Shown here one piece after another: positions 1-32,000 of a DNA stretch of 32,000 bases (the stretch's first letter is position 1; each line of letters opens with the position of its first letter). Made by a program: the position numbers and the translations under genes. The stretch comes from Candidatus Iainarchaeum sp. GTDB taxonomy: Archaea > Iainarchaeota > Iainarchaeia > Iainarchaeales > JAZDEL01. The DNA lies in the NCBI GenBank assembly GCA_043808785.1, contig JAZDEL010000010.1, positions 150,001 to 182,000 on the forward strand, read 5' to 3'. Below the pieces are notes generated by a model. It was not told the origin of the DNA, did not search any database, and worked only from the letters and a program-made list of their open reading frames with translations.

Positions 1-221
1 GTTGCTGGCGCCGCTGTGAAGCCGTAAGCATATGCCGCACCCGCTACGAAAGTTCCGGCATAGCCGAGTAACGAAAGCAATTCCCTCAGCGGCAGGGAAT
101 CCCTCCCCAGAAAAAGCAGGTATGCCAATACGTATGTAATAACCAGCAGGCTGATTTTCGGGTATTTTATTCCCCGCGCCTCCGCGTTTTCAGCCTTTTC
201 CGCAATTTCTTCGTCCGCCAT
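1..221 (-). CDS. hypothetical membrane protein, N-terminal part; the gene runs off the window edge
   Basis: There is a minus-strand ATG at 221-219 and the frame stays open to position 1. My translation is MADEEIAEKAENAEARGIKYPKISLLVITYVLAYLLFLG..., which contains a hydrophobic segment. It is absent from the ORF track because there is no stop in the window. Confidence 0.4.
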   Translation of the reverse strand, partial: MADEEIAEKAENAEARGIKYPKISLLVITYVLAYLLFLGRDSLPLRELLSLLGYAGTFVAGAAYAYGFTAAPA

Positions 222-317
222 AAACTTTACACTGCAACGCACTTTATATAACTTGCCCCGCGCGGGCGCGTTTCATGCATGTACCAAAACCGCTAAATTA
301 GCCGCAGTTGGTTTTCA

Positions 318-328
318 TTTATATATAT
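318..328 (+). promoter_or_regulatory. TATA-box-like element upstream of glmS
   Basis: TTTATATATAT lies about 35-45 nt upstream of the glmS ATG at 362. This spacing fits an archaeal promoter with a short leader. Confidence 0.35.
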
Positions 329-361
329 TGCGGTTGAGATTATTTTGAACGGGAGTTTCAC

Positions 362-2170
362 ATGTGCGGAATCATAGGCTATGCCGGCAGCGGAAATGCG
401 GTTTCCGTTGTGCTTGACGGCCTCAAGAGGCTGGAATATAGGGGCTACGATTCATGGGGCATTGCTGCCAGGGCAGAGGGCGGCAAGGGCATTGCGGCAA
501 AGGGAAAGCTGAGCGTGAAAAAGGATGTCGGGAAAATAAGCTCTGTGAAAGGCTTTTCTTTCTCCTCGCACATCGCAATAGGGCACACGCGCTGGGCAAC
601 CCATGGCGCGGTTACAAAGGCGAACGCCCATCCGCACCTTTCCAGCAACAGAAAAATCGCGGTTGTGCACAACGGCATAATCGAGAATTACCTCGCGCTG
701 AAGCGCGAACTTAAGGATGCGGGCTTCAAATTCCGCTCCCAGACGGATACCGAAGTGATACCGAACCTTATCCAGCGCTTCGTTGCTGCAGGCGCGTCTT
801 TCCCGGAGGCGGTGCGCAAAACCGCGCAGATGCTCGAGGGGCGTTACGCATTTGCCGCACTTTACACGGATTTCGGCGGCATTGCCGCGGCAAGGGACGG
901 CTCGCCGCTTGTTGTGGGCATAGGCGGCGGAACCGCGCCCGAGGCGGAGACGTTCATTGCATCCGACATCCCGGCATTCCTGCGGCACACAAAAAATGCC
1001 GCGTTCCTCGAAGACGGGCAGATGGTTGTTGCCGAGCGGGGAAAGGGGCCAGAATATTTCGTTATCAAAAGCGGCAAAAAAGCCGCGGTGCGCGTTTCCG
1101 AGGTTGAATGGTCCGCGGAGGACGCGGAAAAGGGCGCATATAAGCACTTCATGCTCAAGGAAATAATGGAACAGCAGGAAACCGTCCTGCGCGCGGTGAA
1201 CCAGCCGGAAGAGATGTACGCAAAGGCGTGCGCGATGATAAACGATTCCTTCGGCACCTTCCTTGTCGGCTGCGGAACCGCGGGAAGGGTTGCGCTCTGC
1301 GGCACCTATCTTTTCTCCAAAATAGCGGGCAGGCACGTGAACTTTTCAGTTGGTTCGGAATTCCCGAACTATGAGCACTTCCTCACGCCAAAAACCCTGA
1401 TGATTGCGATTTCCCAGAGCGGTGAAACCGCGGACACGCTCGAGGCGATTGAAAGGGCAAAGGCGCGCGGGGTAAAAGTGATAAGCATAGTGAATGTGCA
1501 GGGCTCCAGCATAGCGAGGAAATCCGATTTCGTAATTCCCGTGAACTGCGGGCCCGAAAAGGCAGTGGCAAGCACGAAAGCGACAACGGCACAGCTCGCA
1601 ATCCTCACGCTCCTTGCATACGGGTGCGCGGGAAAATTTGCCGAGGGCAAAAATCTGCTTGCAAAGGCACAGGCGGAAGTGAACAAAACGATTTTTTCCG
1701 AAGGGTTTGTTGCGCAGGTTAAATCCCTCGCCAAAAAAATAAAATCAAAAGGCAGCATTTACATAATCGGCCGCGGCCTCAATTACCCGATGGCGCTGGA
1801 GGCGGCGATAAAACTGCAGGAAGTGCCCTACATGCACGCGGAGGGTTTCGCTGCAGGGGAATTAAAGCACGGCCCCATAGCGCTTATAGAGAAAGGCACG
1901 CCCTGCATCGTGCTCTGCGCGAACGACGAGACAAAGAGCGACATCCTCGGCAATGCAATGGAAGTGAGAAGCCGCGGCGGGTTCATGGCGGGGGTTTCCC
2001 CCGAGCCGAACGAGGTTTTTGACGTGCATCTTCGCGTTCCGGACCTTGGCAATGCCTCTCCCATAGCAAATATAATACCTGTGCAGATGCTTTCGTATTA
2101 TGTTGCCCTGCTAAATGGCTGCGACATTGACTGCCCGCGCAACCTTGCCAAAAGCGTAACCGTGAAGTGA
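362..2170 (+). CDS. glmS: glutamine--fructose-6-phosphate aminotransferase (isomerizing)
   Basis: The N-terminus is MCGIIGY with a catalytic Cys2 (Ntn amidotransferase). Two SIS domains follow, and the C-terminus is ...LAKSVTVK. The length is 602 aa. Confidence 0.95.
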   Translation: MCGIIGYAGSGNAVSVVLDGLKRLEYRGYDSWGIAARAEGGKGIAAKGKLSVKKDVGKISSVKGFSFSSHIAIGHTRWATHGAVTKANAHPHLSSNRKIAVVHNGIIENYLALKRELKDAGFKFRSQTDTEVIPNLIQRFVAAGASFPEAVRKTAQMLEGRYAFAALYTDFGGIAAARDGSPLVVGIGGGTAPEAETFIASDIPAFLRHTKNAAFLEDGQMVVAERGKGPEYFVIKSGKKAAVRVSEVEWSAEDAEKGAYKHFMLKEIMEQQETVLRAVNQPEEMYAKACAMINDSFGTFLVGCGTAGRVALCGTYLFSKIAGRHVNFSVGSEFPNYEHFLTPKTLMIAISQSGETADTLEAIERAKARGVKVISIVNVQGSSIARKSDFVIPVNCGPEKAVASTKATTAQLAILTLLAYGCAGKFAEGKNLLAKAQAEVNKTIFSEGFVAQVKSLAKKIKSKGSIYIIGRGLNYPMALEAAIKLQEVPYMHAEGFAAGELKHGPIALIEKGTPCIVLCANDETKSDILGNAMEVRSRGGFMAGVSPEPNEVFDVHLRVPDLGNASPIANIIPVQMLSYYVALLNGCDIDCPRNLAKSVTVK

Positions 2171-2175
2171 TTCTT

Positions 2176-3561
2176 ATGAAGCATGATTCCGAAAAGAAAA
2201 GCCCCGCCAAAAAAATATTCGGCACCGACGGCATCCGCGGCATAGCAAACGAACATCCGATAACCGCGGAGATGGCGTTGAAAGTCGGCAAGGCCGTGGC
2301 GCACTATTTCCTTGCGCGCAACGGCAGGCGCAGGCACCGCATCGTGATAGGCAAAGACACGCGCCTTTCGGGCTATATGCTCGAGAATTCGCTCACCGCG
2401 GGCATACTCTCCATGGGCTGCGATGTTTTGCTTGTGGGGCCCATGCCCACGCCCGCAATCGCGCACCTTGCAAGGTCCTTGAATTGTGATGCGGGAATCG
2501 TAATCAGTGCTTCCCACAACCCAGCGGAGCACAACGGGATAAAAATTTTCTCCAACGAGGGCTTCAAGCTTTCGGATGCGGAGGAGCTCGAGATCGAGGA
2601 ACTGATAATCGGCGGCAAGGCCGGCAACGGCCACATAAAGGGCGCATCCATGGGAAAGGCATACCGCGTGGAGGAGGCAAAGGGCCGTTACATAGAGTAC
2701 GCGAAGCACTCCATAAAGAGCAGCCCGCTTGAGGGGCTTTTTGTCGTGCTCGACTGCGCAAACGGCGCGGCGTATGATATAGCGCCGAAAATCCTGCGCG
2801 AACTCGGCGCGGAAGCCATCGTGCTCGGCAACAGGCCCAACGGCCTGAACATAAACCTCGACTGCGGCGCCCTGCATCCCGAGGCAATGCAGAAAGCCGT
2901 GGCGAAGGATAAGGCCGACATAGGAATTGCGCTTGACGGGGACGCCGACCGCGTGATTGTGTGCGACGAGAACGGCAAGATAGTGGACGGCGACCATATT
3001 ATGGCGATACTCGCGCTTGAGATGAAGGCACAGGGCAAGCTGCAGAGCAATGCCGTGGTCACGACAGTGATGGGCAATATCGGCTTCCACAAGGCGATGA
3101 GGGAAAACGGCATAACCGTGGTAACCGCGCCCGTAGGGGACAGGTATGTGATCGACGAACTCCGTGCCCGCGGCCTTTCCTTCGGCGGGGAGCAGTCCGG
3201 GCACATAATTAATTTCAATTACTCGACTACAGGTGACGGGATAATAACCGCGCTCATGCTGCTCGACATCATGAAAAAGAAGAAAAAGAAGCTTAGCGAA
3301 CTTGCGAAAGCCATGAAAACCGCGCCGCAGGTTTTGATTAACGTAAATGTGCGCGGGAAAAAGGATTTCGATAAGATGCCCGCCGTAAGCAAAAAAATAA
3401 AAAGCGCGGAAGCCGTGTTAGGTTCCGAGGGCAGGGTTCTGGTGCGTTACTCCGGCACGGAAAACATAGCGCGCGTAATGGCCGAGGGGCCGGACAATGG
3501 GCGCATTGAGAAGCTCGCCGCGGAAATTGCGGCGGAGATAAAAAAGGAGATTGGTGCGTGA
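2176..3561 (+). CDS. glmM: phosphoglucosamine mutase / phosphohexomutase
   Basis: It contains the GTDGIRG motif and the SASHNP phosphoserine loop, plus GDADR and GEQSGH motifs. An alternative GTG start at 2167 overlaps the glmS stop (GTGA). Confidence 0.9.
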   Translation: MKHDSEKKSPAKKIFGTDGIRGIANEHPITAEMALKVGKAVAHYFLARNGRRRHRIVIGKDTRLSGYMLENSLTAGILSMGCDVLLVGPMPTPAIAHLARSLNCDAGIVISASHNPAEHNGIKIFSNEGFKLSDAEELEIEELIIGGKAGNGHIKGASMGKAYRVEEAKGRYIEYAKHSIKSSPLEGLFVVLDCANGAAYDIAPKILRELGAEAIVLGNRPNGLNINLDCGALHPEAMQKAVAKDKADIGIALDGDADRVIVCDENGKIVDGDHIMAILALEMKAQGKLQSNAVVTTVMGNIGFHKAMRENGITVVTAPVGDRYVIDELRARGLSFGGEQSGHIINFNYSTTGDGIITALMLLDIMKKKKKKLSELAKAMKTAPQVLINVNVRGKKDFDKMPAVSKKIKSAEAVLGSEGRVLVRYSGTENIARVMAEGPDNGRIEKLAAEIAAEIKKEIGA

Positions 3562-4160
3562 TGGGCGAGGTTGAAGATTTTGTTGCGCGCGTTCGTAGTG
3601 CGCTTACTGAAAACAAGCCGTTCCGCTTTTTTGAGTTGGTTGCGGAGAACGAAAAGGTGTGCGAAGCGATTGAGGATGCACGCAAGGGCGAAATCGAGCC
3701 GAACGTAACCGCCAAAGGCAAACTTTTCCTTGCCGAGGGTTCGCGCATACTTTCCGGCACTTATATCGAGGGAAACGCTTACATCGGCCCGAACTGCACC
3801 GTGGGGCCGAACGCATACCTGCGCGCGGGCGTAATCCTCGAGGGCGACAACCATGTCGCGAATTCGGAAATAAAAAACTCCGTAATCCTGCGCGGCTCCA
3901 ATGTCCCGCACTTCTCATATGTCGGCGATTCCATTCTGGGGGAGAACTGCAACCTAGGCGCGGGAACCAAGGTTGCGAACCTGCGCTTTGACGACGCGCC
4001 AGTTGAAACCGTTGTCGGCGGAAAAAAGGTAAATTCCGGCAGGCGCAAATTAGGCGCCTGTTTGGGGCACAACGTGAAAACAGGGATTAATTCAAGCATC
4101 AACTGCGGCGCGCAGGTGAAGAACGGAACTAAAGTTTTGCCGGGCGCGGTTCACAAGTAG
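3561..4160 (+). CDS. left-handed beta-helix (hexapeptide-repeat) acyl/acetyltransferase, like the C-terminal half of GlmU
   Basis: Hexapeptide repeats are visible (IGPNCTVGPNAYLRAGVILEGDNHVANSEIKNSVI..., GENCNLGAGTKVANL). The ATG overlaps the glmM TGA by 1 nt. The roughly 70 N-terminal residues contain no nucleotidyltransferase domain. Confidence 0.75.
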   Translation: MGEVEDFVARVRSALTENKPFRFFELVAENEKVCEAIEDARKGEIEPNVTAKGKLFLAEGSRILSGTYIEGNAYIGPNCTVGPNAYLRAGVILEGDNHVANSEIKNSVILRGSNVPHFSYVGDSILGENCNLGAGTKVANLRFDDAPVETVVGGKKVNSGRRKLGACLGHNVKTGINSSINCGAQVKNGTKVLPGAVHK

Positions 4161-4335
4161 CCCATGCCTATCTCGGTTTATAGCGTTTTTTGTCCCTTCG
4201 GGCATTTCTATATTCCCACGGGTCTCCGGCCTTAGCTTTTCTGGTTTTGAGCAGATTCTTGCGCGGCCTAATCTTTTTTATTAATGGTTTATGCAGCATG
4301 CTAATTAATCGCACTCTGGGAATATAAATCTTTTC

Positions 4336-4878
4336 CTAATTTTGCCACAGGCAGCCTTTGTGTGAGTTCTCCGCCTCCCTCTCCGCCCCCGCGAACTCCT
4401 GCGCGAACTCCGTGTTCGGCTTGTATGGGTAGGCGTAAGCGAACCCGCTGCGAACCATTTCCATGTTTATGAAGCGGTTGCTGTCGCCGTAAATATGCGC
4501 AAGCAGCCTCCCGTACCTGTCCCGCAGTTCCGCGCCGAACTCGAGGCGCACGTTCCTGCCGAGCACAAGCGCTGCAAGTTTCTCCCCCGCCTCGGTGTAG
4601 CACTCCTCTCCTTTCTCCCTTGAATTAATCCCTATCAGGCGCACGTGCTCCCCGCCCGCGGTTACGAGAGTGTCGCCGTCGATTACTTTTGAAACGGTTG
4701 TTGTTAGCGGCACACCCGCAGCCGCCTGTGCAGGTATTTTGCCGTCCTGCACAACAACATTTCCGGTTGCCACTGCCGGAGTGCCAAGCAGCACGCCGTT
4801 CTGCTGCATCAGCACCAAAATCGCGGCAGCGGCAAGAAGCAGAACCAGCCCCGAAACCTTCTTATTCAGCCCGCGCAT
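4336..4878 (-). CDS. membrane-anchored thermonuclease (staphylococcal nuclease/SNase-like)
   Basis: SNase signature segments are present: VIDGDTL, VRLIGINSRE, DRYGRLLAHIY and NMEMVRSGFAYAY. There is an N-terminal TM/signal anchor (GLVLLLAAAAILVL). I chose the start at the internal ATG 4878, so that it does not overlap the upstream gene, whose stop is at 4881. Confidence 0.8.
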   Translation of the reverse strand: MRGLNKKVSGLVLLLAAAAILVLMQQNGVLLGTPAVATGNVVVQDGKIPAQAAAGVPLTTTVSKVIDGDTLVTAGGEHVRLIGINSREKGEECYTEAGEKLAALVLGRNVRLEFGAELRDRYGRLLAHIYGDSNRFINMEMVRSGFAYAYPYKPNTEFAQEFAGAEREAENSHKGCLWQN

Positions 4879-4880
4879 GA

Positions 4881-5324
4881 TTATCGCAAATCCAGTTTTT
4901 CCTGCTTGAGGCCGCATGTCAGGTTAAGCAGCCTTTTCAGCCCATCTTCAGTAATCCTGCCCTTCAAAGTTTTCTTTATTTCATTTGTAATGATTAATTG
5001 GGTTTTGTCAAGTTGCCCGGTTTCTTCCAGCCGTCCCACGCACCATATGACCCATTTTTTTGTTTTATCCAATTCCCTTGCCACTTTCACGGCACGCAGC
5101 CTGCCGTAATTTGCCTTGCGGGGGTCGCTGCTGTTCCACAGTTCTTTTGCTTTTTTAATCTGGTCAAGGGAATCAAAAATCGAGTTCAGGCTGTCCTCCA
5201 CGCCTCTAACCCTTATCCTCCTGTTTTTAAGTAATTCCTGAGACGGCAGTCCTGCATTTGTTTTTTCGCCAATTTTACCCCCGCCAGCCAGGCGCTTCCT
5301 TTTCCTCCCGAATATGTTCGGCAT
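4881..5324 (-). CDS. hypothetical protein with a basic N-terminus
   Basis: This is a 147-aa ORF directly upstream of the nuclease gene on the same strand. I recognise no motif. It looks more AT-rich than its neighbours. Confidence 0.45.
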   Translation of the reverse strand: MPNIFGRKRKRLAGGGKIGEKTNAGLPSQELLKNRRIRVRGVEDSLNSIFDSLDQIKKAKELWNSSDPRKANYGRLRAVKVARELDKTKKWVIWCVGRLEETGQLDKTQLIITNEIKKTLKGRITEDGLKRLLNLTCGLKQEKLDLR

Positions 5325-5370
5325 AATTACATTCGCCCTTTTCTTGTTAAAAGATTAATGCCGCGCCCCT

Positions 5371-6195
5371 TCACAAAAGCCCCATAACGACATAAACCGC
5401 CCCGAACAGGAAGCAGAACCAGGCGAAGTTTATTTTCTTCGCAACACGCATGAGGATGCTTATTGATGCAAAGCCCGCTATTGCCGCCGTGGCGAGCGCG
5501 GCAAGGATGCCGGCATCGACAGCAACCGCGCCCTGCTCCGCAATCCCGAACATTATTTCCGCAGCGAAAACCGAGGGCACGGAGAGGATGAAACTCAGCC
5601 TCAGCGCCTCCTCGACCCTGAAGCCCTCGAAAAGCAAAATCGAGGTTGTCGTGCCGCTCCTTGAAATTCCCGGCAGAACCGAGAACCCCTGCCCCAGCCC
5701 GGCAATGAGCGCGTTTGTTTTTGTGGTTTTTGCTTCGCGCGTTTTTTTTGTGACCATCTGCACCGCCCCCGTCGCAATCAGCAGAACCCCCATCGAAAGC
5801 AAAACAAACCCCGCTGTTGCGTTTGTGAATGTTTGCTTCAGGAACAGGTATGTGGGGATTGCGGTTATTGCGGTTGCGAGCAGCGCAATAACCATAAAAA
5901 CCAGCAGGCGCGCGGTTTCGGGTTTTGCGGGTTTTGTTTTTTGGTTTTGCATAAGCGCGGGCACGGCGGCTTTTGCAATCCCAAATATCTCGCGCCTGAA
6001 ATATGCCGCGGCGGCAACCAGCGTCCCGATGTGCAGGAATATGGAATAATTCAGCGCATCAATCGGGGCGCTGCCGAAAACCGCGACGGAAACAGCGATA
6101 ACCTGCGCCTGCGAACTTAAGGGCAGCCATTCCACAAGCCCCTGGACAAGCCCCAGAACAATGCCCTGAACAAGGTCCATGCCAAAATTGTGCAA
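5371..6195 (-). CDS. uppP: undecaprenyl-diphosphatase (BacA/UppP family)
   Basis: The motifs QGLVEWLPLSS and PGISRSGTT are present, and the protein is a multi-pass membrane protein. Confidence 0.88.
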   Translation of the reverse strand: MHNFGMDLVQGIVLGLVQGLVEWLPLSSQAQVIAVSVAVFGSAPIDALNYSIFLHIGTLVAAAAYFRREIFGIAKAAVPALMQNQKTKPAKPETARLLVFMVIALLATAITAIPTYLFLKQTFTNATAGFVLLSMGVLLIATGAVQMVTKKTREAKTTKTNALIAGLGQGFSVLPGISRSGTTTSILLFEGFRVEEALRLSFILSVPSVFAAEIMFGIAEQGAVAVDAGILAALATAAIAGFASISILMRVAKKINFAWFCFLFGAVYVVMGLL

Positions 6196-6329
6196 AGTTG
6201 TTCTTTAATATTCTTTCCGCGATAAGGGTTATTTATGCGGAACGAGATTTTGAGGAAAAGGCAGGAAAGGAAGCAGGAAGAGAACATAGGCATGTACAAA
6301 GAGCGCCGCTAAGCCGCGCAGGTTTGGCT

Positions 6330-7007
6330 TCATCGCCCAGCGTGCCGCTTTGGCAGCCATTTGAGTTTTGCCTGGCCATTCGCGATATTTGTATCTATGG
6401 TTTTTCTAAGTTTTGCCTCGTAATTCGTGATATTGGCCCCCATGGTTTTTATCAGTTCATGTGTTGCCGGGCTTTCGGGGAGCCCCTTCCTGCTAAGGTG
6501 CCCATATATCCGCAACAACTCGTTTTCAGCCTTTCTGCGTTCCGCAACCCTGATTATTCGCGGCACGTAACTCGTCGCTCCGATTTTATAGCAAAGCAGG
6601 GTTGCCTGAAAAAAATTGCCTTTTTTCATGCATTTACGTATCAGCCTTGCTATTCGCTCGCGTTCAATAGTTTCCTTGCTTTTGTGTGGCTGTGTAGAGG
6701 GTGTGTTTTTGTGATATATTTTGTAGATGTACGGCAATGACATGTCAACAGTATCCGCTATCTTTTTGAAAGACCAGTCCGGATGCTCCTTCCGCAGTCG
6801 TAATGCTTCCATTGCCTTTTGTGATATTCTTGGCTTCGCTCCACGTCGTCTTTTTGTGAGTGTTTTTTTGTGCTTCTTATATGTTGCCCCGACGTACGAC
6901 TCTGATATGTTGCCAATAGTATCCGCTGTCTTTTTGAAAGACCATTCCGGATGCTCAATAAGCATCTTTAATACTTGTGCCTCTTTTTCCGGCGGTTTTT
7001 TTGGCAT
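6330..7007 (-). CDS. DNA-binding protein with two tandem HTH-like modules
   Basis: Two repeated modules are visible: HPEWSFKKTADTIGNISESYVGATYKKHKK and HPDWSFKKIADTVDMSLPYIYKIYHKN. I set the start at the internal ATG 7007 (MPKKPPEKE) because the longer ORF runs into the upstream gene, which ends at 7085. Confidence 0.6.
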   Translation of the reverse strand: MPKKPPEKEAQVLKMLIEHPEWSFKKTADTIGNISESYVGATYKKHKKTLTKRRRGAKPRISQKAMEALRLRKEHPDWSFKKIADTVDMSLPYIYKIYHKNTPSTQPHKSKETIERERIARLIRKCMKKGNFFQATLLCYKIGATSYVPRIIRVAERRKAENELLRIYGHLSRKGLPESPATHELIKTMGANITNYEAKLRKTIDTNIANGQAKLKWLPKRHAGR

Positions 7008-7084
7008 GCGTGTCACTTTGTCAAATTTTTTCGCCCGTGCGCCTTCATCTGCCCGCGCTTCCGCGCCCGCAAGTGCGAACAAGC

Positions 7085-10000
7085 CTAAATTACGTCGCCC
7101 GTAACCGCATCCACGGCAACCCTTCTCTCCCTGCCCTTCATTTCGAGGCTTGCGAACCATACAGGCCTGTAAAGTTCATCCACGCGCCTTATCATTATGT
7201 GCGGCCAGAGCTTGCGCAGCACCGCGGGAATGCTCTCTCGCGGGAACCTCTCGCGCTCCTTTGCCGCTGCCTGCACGCGCGCGAAAGGCAGTTTGTTCAG
7301 CGAACCCAGCAGTTCGTGCATTTCATTGGGCGGCAAATCAAACTTCTTCTTTAGGAAATAAATGCCCTTCCCGCTCTTCTTGTCCTTCTCCGCCCCCGCA
7401 ATTCCGCGCTCGGCAAGCCTTGCAAGCACGCGCTTTGCCTTTGCCTCGTCGAACTCGGAAAGCCGCGCAACCTCCGCTGCGGAAAGCCTGCGGTTTGCAA
7501 GATGCGTTGCCGCAACTATATCGTCCCTTCCCATGTCAAACGCGTCACCAAGGCCTTTCGATTCCACGAACTTGCCGCCGCCGAAGTGCAAAAACTCCCC
7601 TGTCCTTGAATCGATGAACGCCTCGCGCGCAAGGAACTCCCCCCTTTTTGTCGGGATATCATACCCAACTCTCCAAACCGTAACATGCCTCATCTGCAGT
7701 CCCGTTATCCTTTCCTCATCGCCGAGAATGCCGAGCATTTTCCTTTTCCTCACGCGGTCAACAGCAGCCCTCGCATTTGCCTCGTTAATCCTCTGGGGTA
7801 AGGAGAGAAGTTCCGTGCTCTCAAGTGCCTCGTCGCGCAGGCTCCCCCTTCCTATGCCCGCACCCTTAGCGGCGGCTTCCGCCTCTTCCCCTGCTTCAGC
7901 TTCCTCGCCCTTATCAAGCGCCTCCTCCGCTTCCTCTTCTTCCTCCTTATCCTCATAACCCGCAACGCTTGCCCCTTCCTCCGAAACCTCGAACCCGCGC
8001 CTGCCGAGTTCCTTCATTAGTTCCTCTGCAGCAACCGCTGTCTTGTATTTGGAATTAAGCGTCCTCAAAACCTGCTCTATGGTTTCCTTATCCAGTTTCC
8101 CCGCCCTGTTAATGTCCTCGGCAACCATTTCAGCCGCAACATCCATTACCTGCGCATCGTCCATGCTCTCGTTCATCTGGTTTGTTTCCGCGTCACGCCC
8201 TTCGTGCTGCGACATTCTCGGCCTGATGCTCATTATGAAGGCGCGTGTTGTTTCCTCGCTCCTGTCTCCCGTAAGCGCAACGCCCACAGGCAGTGTCTTT
8301 ATGAAAGTGGGGCGCTTGTACTGCCCCGGCACTATGGTCGGGATGCGCCTGTACACTGCCTTTATGTCATCATCGAAAACAAGCTTGTGCGATATCACAA
8401 CATCCAGCTGGCTCAGCACCTTTGTGTCAATCGCACTCGGCTGCTGTGTCGCAAACACAAGCGAACAGCCGGGCCTTCTTCCCTGCTTCACATATTCCAC
8501 AAGCCCGCTTGTTGCAGGCGTCTTTGTGTTGCCGCTCGGTATAAGCGTGTGCGCCTCATCAATGAAAAGCCATGTGGGCGGAACCTCAAGTTCAAGCAGT
8601 TCGTCCAAATCCTGCTTCCTGAATTTCTGCGCGGCCTCCTTGCGCGTCGAAATCTTCCTCGCTGCAAGCAGCCTGCGCGCAAGTATTCCTATCACAAGCG
8701 CGGTAACAACATCGTCAAGGAAACTCGTGTCAAGCACTGTCAGCTGCCCCGCGCGAGAAAGCTCGCTCAGCGGCGTTCCCTTCTCATCAAATATCCCCCA
8801 TGATTTCGCAGCCTCGAACCTGCTCACAAGCGCGCGTATGGAATCCTGCTTGTATCCGCGCTCCTTTGAATTCAGCTCGCCATCATTCTCAAGGCATTCC
8901 ACTATGTCGTCAAGGGAGTACCGTGTTTCCTTGCCTCTGACTTCCTTCCCTGTTTCCATTTTCCTGTACCCTTTCTCCACTTTCTTCAGCATCTTGTCGA
9001 GCAGCAGGCCCGAGGGCGAAAACCTTTCAATCCCGAATGTGAGGCACCAGTCGTCCGCGGTAAGCAGCGATGGCTGCATGCTGAACCCTTCATTGTAAGT
9101 GCTCTTCGGAACCTCGCCCTTCTTCCCCGCGGGGATGAAAACCTTGATATTGTCCAGGCCCCCTGGTTTCATGCCCCATTCCGCAAGCCTTTTCACTTCC
9201 CTGTCCTCCTTGTTCGGGAACTTCATGGACCAGAACACGCCCACGGGGTCCACAACCACGACGCCGACATTCCTGTTCTTGAGCGCTATTTCCTCAGCAA
9301 GCACGCCCATTACATAGCTCTTTCCCGAGCCGCGTGCACCGCAGACGAAAACCACGTGCGGGTTCAGGCTGTCGAGGAAAATTTCCGCGTCCCTGTATTC
9401 CTGCTCGTTCACGCGCCCTATGCGCAGCGCCCCTTCGTAGCCGTACTTTTTCCACACAGTCTTTTTCATCCCTATGAAAACGTTCTTCTTTTCCGCGTCA
9501 CCCAAAAACCCGAGCCTCACCCCTCCCTGGTGCTCGGGCGTTCTGTCGGCCTTCCCCGCTTCCTCGGCCTTCTTCAGGATTGTGTCCTTTATTGCGTTCC
9601 TTTTTTCAGAGCGCATTTTTTCGAACTCCTCGCTTGCGTCCGCGCTTAATCCAGGTACCTTTCCCTGCAAAAGTTCCGGCTCCGCGCCTGTTTCATTTTC
9701 CCCGCCGGTTCCGGTTTCCCGCCCCTCATCCGCGCCGTGCTCGAGCCAGCCCCAGTCCTCATCCTGCTCCTTAACGCCCTCCTCCGTGGTTCCTATTTCC
9801 TTATCCAGGCTTGCGGAAGCGGATTCCGGTTCCTCTTCTTCGGCCTCATCTTCGGCGGTTTCCTCTTCTTCCGCACCCTCTTCGGCTTCCCCCTCACCAG
9901 TTGTTTCCTCTTCGTCATCATCTTCGGTTTCCGCACCCTCTCCCCCATCTTCTTGCTCCTTATTCCTCTTGCCAGCGCCCTTTTTCCCGCCTTCAAAAGT

Positions 10001-10378
10001 GTCATATTCTTTATCGGGTTCTTCGTCTTCCCCGCCATCATCGCTATCATCATCGCCCTCATCATCCTCTTCTTTCGCCTGTTTTTTCGCAGCCCTCTTC
10101 CTTTCCTTGCGCGGCTTTTTCGGCTTTGCAGGTGCGCGCTTTTTCCCGCCTTCGGGCTTGGTTTCCGCAGCAACCGCTTCGGCGCTGTCGCCTGCGGAAT
10201 CGGCAGGCTCGCCCCCGGGCTTCCCCTTCCCTTCCTCAGGGCCGAGCATTTCGTCGAATATGTCGGGCGCGCTTCCCTTTACGTGCCTCACCCTTTCCCC
10301 TTCGGAAATCGGGCGTGCTGCCTCCTCGGCATCTTCCGCAATTTCCGCCTCGCCCCTATGCTCCCCGTCTTTCGGCAT
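7085..10378 (-). CDS. HerA/FtsK-superfamily (DUF87/COG0433-like) P-loop ATPase with a polyacidic N-terminal extension and a C-terminal wHTH-like extension
   Basis: Walker A is VFVCGARGSGKSY (DNA about 9315-9345) and Walker B is WLFIDEAHTLIP (about 8545-8580). The first roughly 300 aa are D/E-rich low complexity with a basic patch (KKRAPAKPKKPRKERKRAAKKQAK). The C-terminal roughly 300 aa contain a second acidic stretch and an HTH-like segment (LSAAEVARLSEFDEAKAKRVLARLAERGI). Confidence 0.8.
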   Translation of the reverse strand: MPKDGEHRGEAEIAEDAEEAARPISEGERVRHVKGSAPDIFDEMLGPEEGKGKPGGEPADSAGDSAEAVAAETKPEGGKKRAPAKPKKPRKERKRAAKKQAKEEDDEGDDDSDDGGEDEEPDKEYDTFEGGKKGAGKRNKEQEDGGEGAETEDDDEEETTGEGEAEEGAEEEETAEDEAEEEEPESASASLDKEIGTTEEGVKEQDEDWGWLEHGADEGRETGTGGENETGAEPELLQGKVPGLSADASEEFEKMRSEKRNAIKDTILKKAEEAGKADRTPEHQGGVRLGFLGDAEKKNVFIGMKKTVWKKYGYEGALRIGRVNEQEYRDAEIFLDSLNPHVVFVCGARGSGKSYVMGVLAEEIALKNRNVGVVVVDPVGVFWSMKFPNKEDREVKRLAEWGMKPGGLDNIKVFIPAGKKGEVPKSTYNEGFSMQPSLLTADDWCLTFGIERFSPSGLLLDKMLKKVEKGYRKMETGKEVRGKETRYSLDDIVECLENDGELNSKERGYKQDSIRALVSRFEAAKSWGIFDEKGTPLSELSRAGQLTVLDTSFLDDVVTALVIGILARRLLAARKISTRKEAAQKFRKQDLDELLELEVPPTWLFIDEAHTLIPSGNTKTPATSGLVEYVKQGRRPGCSLVFATQQPSAIDTKVLSQLDVVISHKLVFDDDIKAVYRRIPTIVPGQYKRPTFIKTLPVGVALTGDRSEETTRAFIMSIRPRMSQHEGRDAETNQMNESMDDAQVMDVAAEMVAEDINRAGKLDKETIEQVLRTLNSKYKTAVAAEELMKELGRRGFEVSEEGASVAGYEDKEEEEEAEEALDKGEEAEAGEEAEAAAKGAGIGRGSLRDEALESTELLSLPQRINEANARAAVDRVRKRKMLGILGDEERITGLQMRHVTVWRVGYDIPTKRGEFLAREAFIDSRTGEFLHFGGGKFVESKGLGDAFDMGRDDIVAATHLANRRLSAAEVARLSEFDEAKAKRVLARLAERGIAGAEKDKKSGKGIYFLKKKFDLPPNEMHELLGSLNKLPFARVQAAAKERERFPRESIPAVLRKLWPHIMIRRVDELYRPVWFASLEMKGRERRVAVDAVTGDVI

Positions 10379-10428
10379 AATCTGTTCCCCAATATGTAAT
10401 GGTTAATTTATATATTAACCTTTACCTG

Positions 10429-10571
10429 CAGCCTTTTCTTATAAAGAAAAGGCTGGCGAAAAGAACACAAGGCACGGCTGGCGAAAAGAAGGATTTTGCT
10501 TCGCAAAATCACGCTGCCCGCCGCAGCGGGCTATTTCTTTCGCAAACCTTTCTTTTCCAAAGAAAGGTTTG
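10429..10571. repeat. structured palindrome-bounded repeat element, copy A, abutting the tRNA-Ala 3' end
   Basis: The left terminal hairpin is CAGCCTTTTCTT-ATA-AAGAAAAGGCTG (10429-10455) and the right one is CAAACCTTTCTTT-TCC-AAAGAAAGGTTTG (10543-10571). Internal modules are CACAAGGCACGG (10466-10477), GATTTTGC-TTC-GCAAAATC (10492-10510) followed by ACGCTGC, and the GC hairpin GCCCGC-CGCA-GCGGGC (10516-10531). These modules recur at 27202-27276, 30169-30297 and 30343-30517. Confidence 0.75.
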
Positions 10572-10731
10572 TGGACTCGGGGGGATTTGAACCCCCGGCC
10601 TCTCCGATTCTCGCAGACGCCTGCAATCATGTGGTGCAGTCCCGTTCCGCCGAAGGCGGAACCGTACGCGGCACCGGCGATCGCAAGCGCCGTTGCGAAC
10701 GGAGCGCTCTGCCAGGCTGAGCTACGAGCCC
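10572..10731 (-). tRNA. tRNA-Ala(CGC) with an 86-nt intron at position 37/38
   Basis: I folded this by hand from the reverse complement. The acceptor stem is GGGCTCG/CGAGTCC and includes the G3:U70 alanine identity pair. The D arm is GCTC..GAGC. The anticodon stem is CTCCG/CGGAG with loop TTCGCA|...|T. The T arm is GGGGG-TTCAAAT-CCCCC and the discriminator is A. No CCA is encoded. The intron spans 10608-10693. Confidence 0.85.
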
Positions 10732-10851
10732 CTTTTGCAGAAACAATTTAAACGCGGGGAGTTTTTAAGGCTTTTCGTGCTGCGCAAACGCCTGTTTATT
10801 CCCGCCCAATCGCCGCGGCGGCTTGTGGATATTTTCGCGTCAGGCGCCGCG

Positions 10852-11184
10852 CTAACCCCTCAGTATGGCGCAAACCTTTTCGGTTATTTCCTTAGTTTTC
10901 TTTTCCTTCAGCACGCCCGCCCTGTACTCGACTATCGAACTGTCCGCGGTAAATATCTTGTTCGGCCTTATGTTGCTTTCCTGCTTCAGCGTGCCGCTTG
11001 TGAACTCGCTTTCCGTGAGCGGAATCGAATAGCGGTCGGCGGCCTGCCCGCTCGTAATCTGGCAGAGTATTATGTCATTGCCCTGCAGGCTTGCGAGCAC
11101 CATTGCGGGCCTTCTTTTCGACTGGCTCAGGTCCGAGAACGGGAATGGTATTACTACGACATCCCCCTTTACAAATCTTTCCAC
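10852..11184 (-). CDS. mazF: PemK/MazF-family endoribonuclease toxin
   Basis: The N-terminal sequence is typical of MazF: KGDVVVIPFPFSDLSQSKRRPAMVL...ILCQITS. The start is GTG and overlaps the upstream small ORF. Confidence 0.85.
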   Translation of the reverse strand: MERFVKGDVVVIPFPFSDLSQSKRRPAMVLASLQGNDIILCQITSGQAADRYSIPLTESEFTSGTLKQESNIRPNKIFTADSSIVEYRAGVLKEKKTKEITEKVCAILRG

Positions 11185-11267
11185 GCCTTCTCGTCCTCCG
11201 CGGACAGCCAGTCCTTTGCCAGGGCTTTCTCGGAGGCAAGCATTGTCGGAATTATTTTTTTCAGCAT
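11169..11267 (-). CDS. putative 32-aa mini-antitoxin for the MazF toxin
   Basis: My manual translation is MLKKIIPTMLASEKALAKDWLSAEDEKAWKDL*. The stop overlaps the mazF GTG start. The C-terminal motif W..(D/E)DE.AW matches the C-terminus of the antitoxin at 27780-28007 (ELWDNKDDEAWENA). It is too short to appear in the ORF track. Confidence 0.45.
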   Translation of the reverse strand: MLKKIIPTMLASEKALAKDWLSAEDEKAWKDL

Positions 11268-11271
11268 AAGT

Positions 11272-13134
11272 TCACTCCCACTCAATCGTCGCAGGCGGCT
11301 TATGGGTTACATCGTAAAACACCGCCCCTATCCCTTTCACGCCCAAAATCTCGCGCGCAAGTTTGTTCAGCAGTTCCGCATCCATGGGGTAAAAGCGCGC
11401 CGTCATTGCCTCCTTGCTTTCAACCGGGCGAAGCACGATTGCTTCCCCCCCGCCCTTGCCTCCGTTGGCAGCCTTTCCCGCGCCGCCGTTTATGGCGAGC
11501 GGCAGCAGAACCACGGGGAACTGCCAGATTTTTTCCATGAGTTCGTGCTTTTCAACCCCGCGCATAACAATCGCATCCGCCTCCTGCAGGATTTTTACGC
11601 GTGGTTTAGTAAGCAGGGCGCGCTTTGCCTTGATTGCATCGCTCCCTATTCCAGCGGGCGAAACCAAAAACACAACGCGGTTGAACGCGTGCACCTCGTT
11701 GGTTATCCGCGTGCTGCACTCCTCCAGTTTTTTCCAGTCGGGCGTTCCCGAAAGCGCAACCACGTGCCTGTAAGTGCGGGCGTCCCCCTGAACCCCGACC
11801 GCTTTTACGGGAAGCGCGAACGCGGAAAACCCGAACTCCTGTGCGATTTGTTTTGCGTTTTGTTCTGCGGCAGCAAGCGCCGCAGCCCCCTCCGCGCTTT
11901 CCTTTTTGCCGCTTCCCCCTGCGCTGCACAGTACCCTTATCGCCAAGCCGGGTCCCGGGAATGGGTGCCTCCAGACAAGGGCTTCCGGCAAACCCAGCTT
12001 TGCGCCGAGCTCGCGCACCTCATCCTTGTAAAGCTGGCTCAGCGGCTCTATCACCCTTCCCTCCTCCATCATCTGCTTCACGCTCTCAACCCTGTTGTGG
12101 TGCGTCTTGATAGTTGCGGAGTGCTGCGTGCCGCCTGTTTCAATAGTGTCGGGATAAATCGTGCCCTGCCCCAATAACCAAACCTTGGGGTCGAGGTTCA
12201 TTTTTTTTATTTCAGAATTCGCGATGTCGATGAATAATTTTCCTATAATTTTCCTTTTCCCCTCGGGCTCAAACACGCCCTCAAGGGCGCCGAAGAATTT
12301 TTTGCCTGCATCGAGAACTTTTATTTTTATTTTCAGTTTCTCCAGCGCGCGGGAGATTTCAGCGCTTTCCCCCTTGCGCATGAACCCTGTGTCCACGTGC
12401 AGCGCAAAAATCCTCCCTGCCCCTATTGCCCTGCCAAGGAGCGCGAGGCAAACCGTGCTGTCAACACCCCCCGAAGCGAGCATGAAAACATTGCGCTTGC
12501 CGACTTTGCGCTTTATCTCGCGCACCTTCGCGCGCAGGAACCCCGCCATGTTCCATGATTTTTTCGCCTTGCAAACCCCGAAAACAAAATTCCTCAGTAT
12601 TTTCATCCCGTGCTCCGTGTGCGTTACCTCCGGATGGAACTGCAGCCCGAACATTTTTTTCTTCCCGTGCTCCATTGCGGCGTAATCGCAGTCGAATGTC
12701 CAGCCGGTTTTCCTGAAGCCCGCGGGAATCTGGAGTACGGTATCTCCGTGGCTCATCCAGACCATTTCCGTCTTGTCGAGCCCCGAAAAAAGCAACCCCT
12801 TCCTGTCCACAATCAGTTCCGCACTGCCGTATTCTTTTGTACCCCCTTGTTTCACGCTGCCCCCCATCTGCTTGGCAATCAGCTGATGCCCGTAGCAAAG
12901 CCCGAGAATCGGTTTTTTTATTTTGAAAATATTCGAATTAAACTTCGGCGCGTTTTCATCGTAAACGCTGCTCGGCCCGCCGCTCAGGATAATTCCGCGT
13001 GCCTTGTTAAGTTCCTTTGTAGGCGCATCGGGCGGAAGAATCTCGGAATAAACCCCCATTTCCCGCACCCGCCTTGCAAGGAGATGCGCGTACTGCCCGC
13101 CGAAATCGAGAATGATTATTTTATGGGAACCCAT
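11272..13134 (-). CDS. guaA: GMP synthase (glutamine-hydrolysing), fused long form
   Basis: It has a class I GATase domain (LGLCYGHQL, HPE), the ATP-PPase P-loop SGGVDSTV, and the C-terminal KPPATIEWE. The length is 620 aa, and the C-terminal dimerisation-domain segment appears to be duplicated. Confidence 0.93.
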   Translation of the reverse strand: MGSHKIIILDFGGQYAHLLARRVREMGVYSEILPPDAPTKELNKARGIILSGGPSSVYDENAPKFNSNIFKIKKPILGLCYGHQLIAKQMGGSVKQGGTKEYGSAELIVDRKGLLFSGLDKTEMVWMSHGDTVLQIPAGFRKTGWTFDCDYAAMEHGKKKMFGLQFHPEVTHTEHGMKILRNFVFGVCKAKKSWNMAGFLRAKVREIKRKVGKRNVFMLASGGVDSTVCLALLGRAIGAGRIFALHVDTGFMRKGESAEISRALEKLKIKIKVLDAGKKFFGALEGVFEPEGKRKIIGKLFIDIANSEIKKMNLDPKVWLLGQGTIYPDTIETGGTQHSATIKTHHNRVESVKQMMEEGRVIEPLSQLYKDEVRELGAKLGLPEALVWRHPFPGPGLAIRVLCSAGGSGKKESAEGAAALAAAEQNAKQIAQEFGFSAFALPVKAVGVQGDARTYRHVVALSGTPDWKKLEECSTRITNEVHAFNRVVFLVSPAGIGSDAIKAKRALLTKPRVKILQEADAIVMRGVEKHELMEKIWQFPVVLLPLAINGGAGKAANGGKGGGEAIVLRPVESKEAMTARFYPMDAELLNKLAREILGVKGIGAVFYDVTHKPPATIEWE

Positions 13135-13231
13135 AATAATGTGGAGTGGGTTGTTTTTTTATTGCTTTTCTTAGGGGCGCAGGCCCGAGGCACGGCGTGT
13201 TTTTGCCTGTTTTATCCGCGGCGCTCCCGCA

Positions 13232-14620
13232 TTACCCGAGCTCGTTGCGGCACTGCCCGCTGAAGTTCGCGTCCCCTATCTTGCCGCAAACCGTGATGTC
13301 CAGCTTCCCGATGGCATAGTTGTAATAGCATTCGCTCTTGCTCGAGTGCGCAAGGGTCCAGAACTCCTTCTTTATCGTCGCGCAGAGGTCGGACTCCTCC
13401 TTCCCCATCGCTATATCGCTGTAGCATTTCACGTACTTCGAGGCGGCGGTAATGCCCTCGCAAACATCGAGGTTAAGCAGGCTTACCGCAATCGTGGAAT
13501 AGCAGTAATCCCTCTTGCTGAAGTCGTTCGCTATTATTTCCTTGCACAATTCGGCATTGTCAGTTGCCTTGGCTATCTCGAGCACGCAGTCGTCCCTGAC
13601 CGCGCGCCTGTTTTGTATAAGGTTGCATATTTCCAGGGAATTGAGGCTTACCCCGACTTCCTTGTAGCACGCATACCTCGGCTCCTCCTTTGCAATCATG
13701 CCGCACGCCTCCTTTGAGGGGTTTGCGGTTGCGGTTTCCTCTATGCACGCCTCGCGCTTTTCCTTATACTTGCCCAGCGGGATATTCAGGCAGAGTTCGT
13801 AGCTGGAACTGTTCCTTGCGGCCGTGTCATAGCAATTAACCCTGTTCTCGTCAGATATGATGTCCTCGCACTTGGCAAGGTTGATGTAGCACGCCTGCTT
13901 GCGGGCCTCGTCTATTAGCCTGCCGCATGTCGATACGCTTCCGGGCGCCACGCCCAGATAGCAGTTGTCCCTCGCGTACTCCCCTTTGGAAATCGCGCCC
14001 GAAACATATGCGCAGATGCCCGAATCGCCCTTAAGTTTCGCGACATCATAAACGCATGAGTCCGCTTTCCCGATATCCGAAATCTTGTTGCATGTCATCG
14101 GGTCCTGCTTGTCGTACGCTATTGAATCATAGCAGTCGTCCTTTACCGCGGTATCGCTTATTGCCGTGCATGCCGACTCCTTGCCCATTGCAACGCCCGC
14201 AATCTTGAAGCAGAGGTTCTTTTTGCCCACGTCGTAAATTTCGTAGCACGCGTGGTACTCGGGCATCGCTATTGCGATTTCATAATAGCACTTGTCCTTA
14301 GGGAACGTGGCGACCCTTTCGCAGACCACATAGTTCTTTTTTTGCGTACCCAGCGACATCAGGCAGTTGTCCGCGCTTACCCCGCCCTTTTCAACGCACT
14401 GCTCCACAAGCCTTTCGAACGACACTTCCTCCTCTTCCCCTTCGGGAGGTTTCCACGGGTCCGCGGGCTTGCCGCCGTTGGCGTCCGTGGCCACTTTGTT
14501 TCCGTCGCCAGCGGGCGGGGGTGCGGGGGTAATTAAATCTTCGGGCTTTGGGCAGCCCGCAATGGCGATAGCCGCAATCAGCAGCAGCAGAACCGCGGCA
14601 GGCACATTCATGGTTTTCAT
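13232..14620 (-). CDS. secreted or lipid-anchored cysteine-repeat protein
   Basis: A signal peptide ends in a lipobox-like IAIAGC. After a P/E-rich linker come about 13 units of 28-32 aa of the form C-x(10-14)-[DN]xC[YV]xx[IV]A, for example KDKCYYEIAIA, KDDCYDSIAYD, RDYCYSTIAVS and YVKCYSDIAMG. Confidence 0.7.
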   Translation of the reverse strand: MKTMNVPAAVLLLLIAAIAIAGCPKPEDLITPAPPPAGDGNKVATDANGGKPADPWKPPEGEEEEVSFERLVEQCVEKGGVSADNCLMSLGTQKKNYVVCERVATFPKDKCYYEIAIAMPEYHACYEIYDVGKKNLCFKIAGVAMGKESACTAISDTAVKDDCYDSIAYDKQDPMTCNKISDIGKADSCVYDVAKLKGDSGICAYVSGAISKGEYARDNCYLGVAPGSVSTCGRLIDEARKQACYINLAKCEDIISDENRVNCYDTAARNSSSYELCLNIPLGKYKEKREACIEETATANPSKEACGMIAKEEPRYACYKEVGVSLNSLEICNLIQNRRAVRDDCVLEIAKATDNAELCKEIIANDFSKRDYCYSTIAVSLLNLDVCEGITAASKYVKCYSDIAMGKEESDLCATIKKEFWTLAHSSKSECYYNYAIGKLDITVCGKIGDANFSGQCRNELG

Positions 14621-14785
14621 AGCGATTGCACAACTATATACAATTCACCCCTTTTTTAACCTTTTGTTTTAATTTTATTCCCGGGGAACCGCGTACCTGA
14701 AAACTTGCCTCCTGGCGGGAACGTACTTTTCTCAAATAAAAACCAGCCGCTTAACCGGAAGACGCAGTGCCGCCTGCATTAAATA

Positions 14786-14827
14786 TAAACTATTTTATAA
14801 ACTATTATAAACTATTATAAACTATTC
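14786..14827. promoter_or_regulatory. four copies of TATAAACTAT (TATA-box-like tandem repeat) in a divergent intergenic region
   Basis: The copies lie at 14786-14795, 14798-14807, 14808-14817 and 14818-14827. The last three are perfectly tandem with a 10-bp period. The array sits 36-77 bp upstream of the radical SAM ATG. Confidence 0.85.
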
Positions 14828-14862
14828 GGGCTTCTTTTTTTGCAGCGGGCGGGTGTTAACAA

Positions 14863-15921
14863 ATGAGGTTGATTGAAAAATACCTTGTTTACCTGAGGTT
14901 CCTGAAAAGTTTTGGCCTTGTGAAAAGGGCGGCAAAAGGGAAAATCAGGGCGCTGACAAACGGGACGGTGCTGAGGAACCTCCAGTTTTGCGTGACGTAT
15001 AAATGCAATTTTAACTGCGAGTTCTGTTCCTGCAGCACCCTCAGGGAGCCAAGGCGGGAAATGGCATTGGAGGAATGGAAAAAAGTCTGGGATGACGCCT
15101 ACTCGCTGGGGGCAATCCACGCGGATATCACCGGTGGAGAGCCCATGACTATGGGCATCGACTGGCTGTGCGAACTGGTTTCGCACATCACGAAGAACAA
15201 TGACGTGATCTGTTCGACCGTGACAAACGCTTCCCTACTGACGGAAGAAAAAATCGACAGGCTGAAAAAGGCAGGCCTGGATGTACTGGAAATCAGCATC
15301 CATTCGATGGATCCGGAACGGCACGAAGGCTGGAACGGGCAGAAGGGAAGCCTGCAGCAGGCAATAAACATGGCGTTGTACGCAAGAAAGGCCGGCCTGA
15401 ACGTCTGCATCAGTTCCGTACTGAGTTCGGACTCTTTCGGCGACATCGAGGAAGTGGCAAAATTCTGCGAACAGCACGGTTTTTTGCACCTGATACAGCT
15501 CGCTGCAGCGGTCGGAAACTGGCACGGGGAAAACGAAAAAGAAATAGACGCATACAAGGAACGCTATTATGCCCTGCTTAAAAAATATCCGGGGATGCGG
15601 GACGACAGGTACACGAACTTCAGAAGATTCAATATCTGCCCCGGCGGGATGGAAAAATGGTATGTTACGCCGTACGGGGAAGTTATGCAGTGCTCGTTTG
15701 TCGGAATTTCATACGGCAACCTGCTGAAAGAATCCGCGAGGACGATCTACGACAGGATAAAAAGCTACGAGTTCATGCGAAAGGAATGCGCCGACTGCAA
15801 GAGAACGTTCGACAGGGACTTCATCGAGAACGTTTACAGCACGGTCAAGGGCAGGAAAAAAATACCGGTAAGCATTGCCGAAATAGAAAAAAACAACAAA
15901 GCCTATTTCAAGAGGGGCTGA
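14863..15921 (+). CDS. radical SAM enzyme with a C-terminal twitch/partial-SPASM-like Cys motif
   Basis: The CxxxCxxC motif CNFNCEFC is present, along with DITGGEP. The C-terminal region has CPGGMEKWYVTPYGEVMQC (C-x12-G-x4-C) followed by CADC. Confidence 0.85.
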   Translation: MRLIEKYLVYLRFLKSFGLVKRAAKGKIRALTNGTVLRNLQFCVTYKCNFNCEFCSCSTLREPRREMALEEWKKVWDDAYSLGAIHADITGGEPMTMGIDWLCELVSHITKNNDVICSTVTNASLLTEEKIDRLKKAGLDVLEISIHSMDPERHEGWNGQKGSLQQAINMALYARKAGLNVCISSVLSSDSFGDIEEVAKFCEQHGFLHLIQLAAAVGNWHGENEKEIDAYKERYYALLKKYPGMRDDRYTNFRRFNICPGGMEKWYVTPYGEVMQCSFVGISYGNLLKESARTIYDRIKSYEFMRKECADCKRTFDRDFIENVYSTVKGRKKIPVSIAEIEKNNKAYFKRG

Positions 15922-16141
15922 AACTGCCGTCCGGGGAGATAATCCCGGGCTTTGATTTCCGATTAAGCCGGGCAGAAGCCAAAATAGGTTTAAATATGTT
16001 TTGGGTTTTATTTTGGTTGTGCGGGAACCGTGATTTTCCGCATGGGACTTAGCTGGTGAGCCGAAAGTAACCCGTTTGGGTTGCACGATTTATATGCTGG
16101 GTCTTCAGCCCGCGTTTGCGGGCAACTCTCTTGGCAGATTG

Positions 16142-16167
16142 GAAGAAATGCCCCTTGGCATTTCTTC
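16142..16167. other. perfect 11-bp-stem hairpin in the radical SAM / mbf1 intergenic region
   Basis: The hairpin is GAAGAAATGCC-CCTT-GGCATTTCTTC and is followed by a T/C-rich tract. It could be a terminator or an operator. Confidence 0.4.
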
Positions 16168-16169
16168 TC

Positions 16170-16210
16170 TTTCCTTTTACCCGCCTTTACTTTCCTTTTA
16201 CCCGCCTTTA
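16170..16210. repeat. 20-bp perfect direct repeat, two copies, 21-bp period
   Basis: TTTCCTTTTACCCGCCTTTA occurs at 16170-16189 and 16191-16210, 63-103 bp upstream of the mbf1 ATG. Confidence 0.85.
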
Positions 16211-16272
16211 ATTTCACCCCTCTGATTTCTTCTTTTATATTCTTTTCCGTGCTTATTTGGTTGCGTGCCATT

Positions 16273-16767
16273 ATGCTCTGCGAAATCTGCGGCAAGGAAA
16301 CAGGTTCCGCATCCAGGGTTGTGCTTGACGGCGCGGAACTCGTTGCGTGCCCCGATTGCGCCGGTTTCGGCGACGGGGGGCTCGCTGCCGCCAGCGCAAT
16401 TGCCGTGCAGGGGAAGCCTAAACGCAACGCCGTTCCCGCGGCTTCGGCTTGGCAGCAGCGCAATTGGGGCGCTGCCCCCGCCCTGCAGCAGCGGAACCAG
16501 AAAAGCGCGGCTGATTCCGCATGGGCGCCCGAAAAAGCCCGTGCAGCGCCGGCATATTCCGAACCAGATATTGCGGAAAATTACGGCGAAATAATCAGGC
16601 ACGCGCGCGAGAAGCGCGGCCTCACTCTCAAGGAGCTCGGGGAAAAGGTTTTCGAGAAGGAATCCGTGCTGCACAAGGTCGAGAAAAGCAAATTCGAGCC
16701 GGATGAAAGGCTGAGAAAAAGGATAGAGTCCTTTCTCGGGATAAGCCTGCGCTCGGCGGAGGAGTGA
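16273..16767 (+). CDS. mbf1: archaeal multiprotein bridging factor 1 (zinc ribbon plus Cro/C1-type HTH)
   Basis: The N-terminal zinc ribbon is MLCEICGKE...ACPDCAGFG. The C-terminal HTH is IIRHAREKRGLTLKELGEKVFEKESVLHKVEKSKFEPDERLRKRIESFLGISL. I set the start at the internal ATG 16273. Confidence 0.85.
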   Translation: MLCEICGKETGSASRVVLDGAELVACPDCAGFGDGGLAAASAIAVQGKPKRNAVPAASAWQQRNWGAAPALQQRNQKSAADSAWAPEKARAAPAYSEPDIAENYGEIIRHAREKRGLTLKELGEKVFEKESVLHKVEKSKFEPDERLRKRIESFLGISLRSAEE

Positions 16768-16772
16768 ACAGT

Positions 16773-18200
16773 ATGGACTTTGCCCTTATCCTCGCCGTTT
16801 TCCTTGCGCTTTCCCTCCTATCCACATGGCTCATAAAACGCTACACAAAGCAGCAGACATGGCACATAATTTCCCTCATACGGACGAGTAAACATCTCGG
16901 CATTTTCGATTATTTCGCGAAAAAAATCGGCAGGCCGCTTGACTGGTTCTCGGACCTCGGCCTCGTGCTCGGCTTCGGCGCCTTCGCGCTGGATTATTTG
17001 CACGGGAGGAAAATGGGAACCCGAAAACGGGTTTTGTTTTTTATTTTCTCCGCATCCGCACTTACGCTCCTGTTCTTCGCAATAGACGCTTCCCTCGGCG
17101 GGTTCATGTCCAACTCCCCGCTTATGGGGGAACAGTTCCCGCTCCTTGCAATTGTTTTCGGAATAAGCGGGTTTTCGGGCTTCACTGTCTTGCTGCTTGC
17201 GATGCAGGCGATAGACATACTCGCGAAAATCGCCCTCGGCAGGCAGCCTTGCCCGGGGGTTGCGCCCCTCATCCCCGGCGTGGAGCTGCCGAATGTGCCC
17301 ATAGTTATACCCGTGCACGCGTGGATTTCCCTCCTGATAATCCTGCTTGTGCACGAGGGCATGCACGGCATTGCCGCAAGAAGGCAGAAACTGAAAATAA
17401 AATCCGCGGGCGTGCTTCTCCTTGGCTTCCTCCCCCTCGGCGCTTTTGTCGAGCCGGACGAGAAGCAGGTTATGCGGAAGGACGGGGCTTCAAGGCTCAG
17501 TGCTCTGCGCCTTTTTTCCGCGGGGCCTACCGCAAACCTTGCGTCAATGCCCGCGATAAAACTTTTCGCGCTCGGCATTTCCCTGCTCCTTGCGTTTTTT
17601 GTTGCCCCCTGGTATGCGCCGCTGCACAGTGAGGCAGTGCTCGGTGTCGGCATCGCTTCCGTGGATGCGAATATTTCCTTCTGCGGCGACGTTTACGAAA
17701 GCTCCGCATACGGCGCGCTTAATGCAGGCATGGTTATAAAAAAAGCCAACGACGTGAATATTTCAGGCCCCGAACAACTGCAGCTCGAGGTTTCTCAGCA
17801 CCCCTTCAAGCCGCTGAAACTGCTTGTGCAGGACCTGAACACCGGCGTTCTCTCCGAAAAAACCCTTTTGCCGAATAAACTCGGCCGCTTTGGCTTCACA
17901 ATCGAGGAAATAGGGAACCCTTCTTTTGAGGCACCGCTTTCATATTCGCTCATCACGCCCGCAATAAGCTTCCTAGAGAGCTTCCTCGGCTGGCTTTTCT
18001 GGCTCGGGTTTTTCATGGCTCTCGTGAACTTCCTGCCCATGGTGCCGTTCGACGGAGGCAGGATTGCATCCATAATTTTTATGCCATATTTCTCGCGCGT
18101 GAAACTGCCTGAAAAGAGGAAAGAGGAGCTTGTTGCGCGCTTTTTCCTCGCGCTCGTGCTTTCGCTGTTCGTGCTGAACGCGCTTCCCCTTTTCCTCTGA
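16773..18200 (+). CDS. site-2 protease family (M50) membrane zinc metalloprotease
   Basis: The HExxH motif is LLVHEGMHGIAARR and the NxxPxxxxDG motif is NFLPMVPFDGGRI. The protein is multi-pass TM with a central PDZ-like insert. An alternative GTG start at 16764 overlaps the mbf1 stop. Confidence 0.85.
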   Translation: MDFALILAVFLALSLLSTWLIKRYTKQQTWHIISLIRTSKHLGIFDYFAKKIGRPLDWFSDLGLVLGFGAFALDYLHGRKMGTRKRVLFFIFSASALTLLFFAIDASLGGFMSNSPLMGEQFPLLAIVFGISGFSGFTVLLLAMQAIDILAKIALGRQPCPGVAPLIPGVELPNVPIVIPVHAWISLLIILLVHEGMHGIAARRQKLKIKSAGVLLLGFLPLGAFVEPDEKQVMRKDGASRLSALRLFSAGPTANLASMPAIKLFALGISLLLAFFVAPWYAPLHSEAVLGVGIASVDANISFCGDVYESSAYGALNAGMVIKKANDVNISGPEQLQLEVSQHPFKPLKLLVQDLNTGVLSEKTLLPNKLGRFGFTIEEIGNPSFEAPLSYSLITPAISFLESFLGWLFWLGFFMALVNFLPMVPFDGGRIASIIFMPYFSRVKLPEKRKEELVARFFLALVLSLFVLNALPLFL

Positions 18201-18491
18201 GCGTGAATAACGTTCTGCCCATTTCCCCCGAACGCAAGCAGGAATGCGCGGCACCGCCCCCCGCAGTACCGGCTCTGCCGCCATTCCTTTGGACGGCGCA
18301 CCGCCCGAAATCCCGAAAGCCGCAAAAAAAACAAAAACCCCGAAAAACCGCACGCGACAAGAGGGAGGAGGATATCGTAATGTTTATTAAGGGGTAACTA
18401 TATTTATTAGTGAAAGATATTTTCGGTAATATGGCATTTGAGGTTAAATGTGCTTATTGCTGCCCACGTGAGGCAAAAAAGGAGAGGATGG

Positions 18492-19868
18492 ATGATGGAT
18501 ATGAATGTATACGTACCTAAATTAATCGCCGTGCTTGCTGTCCTGCTTTTGGCGGGAACCGCATACGCGGGAAACTGCGACGTCAATGTTGTGGCGCCGA
18601 ATGTGCCCCTTTACCTAAGTTCCAACAACAGCCCCACATACGACATCAACTTTCTGGTAAGGAGCACAACCCACTATGTGATTGACATAAACGCAAACAT
18701 CTGGCTTTCGACAGGCCCGATAGCCGCACAGGACCTTAACCACCTTATAGTTGCGGACCTGAACATAATGAAGGCAAGCACGGGCTTTGCCTGTGTTGCG
18801 TATCAGGGAGGGGTTGACTATAACTTCTATGATGCAAACCAGATGTGCAAATACACTTGGACGCCCGCCGTTGCGAACTTCCCGGACGGCAACTGGACAG
18901 TGGATGTGAACGTATATGCCGGCAAGAGGTTTGATATAGGCGTTCCAGTAGCGGACGGCAACTCGGACAGGGACTGGTCGGACAGCAATTTCAGGCTCGA
19001 CAACACAAACCCGGCATGCGTAATTTCGTCCCCTTCAAACGGAGTCACCTATTCGGGCGCCAGCTTTTTGATGACCCACTCCGCTACGGATGCAAACAGC
19101 GGGGGCATACTGACATACTACACGCACAAGGACTCCGACGCCTATGCCTCGATAGGCACCTCGACCACGAAGACATGGGCACTGGACTCGGGGGAAAGCC
19201 TGCCTGTTTCGCACACATACTATTTGAAGGCAAGGGACTGGGCCGACAACAACTGCACCGCGCAGTCGATTCTGGTGAACTTCCAGTCCGCGGCAGGCGG
19301 ATCTGTAGGGGGGGGAACCTGCGGTGACGGCACATGCGGCAGCGGCGAGAACGCAGGCACATGCCCTTCGGACTGCCCCGCTTCATGCGGCGACGGGGTC
19401 TGCACGCACACGGAGTCCGCATCCAACTGTCCTGCTGACTGCGTAACCGGCTGCGGAAACAAGAAGTGCGATGCGGGGGAAACATGCTCCAGCTGCGCAA
19501 GCGACTGCGGCTCATGCGCAGGTGAGGAAACGCCATCCGGCGGCACGCCCGGCGAGGGAACGCCCTCGGGGGGAACGCCTGTAGAAGTGCCTTCCGACCC
19601 GTGCGCCGGAATAAACTGCAACGACAACAACCCGTGCACAACCGATAACTGCTATAGCGGCGAGTGCTCGTCGGTTGCAGTGGCTAACGGCACAAGCTGC
19701 GGCTACGGCAAGGAGTGCAGGAGCGGAGCATGCGCCGCGGTTTCCGTGGCAAAGCCCGCGGAATCTGCTGGCGGCGTAGCGGGACTTGACATGACCACAC
19801 TCGGGCTGATTGTGGTTGTTGTCGTGGTTCTTGCAGGCGCGTATTTCTTCATGGTAGCAAAAAAGTGA
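18492..19868 (+). CDS. secreted, C-terminally TM-anchored surface protein with an Ig-like domain and Cys-rich CGDGxC modules
   Basis: The signal peptide is MMDMNVYVPKLIAVLAVLLLAGTAYA, preceded by GGAGAGG. Cys-rich repeats are GTCGDGTCGSGENAGTCPSDC, SCGDGVCTHTESASNCPADC and GCGNKKCDAGETCSSCASDC. A PT/G linker, a further Cys knot and a C-terminal TM (LIVVVVVVLAGAYFF) follow. Confidence 0.7.
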   Translation: MMDMNVYVPKLIAVLAVLLLAGTAYAGNCDVNVVAPNVPLYLSSNNSPTYDINFLVRSTTHYVIDINANIWLSTGPIAAQDLNHLIVADLNIMKASTGFACVAYQGGVDYNFYDANQMCKYTWTPAVANFPDGNWTVDVNVYAGKRFDIGVPVADGNSDRDWSDSNFRLDNTNPACVISSPSNGVTYSGASFLMTHSATDANSGGILTYYTHKDSDAYASIGTSTTKTWALDSGESLPVSHTYYLKARDWADNNCTAQSILVNFQSAAGGSVGGGTCGDGTCGSGENAGTCPSDCPASCGDGVCTHTESASNCPADCVTGCGNKKCDAGETCSSCASDCGSCAGEETPSGGTPGEGTPSGGTPVEVPSDPCAGINCNDNNPCTTDNCYSGECSSVAVANGTSCGYGKECRSGACAAVSVAKPAESAGGVAGLDMTTLGLIVVVVVVLAGAYFFMVAKK

Positions 19869-19981
19869 CATTTTGCCGCTTTTTTGCCCCCTTTTCTTTT
19901 TTTATTTTTCTTTAGCCCCCGGGCTGCGCCAATTGCCCCCTTTACGGGCATAATATTAAAAACCAGATAAATGTATTAGTT

Positions 19982-21796
19982 GTGGTTGATGCCGTGAAAA
20001 CCCCGCTGAAAATTGCCGCGCTTTTGCTCTTCTTTTCCCTGCTCCCCGCATGCGCGCTTGCGCTCTGCGGCGACAGCATATGCGAACCCGGCGGGTCGGA
20101 AAACTCCTGCACCTGCCCCAATGACTGCGGGCTGTGCGAGGGCAAGGTTCTGGGGGAGAAATGCAAGGTTTACGGCTGTGCCGTTGTTAACGATTTGAAC
20201 GCATGCAGGCAGGTCTTGCTAAGCAACTGCTGCGGCAACGGCTCCTGCGAGGCGGAGGAGAATTACGGCAGCTGCCCCGGCGACTGCCTGCCGTCAAACA
20301 TAACCGTTGAAATTTTCAGCCCCGCAGCCGGCGACATATTCTTCAGGGGCGAGGCCGCGCTAATAAAGGCAAGGGCAACAGCGGAGGGCCGAAGCGTACC
20401 CTCCGCAGACATGAGTGCCTTAGGTTTTTTCGGCTCGATGAAGCTTTACAACGACGGCCTGCACGACGACAACATGGGCGGGGACATGTTTTACGCCAAC
20501 AGTTATCTTGTGCCGGCGGATGCGCAGGAAGGGCTTTACGATTTCAATGTCCTCGGCAGGTTCATGGGTGTGGACGGAAACGCGCACGGTGTGCTCAATA
20601 TACGCCCGTATTTTTCCGTGCATATGCCGCTGAAGCAGGCATACATGCAGGGCGATGAGATGGTTTTCAGCGGAACCGTGCTGAAAAGGGGCATGCCCGT
20701 GGAGATTAAGATGCGCCTCACCCTTAAGAACCGCGGCGAAACCATATTCGAGGAGGCAGTTTCAAGCGATTCGAAGGGCGCGTTCGGCACGTCCTATCAC
20801 ACAAGCCTTCTTGACGCGCCAGGCAAATGGTCGCTGCGCCTTTACGGCAGCGACGACCTCAATAACCTCGTTGATGTGAGCCGTGAAATAGATATCGAAA
20901 GGGCAAAGACCGCGTCTTACCTCAACATCGCGCAGGTAAACAGGCTTGACGCATCCTATGTCAGGGAAACCGAAATGCAGGTTGTGGTTGACATTTCCGA
21001 CTCGAATTCAAGTCCCGTAAGCGGGGCATCGGTAACCCTCCTAACGCCGCTGGATGAAACCGTACAGTTCCAGGAATTCAGGGAAGGGCAGTACAGCTGC
21101 TCTTACCGCATCCCGTACAATATGCCGCTAGGGAATGCAAAATTCGAAATAAACGCCTCGAAAACTGATTCGGGCGTCAGTTATGGCGGCGCGAAGCGCA
21201 TATTCGCCACGGTAACCGCCGCGCCAATCGCGATTGAAATAGTGGAGCCGCAGGGCCTGCATTACCGCATAGGCGACACATTGCCCGTGGAACTCAGGCT
21301 TGCATATCCTTCGGGCGGGCTTGTCGGCGCAGCAAGGGGCACAATGCTCCTCGGCAAGGGGGAGGCGGCGCTTGTTCAGGCAAGCCAGGGCGTGCTTAAG
21401 GCGGATTATGCGGTAACCGACGAGGAAGCGGGCATAAGGAAAATATTTTTCAAGGTAGAGGACGATTTCGGCAACAGCGGCCTTGCGGAAGCCACCGTCG
21501 AGGTTTCCGGGGCAACCGTGCTTTACACACTGCAGAAGAACCTGCCCCTTGTTGCAGGGGGCGTTGTGCTTCTCCTTGCGCTTCTTGCAATTGTCGCGTT
21601 CATAGGGGGAATGGCCCTGCTCACGAGAAAAATGAAGGGCAGGAAAGCCGAATTGCTCGAGCTCGAGCGCAGGCTGCAGAAGGAATATTTCGAAACCCAC
21701 AAAATTTCGAAGGAGGAATACGAGAGCCTTCTCGCAAAATACGAGGACGAAATGCACAGCCTTGAGAGGAAACTTAAGGAGGGGGATAAGCAATGA
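19982..21796 (+). CDS. surface protein with Cys-rich modules, Ig-like repeats, a TM segment and a cytoplasmic coiled-coil tail
   Basis: The start is GTG and a signal peptide is present. Cys-rich modules are LCGDSICEPGGSENSCTCPNDC and CCGNGSCEAEENYGSCPGDC. The TM segment is near VVLLLALLAIVAFIGGMALL. The tail is RRLQKEYFETHKISKEEYESLLAKYEDEMHSLERKLKEG. Confidence 0.7.
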   Translation: MVDAVKTPLKIAALLLFFSLLPACALALCGDSICEPGGSENSCTCPNDCGLCEGKVLGEKCKVYGCAVVNDLNACRQVLLSNCCGNGSCEAEENYGSCPGDCLPSNITVEIFSPAAGDIFFRGEAALIKARATAEGRSVPSADMSALGFFGSMKLYNDGLHDDNMGGDMFYANSYLVPADAQEGLYDFNVLGRFMGVDGNAHGVLNIRPYFSVHMPLKQAYMQGDEMVFSGTVLKRGMPVEIKMRLTLKNRGETIFEEAVSSDSKGAFGTSYHTSLLDAPGKWSLRLYGSDDLNNLVDVSREIDIERAKTASYLNIAQVNRLDASYVRETEMQVVVDISDSNSSPVSGASVTLLTPLDETVQFQEFREGQYSCSYRIPYNMPLGNAKFEINASKTDSGVSYGGAKRIFATVTAAPIAIEIVEPQGLHYRIGDTLPVELRLAYPSGGLVGAARGTMLLGKGEAALVQASQGVLKADYAVTDEEAGIRKIFFKVEDDFGNSGLAEATVEVSGATVLYTLQKNLPLVAGGVVLLLALLAIVAFIGGMALLTRKMKGRKAELLELERRLQKEYFETHKISKEEYESLLAKYEDEMHSLERKLKEGDKQ

Positions 21797-23016
21797 GGCC
21801 CGCGCGTTTTTTGCCAGTTGCCTTGTTCCTCGTGCTTGCATTGTGCTTTGCATCCGCGGTTTCAATTGAAACCGATTCCGCGGAATATTTCAAGGGCGCA
21901 ACGATAAAGGCCGGCGGGGACTGCGATGAGGGGGAAATTATCCTGCTTAATGCCGCCGGCATGGGCAGGGAGGTCTTTGCGGAAAAATTAACCTGCGGTG
22001 CGGACGGCAGGTTTTATTTCAGCCGCGCGATTTCGAACCTCGACCCCGCGGGAATCTGGAGCGTAAGCGCCGAGGCGCCCAGCGGCAGTGATTCGAAAGA
22101 AATAACCGTAACGCCGACAAAGCAGAGCCAGTACCTCCTTATAGTTTTCCTCAGCCCCGGCAGCGCAACTGTGCACCGTACCGACAGCATCGAGGTGAGC
22201 GTAAGGGTTACGGATTCGGGGGAACCGGTTGCGGATGCCGATGTCGTGATGTGGGGCACAGCAGGCGAAAGGCATGCACTGGAGTATAAAGGGGACGGGA
22301 AATATTCCGCTACTGCGGAAATCCCTTTCGACGCCCCTTCCGGCGCCTGGAAACTTACGGTTACGGCGGAGAGCAGGGTTAGCGGCGAGCCGAGGGGCGG
22401 GGAGGCAGCCCTGATGGTTAACCTGGCGCCAACGCCGATAAAGATAGATGTCCTGCGCCCTTCGGTCACGAACTTCGATTCGGGCAGCAATATCCGCTTT
22501 ACCGTCGCGCTCAGTTACCTTAACGGCAAGCCCGTGAACGATGCTGCCGTAACCGTGGAAATTAAGGGCGTGCAATTGCCCCTGTCGTGGCAGAGCGAAA
22601 ACATTTACGACCTGAATTACGCCCTGCAGGAAAGCGATTCGGGCAGCCTGCCCGTGAACATAACCGCGGAGGACGCATACGGCAACAGCGGCGAGAAGCG
22701 CCTTGATTTGGTTATCGGCGGGAATGTCTGGAAATTCCTCGGTTTTGCGCTGCTTGCCGCAGCCGTGTGTTTTGCCGCAATTGCGGTTATTGCCGCAATA
22801 GCCCTCTCGAAATTAAGGAAGCACTCCGGCATTCGGTCTCTCGAGCACGCGATTGAGGAAACAAACGCAAAGGCCAAGCGCCTGCAGGAGGACTATTTCG
22901 AGCGCAACCTTGTCGGGAAGGACGCATACAGGGCGAGGGGAAAGGAGCTTGACCAGAAGCTGCGCTCCCTTGAGGATCGGCTTGCAAAGGCGAAGGGGAA
23001 GCAGCAAGCGCCATGA
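21793..23016 (+). CDS. surface protein with Ig-like repeats, a TM segment and a cytoplasmic tail; the tail is paralogous to the previous gene
   Basis: Its ATG overlaps the upstream stop (ATGA). It has a signal peptide and a TM segment (LLAAAVCFAAIAVIAAIAL). The tail KRLQEDYFERNLVGKDAYRARGKELDQKLRSLEDRLAKAKG resembles the tail of the 19982-21796 product. Confidence 0.7.
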   Translation: MRPARFLPVALFLVLALCFASAVSIETDSAEYFKGATIKAGGDCDEGEIILLNAAGMGREVFAEKLTCGADGRFYFSRAISNLDPAGIWSVSAEAPSGSDSKEITVTPTKQSQYLLIVFLSPGSATVHRTDSIEVSVRVTDSGEPVADADVVMWGTAGERHALEYKGDGKYSATAEIPFDAPSGAWKLTVTAESRVSGEPRGGEAALMVNLAPTPIKIDVLRPSVTNFDSGSNIRFTVALSYLNGKPVNDAAVTVEIKGVQLPLSWQSENIYDLNYALQESDSGSLPVNITAEDAYGNSGEKRLDLVIGGNVWKFLGFALLAAAVCFAAIAVIAAIALSKLRKHSGIRSLEHAIEETNAKAKRLQEDYFERNLVGKDAYRARGKELDQKLRSLEDRLAKAKGKQQAP

Positions 23017-23047
23017 GCCCGTGAAGGCGAAGGGGAAGCAGCAAGCG
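22987..23047. repeat. 24-bp perfect direct duplication spanning the stop codon of the 21793-23016 gene
   Basis: AAGGCGAAGGGGAAGCAGCAAGCG occurs at 22987-23010 and again at 23024-23047. Confidence 0.9.
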
Positions 23048-23173
23048 GGTTCCCGATGGCTGCGTACCCGGCAAAGGGCAGCGCCCCAAAATAAAAATGC
23101 CAAAACCACACAAGCGAAGGTTTTTATTGGAAAAAGGCGTTTATTAATTCGAATTGTTCGGGCGCGTGGCTGT

Positions 23174-24169
23174 ATGCACTGGTTTGTCGACAATCTCTAC
23201 GAGGTTTACAGGGAGGCGGAGCGCTTCCTTGAGCACAAGGCAGTTGCTTCTGGAGCCGCGGCAGGGCAGATTGCATCCGCAGCAAAGGCCGGTGTGCATC
23301 GGCAGGCTGAAGCCGCCGCATCTGCCGCGGGAGGTGCGCATGCCGCAGTGCCTCCGCAGGAGGGCGCGGACACCCAGAACATCTTCTCCATAAAGGACGG
23401 CGAAACAGGCCCCACAAAGGTGTTCAAGCGCGACGGCAAGGGGAAAGTAATAGAACTCATGCCCACTGGCGTGAGCAGGTTCGACGAACTGATTAAGGAC
23501 GGCGGCCTTGAGCGCGGCTCGACAATTCTCATTTCAGGGGGAACGGGCACGGGCAAAACAACCTTTGCGCTGCAGTCCCTCTACAACCGCGCGAAGAAAG
23601 GTGAAAGGGGCATTTACATCTCTTTTGAAGAGGAGCCCGAGAAAATAATCCTGCACATGAAAAAGAACTTCGGCTGGGATTTCGAGGAGCTGCGGAATAA
23701 GGGCATGGTTGAACTGCTTAAGTTCGACCCCACGAAGATTGCCAGGAGCGTCGAGGAATCCATAGTGAGCAGGACGGGAACGCTGCGCATAGGGTTTAAG
23801 CAGCTCGAACTGCCTTTCCTGCCCGACCGCATTGTTGTGGATTCCCTTTCCGCGCTGAGCATTGCATTTGAAACCGAGGAATATTACAGGAAATACATAC
23901 GCCTGCTCTTCGAGGCCCTTGAATCCTTTCACTCTGTGAACATGGTGCTTACCGAAACCGAGCAGAACCCTACGGTTTACAGCAGGACAGGGGTTGAGGA
24001 ATTTTTAGCGGACGGGGTTGTGGTGCTTTACAATGTCAAGCTGGACCACAGGCGCGAGAACGCGCTGGAGATTCTGAAATTAAGGAGCAGCAAGCACGAG
24101 AAGCGCATGGTGCCATACACAATAGGGCCCGACGGTTTCGATATTTCTGCCGAGAGGAAAAGCAGGTAA
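23174..24169 (+). CDS. KaiC/RecA-superfamily ATPase (COG0467-like, single domain) with an Ala-rich N-terminal extension
   Basis: Walker A is ILISGGTGTGKTTFALQ, followed by ERGIYISFEEEPEKI. Walker B-like is RIVVDSLSAL. I set the start at ATG 23174, because the longer ORF overlaps the preceding gene and the duplicated segment. Confidence 0.8.
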   Translation: MHWFVDNLYEVYREAERFLEHKAVASGAAAGQIASAAKAGVHRQAEAAASAAGGAHAAVPPQEGADTQNIFSIKDGETGPTKVFKRDGKGKVIELMPTGVSRFDELIKDGGLERGSTILISGGTGTGKTTFALQSLYNRAKKGERGIYISFEEEPEKIILHMKKNFGWDFEELRNKGMVELLKFDPTKIARSVEESIVSRTGTLRIGFKQLELPFLPDRIVVDSLSALSIAFETEEYYRKYIRLLFEALESFHSVNMVLTETEQNPTVYSRTGVEEFLADGVVVLYNVKLDHRRENALEILKLRSSKHEKRMVPYTIGPDGFDISAERKSR

Positions 24170-24174
24170 TTCTT

Positions 24175-24873
24175 ATGGCCGGCGGAAAATCGAAACAGGG
24201 AGCAGGAAACGAATTCCCCCGGGGGTTCATTTCCGCGGTGAAAAAGGACGAATTCCTCGGCGGCTTCGTTTCCGCGGTGAAAAAGCCTTTCACCAACGCG
24301 AATGCCTGGCTCATAGGGATTATCCTCAGCCTTCCGGTGATTAACCTCCTCGGCATCTTCTACCTTGCGGGCTATTCGGTGAGAATTTCAAGGATGGTTA
24401 TGCGCGGCGATGATGCGGTTATCGACTGGGACAAGGCGGGGAACAGGCTTGTTGTCGACGGAATAAAATTCCTCGCGATTTACCTTGTTTACCTCGTGCC
24501 CGCAATTATTTGCGTTTTTGCCGCGCTTCTCATGCTCGGGATAATGGTGTTCCTCGGTGGCGACTGGGTTGTGATGGCGCTCGGTTTCGCTTTCGCGCTT
24601 TTCGCCCTGCTGTTTGCCATTCCCGGCATGCTCTTCGGCACCTCTGCGGTGCTTAACTTCGCGAGGTTCGGCTCCATTGCGCATGCGTTCGATTTCGGCG
24701 CTGTTGCAAAGGTTGCGCTCGACATGCGCTTCATAAAGGCGTTTGCGGTTGCGCTGCTTTACGGCCTTTTGCTGAAGGTTGTTACCTTGGGCATTTTCTT
24801 CCCGCTTCTTGCGTTCCCCGCATTTGTGACTTTCTTCACGATTGTTGCGGATGCGTACAGGCAGGTTAAGTGA
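24175..24873 (+). CDS. DUF4013-like multi-pass membrane protein
   Basis: The pattern LAGYSVRISRMVMRGDDAVIDWDKAGNRLVVDGIKF followed by several TM helices is what I recall for archaeal DUF4013. The gene starts 5 nt after the ATPase stop. Confidence 0.55.
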   Translation: MAGGKSKQGAGNEFPRGFISAVKKDEFLGGFVSAVKKPFTNANAWLIGIILSLPVINLLGIFYLAGYSVRISRMVMRGDDAVIDWDKAGNRLVVDGIKFLAIYLVYLVPAIICVFAALLMLGIMVFLGGDWVVMALGFAFALFALLFAIPGMLFGTSAVLNFARFGSIAHAFDFGAVAKVALDMRFIKAFAVALLYGLLLKVVTLGIFFPLLAFPAFVTFFTIVADAYRQVK

Positions 24874-24894
24874 AAAAACAGAAATGGTGAATGA

Positions 24895-25500
24895 GTGTCG
24901 CCCCTCAGGTCAATTGCGCTGAGTTTTGCCCTTTCCACCATAATTTTCCTTTATCTTCTTTTAGGGCAGGGCTGGAGGAATGAGGGTTTCCTTTGGGTGA
25001 ATTTTCTATATTTCCTGGTCGTTAACTTTGCCCTCATTTTCTCCCTGCAGCCTAAAAAAACCGAACGCGCATTCTGGGAAAGTATTTATGCAGTTTTCGT
25101 TTTTGGAATTTTTTCATTTATGCTGCTGTATGTGTTCTCAATATTAGTCTCAATGCCTGACCCCCACTTTGCAGACCTCGCATACCTTATTACTGTCTGG
25201 TATATCGACTTTCTGGCTGTTTTTTTCGTATTTATCAGCGTAAGGAAAAGGCTCTTTCTGGACTCGGATGCAGAGGAGTTGTCAAAAACAGGCATTCGGC
25301 CCCTTGCAGTGTGGATGTTTTTATATTTCTCTTTTTTATCGGTATTTTATGCCATTATTATTTCACTCCCATTGCATTATTTGTTGCCGAGCCTCAGCGG
25401 CTTTGAAAAGGGAATGGTCGCCTATTTCAGTTTCGCTATAATCTTCGGCCTGCTGTTCCTCTACTACGTGCGCAGGGAGCAGCTGAAAAACAGGGGCTAG
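24895..25500 (+). CDS. hypothetical multi-pass membrane protein, visibly AT-rich
   Basis: This is a 201-aa ORF with a GTG start and about 6 hydrophobic segments. I recognise no motif. Confidence 0.5.
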   Translation: MSPLRSIALSFALSTIIFLYLLLGQGWRNEGFLWVNFLYFLVVNFALIFSLQPKKTERAFWESIYAVFVFGIFSFMLLYVFSILVSMPDPHFADLAYLITVWYIDFLAVFFVFISVRKRLFLDSDAEELSKTGIRPLAVWMFLYFSFLSVFYAIIISLPLHYLLPSLSGFEKGMVAYFSFAIIFGLLFLYYVRREQLKNRG

Positions 25501-25537
25501 TGCGGAAGCACAGTTTGAAAAAACAAAAAAATCAGAA

Positions 25538-25561
25538 GAAGGGTTCGTTTCCGAACCCTTC
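25538..25561. terminator. bidirectional hairpin plus T-tract between convergent genes
   Basis: The hairpin is GAAGGGTTCG-TTTC-CGAACCCTTC. It is flanked by an A-run upstream and by TTTTATTTTTTTATTTT downstream. It lies between the 24895-25500 (+) gene and ftsZ (-). Confidence 0.6.
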
Positions 25562-25607
25562 GCGAATTTTATTTTTTTATTTTGGTTTTCCCGCTTGATT
25601 TTCGATT

Positions 25608-26702
25608 TTACAGGAAGTCCAGGTCGAGGCCGCCTTTCTTTGCGCCCGTCCTTGTCCTCGAGGAGTAGCCGCTGCTGCTGTCCTCGCGGGCAGGCCCCTT
25701 GATGTACGGGCTGTGCACTCCCGTGAAGATTGTTATGACTTCCATCTTGTTCTCGAATGTAGGGTCAACCCTTGCGCCCCATATGACCGAGGCTTTCGGG
25801 TCGATTTTCTCCGTCAGCATTTCGCCGACTGCGTTCGCTTCCCCGAGTGTGAGTTCCGGACCTCCGGTTATGTGTATGAGCGCGCCTGTTGCGCCCGCTA
25901 TATCCACATCGAGCAGTGCGTTCTTGAGCGTGTCCTCCACAACCTCATTCACCTTGTCCACGCTCTTGCTTTCGCCGACAGCAATTACGCTGAGCCCCTT
26001 GTTGCTCATTATTGACCTTACATCCGCATAGTCCAGGTTTATGAGCGAGGGCTGTGTGATTGTTTCCGTTATGCCGCGCACCGTGCGCGCTATGACCTCG
26101 TCCGCGACCTTGAACGCGTCCTGTATCGGGAGGTTAGGGACAAGTTCCACAAGCCTGTTGTTGTCTATAACAACGACCGTGTCCGTTACCTGCCTCAGTG
26201 CCTCTATTCCTTCCTCCGCCTTTATGAGCCTCGCTTTCTCCAAAGCGAACGGGTATGTGACAATCGCAATAACGATTGCGCCCTGCTCCTTCGCGATTTC
26301 CGCTATGATTGGTGCGGAGCCTGTGCCTGTTCCGCCGCCCATTCCCGCGGATATGAACAGCATATCAACGCCGTCCATTACCTCTTCGAGCGCGCTCCTG
26401 CTGACTTCAGCGGACTTCGCGCCTATCTCCGGGTATCCGCCCGCACCCAGGCCGCGGGTTACGCTTTTGCCTATGAGTATCTTTGTGAGCTCGTCGTTGA
26501 TTATTGCCAGGTGCTGCTTGTCGGTGTTTACCCCAACCAGCTGTGCGCCTGAAATTCCCATGTTTGCAAGGCGGTTCACGGCGTTGCATCCCGCCCCCCC
26601 TGTTCCTATTACCATTATCTTCGGGCTGCCGAATTCCTCAAGCTTGTCCTCTGCCTTGTCGCCTGTTTTGGAAACGGCTTCCTCGACGATTGATTTCATC
26701 AT
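25608..26702 (-). CDS. ftsZ: cell division protein FtsZ
   Basis: It contains GTGGAGCNAVNRL and the tubulin signature GMGGGTGTGSAP. The C-terminal tail is variable. Confidence 0.95.
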   Translation of the reverse strand: MMKSIVEEAVSKTGDKAEDKLEEFGSPKIMVIGTGGAGCNAVNRLANMGISGAQLVGVNTDKQHLAIINDELTKILIGKSVTRGLGAGGYPEIGAKSAEVSRSALEEVMDGVDMLFISAGMGGGTGTGSAPIIAEIAKEQGAIVIAIVTYPFALEKARLIKAEEGIEALRQVTDTVVVIDNNRLVELVPNLPIQDAFKVADEVIARTVRGITETITQPSLINLDYADVRSIMSNKGLSVIAVGESKSVDKVNEVVEDTLKNALLDVDIAGATGALIHITGGPELTLGEANAVGEMLTEKIDPKASVIWGARVDPTFENKMEVITIFTGVHSPYIKGPAREDSSSGYSSRTRTGAKKGGLDLDFL

Positions 26703-26906
26703 TGTTTCTCACCCCTTCTTTGAAAGAAGAATTTTTTTCTTTTATTTAACCTAATTTTCCCCCGAACTCTTTTAAATACGTTCAGTTTTATGTATAAACC
26801 TTTTTTAACGCTCCGTTGCCTTATCTGGTTCTGGAACGCCTGCGAATTGTTATGTATATGTTGCACCCGCGGCCTTGCTGGTGCCAAATATTCCCCTCCA
26901 GAACCA

Positions 26907-26915
26907 TTAATAAAT
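26907..26915 (+). promoter_or_regulatory. TATA box for the SRP RNA
   Basis: TTAATAAAT is centred about 26 nt upstream of the proposed RNA 5' end at 26937. Confidence 0.45.
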
Positions 26916-26936
26916 TCTTGTATTCACAGGTATTAC

Positions 26937-27201
<265 letters not shown>

Positions 27202-27202
<1 letters not shown>

Positions 27203-27276
27203 AAACCTTTCTTTTCAAAAGAAAGGTTTGCGAAAGAAAGGATTTTTGCTTCGCAAAAATCACGCTGCTTATTTGC
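27202..27276. repeat. structured repeat element, copy B (short form), directly following the SRP RNA
   Basis: It begins with the hairpin CAAACCTTTCTTTT-C-AAAAGAAAGGTTTG (27202-27230), then CGAAAGAAAG. The hairpin GATTTTTGC-TTC-GCAAAAATC (27241-27261) follows, then ACGCTGC and TTATTTGC. Confidence 0.75.
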
Positions 27277-27462
27277 ATTTTCATTAACTTTTCACTTTCC
27301 GATAATCAAAGGGTTAATATTGCCCCGATTCGCGGCAGGGGTGTTTATTTCTCTCCCTGCCGTGCATGGGGGCGTCAAATTCGGCGAAACCTGCCAAAAA
27401 GCACGCATGCTTTCCCTTAAGGGTGGGGTTTGTTAAGCACCGCACCCTGCGCGCGCTTTTGG

Positions 27463-27805
27463 TTATGTAGAATTAGCCTTCAGTTTATCCAGCCTTTTTT
27501 CCAGCGCTGTGTAAAGTTCCCGCCTTTTCTGTGCGCTCAGGGAAAACAGCCTTTTCTCTATCGCTTTCTCGGATATGGTGAATATATAATTCGGCTTTAT
27601 CACGCTGTCTTTAACCGCGCCTTCCTTTTTTAACAGGGGAATGCCGCGCATTTCGGTATTGCTCGTTATCCCCGCAACCACGACATTGCCCAGCTCCTCG
27701 AATAGCACAACTGCGGGCCGCTTTTTTTATCTCGAACGTGTCCGCAAACTGGATGTTTGCGAGCACCACATCTCCCGCTTCAGGCATTCTCCCACGCCTC
27801 ATCAT
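27463..27805 (-). pseudogene. PemK/MazF-family toxin interrupted by a frameshift in an A7 homopolymer
   Basis: Two overlapping ORFs (27611-27805 and 27463-27708) join into one MazF-like sequence, ...GDVVLANIQFADTFEIKK|RPAVVLFEELGNVVVAGITSN..., if one A is removed from the A7 run. On the plus strand that run is T7 at 27721-27727. Confidence 0.75.
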
Positions 27806-28007
27806 CCTTATTGTCCCAGAGTTCCTTCATTTTTTCCTGCTGCACCTTGTGCAGGAACTCGTCGTACTGGTTCCTCAATATGCCGCCCCTGTATGCCTTC
27901 GTGAGTTCAAGGATTATCTCGGAATATGTCTGCCTCGGGTACTGCTTTGTTTTTTTCAGTTCCTCGACTGCCTTTCTTTCAATCTGGATTGTAGTAACGT
28001 CCGACAT
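27780..28007 (-). CDS. antitoxin of the MazF-type module (RHH-like N-terminus)
   Basis: The sequence is MSDVTTIQIERKAVEELKK...ELWDNKDDEAWENA. It overlaps the toxin start. I prefer the ATG at 28007 over the GTG at 28016. Confidence 0.65.
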   Translation of the reverse strand: MSDVTTIQIERKAVEELKKTKQYPRQTYSEIILELTKAYRGGILRNQYDEFLHKVQQEKMKELWDNKDDEAWENA

Positions 28008-28026
28008 ATAGTTCACACATAGTTAG

Positions 28027-28044
28027 TATATAGCGCACTATATA
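28027..28044. promoter_or_regulatory. palindromic TATA-like element; candidate promoter/operator of the TA operon
   Basis: TATATAG-CGCA-CTATATA lies 20-37 nt upstream of the antitoxin ATG. Confidence 0.4.
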
Positions 28045-28245
28045 ATTGTTTCCTTTCGGAGCCGCATGGTTGTGCGGCGGGCAAACCCGTCCGTGGCACA
28101 TGTTTCCGTTCCGTGAACAATGCGTTTCCAAACCGCGAACGTGTTTATCTCCTGTTCCCCTTCCCCGCCCAACCACACTTTTTAAATTCTTGCCCAGTCC
28201 AATTAATAGTGTGTTTCGCGCGCATCGCGCGCGCGGATTCGCGCT

Positions 28246-28317
28246 GCTCCGGTAGCTTAGTGGTAGAGCATTCGGCTGTTAACCGAAGGGTCGCAGGTTC
28301 GACTCCTGCCCGGGGCG
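28246..28317 (+). tRNA. tRNA-Asn(GTT), no intron
   Basis: I folded this by hand. The acceptor stem is GCTCCGG/CCGGGGC. The D arm is GCTT-AGTGGTA-GAGC. The anticodon arm is TTCGG-CTGTTAA-CCGAA. The T arm is GCAGG-TTCGACT-CCTGC and the discriminator is G. Confidence 0.92.
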
Positions 28318-28320
28318 CTT

Positions 28321-28725
28321 ATGGTAATCAGGCTGAATCTGTCAAAAGGCAAGCGCTGGAATCACGGAGGATACACGCGTTTCCTGGGCAACTGGCAGTC
28401 CGACCTTTGCGGACCAGCGATTAGTGCCATTCGCGAGGCGATTGAGGCTGGCAGGGTTGAGCGGAGTCACTTTTCACTCCCGAATGAACATAGGGTGGTT
28501 CGCGGATATTTGCTGAGGAATGTTAAAATTGACGCCGAGGGTTTAAAAAACGGAAACATTTTTATGGAGCCTATTCGTCATGGTGCTCCTCATGCATATT
28601 ACATTGTGAGGTCAGGGAGCGAAAAAGGTGCCCTTATACGCAGGGTTGATATGTCGGGGGCAAGTCCTATGGTAAGTCTTTGCGAAAAGAAATTCGCTGA
28701 ACTCAAAAAACAAAAAAAGAAATAG
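28321..28725 (+). CDS. hypothetical protein; the ORF starts 4 nt after tRNA-Asn
   Basis: This is a 134-aa ORF with a Lys-rich C-terminus and no recognisable motif. The true start is uncertain. Confidence 0.35.
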   Translation: MVIRLNLSKGKRWNHGGYTRFLGNWQSDLCGPAISAIREAIEAGRVERSHFSLPNEHRVVRGYLLRNVKIDAEGLKNGNIFMEPIRHGAPHAYYIVRSGSEKGALIRRVDMSGASPMVSLCEKKFAELKKQKKK

Positions 28726-28805
28726 CCAGATTGCCTCCCCACCCTGCCCATCGGCACGACTTCGGCACATGCCTGCGTCTTCCCTCGCCCGCAGAGCCCT
28801 CCTTC

Positions 28806-29360
28806 TCAAATCCAGAACGCGATTATAAACGCAACTGCAACAAGCAGGGCAAAAAGCAGGGCCTCGTGCGCAGGAGCAACCCCCGCATCATCGCCCTTCC
28901 CCCTGAATGCAAACGGCAGAATGTCAAGGTAGTCGCCCTCGAACTCGACTGATTTTTCAGTTTCCACGCGCGCATCTATTCCAGCGCCCTGCTTCAGCAG
29001 TGCGCGGATTTTCTCCGCAGCAAGCGCTGTGCCGTCAAGCGCCTTGCCGCCCCCGCTTATCGGCACGTAATAATCGAACATGTAAACCTCGATGCCCCTT
29101 ATGCGGTTGTCGTTTTCGGCGGGGGAATGCACCGTGGAAAAAATTGCTACATCGCAGTAAGGGTACGCGCCCGTCCCTACCGCATCGCCTATCGCCTTAA
29201 GGTTCGCGTCCGTATACGGCGCCTCCTCCGCGACACTAAAATAAAGCAGCATGTTCTGCCCGCTCTGCCTCATGTCCTCGTCAGAGCCGTGCATTGCCGC
29301 CTTTCCCGCGGCATCGATGCCCTCCTTCCTTATCCTGAGCGTTTTATTCGCAAAGCCCAT
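28806..29360 (-). CDS. hypothetical tail-anchored protein
   Basis: This is a 184-aa ORF with a single C-terminal TM segment (ALLFALLVAVAFIIAFWI) and no recognisable motif. Confidence 0.5.
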   Translation of the reverse strand: MGFANKTLRIRKEGIDAAGKAAMHGSDEDMRQSGQNMLLYFSVAEEAPYTDANLKAIGDAVGTGAYPYCDVAIFSTVHSPAENDNRIRGIEVYMFDYYVPISGGGKALDGTALAAEKIRALLKQGAGIDARVETEKSVEFEGDYLDILPFAFRGKGDDAGVAPAHEALLFALLVAVAFIIAFWI

Positions 29361-29434
29361 TTTGATTCACTTCTCCCGGGCAGGCATTACCCCGCCCCCC
29401 CGGCCTGCGGCAAACTCCTGTCCGCACTTGGGCA

Positions 29435-29812
29435 TTACCTCACCATTCCCCCCATGTGCACCGCATCGGGCAATTGCACCTGCGGCAATTGCATGTTGTT
29501 CTTCTGCCCCTTGCCCTTTCTCTTATCCAGATAATCCTTGTAAAGTTTCCACGCCTTTTTTCCCGCTGCGCCTTTCAGGATTTTCACAATCATGTTCCTC
29601 GGCACGGGCGCCTGCCCCACGGGGGAGTAATCCACAAGCACGATGTCGCCCTCCCTGAGCGCGGGCGCTATTACATCATCAACCCTGAACGTAAGCATGA
29701 ACTCGTCCCACATCTCCACGGTCGCCTGCGTCACCATATCCGCCGACGCGGTGTCCTTCTTTCCCGCGCCATAAACTGCCAGAACCTTCCCGACGTGGTA
29801 CATCTTTCCCAT
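29435..29812 (-). CDS. hypothetical small protein with a basic C-terminus
   Basis: I trimmed the ORF to ATG 29812 (MGKMYHVGKVLAVYG...). The upstream part of the 231-aa ORF is only the translation of the tandem DNA repeats. Confidence 0.5.
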   Translation of the reverse strand: MGKMYHVGKVLAVYGAGKKDTASADMVTQATVEMWDEFMLTFRVDDVIAPALREGDIVLVDYSPVGQAPVPRNMIVKILKGAAGKKAWKLYKDYLDKRKGKGQKNNMQLPQVQLPDAVHMGGMVR

Positions 29813-29865
29813 CCCCCTTGCATGTAATTTCAGCCTTTTTCCCGCTTTACCATATGTGCGCAAAC

Positions 29866-30100
29866 GATATAAAACTCTATGTGTCCCGTTCCCCCGCGGG
29901 TTCGGTTCCTGCACAAACCGCACGGAAACCCGTGCGCCTGTATTTTCGGGCGTGACCGGTTCCTGTGGAACCAATATAAGCCCCGCACGCCCCTGTTCGG
30001 GCATGTTTGGTTCCTGCGGAAACCATACAGCCCCCATATGCCCGCATTTTCGGGGTGCAGGGTTCCTGCGGAAACCATATAAAACTCTATGGGTTAAAAT
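29866..30100. repeat. about 4.5 degenerate tandem repeats of 51-54 bp, each carrying a GGTTCC-N-GGAA(A)CC dyad
   Basis: GGTTCCTG starts at 29904, 29958, 30009 and 30061. Three units carry the compact dyad: GGTTCCTGTGGAACC once and GGTTCCTGCGGAAACC twice. The unit at 29904 has the half-sites separated by a 13-nt insertion. Four of the five copies also carry an ATATAA/ATACAG-like box, and the three full units carry a TT(TT)CGGG box. The flanking partial copies share ATATAAAACTCTATG (29867-29881 and 30077-30091). Confidence 0.85.
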
Positions 30101-30104
30101 ATAA
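30096..30104 (+). promoter_or_regulatory. TATA box for tRNA-Ser
   Basis: AAAATATAA is centred about 30 nt upstream of tRNA position 1 (30131). Confidence 0.4.
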
Positions 30105-30130
30105 CAGGGCATTTTGCCCGTGCCTCCCAT

Positions 30131-30342
30131 GCGGGGGTGGCGGAGTGGTCTAACGCGGCAGCCTGCTACAACTTTTTCTTAAAAAGAAAAAGTTGGCAAA
30201 AAGAACAGTCCGCGCTTGTGCGCGGACAACTGCCCGCCTTCGGCGGGCTGTTTCTTTTGTCAACTTTTCTTTTTTAAAGAAAAGTTGAGTTGCAGCGAGC
30301 TGTTGCCCTCTGGGCGCACGAGTTCGAATCTCGTCCCCCGCG
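30131..30342 (+). tRNA. tRNA-Ser(GCT), class II, with a 129-nt intron at position 37/38
   Basis: I folded this by hand. The acceptor stem is GCGGGGG/CCCCCGC and the D arm is GCG-GAGTGGTCTAA-CGC. The anticodon stem is GCAGC/GCTGT with loop CTGCTA|intron|A. The long variable arm is TGCCCTCTGGGCGC and the T arm is ACGAG-TTCGAAT-CTCGT. The discriminator is G. The hBHBh' motif is canonical: central helix CTGC/GCAG, 3-nt bulges TA|C and CG|A, outer helix AACT/AGTT. Confidence 0.88.
30169..30297 (+). repeat. tRNA-Ser intron, equal to structured repeat element copy C
   Basis: Hairpin CAACTTTTTCTT-AAA-AAGAAAAAGTTG (30169-30195) is followed by GCAAAAAGAACA. Next come hairpin GTCCGCGC-TTGT-GCGCGGAC (30208-30227), a GC hairpin with stem GCCCGC/GCGGGC (30232-30248), TGTTTCTTTTGT, and hairpin CAACTTTTCTTT-TTT-AAAGAAAAGTTG (30261-30287). 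The module order is the same as in copy A. Confidence 0.8.
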
Positions 30343-30517
30343 TTAAACCTTTTCGGAGCGTGGGTTTTCGCTTGGGCTCAAACCCACTTCCAAAAGGTTT
30401 GCGAAAAACGTTAGCCTGCAAAAGGCTTGCGAAAGAAACACAAGGCACGGTTGGAGAAAAACGTTAGCCTGCAAAAAGAAGGGTTTCCGCTTCGCGGAAA
30501 TCACGCCGCTTATTTGC
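30343..30517. repeat. structured repeat element, copy D, directly following tRNA-Ser
   Basis: An extended hairpin AAACCTTTT...AAAAGGTTTG (30345-30401) has an inner stem GTGGGTTT/AAACCCAC. There is a 21-nt internal direct repeat GAAAAACGTTAGCCTGCAAAA (30403-30423 and 30456-30476). Other modules are CACAAGGCACGG (30439-30450), the hairpin GGTTTCCGC-TTC-GCGGAAATC (30482-30502), then ACGCCGC and TTATTTGC. Confidence 0.75.
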
Positions 30518-30522
30518 GGTTT

Positions 30523-31500
30523 TCAGAACAGCATGCCCTGCACGGCGTTGAATATGTAGCCCGTTATTATTACCCCCAGTGCCACGGTTGCGAAGAAAAT
30601 AACCACAAGTCTCGGTTTCATCACGCGCTTCAGCATTATCGCCTCGGGCAAACTTAACGCCGCGGTTGCCATCATGAACGCGAGCGCAGTGCCAAGAGGA
30701 ATTCCCTTTTCAAAAAGCGCCACTGCTATGGGAACAACAGCAGCGCAGTTCGCGTAAAGTGGCACGCCTATAAGCACCGCGAGCGGCACTGTGAATATTC
30801 CCCCGCCCTGCACGATTGCGTTTATTGCCTCCTCCGGAACAAAGCCGTGTATCAGCGCCCCGATTGCAACTCCCGCAATAACCCAGAGCCATATTTTTTT
30901 TACAATTGAAACCCCCTCCTTCAGGCCGAAGCCCGCCCTCTCGCGCAGGGTGTTGTACCTCGCCTTCCACTCCGCAGATTTCCCCTCTCCCGCAAACTCC
31001 CGCTCGACATATTTCTCAAGCCCCATCCTGCCGAGGATAATTCCCCCTAAAGTGCCCATAATTATTCCGCCGAGCACGTAAAGCGCGGTAACCTCCCAGC
31101 CGAAGAAGCCGAGCATTATCACGGCAACATATTCATTCACAAGCGGCGAGGTTATGAGGAATGAAAAATTCACCCCAAGCGGCACGCCCGCCTCCATGAA
31201 CCCTATGAAAACGGGTATCGAGGAGCAGGAGCAGAACGGCGTTACCGCACCGAAAATCGCGGCAATCAGGTTTCCCAACCCCGCGCGCCTGCGGGAAAGA
31301 ATTTCCCTTACCCTGTGCTTCGGCAGGTATGTGCGCAGGAACCCCACAATCGCAATCATCACGAAAAGCAGGATAAGTATTTTTATGGAATCATAAATAA
31401 GGAAATTCAGCGATTCCGCGAGCGTGCCACCGCTTTCGCCGAAAACCGCGCGAACGACAAAATCCGCAAAAGCCTGAATAGGGTAAAACAAGTCAACCAT
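30523..31500 (-). CDS. COG0701/ArsP-like permease
   Basis: It is a multi-pass membrane protein carrying the family-typical TPFCSCSSIP motif. Confidence 0.75.
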   Translation of the reverse strand: MVDLFYPIQAFADFVVRAVFGESGGTLAESLNFLIYDSIKILILLFVMIAIVGFLRTYLPKHRVREILSRRRAGLGNLIAAIFGAVTPFCSCSSIPVFIGFMEAGVPLGVNFSFLITSPLVNEYVAVIMLGFFGWEVTALYVLGGIIMGTLGGIILGRMGLEKYVEREFAGEGKSAEWKARYNTLRERAGFGLKEGVSIVKKIWLWVIAGVAIGALIHGFVPEEAINAIVQGGGIFTVPLAVLIGVPLYANCAAVVPIAVALFEKGIPLGTALAFMMATAALSLPEAIMLKRVMKPRLVVIFFATVALGVIITGYIFNAVQGMLF

Positions 31501-31565
31501 TTTTCCGCCCCTCTGCCCGATTATGCCCGCTTACCCTTTTAACCCTTTCCCAACCCATTTGAACC

Positions 31566-32000
31566 ATGAAGAAAAAAATATTCGCGGTCGCGTTTTTGTT
31601 TTTGGTTCTTGCCGGCTGTTCACAGCCTGCAGAGAACACAAACACTTCCGCGGGTTCGGGCAGCCCCGCGGTTAACGCTGGCGGGAACCAGCAGTCTTCT
31701 GGAGGGGATGATGCAATGAAAACGGTTGCGAAAGGCGACACTGTGAAAGTTGAATACGTCGGGAAGTTCCCCGGCGGGGAAGTGTTTGACAAAAGCGAAG
31801 GGCGCGGGCCGCTTGAATTTACCGTCGGCGCGGGGCAGATGATTGCGGGCTTCGATGAGGCTGTTGTGGGGATGAAACTTAACTCGGAGAAAACCGTAAC
31901 AATTCCTCCCGAGAAGGCTTACGGAACCCTTGACCCTTCGCTTGTTGTGGAGGTTCCCCTCGCCAACATAGGCGGGGACGGGAATGTGCAAATAGGCTCG
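31566..32000 (+). CDS. FKBP-type peptidyl-prolyl cis-trans isomerase with a lipoprotein-type signal; 3' end beyond the window
   Basis: My manual translation is MKKKIFAVAFLFLVLAGCSQP...GDTVKVEYVGKFPGGEVFDKSEGRGPLEFTVGAGQMIAGFDEAVVGMKLNSEKTVTIPPEKAYG. It is not in the ORF track because no stop lies in the window. Confidence 0.85.
   Translation, partial: MKKKIFAVAFLFLVLAGCSQPAENTNTSAGSGSPAVNAGGNQQSSGGDDAMKTVAKGDTVKVEYVGKFPGGEVFDKSEGRGPLEFTVGAGQMIAGFDEAVVGMKLNSEKTVTIPPEKAYGTLDPSLVVEVPLANIGGDGNVQIGS

Follow-up and report, generated by a model that had tools for sequence, protein, structure and literature searches.

How does the intron of an archaeal tRNA gene come to share its sequence with intergenic DNA? 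The question is raised by a tRNA-Ser(GCU) gene in the 32,000-nt stretch of Candidatus Iainarchaeum sp. DNA analysed here (the window). An earlier note had read the intron of this gene as a copy of a dispersed, palindrome-bounded element, and had considered both intron gain by element insertion and, more speculatively, expression of the gene as two halves. The gene and its splicing motif comprise the following features:

30131-30342, plus strand: tRNA-Ser(GCU) gene, with 5' exon 30131-30168, intron 30169-30297 and 3' exon 30298-30342.
30158-62 with 30299-303, plus strand: anticodon stem of tRNA-Ser(GCU), read directly from the sequence.
30163-30174, plus strand: 5' side of the bulge-helix-bulge (BHB), consisting of CUGC (30163-66), the bulge UA/C (30167-69), cut after 30168, and h' AACUU (30170-74).
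30287-30298, plus strand: 3' side of the BHB, consisting of h' GAGUU (30287-91), GCAG (30292-95) and the bulge CG/A (30296-98), cut after 30297.

ARAGORN with introns allowed reports tRNA-Ser(gct) at 30130-30343, and the Rfam tRNA model, skipping the insert, scores 40.1 bits at 30131-30342 (gathering score 29). Excision of the 129-nt intron restores a normal class II tRNA-Ser: with 30169-30297 removed, the resulting 83 nt are recognized by ARAGORN without intron mode as tRNA-Ser(GCT), with 30342 as the discriminator G and 30304-30317 as the long variable arm. In the BHB, CUGC pairs with GCAG to form a central helix of 4 bp with two 3-nt bulges on opposite strands, both splice sites lie after the second bulge base, and AACUU pairs with 30287-91 to form h'. 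A fold constrained to cloverleaf and BHB reaches -102 kcal/mol, compared to -108 for the unconstrained minimum, and in the unconstrained centroid fold of the precursor the BHB appears in a shifted register. We preferred the BHB limits to ARAGORN's own intron limits (119 nt), which leave an implausible 24-nt variable region. Neither C/D boxes (no TGATGA) nor an ORF were found in the 129-nt intron, and no Rfam family besides tRNA matches the gene at threshold or even at E<=10. A normal promoter (ttaaaatataa at about -35) lies upstream of the whole gene. The agreement of ARAGORN, Rfam, spliced product and BHB geometry confirms that 30131-30342 is a tRNA-Ser(GCU) gene with a canonical bulge-helix-bulge intron at position 37/38, in the hBHBh' context previously described. 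It is probably transcribed as one precursor, from which the archaeal splicing endonuclease and ligase would remove the intron. On the whole window, default ARAGORN and Rfam at the gathering threshold both missed the gene, and it was detected solely with intron mode or permissive filters.

Starting directly at the 5' splice site, the intron consists of a palindrome (30169-30195), GCAAAAAGAACA (30196-30207), a hairpin (30208-27), the hairpin GCCCGCCTTCGGCGGGC (30232-48), TGTTTCTTTTGT (30249-60), a second palindrome (30261-87) and the tail AGTTGCAGCG (30288-97). This order, and the start of the left palindrome immediately behind the cut after 30168, had been described correctly. The parts resolve into two inverted units of one module:

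30169-30210, plus strand: intron unit 1, in 'D' orientation, recovered by CM R1 (55.0 bits, E 2.4e-11) and by the strict finder, with a mirror of 8/8; Y1 CTTTTTCTT at 30172-80, loop AAA, R1 AAGAAAAAG at 30184-92, palindrome 30169-30195.
30208-30248, plus strand: two G+C hairpins between the units, GTCCGCGC-TTGT-GCGCGGAC (30208-27) and GCCCGCC-TTC-GGCGGGC (30232-48).
30246-30287, minus strand: intron unit 2, in 'U' orientation on the tRNA strand, recovered by CM R1 (57.9 bits, E 4.8e-12); Y2 TTTCTTTT at 30251-58, Y1' CTTTTCTTT at 30264-72, loop TTT, R' AAAGAAAAG at 30276-84, palindrome 30261-30287.

The mirror tract R2 of unit 1, AAAAAGAA (30198-30205), lies inside GCAAAAAGAACA, and the G+C hairpins are the counterpart of a small hairpin found behind R2 in other copies. 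Of the whole intron, the tail alone falls outside the repeat units. The units are predicted to pair with each other in one and the same transcript and so to give a single long rod, which in the precursor RNA would extend the outer helix (h') of the BHB. As the earlier note had observed, the sense strand carries oligo-T tracts inside the palindromes, a T5 run at 30173-77 and a T6 run at 30270-75. Such runs are expected to cause some premature termination by archaeal RNA polymerase, and their presence inside an archaeal tRNA gene is a real oddity.

CM R1 is a covariance model based on 15 copies that lie at gene flanks in other genomes; neither intronic copies nor copies of the window entered it. 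It finds exactly five full-length matches in the 32 kb: two in the intron, two after tRNA-Ala and one after the SRP RNA. The features outside the intron are:

10571-10731, minus strand: tRNA-Ala(CGC) gene, with an intron of about 89 nt.
10529-10573, minus strand: unit ('D') starting at the tRNA-Ala(CGC) 3' end, CM R1 60.7 bits, E 1.1e-12.
10429-10470, plus strand: inverted partner of the tRNA-Ala unit, CM R1 45.9 bits.
26935-27204, plus strand: SRP RNA, Rfam Archaea_SRP 130 bits.
27203-27261, plus strand: unit ('D') starting at the SRP RNA 3' end, CM R1 58.5 bits.
30343-30525, plus strand: tRNA-Ser trailer with degenerate copies of the family, weak in CM R1 (30412-30443, 17.9 bits; 30345-30404, 12.5 bits).

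The E-values of the five matches range from 1e-12 for 10529-10570(-), 4e-12 for 27203-27244(+), 5e-12 for 30246-30287(-) and 2e-11 for 30169-30210(+) to 4e-9 for 10429-10470(+), and a strict structural finder gives five matches in the window compared to none in 40 dinucleotide shuffles. The likeness is thus significant, contrary to one outcome the earlier note had allowed for. The tRNA-Ala element, read on the minus strand from 10573 down to 10429, starts at the tRNA 3' end and has the same architecture as the intron, which bears out the original comparison; its two units, 10429-10470 and 10529-10573, form an inverted pair of 145 bp, and the pair in the tRNA-Ser intron measures 119 nt. These results support the assignment of the intron to a dispersed family that is also found after tRNA-Ala and SRP RNA. 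The partner unit at 10429-10470 lies upstream of the ordinary TATA box (ttaatatataaatt) of a HerA-like gene (7085-10378, minus strand), and the SRP RNA unit is followed by a small hairpin, GATTTTTGC-TTCG-CAAAAATC (27241-61). The tRNA-Ser trailer contains a palindrome with a large inserted loop (30345-30404), the repeats D1, D4, D5, D11 and I10, GCGAAA-type linkers at 30400-30443 and 30466-30485, and a small hairpin GGTTTCCGC-TTCG-CGGAAATC at about 30482-30502; it ends at the stop of a convergent ArsP permease gene (30523; Pfam ArsP_1), for which an exact look-up gave no recorded match. On the other side, upstream of tRNA-Ser, a repeat search reports four copies of about 52 nt, where TRF reports nothing.

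"Palindrome-bounded" is too loose a name for the element, which is more specific. In each module a T-rich/A-rich hairpin precedes a purine tract, and this tract mirrors the purine arm of the hairpin exactly. In copies from other genomes the mirror register is identical in 111 of 112 cells, including all 21 cells that contain G, and in the window copies in 40 of 40. None of 2000 shuffles reaches the observed identity, and slid registers give no G matches. Among hairpins that had not been picked by any search pattern there are eight exact mirror cases, of the run-length classes (2,4), (2,5), (3,4) and (3,5), plus a 14-15-nt case in L232, and no direct-repeat case. Loops measure 1-3 nt and linkers 2-5 nt; 97.6% of the palindrome cells are paired, and six of the 12 pairs show compensatory changes. 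The module thus has the class II Y-R-R form, in which the third block mirrors the second, with stems of at least 8 and short loops. Moreover, Y2 matches R' in parallel register (TTTCTTTT over AAAGAAAA), C over G included. Judged by its sequence, the design is that of an intrastrand triplex, in which one strand supplies a purine motif and the other strand a pyrimidine motif (U.A-U/C+.G-C), and the module may actually form such a triplex. Purine-motif triplexes do not form in RNA (PMC4666352). A choice of strand by G.U versus A.C mismatches (16 vs 10) is noisy, and a scan of related loci found no known Rfam family for the module. We rejected a self-cleaving ribozyme, since the two orientations are reverse complements and cannot be one RNA.

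The earlier note had suggested looking for the element in relatives, and in related Diapherotrites/Iainarchaeota MAGs the module abuts tRNA 5' and 3' ends and lies inside introns of tRNA-Cys, Leu, Met and Gly. A scan of a genome collection with AAAGGYTTGCGAAAGAAA yielded 103 matches, mostly single chance bacterial ones, of which about a dozen archaeal loci are informative; among the matches listed from a metagenome scan with a degenerate pattern, a Paraburkholderia-type bacterial repeat predominates. The module follows a strict orientation rule. The palindrome adjoins the gene in all 13 flanks (6/6 at 3' ends, 7/7 at 5' ends), and the copies in six independent introns (Ser, Cys, Leu, Met twice, Gly) have the 3'-flank orientation. 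In eight tRNAs of MAG SO_2017_SWC_19 the palindrome ends 0-6 nt from the tRNA +1, and after tRNA-Ala, SRP RNA and the Ser, Asn and SRP genes of L105 it starts 0-1 nt behind the mature 3' end. Copies are found after protein genes too (L003, L024, L109), and single units are far commoner than inverted pairs. In the related locus L236 the intron of a tRNA-Asn gene contains a T8A8 palindrome; behind its tRNA-Asn, L105 carries a copy that the window lacks, at a point where synteny is broken. Most other Diapherotrites loci lack the module, and in relatives without it T5-T8 follows directly after the tRNAs. Within 10 nt of the mature end the 3'-flank modules have T3CT3, T3CT4 or T5CT2 instead, so that at 3' ends the T-rich arm may replace the plain oligo-T terminator of relatives in a terminator-like role. 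In these genomes the module seems to multiply in what is discarded from stable-RNA transcripts, namely leader, trailer and intron sequence, and behind some protein genes as well. A function as tRNA promoter, considered for the BRE/TATA-like GCAAAAG-TTATTTCTTT upstream of tRNAs in MAG SO_2017, was rejected: opposite-orientation copies would fire antisense into tRNA 3' ends, and the tRNAs of the window and of L105 already have separate classical TATA boxes.

The history of the intron can be followed in the orthologous tRNA-Ser(GCU) genes of L105, L232, L109-111 and L240. That orthologues might lack the intron proved true for the more distant L240, which is intronless, but not for the others: L105 and L232 have an intron with the module, and L109-111 have one at the same 37/38 site with an unrelated interior and no module. 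The introns of L105, L232 and L109-111 all begin after CTGCTA and end in GTTGCAGCG, GTTGCAGTG and TTGCAGCA, respectively, so that the intron 3' end common to the three related lineages is GTTGCAGYG or TTGCAGCA; the GTTGCAG core of the tail is kept in L105 and L232, and TTGCAG in L109. A 39-nt BLAST match over the 38-nt 5' exon is 100% identical to L109, the orthologue stems show compensatory changes, and the intron site is occupied in at least four sampled lineages. Since the same site and the same 3' end recur in three related lineages, one of which has an unrelated interior, the intron appears to be inherited while its interior turns over. We therefore read the tRNA-Ser intron as a conventional, inherited one that hosts a lineage-specific repeat, and not as a recent intron gain. 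Intron gain by insertion of the element, as originally proposed, does not suit this gene: three related lineages have the intron at the same site, one of them without the module, and no target-site duplication is visible.

L105, the closest orthologue, lacks the second palindrome or has it in degenerate form, L232 has none, and the first unit and the exons are intact in both. The L105 intron unit, taken in reverse complement, is nearly identical to intron unit 2, and the L105 counterpart of the G+C hairpins also aligns better in reverse complement, so that the intron interior may have been inverted. Unit 1 is closer to the L105 tRNA-Asn trailer (89.6% identity over 48 nt, BLAST) than to the orthologous L105 intron unit, and unit 2 is 94.6% identical over 37 nt (BLAST) to L046:7412-7448, a tRNA-Cys leader of an Iainarchaeum MAG. 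Intron and flank copies thus look exchangeable. Covariation of all three strands is kept in the orthologous introns, which are of the A2GA5 type in the window and of the A3GA4 type in L105 and L232.

Taken together, we consider it probable that this is an inherited BHB intron, contained in one precursor, whose interior of two inverted triplex-type modules is a resident of a tolerated site and would exchange sequence with the flank copies. In our view the intron copy neither gave rise to the intron nor signals split expression. A terminator signal right after the 5' exon is paradoxical for this reading if the module terminates at 3' ends, and a tolerated resident does not explain the exact placement of the palindrome or the orientation rule. 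That the palindrome is consistently placed at the very points of processing (tRNA +1, behind the discriminator base, the 5' splice site) and obeys the orientation rule points to a function or to some form of targeting, and the three-strand covariation could reflect selection on the intron copy itself. It is possible, if rather doubtful, that the inverted pair is a non-autonomous mobile element of MITE or REPIN type, which an enzyme recognizing the hairpin or triplex end inserted into the pre-existing intron and beside tRNA genes. The inverted-pair architecture occurs twice in the window, where 30169-30210(+)/30246-30287(-) and 10529-10573(-)/10429-10470(+) each bound a short non-coding element as terminal inverted repeats, in the manner of a MITE, the distribution is patchy between lineages, and close relatives differ, as in the extra tRNA-Asn copy and the degenerate second intron unit of L105. 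Moreover, the same Y-R-R motif is found in the ~80-bp terminal inverted repeats of an unannotated high-copy Paraburkholderia element of ~600 bp, which reaches at least 40 places per replicon, and the L168 module is flanked by a 22-nt direct repeat of tRNA sequence. However, the sequences at the two window elements, GCTA/CAAC...GTTG/AGTT at the intron and TCCA/CAAA...GCTG/CAGG at tRNA-Ala, are not duplicated (the AGTTG AGTTG repeat is confined to the right intron end), a Pfam scan of ten large window ORFs found no transposase, and no copy has the GTAG or CGTC tag of REP/BIME elements at its hairpin foot. Single units predominate, the orientation bias relative to genes would be unexpected for neutral insertions, and the intron copy, being common to three lineages, is old. 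With no transposase, target-site duplication or empty site found, the mobility of the module is only putative. The exact placement would be accounted for if the module were a functional boundary element, that is a dedicated signal which serves stable-RNA genes as a terminator, an insulator or a structure for processing or stability; we regard this as unlikely. The transcript upstream of a tRNA would be U-rich, U-rich and A-rich and could adopt a U.A-U triple-helical fold, with an A-rich 3' end that RNase P would set free by its cut at the tRNA 5' end, as in MALAT1, and the intron modules would stabilize the excised intron or the BHB. The adjoining palindromes in 13/13 flanks, their distances of 0-6 nt and 0-1 nt from tRNA +1 and mature 3' ends, the parallel fit of Y2 to R' and the three-strand covariation are all in line with such a role. 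The module is missing, however, from most related loci, whose tRNAs have plain T-runs, and is therefore not required; its 3'-flank and intron copies put the purine-motif strand into the sense RNA, and this motif is not known to form in RNA (PMC4666352); some copies follow protein genes.

An extended version, in which a triplex device marks stable-RNA gene boundaries in some DPANN archaea and has spread between flanks and introns via the RNA processing and ligation machinery, seems improbable to us. If it were true, the A-rich 3' end of the upstream transcript would be locked in a U.A-U/C+.G-C triple helix after the RNase P cut, a prokaryotic counterpart of the MALAT1/MEN-beta arrangement, and the right-hand intron unit would make the excised intron exonuclease-resistant and possibly functional. 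As in ENE/MALAT1, the upstream-of-tRNA orientation and the right-hand intron unit read as U-rich, U-rich, A-rich RNA, the first U-tract matches the A-tract in parallel register with one C over G, and the A-tracts of MAG SO_2017_SWC_19 reach to the 5' end of the tRNA, where the putative RNA end would lie. The module differs in that its Hoogsteen strand is joined to the Watson-Crick strand by a short linker, with no ENE stem-loop, and in that it is prokaryotic and its 3'-flank copies present the opposite strand. Expression as a cis-located split tRNA, with a 5' half ending at the T5 run and a 3' half started from a promoter in the intron (the second palindrome serving as TATA), the halves annealing via their complementary units and being joined at the BHB, is in our view very improbable. 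The T5 and T6 runs on the sense strand, the mutual complementarity of the units, which recalls leader and trailer of Nanoarchaeum split tRNAs, the resemblance of TTTTTTAAAG to ctttttaaattc upstream of tRNA-Asn and the T8A8 palindrome of L236 would all agree with it. Yet the sole TATA-like sequence of the intron (30270-79) is not conserved in L105 or L232, whose second palindrome is degenerate or absent next to an intact first unit and intact exons, and the units are predicted to pair in a single transcript. With its centre at about 30274, the TATA-like sequence lies only ~14 nt upstream of the BHB strand (30288), which is too close for the archaeal TATA-to-start distance of ~25 nt. A start at the 3' exon would leave a 5'-triphosphate end without a BHB, transcription begun further upstream would have to pass both T4 and T6, and the normal promoter precedes the whole gene. 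Split tRNAs of Nanoarchaeum equitans and Caldivirga maquilingensis likewise have parts flanked by complementary sequences that meet at a BHB, but the parts of tRNA-Ser are contiguous, 129 nt apart, with no conserved internal promoter and with orthologues that lack the second unit, and everything fits a single precursor. That a decaying pseudogene filled with junk, or a chance likeness of low-complexity A/T palindromes, has been mistaken for the family can hardly be credited. The element is indeed A/T-rich and of low complexity, and the default searches of the whole window missed the gene; but the independent model gives E-values of 1e-11 to 1e-12, shuffles give no match, the exons are intact (100% to L109 in the 39-nt match), the orthologous stems change in a compensatory manner and the BHB geometry is exact, which refutes both.

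The preferred reading, an inherited intron with resident modules, touches several known systems. With canonical archaeal tRNA introns, cut by EndA and joined by RtcB, the tRNA-Ser intron shares site 37/38, the 4-bp helix with two 3-nt bulges and a conserved position; it differs in length (129 nt versus usually ~12-30 nt) and in its interior of two dispersed-repeat copies with termination-like T5/T6 runs. The module itself resembles the bacterial intrastrand triplex repeats PIT, BoxC and TMECO (Hoyne et al. 2000; Holder et al. 2015, PMC4666352), for which inverted pairs of triplex motifs have been described (PMC4666352). These share the class II order of pyrimidine stem, loop, purine stem, loop and mirrored purine stem, with the pyrimidine motif on the complementary strand, and many intergenic copies, some in closely spaced inverted pairs, with no associated transposase known. 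The module is, in contrast, A/T-rich (CTTTTCTTT / AAAGAAAAG / AAAAGAAA) rather than G/C-rich (CCCTCNCCC / GGGNGAGGG), and no window copy matches the TMECO consensus CCCTCNCCC-N3-6-GGGNGAGGG-N3-GGGNGAGGG; its A/T-rich stems thus make it one of the same kind, but outside the BoxC/TMECO sequence family. It is also archaeal (DPANN), is followed by an extra small hairpin, abuts tRNA and SRP RNA ends, sits in tRNA introns and is strictly oriented to neighbouring genes, whereas TMECO has no orientation bias. By its sequence design, the module would be the A/T-rich archaeal counterpart of the PIT/BoxC/TMECO repeats. REP/BIME elements (REPINs) and MITEs also consist of short palindromic units, often in inverted pairs that form long hairpins, lie at gene ends and have expanded patchily in single lineages; the module has neither their GTAG/CGTC tag nor a target-site duplication, no RAYT or transposase was found in the window, and it adds a third, mirror-repeat strand and a location within tRNA introns. 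Finally, closely similar introns of different tRNA genes in Thermoproteales (Fujishima et al. 2010, as presented in PMC4090602) have been taken there to mean that intron sequence spreads among tRNA genes at the DNA level ('transposition'). Closely similar sequence across introns of different tRNA genes is found here too. The present case differs in that tRNA leaders and trailers and SRP RNA trailers carry the shared sequence too, as their commonest element, that the shared part is a defined structured module, that the Ser intron is apparently inherited and not newly inserted, and that the lineage is DPANN.

The locus joins archaeal tRNA introns, dispersed repeats and intrastrand-triplex sequences, topics usually kept apart, and offers a sequence-defined case in which the interior of an inherited intron is shared, and apparently exchanged, with the leaders and trailers of stable RNAs. 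It is relevant to how archaeal tRNA introns acquire and exchange sequence, an open question, and would extend the PIT/BoxC type of triplex repeat, in A/T-rich form, to archaea. For annotation it is a warning that default tRNA finders miss such genes or mis-assign their anticodons. The strict orientation, unlike the situation in E. coli, makes the function of the module testable, be it termination or insulation, 3'-end protection, or a recognition site for a mobilizing enzyme.

ARAGORN, with introns allowed, calls a tRNA-Ser(gct) gene at 30130-30343, and the Rfam tRNA model, run on the region under permissive filters, matches 30131-30342 with 40.1 bits. The parts of the gene were assigned by hand from the sequence.

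Parts of the tRNA-Ser(GCU) gene (slash in the bulges, splice site)
Acceptor stem: GCGGGGG/CCCCCGC
D arm: present
Anticodon stem: 30158-62 with 30299-303
Anticodon GCU: 30165-67
Intron: 30169-30297, 129 nt, textbook hBHBh'
BHB central helix: CUGC 30163-66 with GCAG 30292-95
BHB bulges: UA/C 30167-69 and CG/A 30296-98
BHB outer helix h': AACUU 30170-74 with GAGUU 30287-91
Variable arm: 14 nt
T arm: ACGAG-TTCGAAT-CTCGT
Discriminator G: 30342

The spliced product (83 nt) is called as tRNA-Ser(GCT) without intron mode. Thus, on both calls, the Rfam score and the exact hBHBh' motif, the tRNA-Ser(GCU) with a 129-nt bulge-helix-bulge (BHB) intron described in the earlier note is real, and the intron belongs to the canonical BHB class. 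ARAGORN's own limits, a 119-nt intron, were dropped because they would imply a 24-nt variable region. A fold constrained to the cloverleaf and the BHB reaches -102, compared to -108 for the unconstrained minimum (a penalty of 6 kcal/mol), and the z-score of the precursor fold is -8. In related loci from other genomes, ARAGORN's intron mode labels L105:918-1102, L232:935-1109 and L001:3407-3544 as Cys, Glu and Thr, since the long intron is misplaced; their sequences identify them as Ser(GCU), Ser(GCU) and Leu(CAA). An automated tRNA count will be wrong for these genomes.

The intron consists of six parts.

Intron parts, 5' to 3'
30169-95: palindrome 1
GCAAAAAGAACA
30208-27 and 30232-48: two G+C hairpins
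TGTTTCTTTTGT
30261-87: palindrome 2
AGTTGCAGCG: 10-nt tail, which provides BHB strands

The element starting at the 3' end of tRNA-Ala, from 10573 to 10429 on the minus strand, has its parts in the same order. One unit begins at the 3' end of the SRP RNA (27203 onward), and the tRNA-Ser trailer is filled with degenerate copies.

Other stable-RNA genes of the window
10571-10731, minus strand: tRNA-Ala(CGC), intron of about 89 nt
26935-27204: SRP RNA (Rfam, 130 bits)
28246-28318: tRNA-Asn

A covariance model (CM R1, from alignment A2; distinct from the hairpin arm R1 below) was built from 15 gene-flank copies, all from other genomes to avoid circularity, and run over the 32-kb window with filters off. 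It has exactly five full-length matches.

Full-length CM R1 matches
10529-10570, minus strand: after tRNA-Ala, 60.7 bits
27203-27244, plus strand: after SRP RNA, 58.5 bits
30246-30287, minus strand: right intron unit, 57.9 bits
30169-30210, plus strand: left intron unit, 55.0 bits
10429-10470, plus strand: inverted partner in the tRNA-Ala element, 45.9 bits

The best further independent match, in the tRNA-Ser trailer, scores 17.9 bits. The similarity is therefore significant in an independent alignment test, and the claim that the intron shares its element with the tRNA-Ala flank holds for both intron units.

Each unit, or module, comprises a pyrimidine 5' arm Y1 (e.g., CTTTTCTTT), a purine 3' arm R1 (AAAGAAAAG), 2-5 nt and a second purine tract R2, usually followed by a small hairpin. 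R2 always mirrors R1 and never copies it directly.

Purine arm and mirror tract
Intron unit 1: R1 AAGAAAAAG, R2 AAAAAGAA
Intron unit 2: R1 AAAGAAAAG, R2 AAAAGAAA
tRNA-Ala partner unit: R1 AAGAAAAGG, R2 GAAAAGAA
SRP RNA trailer and first tRNA-Ala unit: R1 AAAGAAAGG, R2 GAAAGAAA

Mirror agreement extends to 111/112 cells in 14 distinct copies from other genomes, including 21/21 cells that contain G, and to 40/40 cells in the window copies (n=5); none of 2000 shuffles attains the mirror score, and slid registers give no G match. Hairpins chosen without any search pattern have exact mirror run-lengths in eight cases and direct ones in none. The mirror in L232, a locus with an orthologous tRNA-Ser gene, is 14-15 nt long with two asymmetric G positions. 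Covariation is also seen in the palindrome, where 6/12 pairs carry compensatory changes, and a strict finder for hairpin plus mirror tract returns five matches in the window versus none in 40 shuffles. The Y-R-R layout is the design of a class II purine-motif intrastrand triplex, the triplex itself being predicted; the complementary strand, Y-Y-R, would correspond to the pyrimidine motif (T.A-T, one C+.G-C).

No Rfam family matches the module. Bacterial PIT/BoxC/TMECO repeats form triplexes in vitro and at times occur as inverted pairs (PMC4666352). The module is the same kind of element outside that sequence family; unlike them, it is A/T-rich, archaeal, followed by an extra hairpin and strictly oriented to genes. 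The Y-R-R mirror motif is also seen on high-G+C contigs, in an element of about 600 bp (L114:2030-2640; also L115, L119, L126, L164, L183, L196, L199, L209-L216 and L223) whose terminal inverted repeats (about 80 bp each) hold CTACTTTTCTTT-gccgccgc-AAAGAAAAGTAG-GCAAAAGAAA-gcggc. The loop of its hairpin and the bases past the third tract are complementary and covary as a pseudoknot (gccgc/gcggc, ccttgat/atcaagg, tcgcc/ggcga and others). By BLAST it occurs at at least 40 places, all unannotated, on some replicons of Paraburkholderia caribensis and P. largidicola.

Species-representative genomes were scanned as well; copies came from 'archaeon SO_2017_SWC_19' (a MAG), from two MAGs of Iainarchaeum and from further uncultured archaea (31-51% G+C). 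SO_2017_SWC_19 has eight tRNA genes with the module immediately 5', the palindrome ending 0-6 nt before tRNA +1; one tRNA-Pro has a module at both flanks. In L105, from the closest relative found, it begins at the mature 3' end of SRP RNA, tRNA-Asn and tRNA-Ser. Protein genes are followed by it in L003 and L024, and by a simplified form in L109. The palindrome adjoins the RNA gene, with R2 distal, in 13/13 flank cases. Further tRNA introns carry the module, in every case in the 3'-flank orientation; in 37/38 introns it starts at the 5' splice site or adjoining it.

Other tRNA introns with the module
L046: tRNA-Cys(GCA)
L001: tRNA-Leu(CAA) (ARAGORN label Thr)
L070: tRNA-Met, both introns
L145: tRNA-Gly(GCC)

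The module was not found in most other Diapherotrites loci fetched via FtsZ synteny, which have plain T5-T8 runs after tRNAs. It is therefore a lineage-specific expansion and not a universal signal, and in the 3'-end copies its T-rich arm occupies the position of the ordinary oligo-T terminator.

The tRNA-Met(CAT)-like gene (L070:5780-6010, minus strand, in a MAG of 31% G+C), with introns at 37/38 and in the T-loop region, is missed by ARAGORN and Rfam; its second module is another variant (CTTTTCTCTT / AGAGAAAAG / AAAAGAGAA) that keeps the mirror rule. At L168:1-160, a module (23-59) lies between 22-nt direct repeats TCTGTGCAGGGATGGCGGAGTG that equal the leader and first 17 nt of a tRNA-Ser; a truncated tRNA 5' fragment and a module thus stand before the intact gene, which could be a footprint of module arrival beside or inside tRNA genes. 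In L109:11250-11400 (minus strand), two tandem simplified modules (AAGCCTTTT-AAA-AAAAGGCTT-GCGAAAAA) directly follow the M50 peptidase stop codon, so a lineage without the module in its tRNA-Ser intron keeps a related element at a protein-gene 3' end.

Housekeeping genes identified in the window by Pfam are GlmS, GlmM, GuaA, FtsZ, an M50 peptidase and an ArsP permease. Its FtsZ is 85-93% identical to proteins labelled Candidatus Diapherotrites in the sources, which places the organism among DPANN archaea of the Diapherotrites/Iainarchaeota group. Orthologues of tRNA-Ser(GCU) were located by synteny.

tRNA-Ser(GCU) orthologues (FtsZ identity relative to the window)
L105: 90%; 37/38 intron with one full unit, two hairpins, degenerate second unit; 3' end GTTGCAGCG
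L232/L233: 87%; 37/38 intron with long-loop, pseudoknot-like module version; 3' end GTTGCAGTG
L109-111: 85%; 37/38 intron of about 101 nt, interior unrelated; 3' end TTGCAGCA
L240: 83%; no 37/38 intron

The intron is thus missing in L240 and present in the other three lineages. It is an inherited feature of a subclade, with its BHB-forming end conserved, and the module has been resident there long enough to be common to three lineages. The left unit of the window intron (A2GA5 type) is closer to the L105 tRNA-Asn trailer (89.6%, 48 nt) than to the orthologous L105 intron unit; the right unit, as reverse complement, is near-identical to that unit; and the whole interior scores 88 against L105 as reverse complement versus 58 directly. 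A flip of the segment between the inverted units, or an exchange of sequence among copies, could account for this; since the element as a whole is close to a palindrome, the evidence is suggestive only. The tRNA intron 'transposition' reported for Thermoproteales (PMC4090602) likewise involves sequence common to several introns; the shared sequence here, in contrast, is also the standard leader or trailer element of stable-RNA genes.

Most likely, tRNA-Ser would be transcribed from an ordinary upstream TATA box (ttaaaatataa, about -35); the two intron units are predicted to pair into a rod prolonging h', and the precursor would most likely then be spliced at the BHB. The alternative that the gene is a cis-located split tRNA is not supported, on grounds of conservation and geometry: L105 has only a degenerate second palindrome and L232 has none, and in the window intron its centre lies 14 nt from the BHB-required strand. 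The T5 and T6 runs of the intron remain a cost without explanation. At L236:8394-8541 (minus strand), a tRNA-Asn(GTT) with apparently two introns holds in the first a T8A8 palindrome (TTTTTTTTAAAAAAAA) stronger than those of the window. A T8 run within a tRNA gene should act as a strong archaeal terminator; T-runs in tRNA introns therefore seem tolerated in this group.

Three readings of the module were weighed. It may be an expanding, possibly mobile repeat that persists in discarded transcribed regions; its patchy distribution and the turnover of its copies fit such a selfish or dispensable element, whereas its fixed orientation to genes and its three-strand covariation speak for a function of some kind or a targeted mechanism. 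Neither target duplications in the window sequence nor a transposase by Pfam among the ten large window ORFs was found, so a direct sign of mobility is absent. Alternatively, the module may act as a boundary element, terminator- or insulator-like, or, judged from its sequence design, as a triplex device at the RNA or DNA level. A 2026 RNA triple-helix review (PMC13541005) names only riboswitches and group II introns as prokaryotic cases, and literature searches found no description of the archaeal module.

Further features of the window were of note. The intron of tRNA-Ala(CGC) lacks the palindromic module; a 13-mer, CCGCCTTCGGCGG, is common to its GC hairpin and the tRNA-Ser intron hairpin (30234-46), and the L234 orthologue (20824-20896) is intronless. 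Upstream of tRNA-Ser, a region that also serves a divergent minus-strand gene (29857-30094) holds four copies of a sequence of about 52 nt, detected by repeat search (D3, D7, D10) and not reported by TRF. Each has a hairpin GGTTCC-TGCG-GAAACC, then a TATA-like ATATAA(A), and last a GC hairpin with TTTTCGGG at its end; the four resemble repeated promoter-like units. Finally, a hairpin at 25518-25581 (GAAGGGTTCG-TT-TCCGAACCCTTC), flanked by an A-rich and a T-rich run between the convergent genes 24895-25500 (plus strand) and FtsZ 25608-26702 (minus strand), is a conventional bidirectional terminator-like structure that differs in design from the module.
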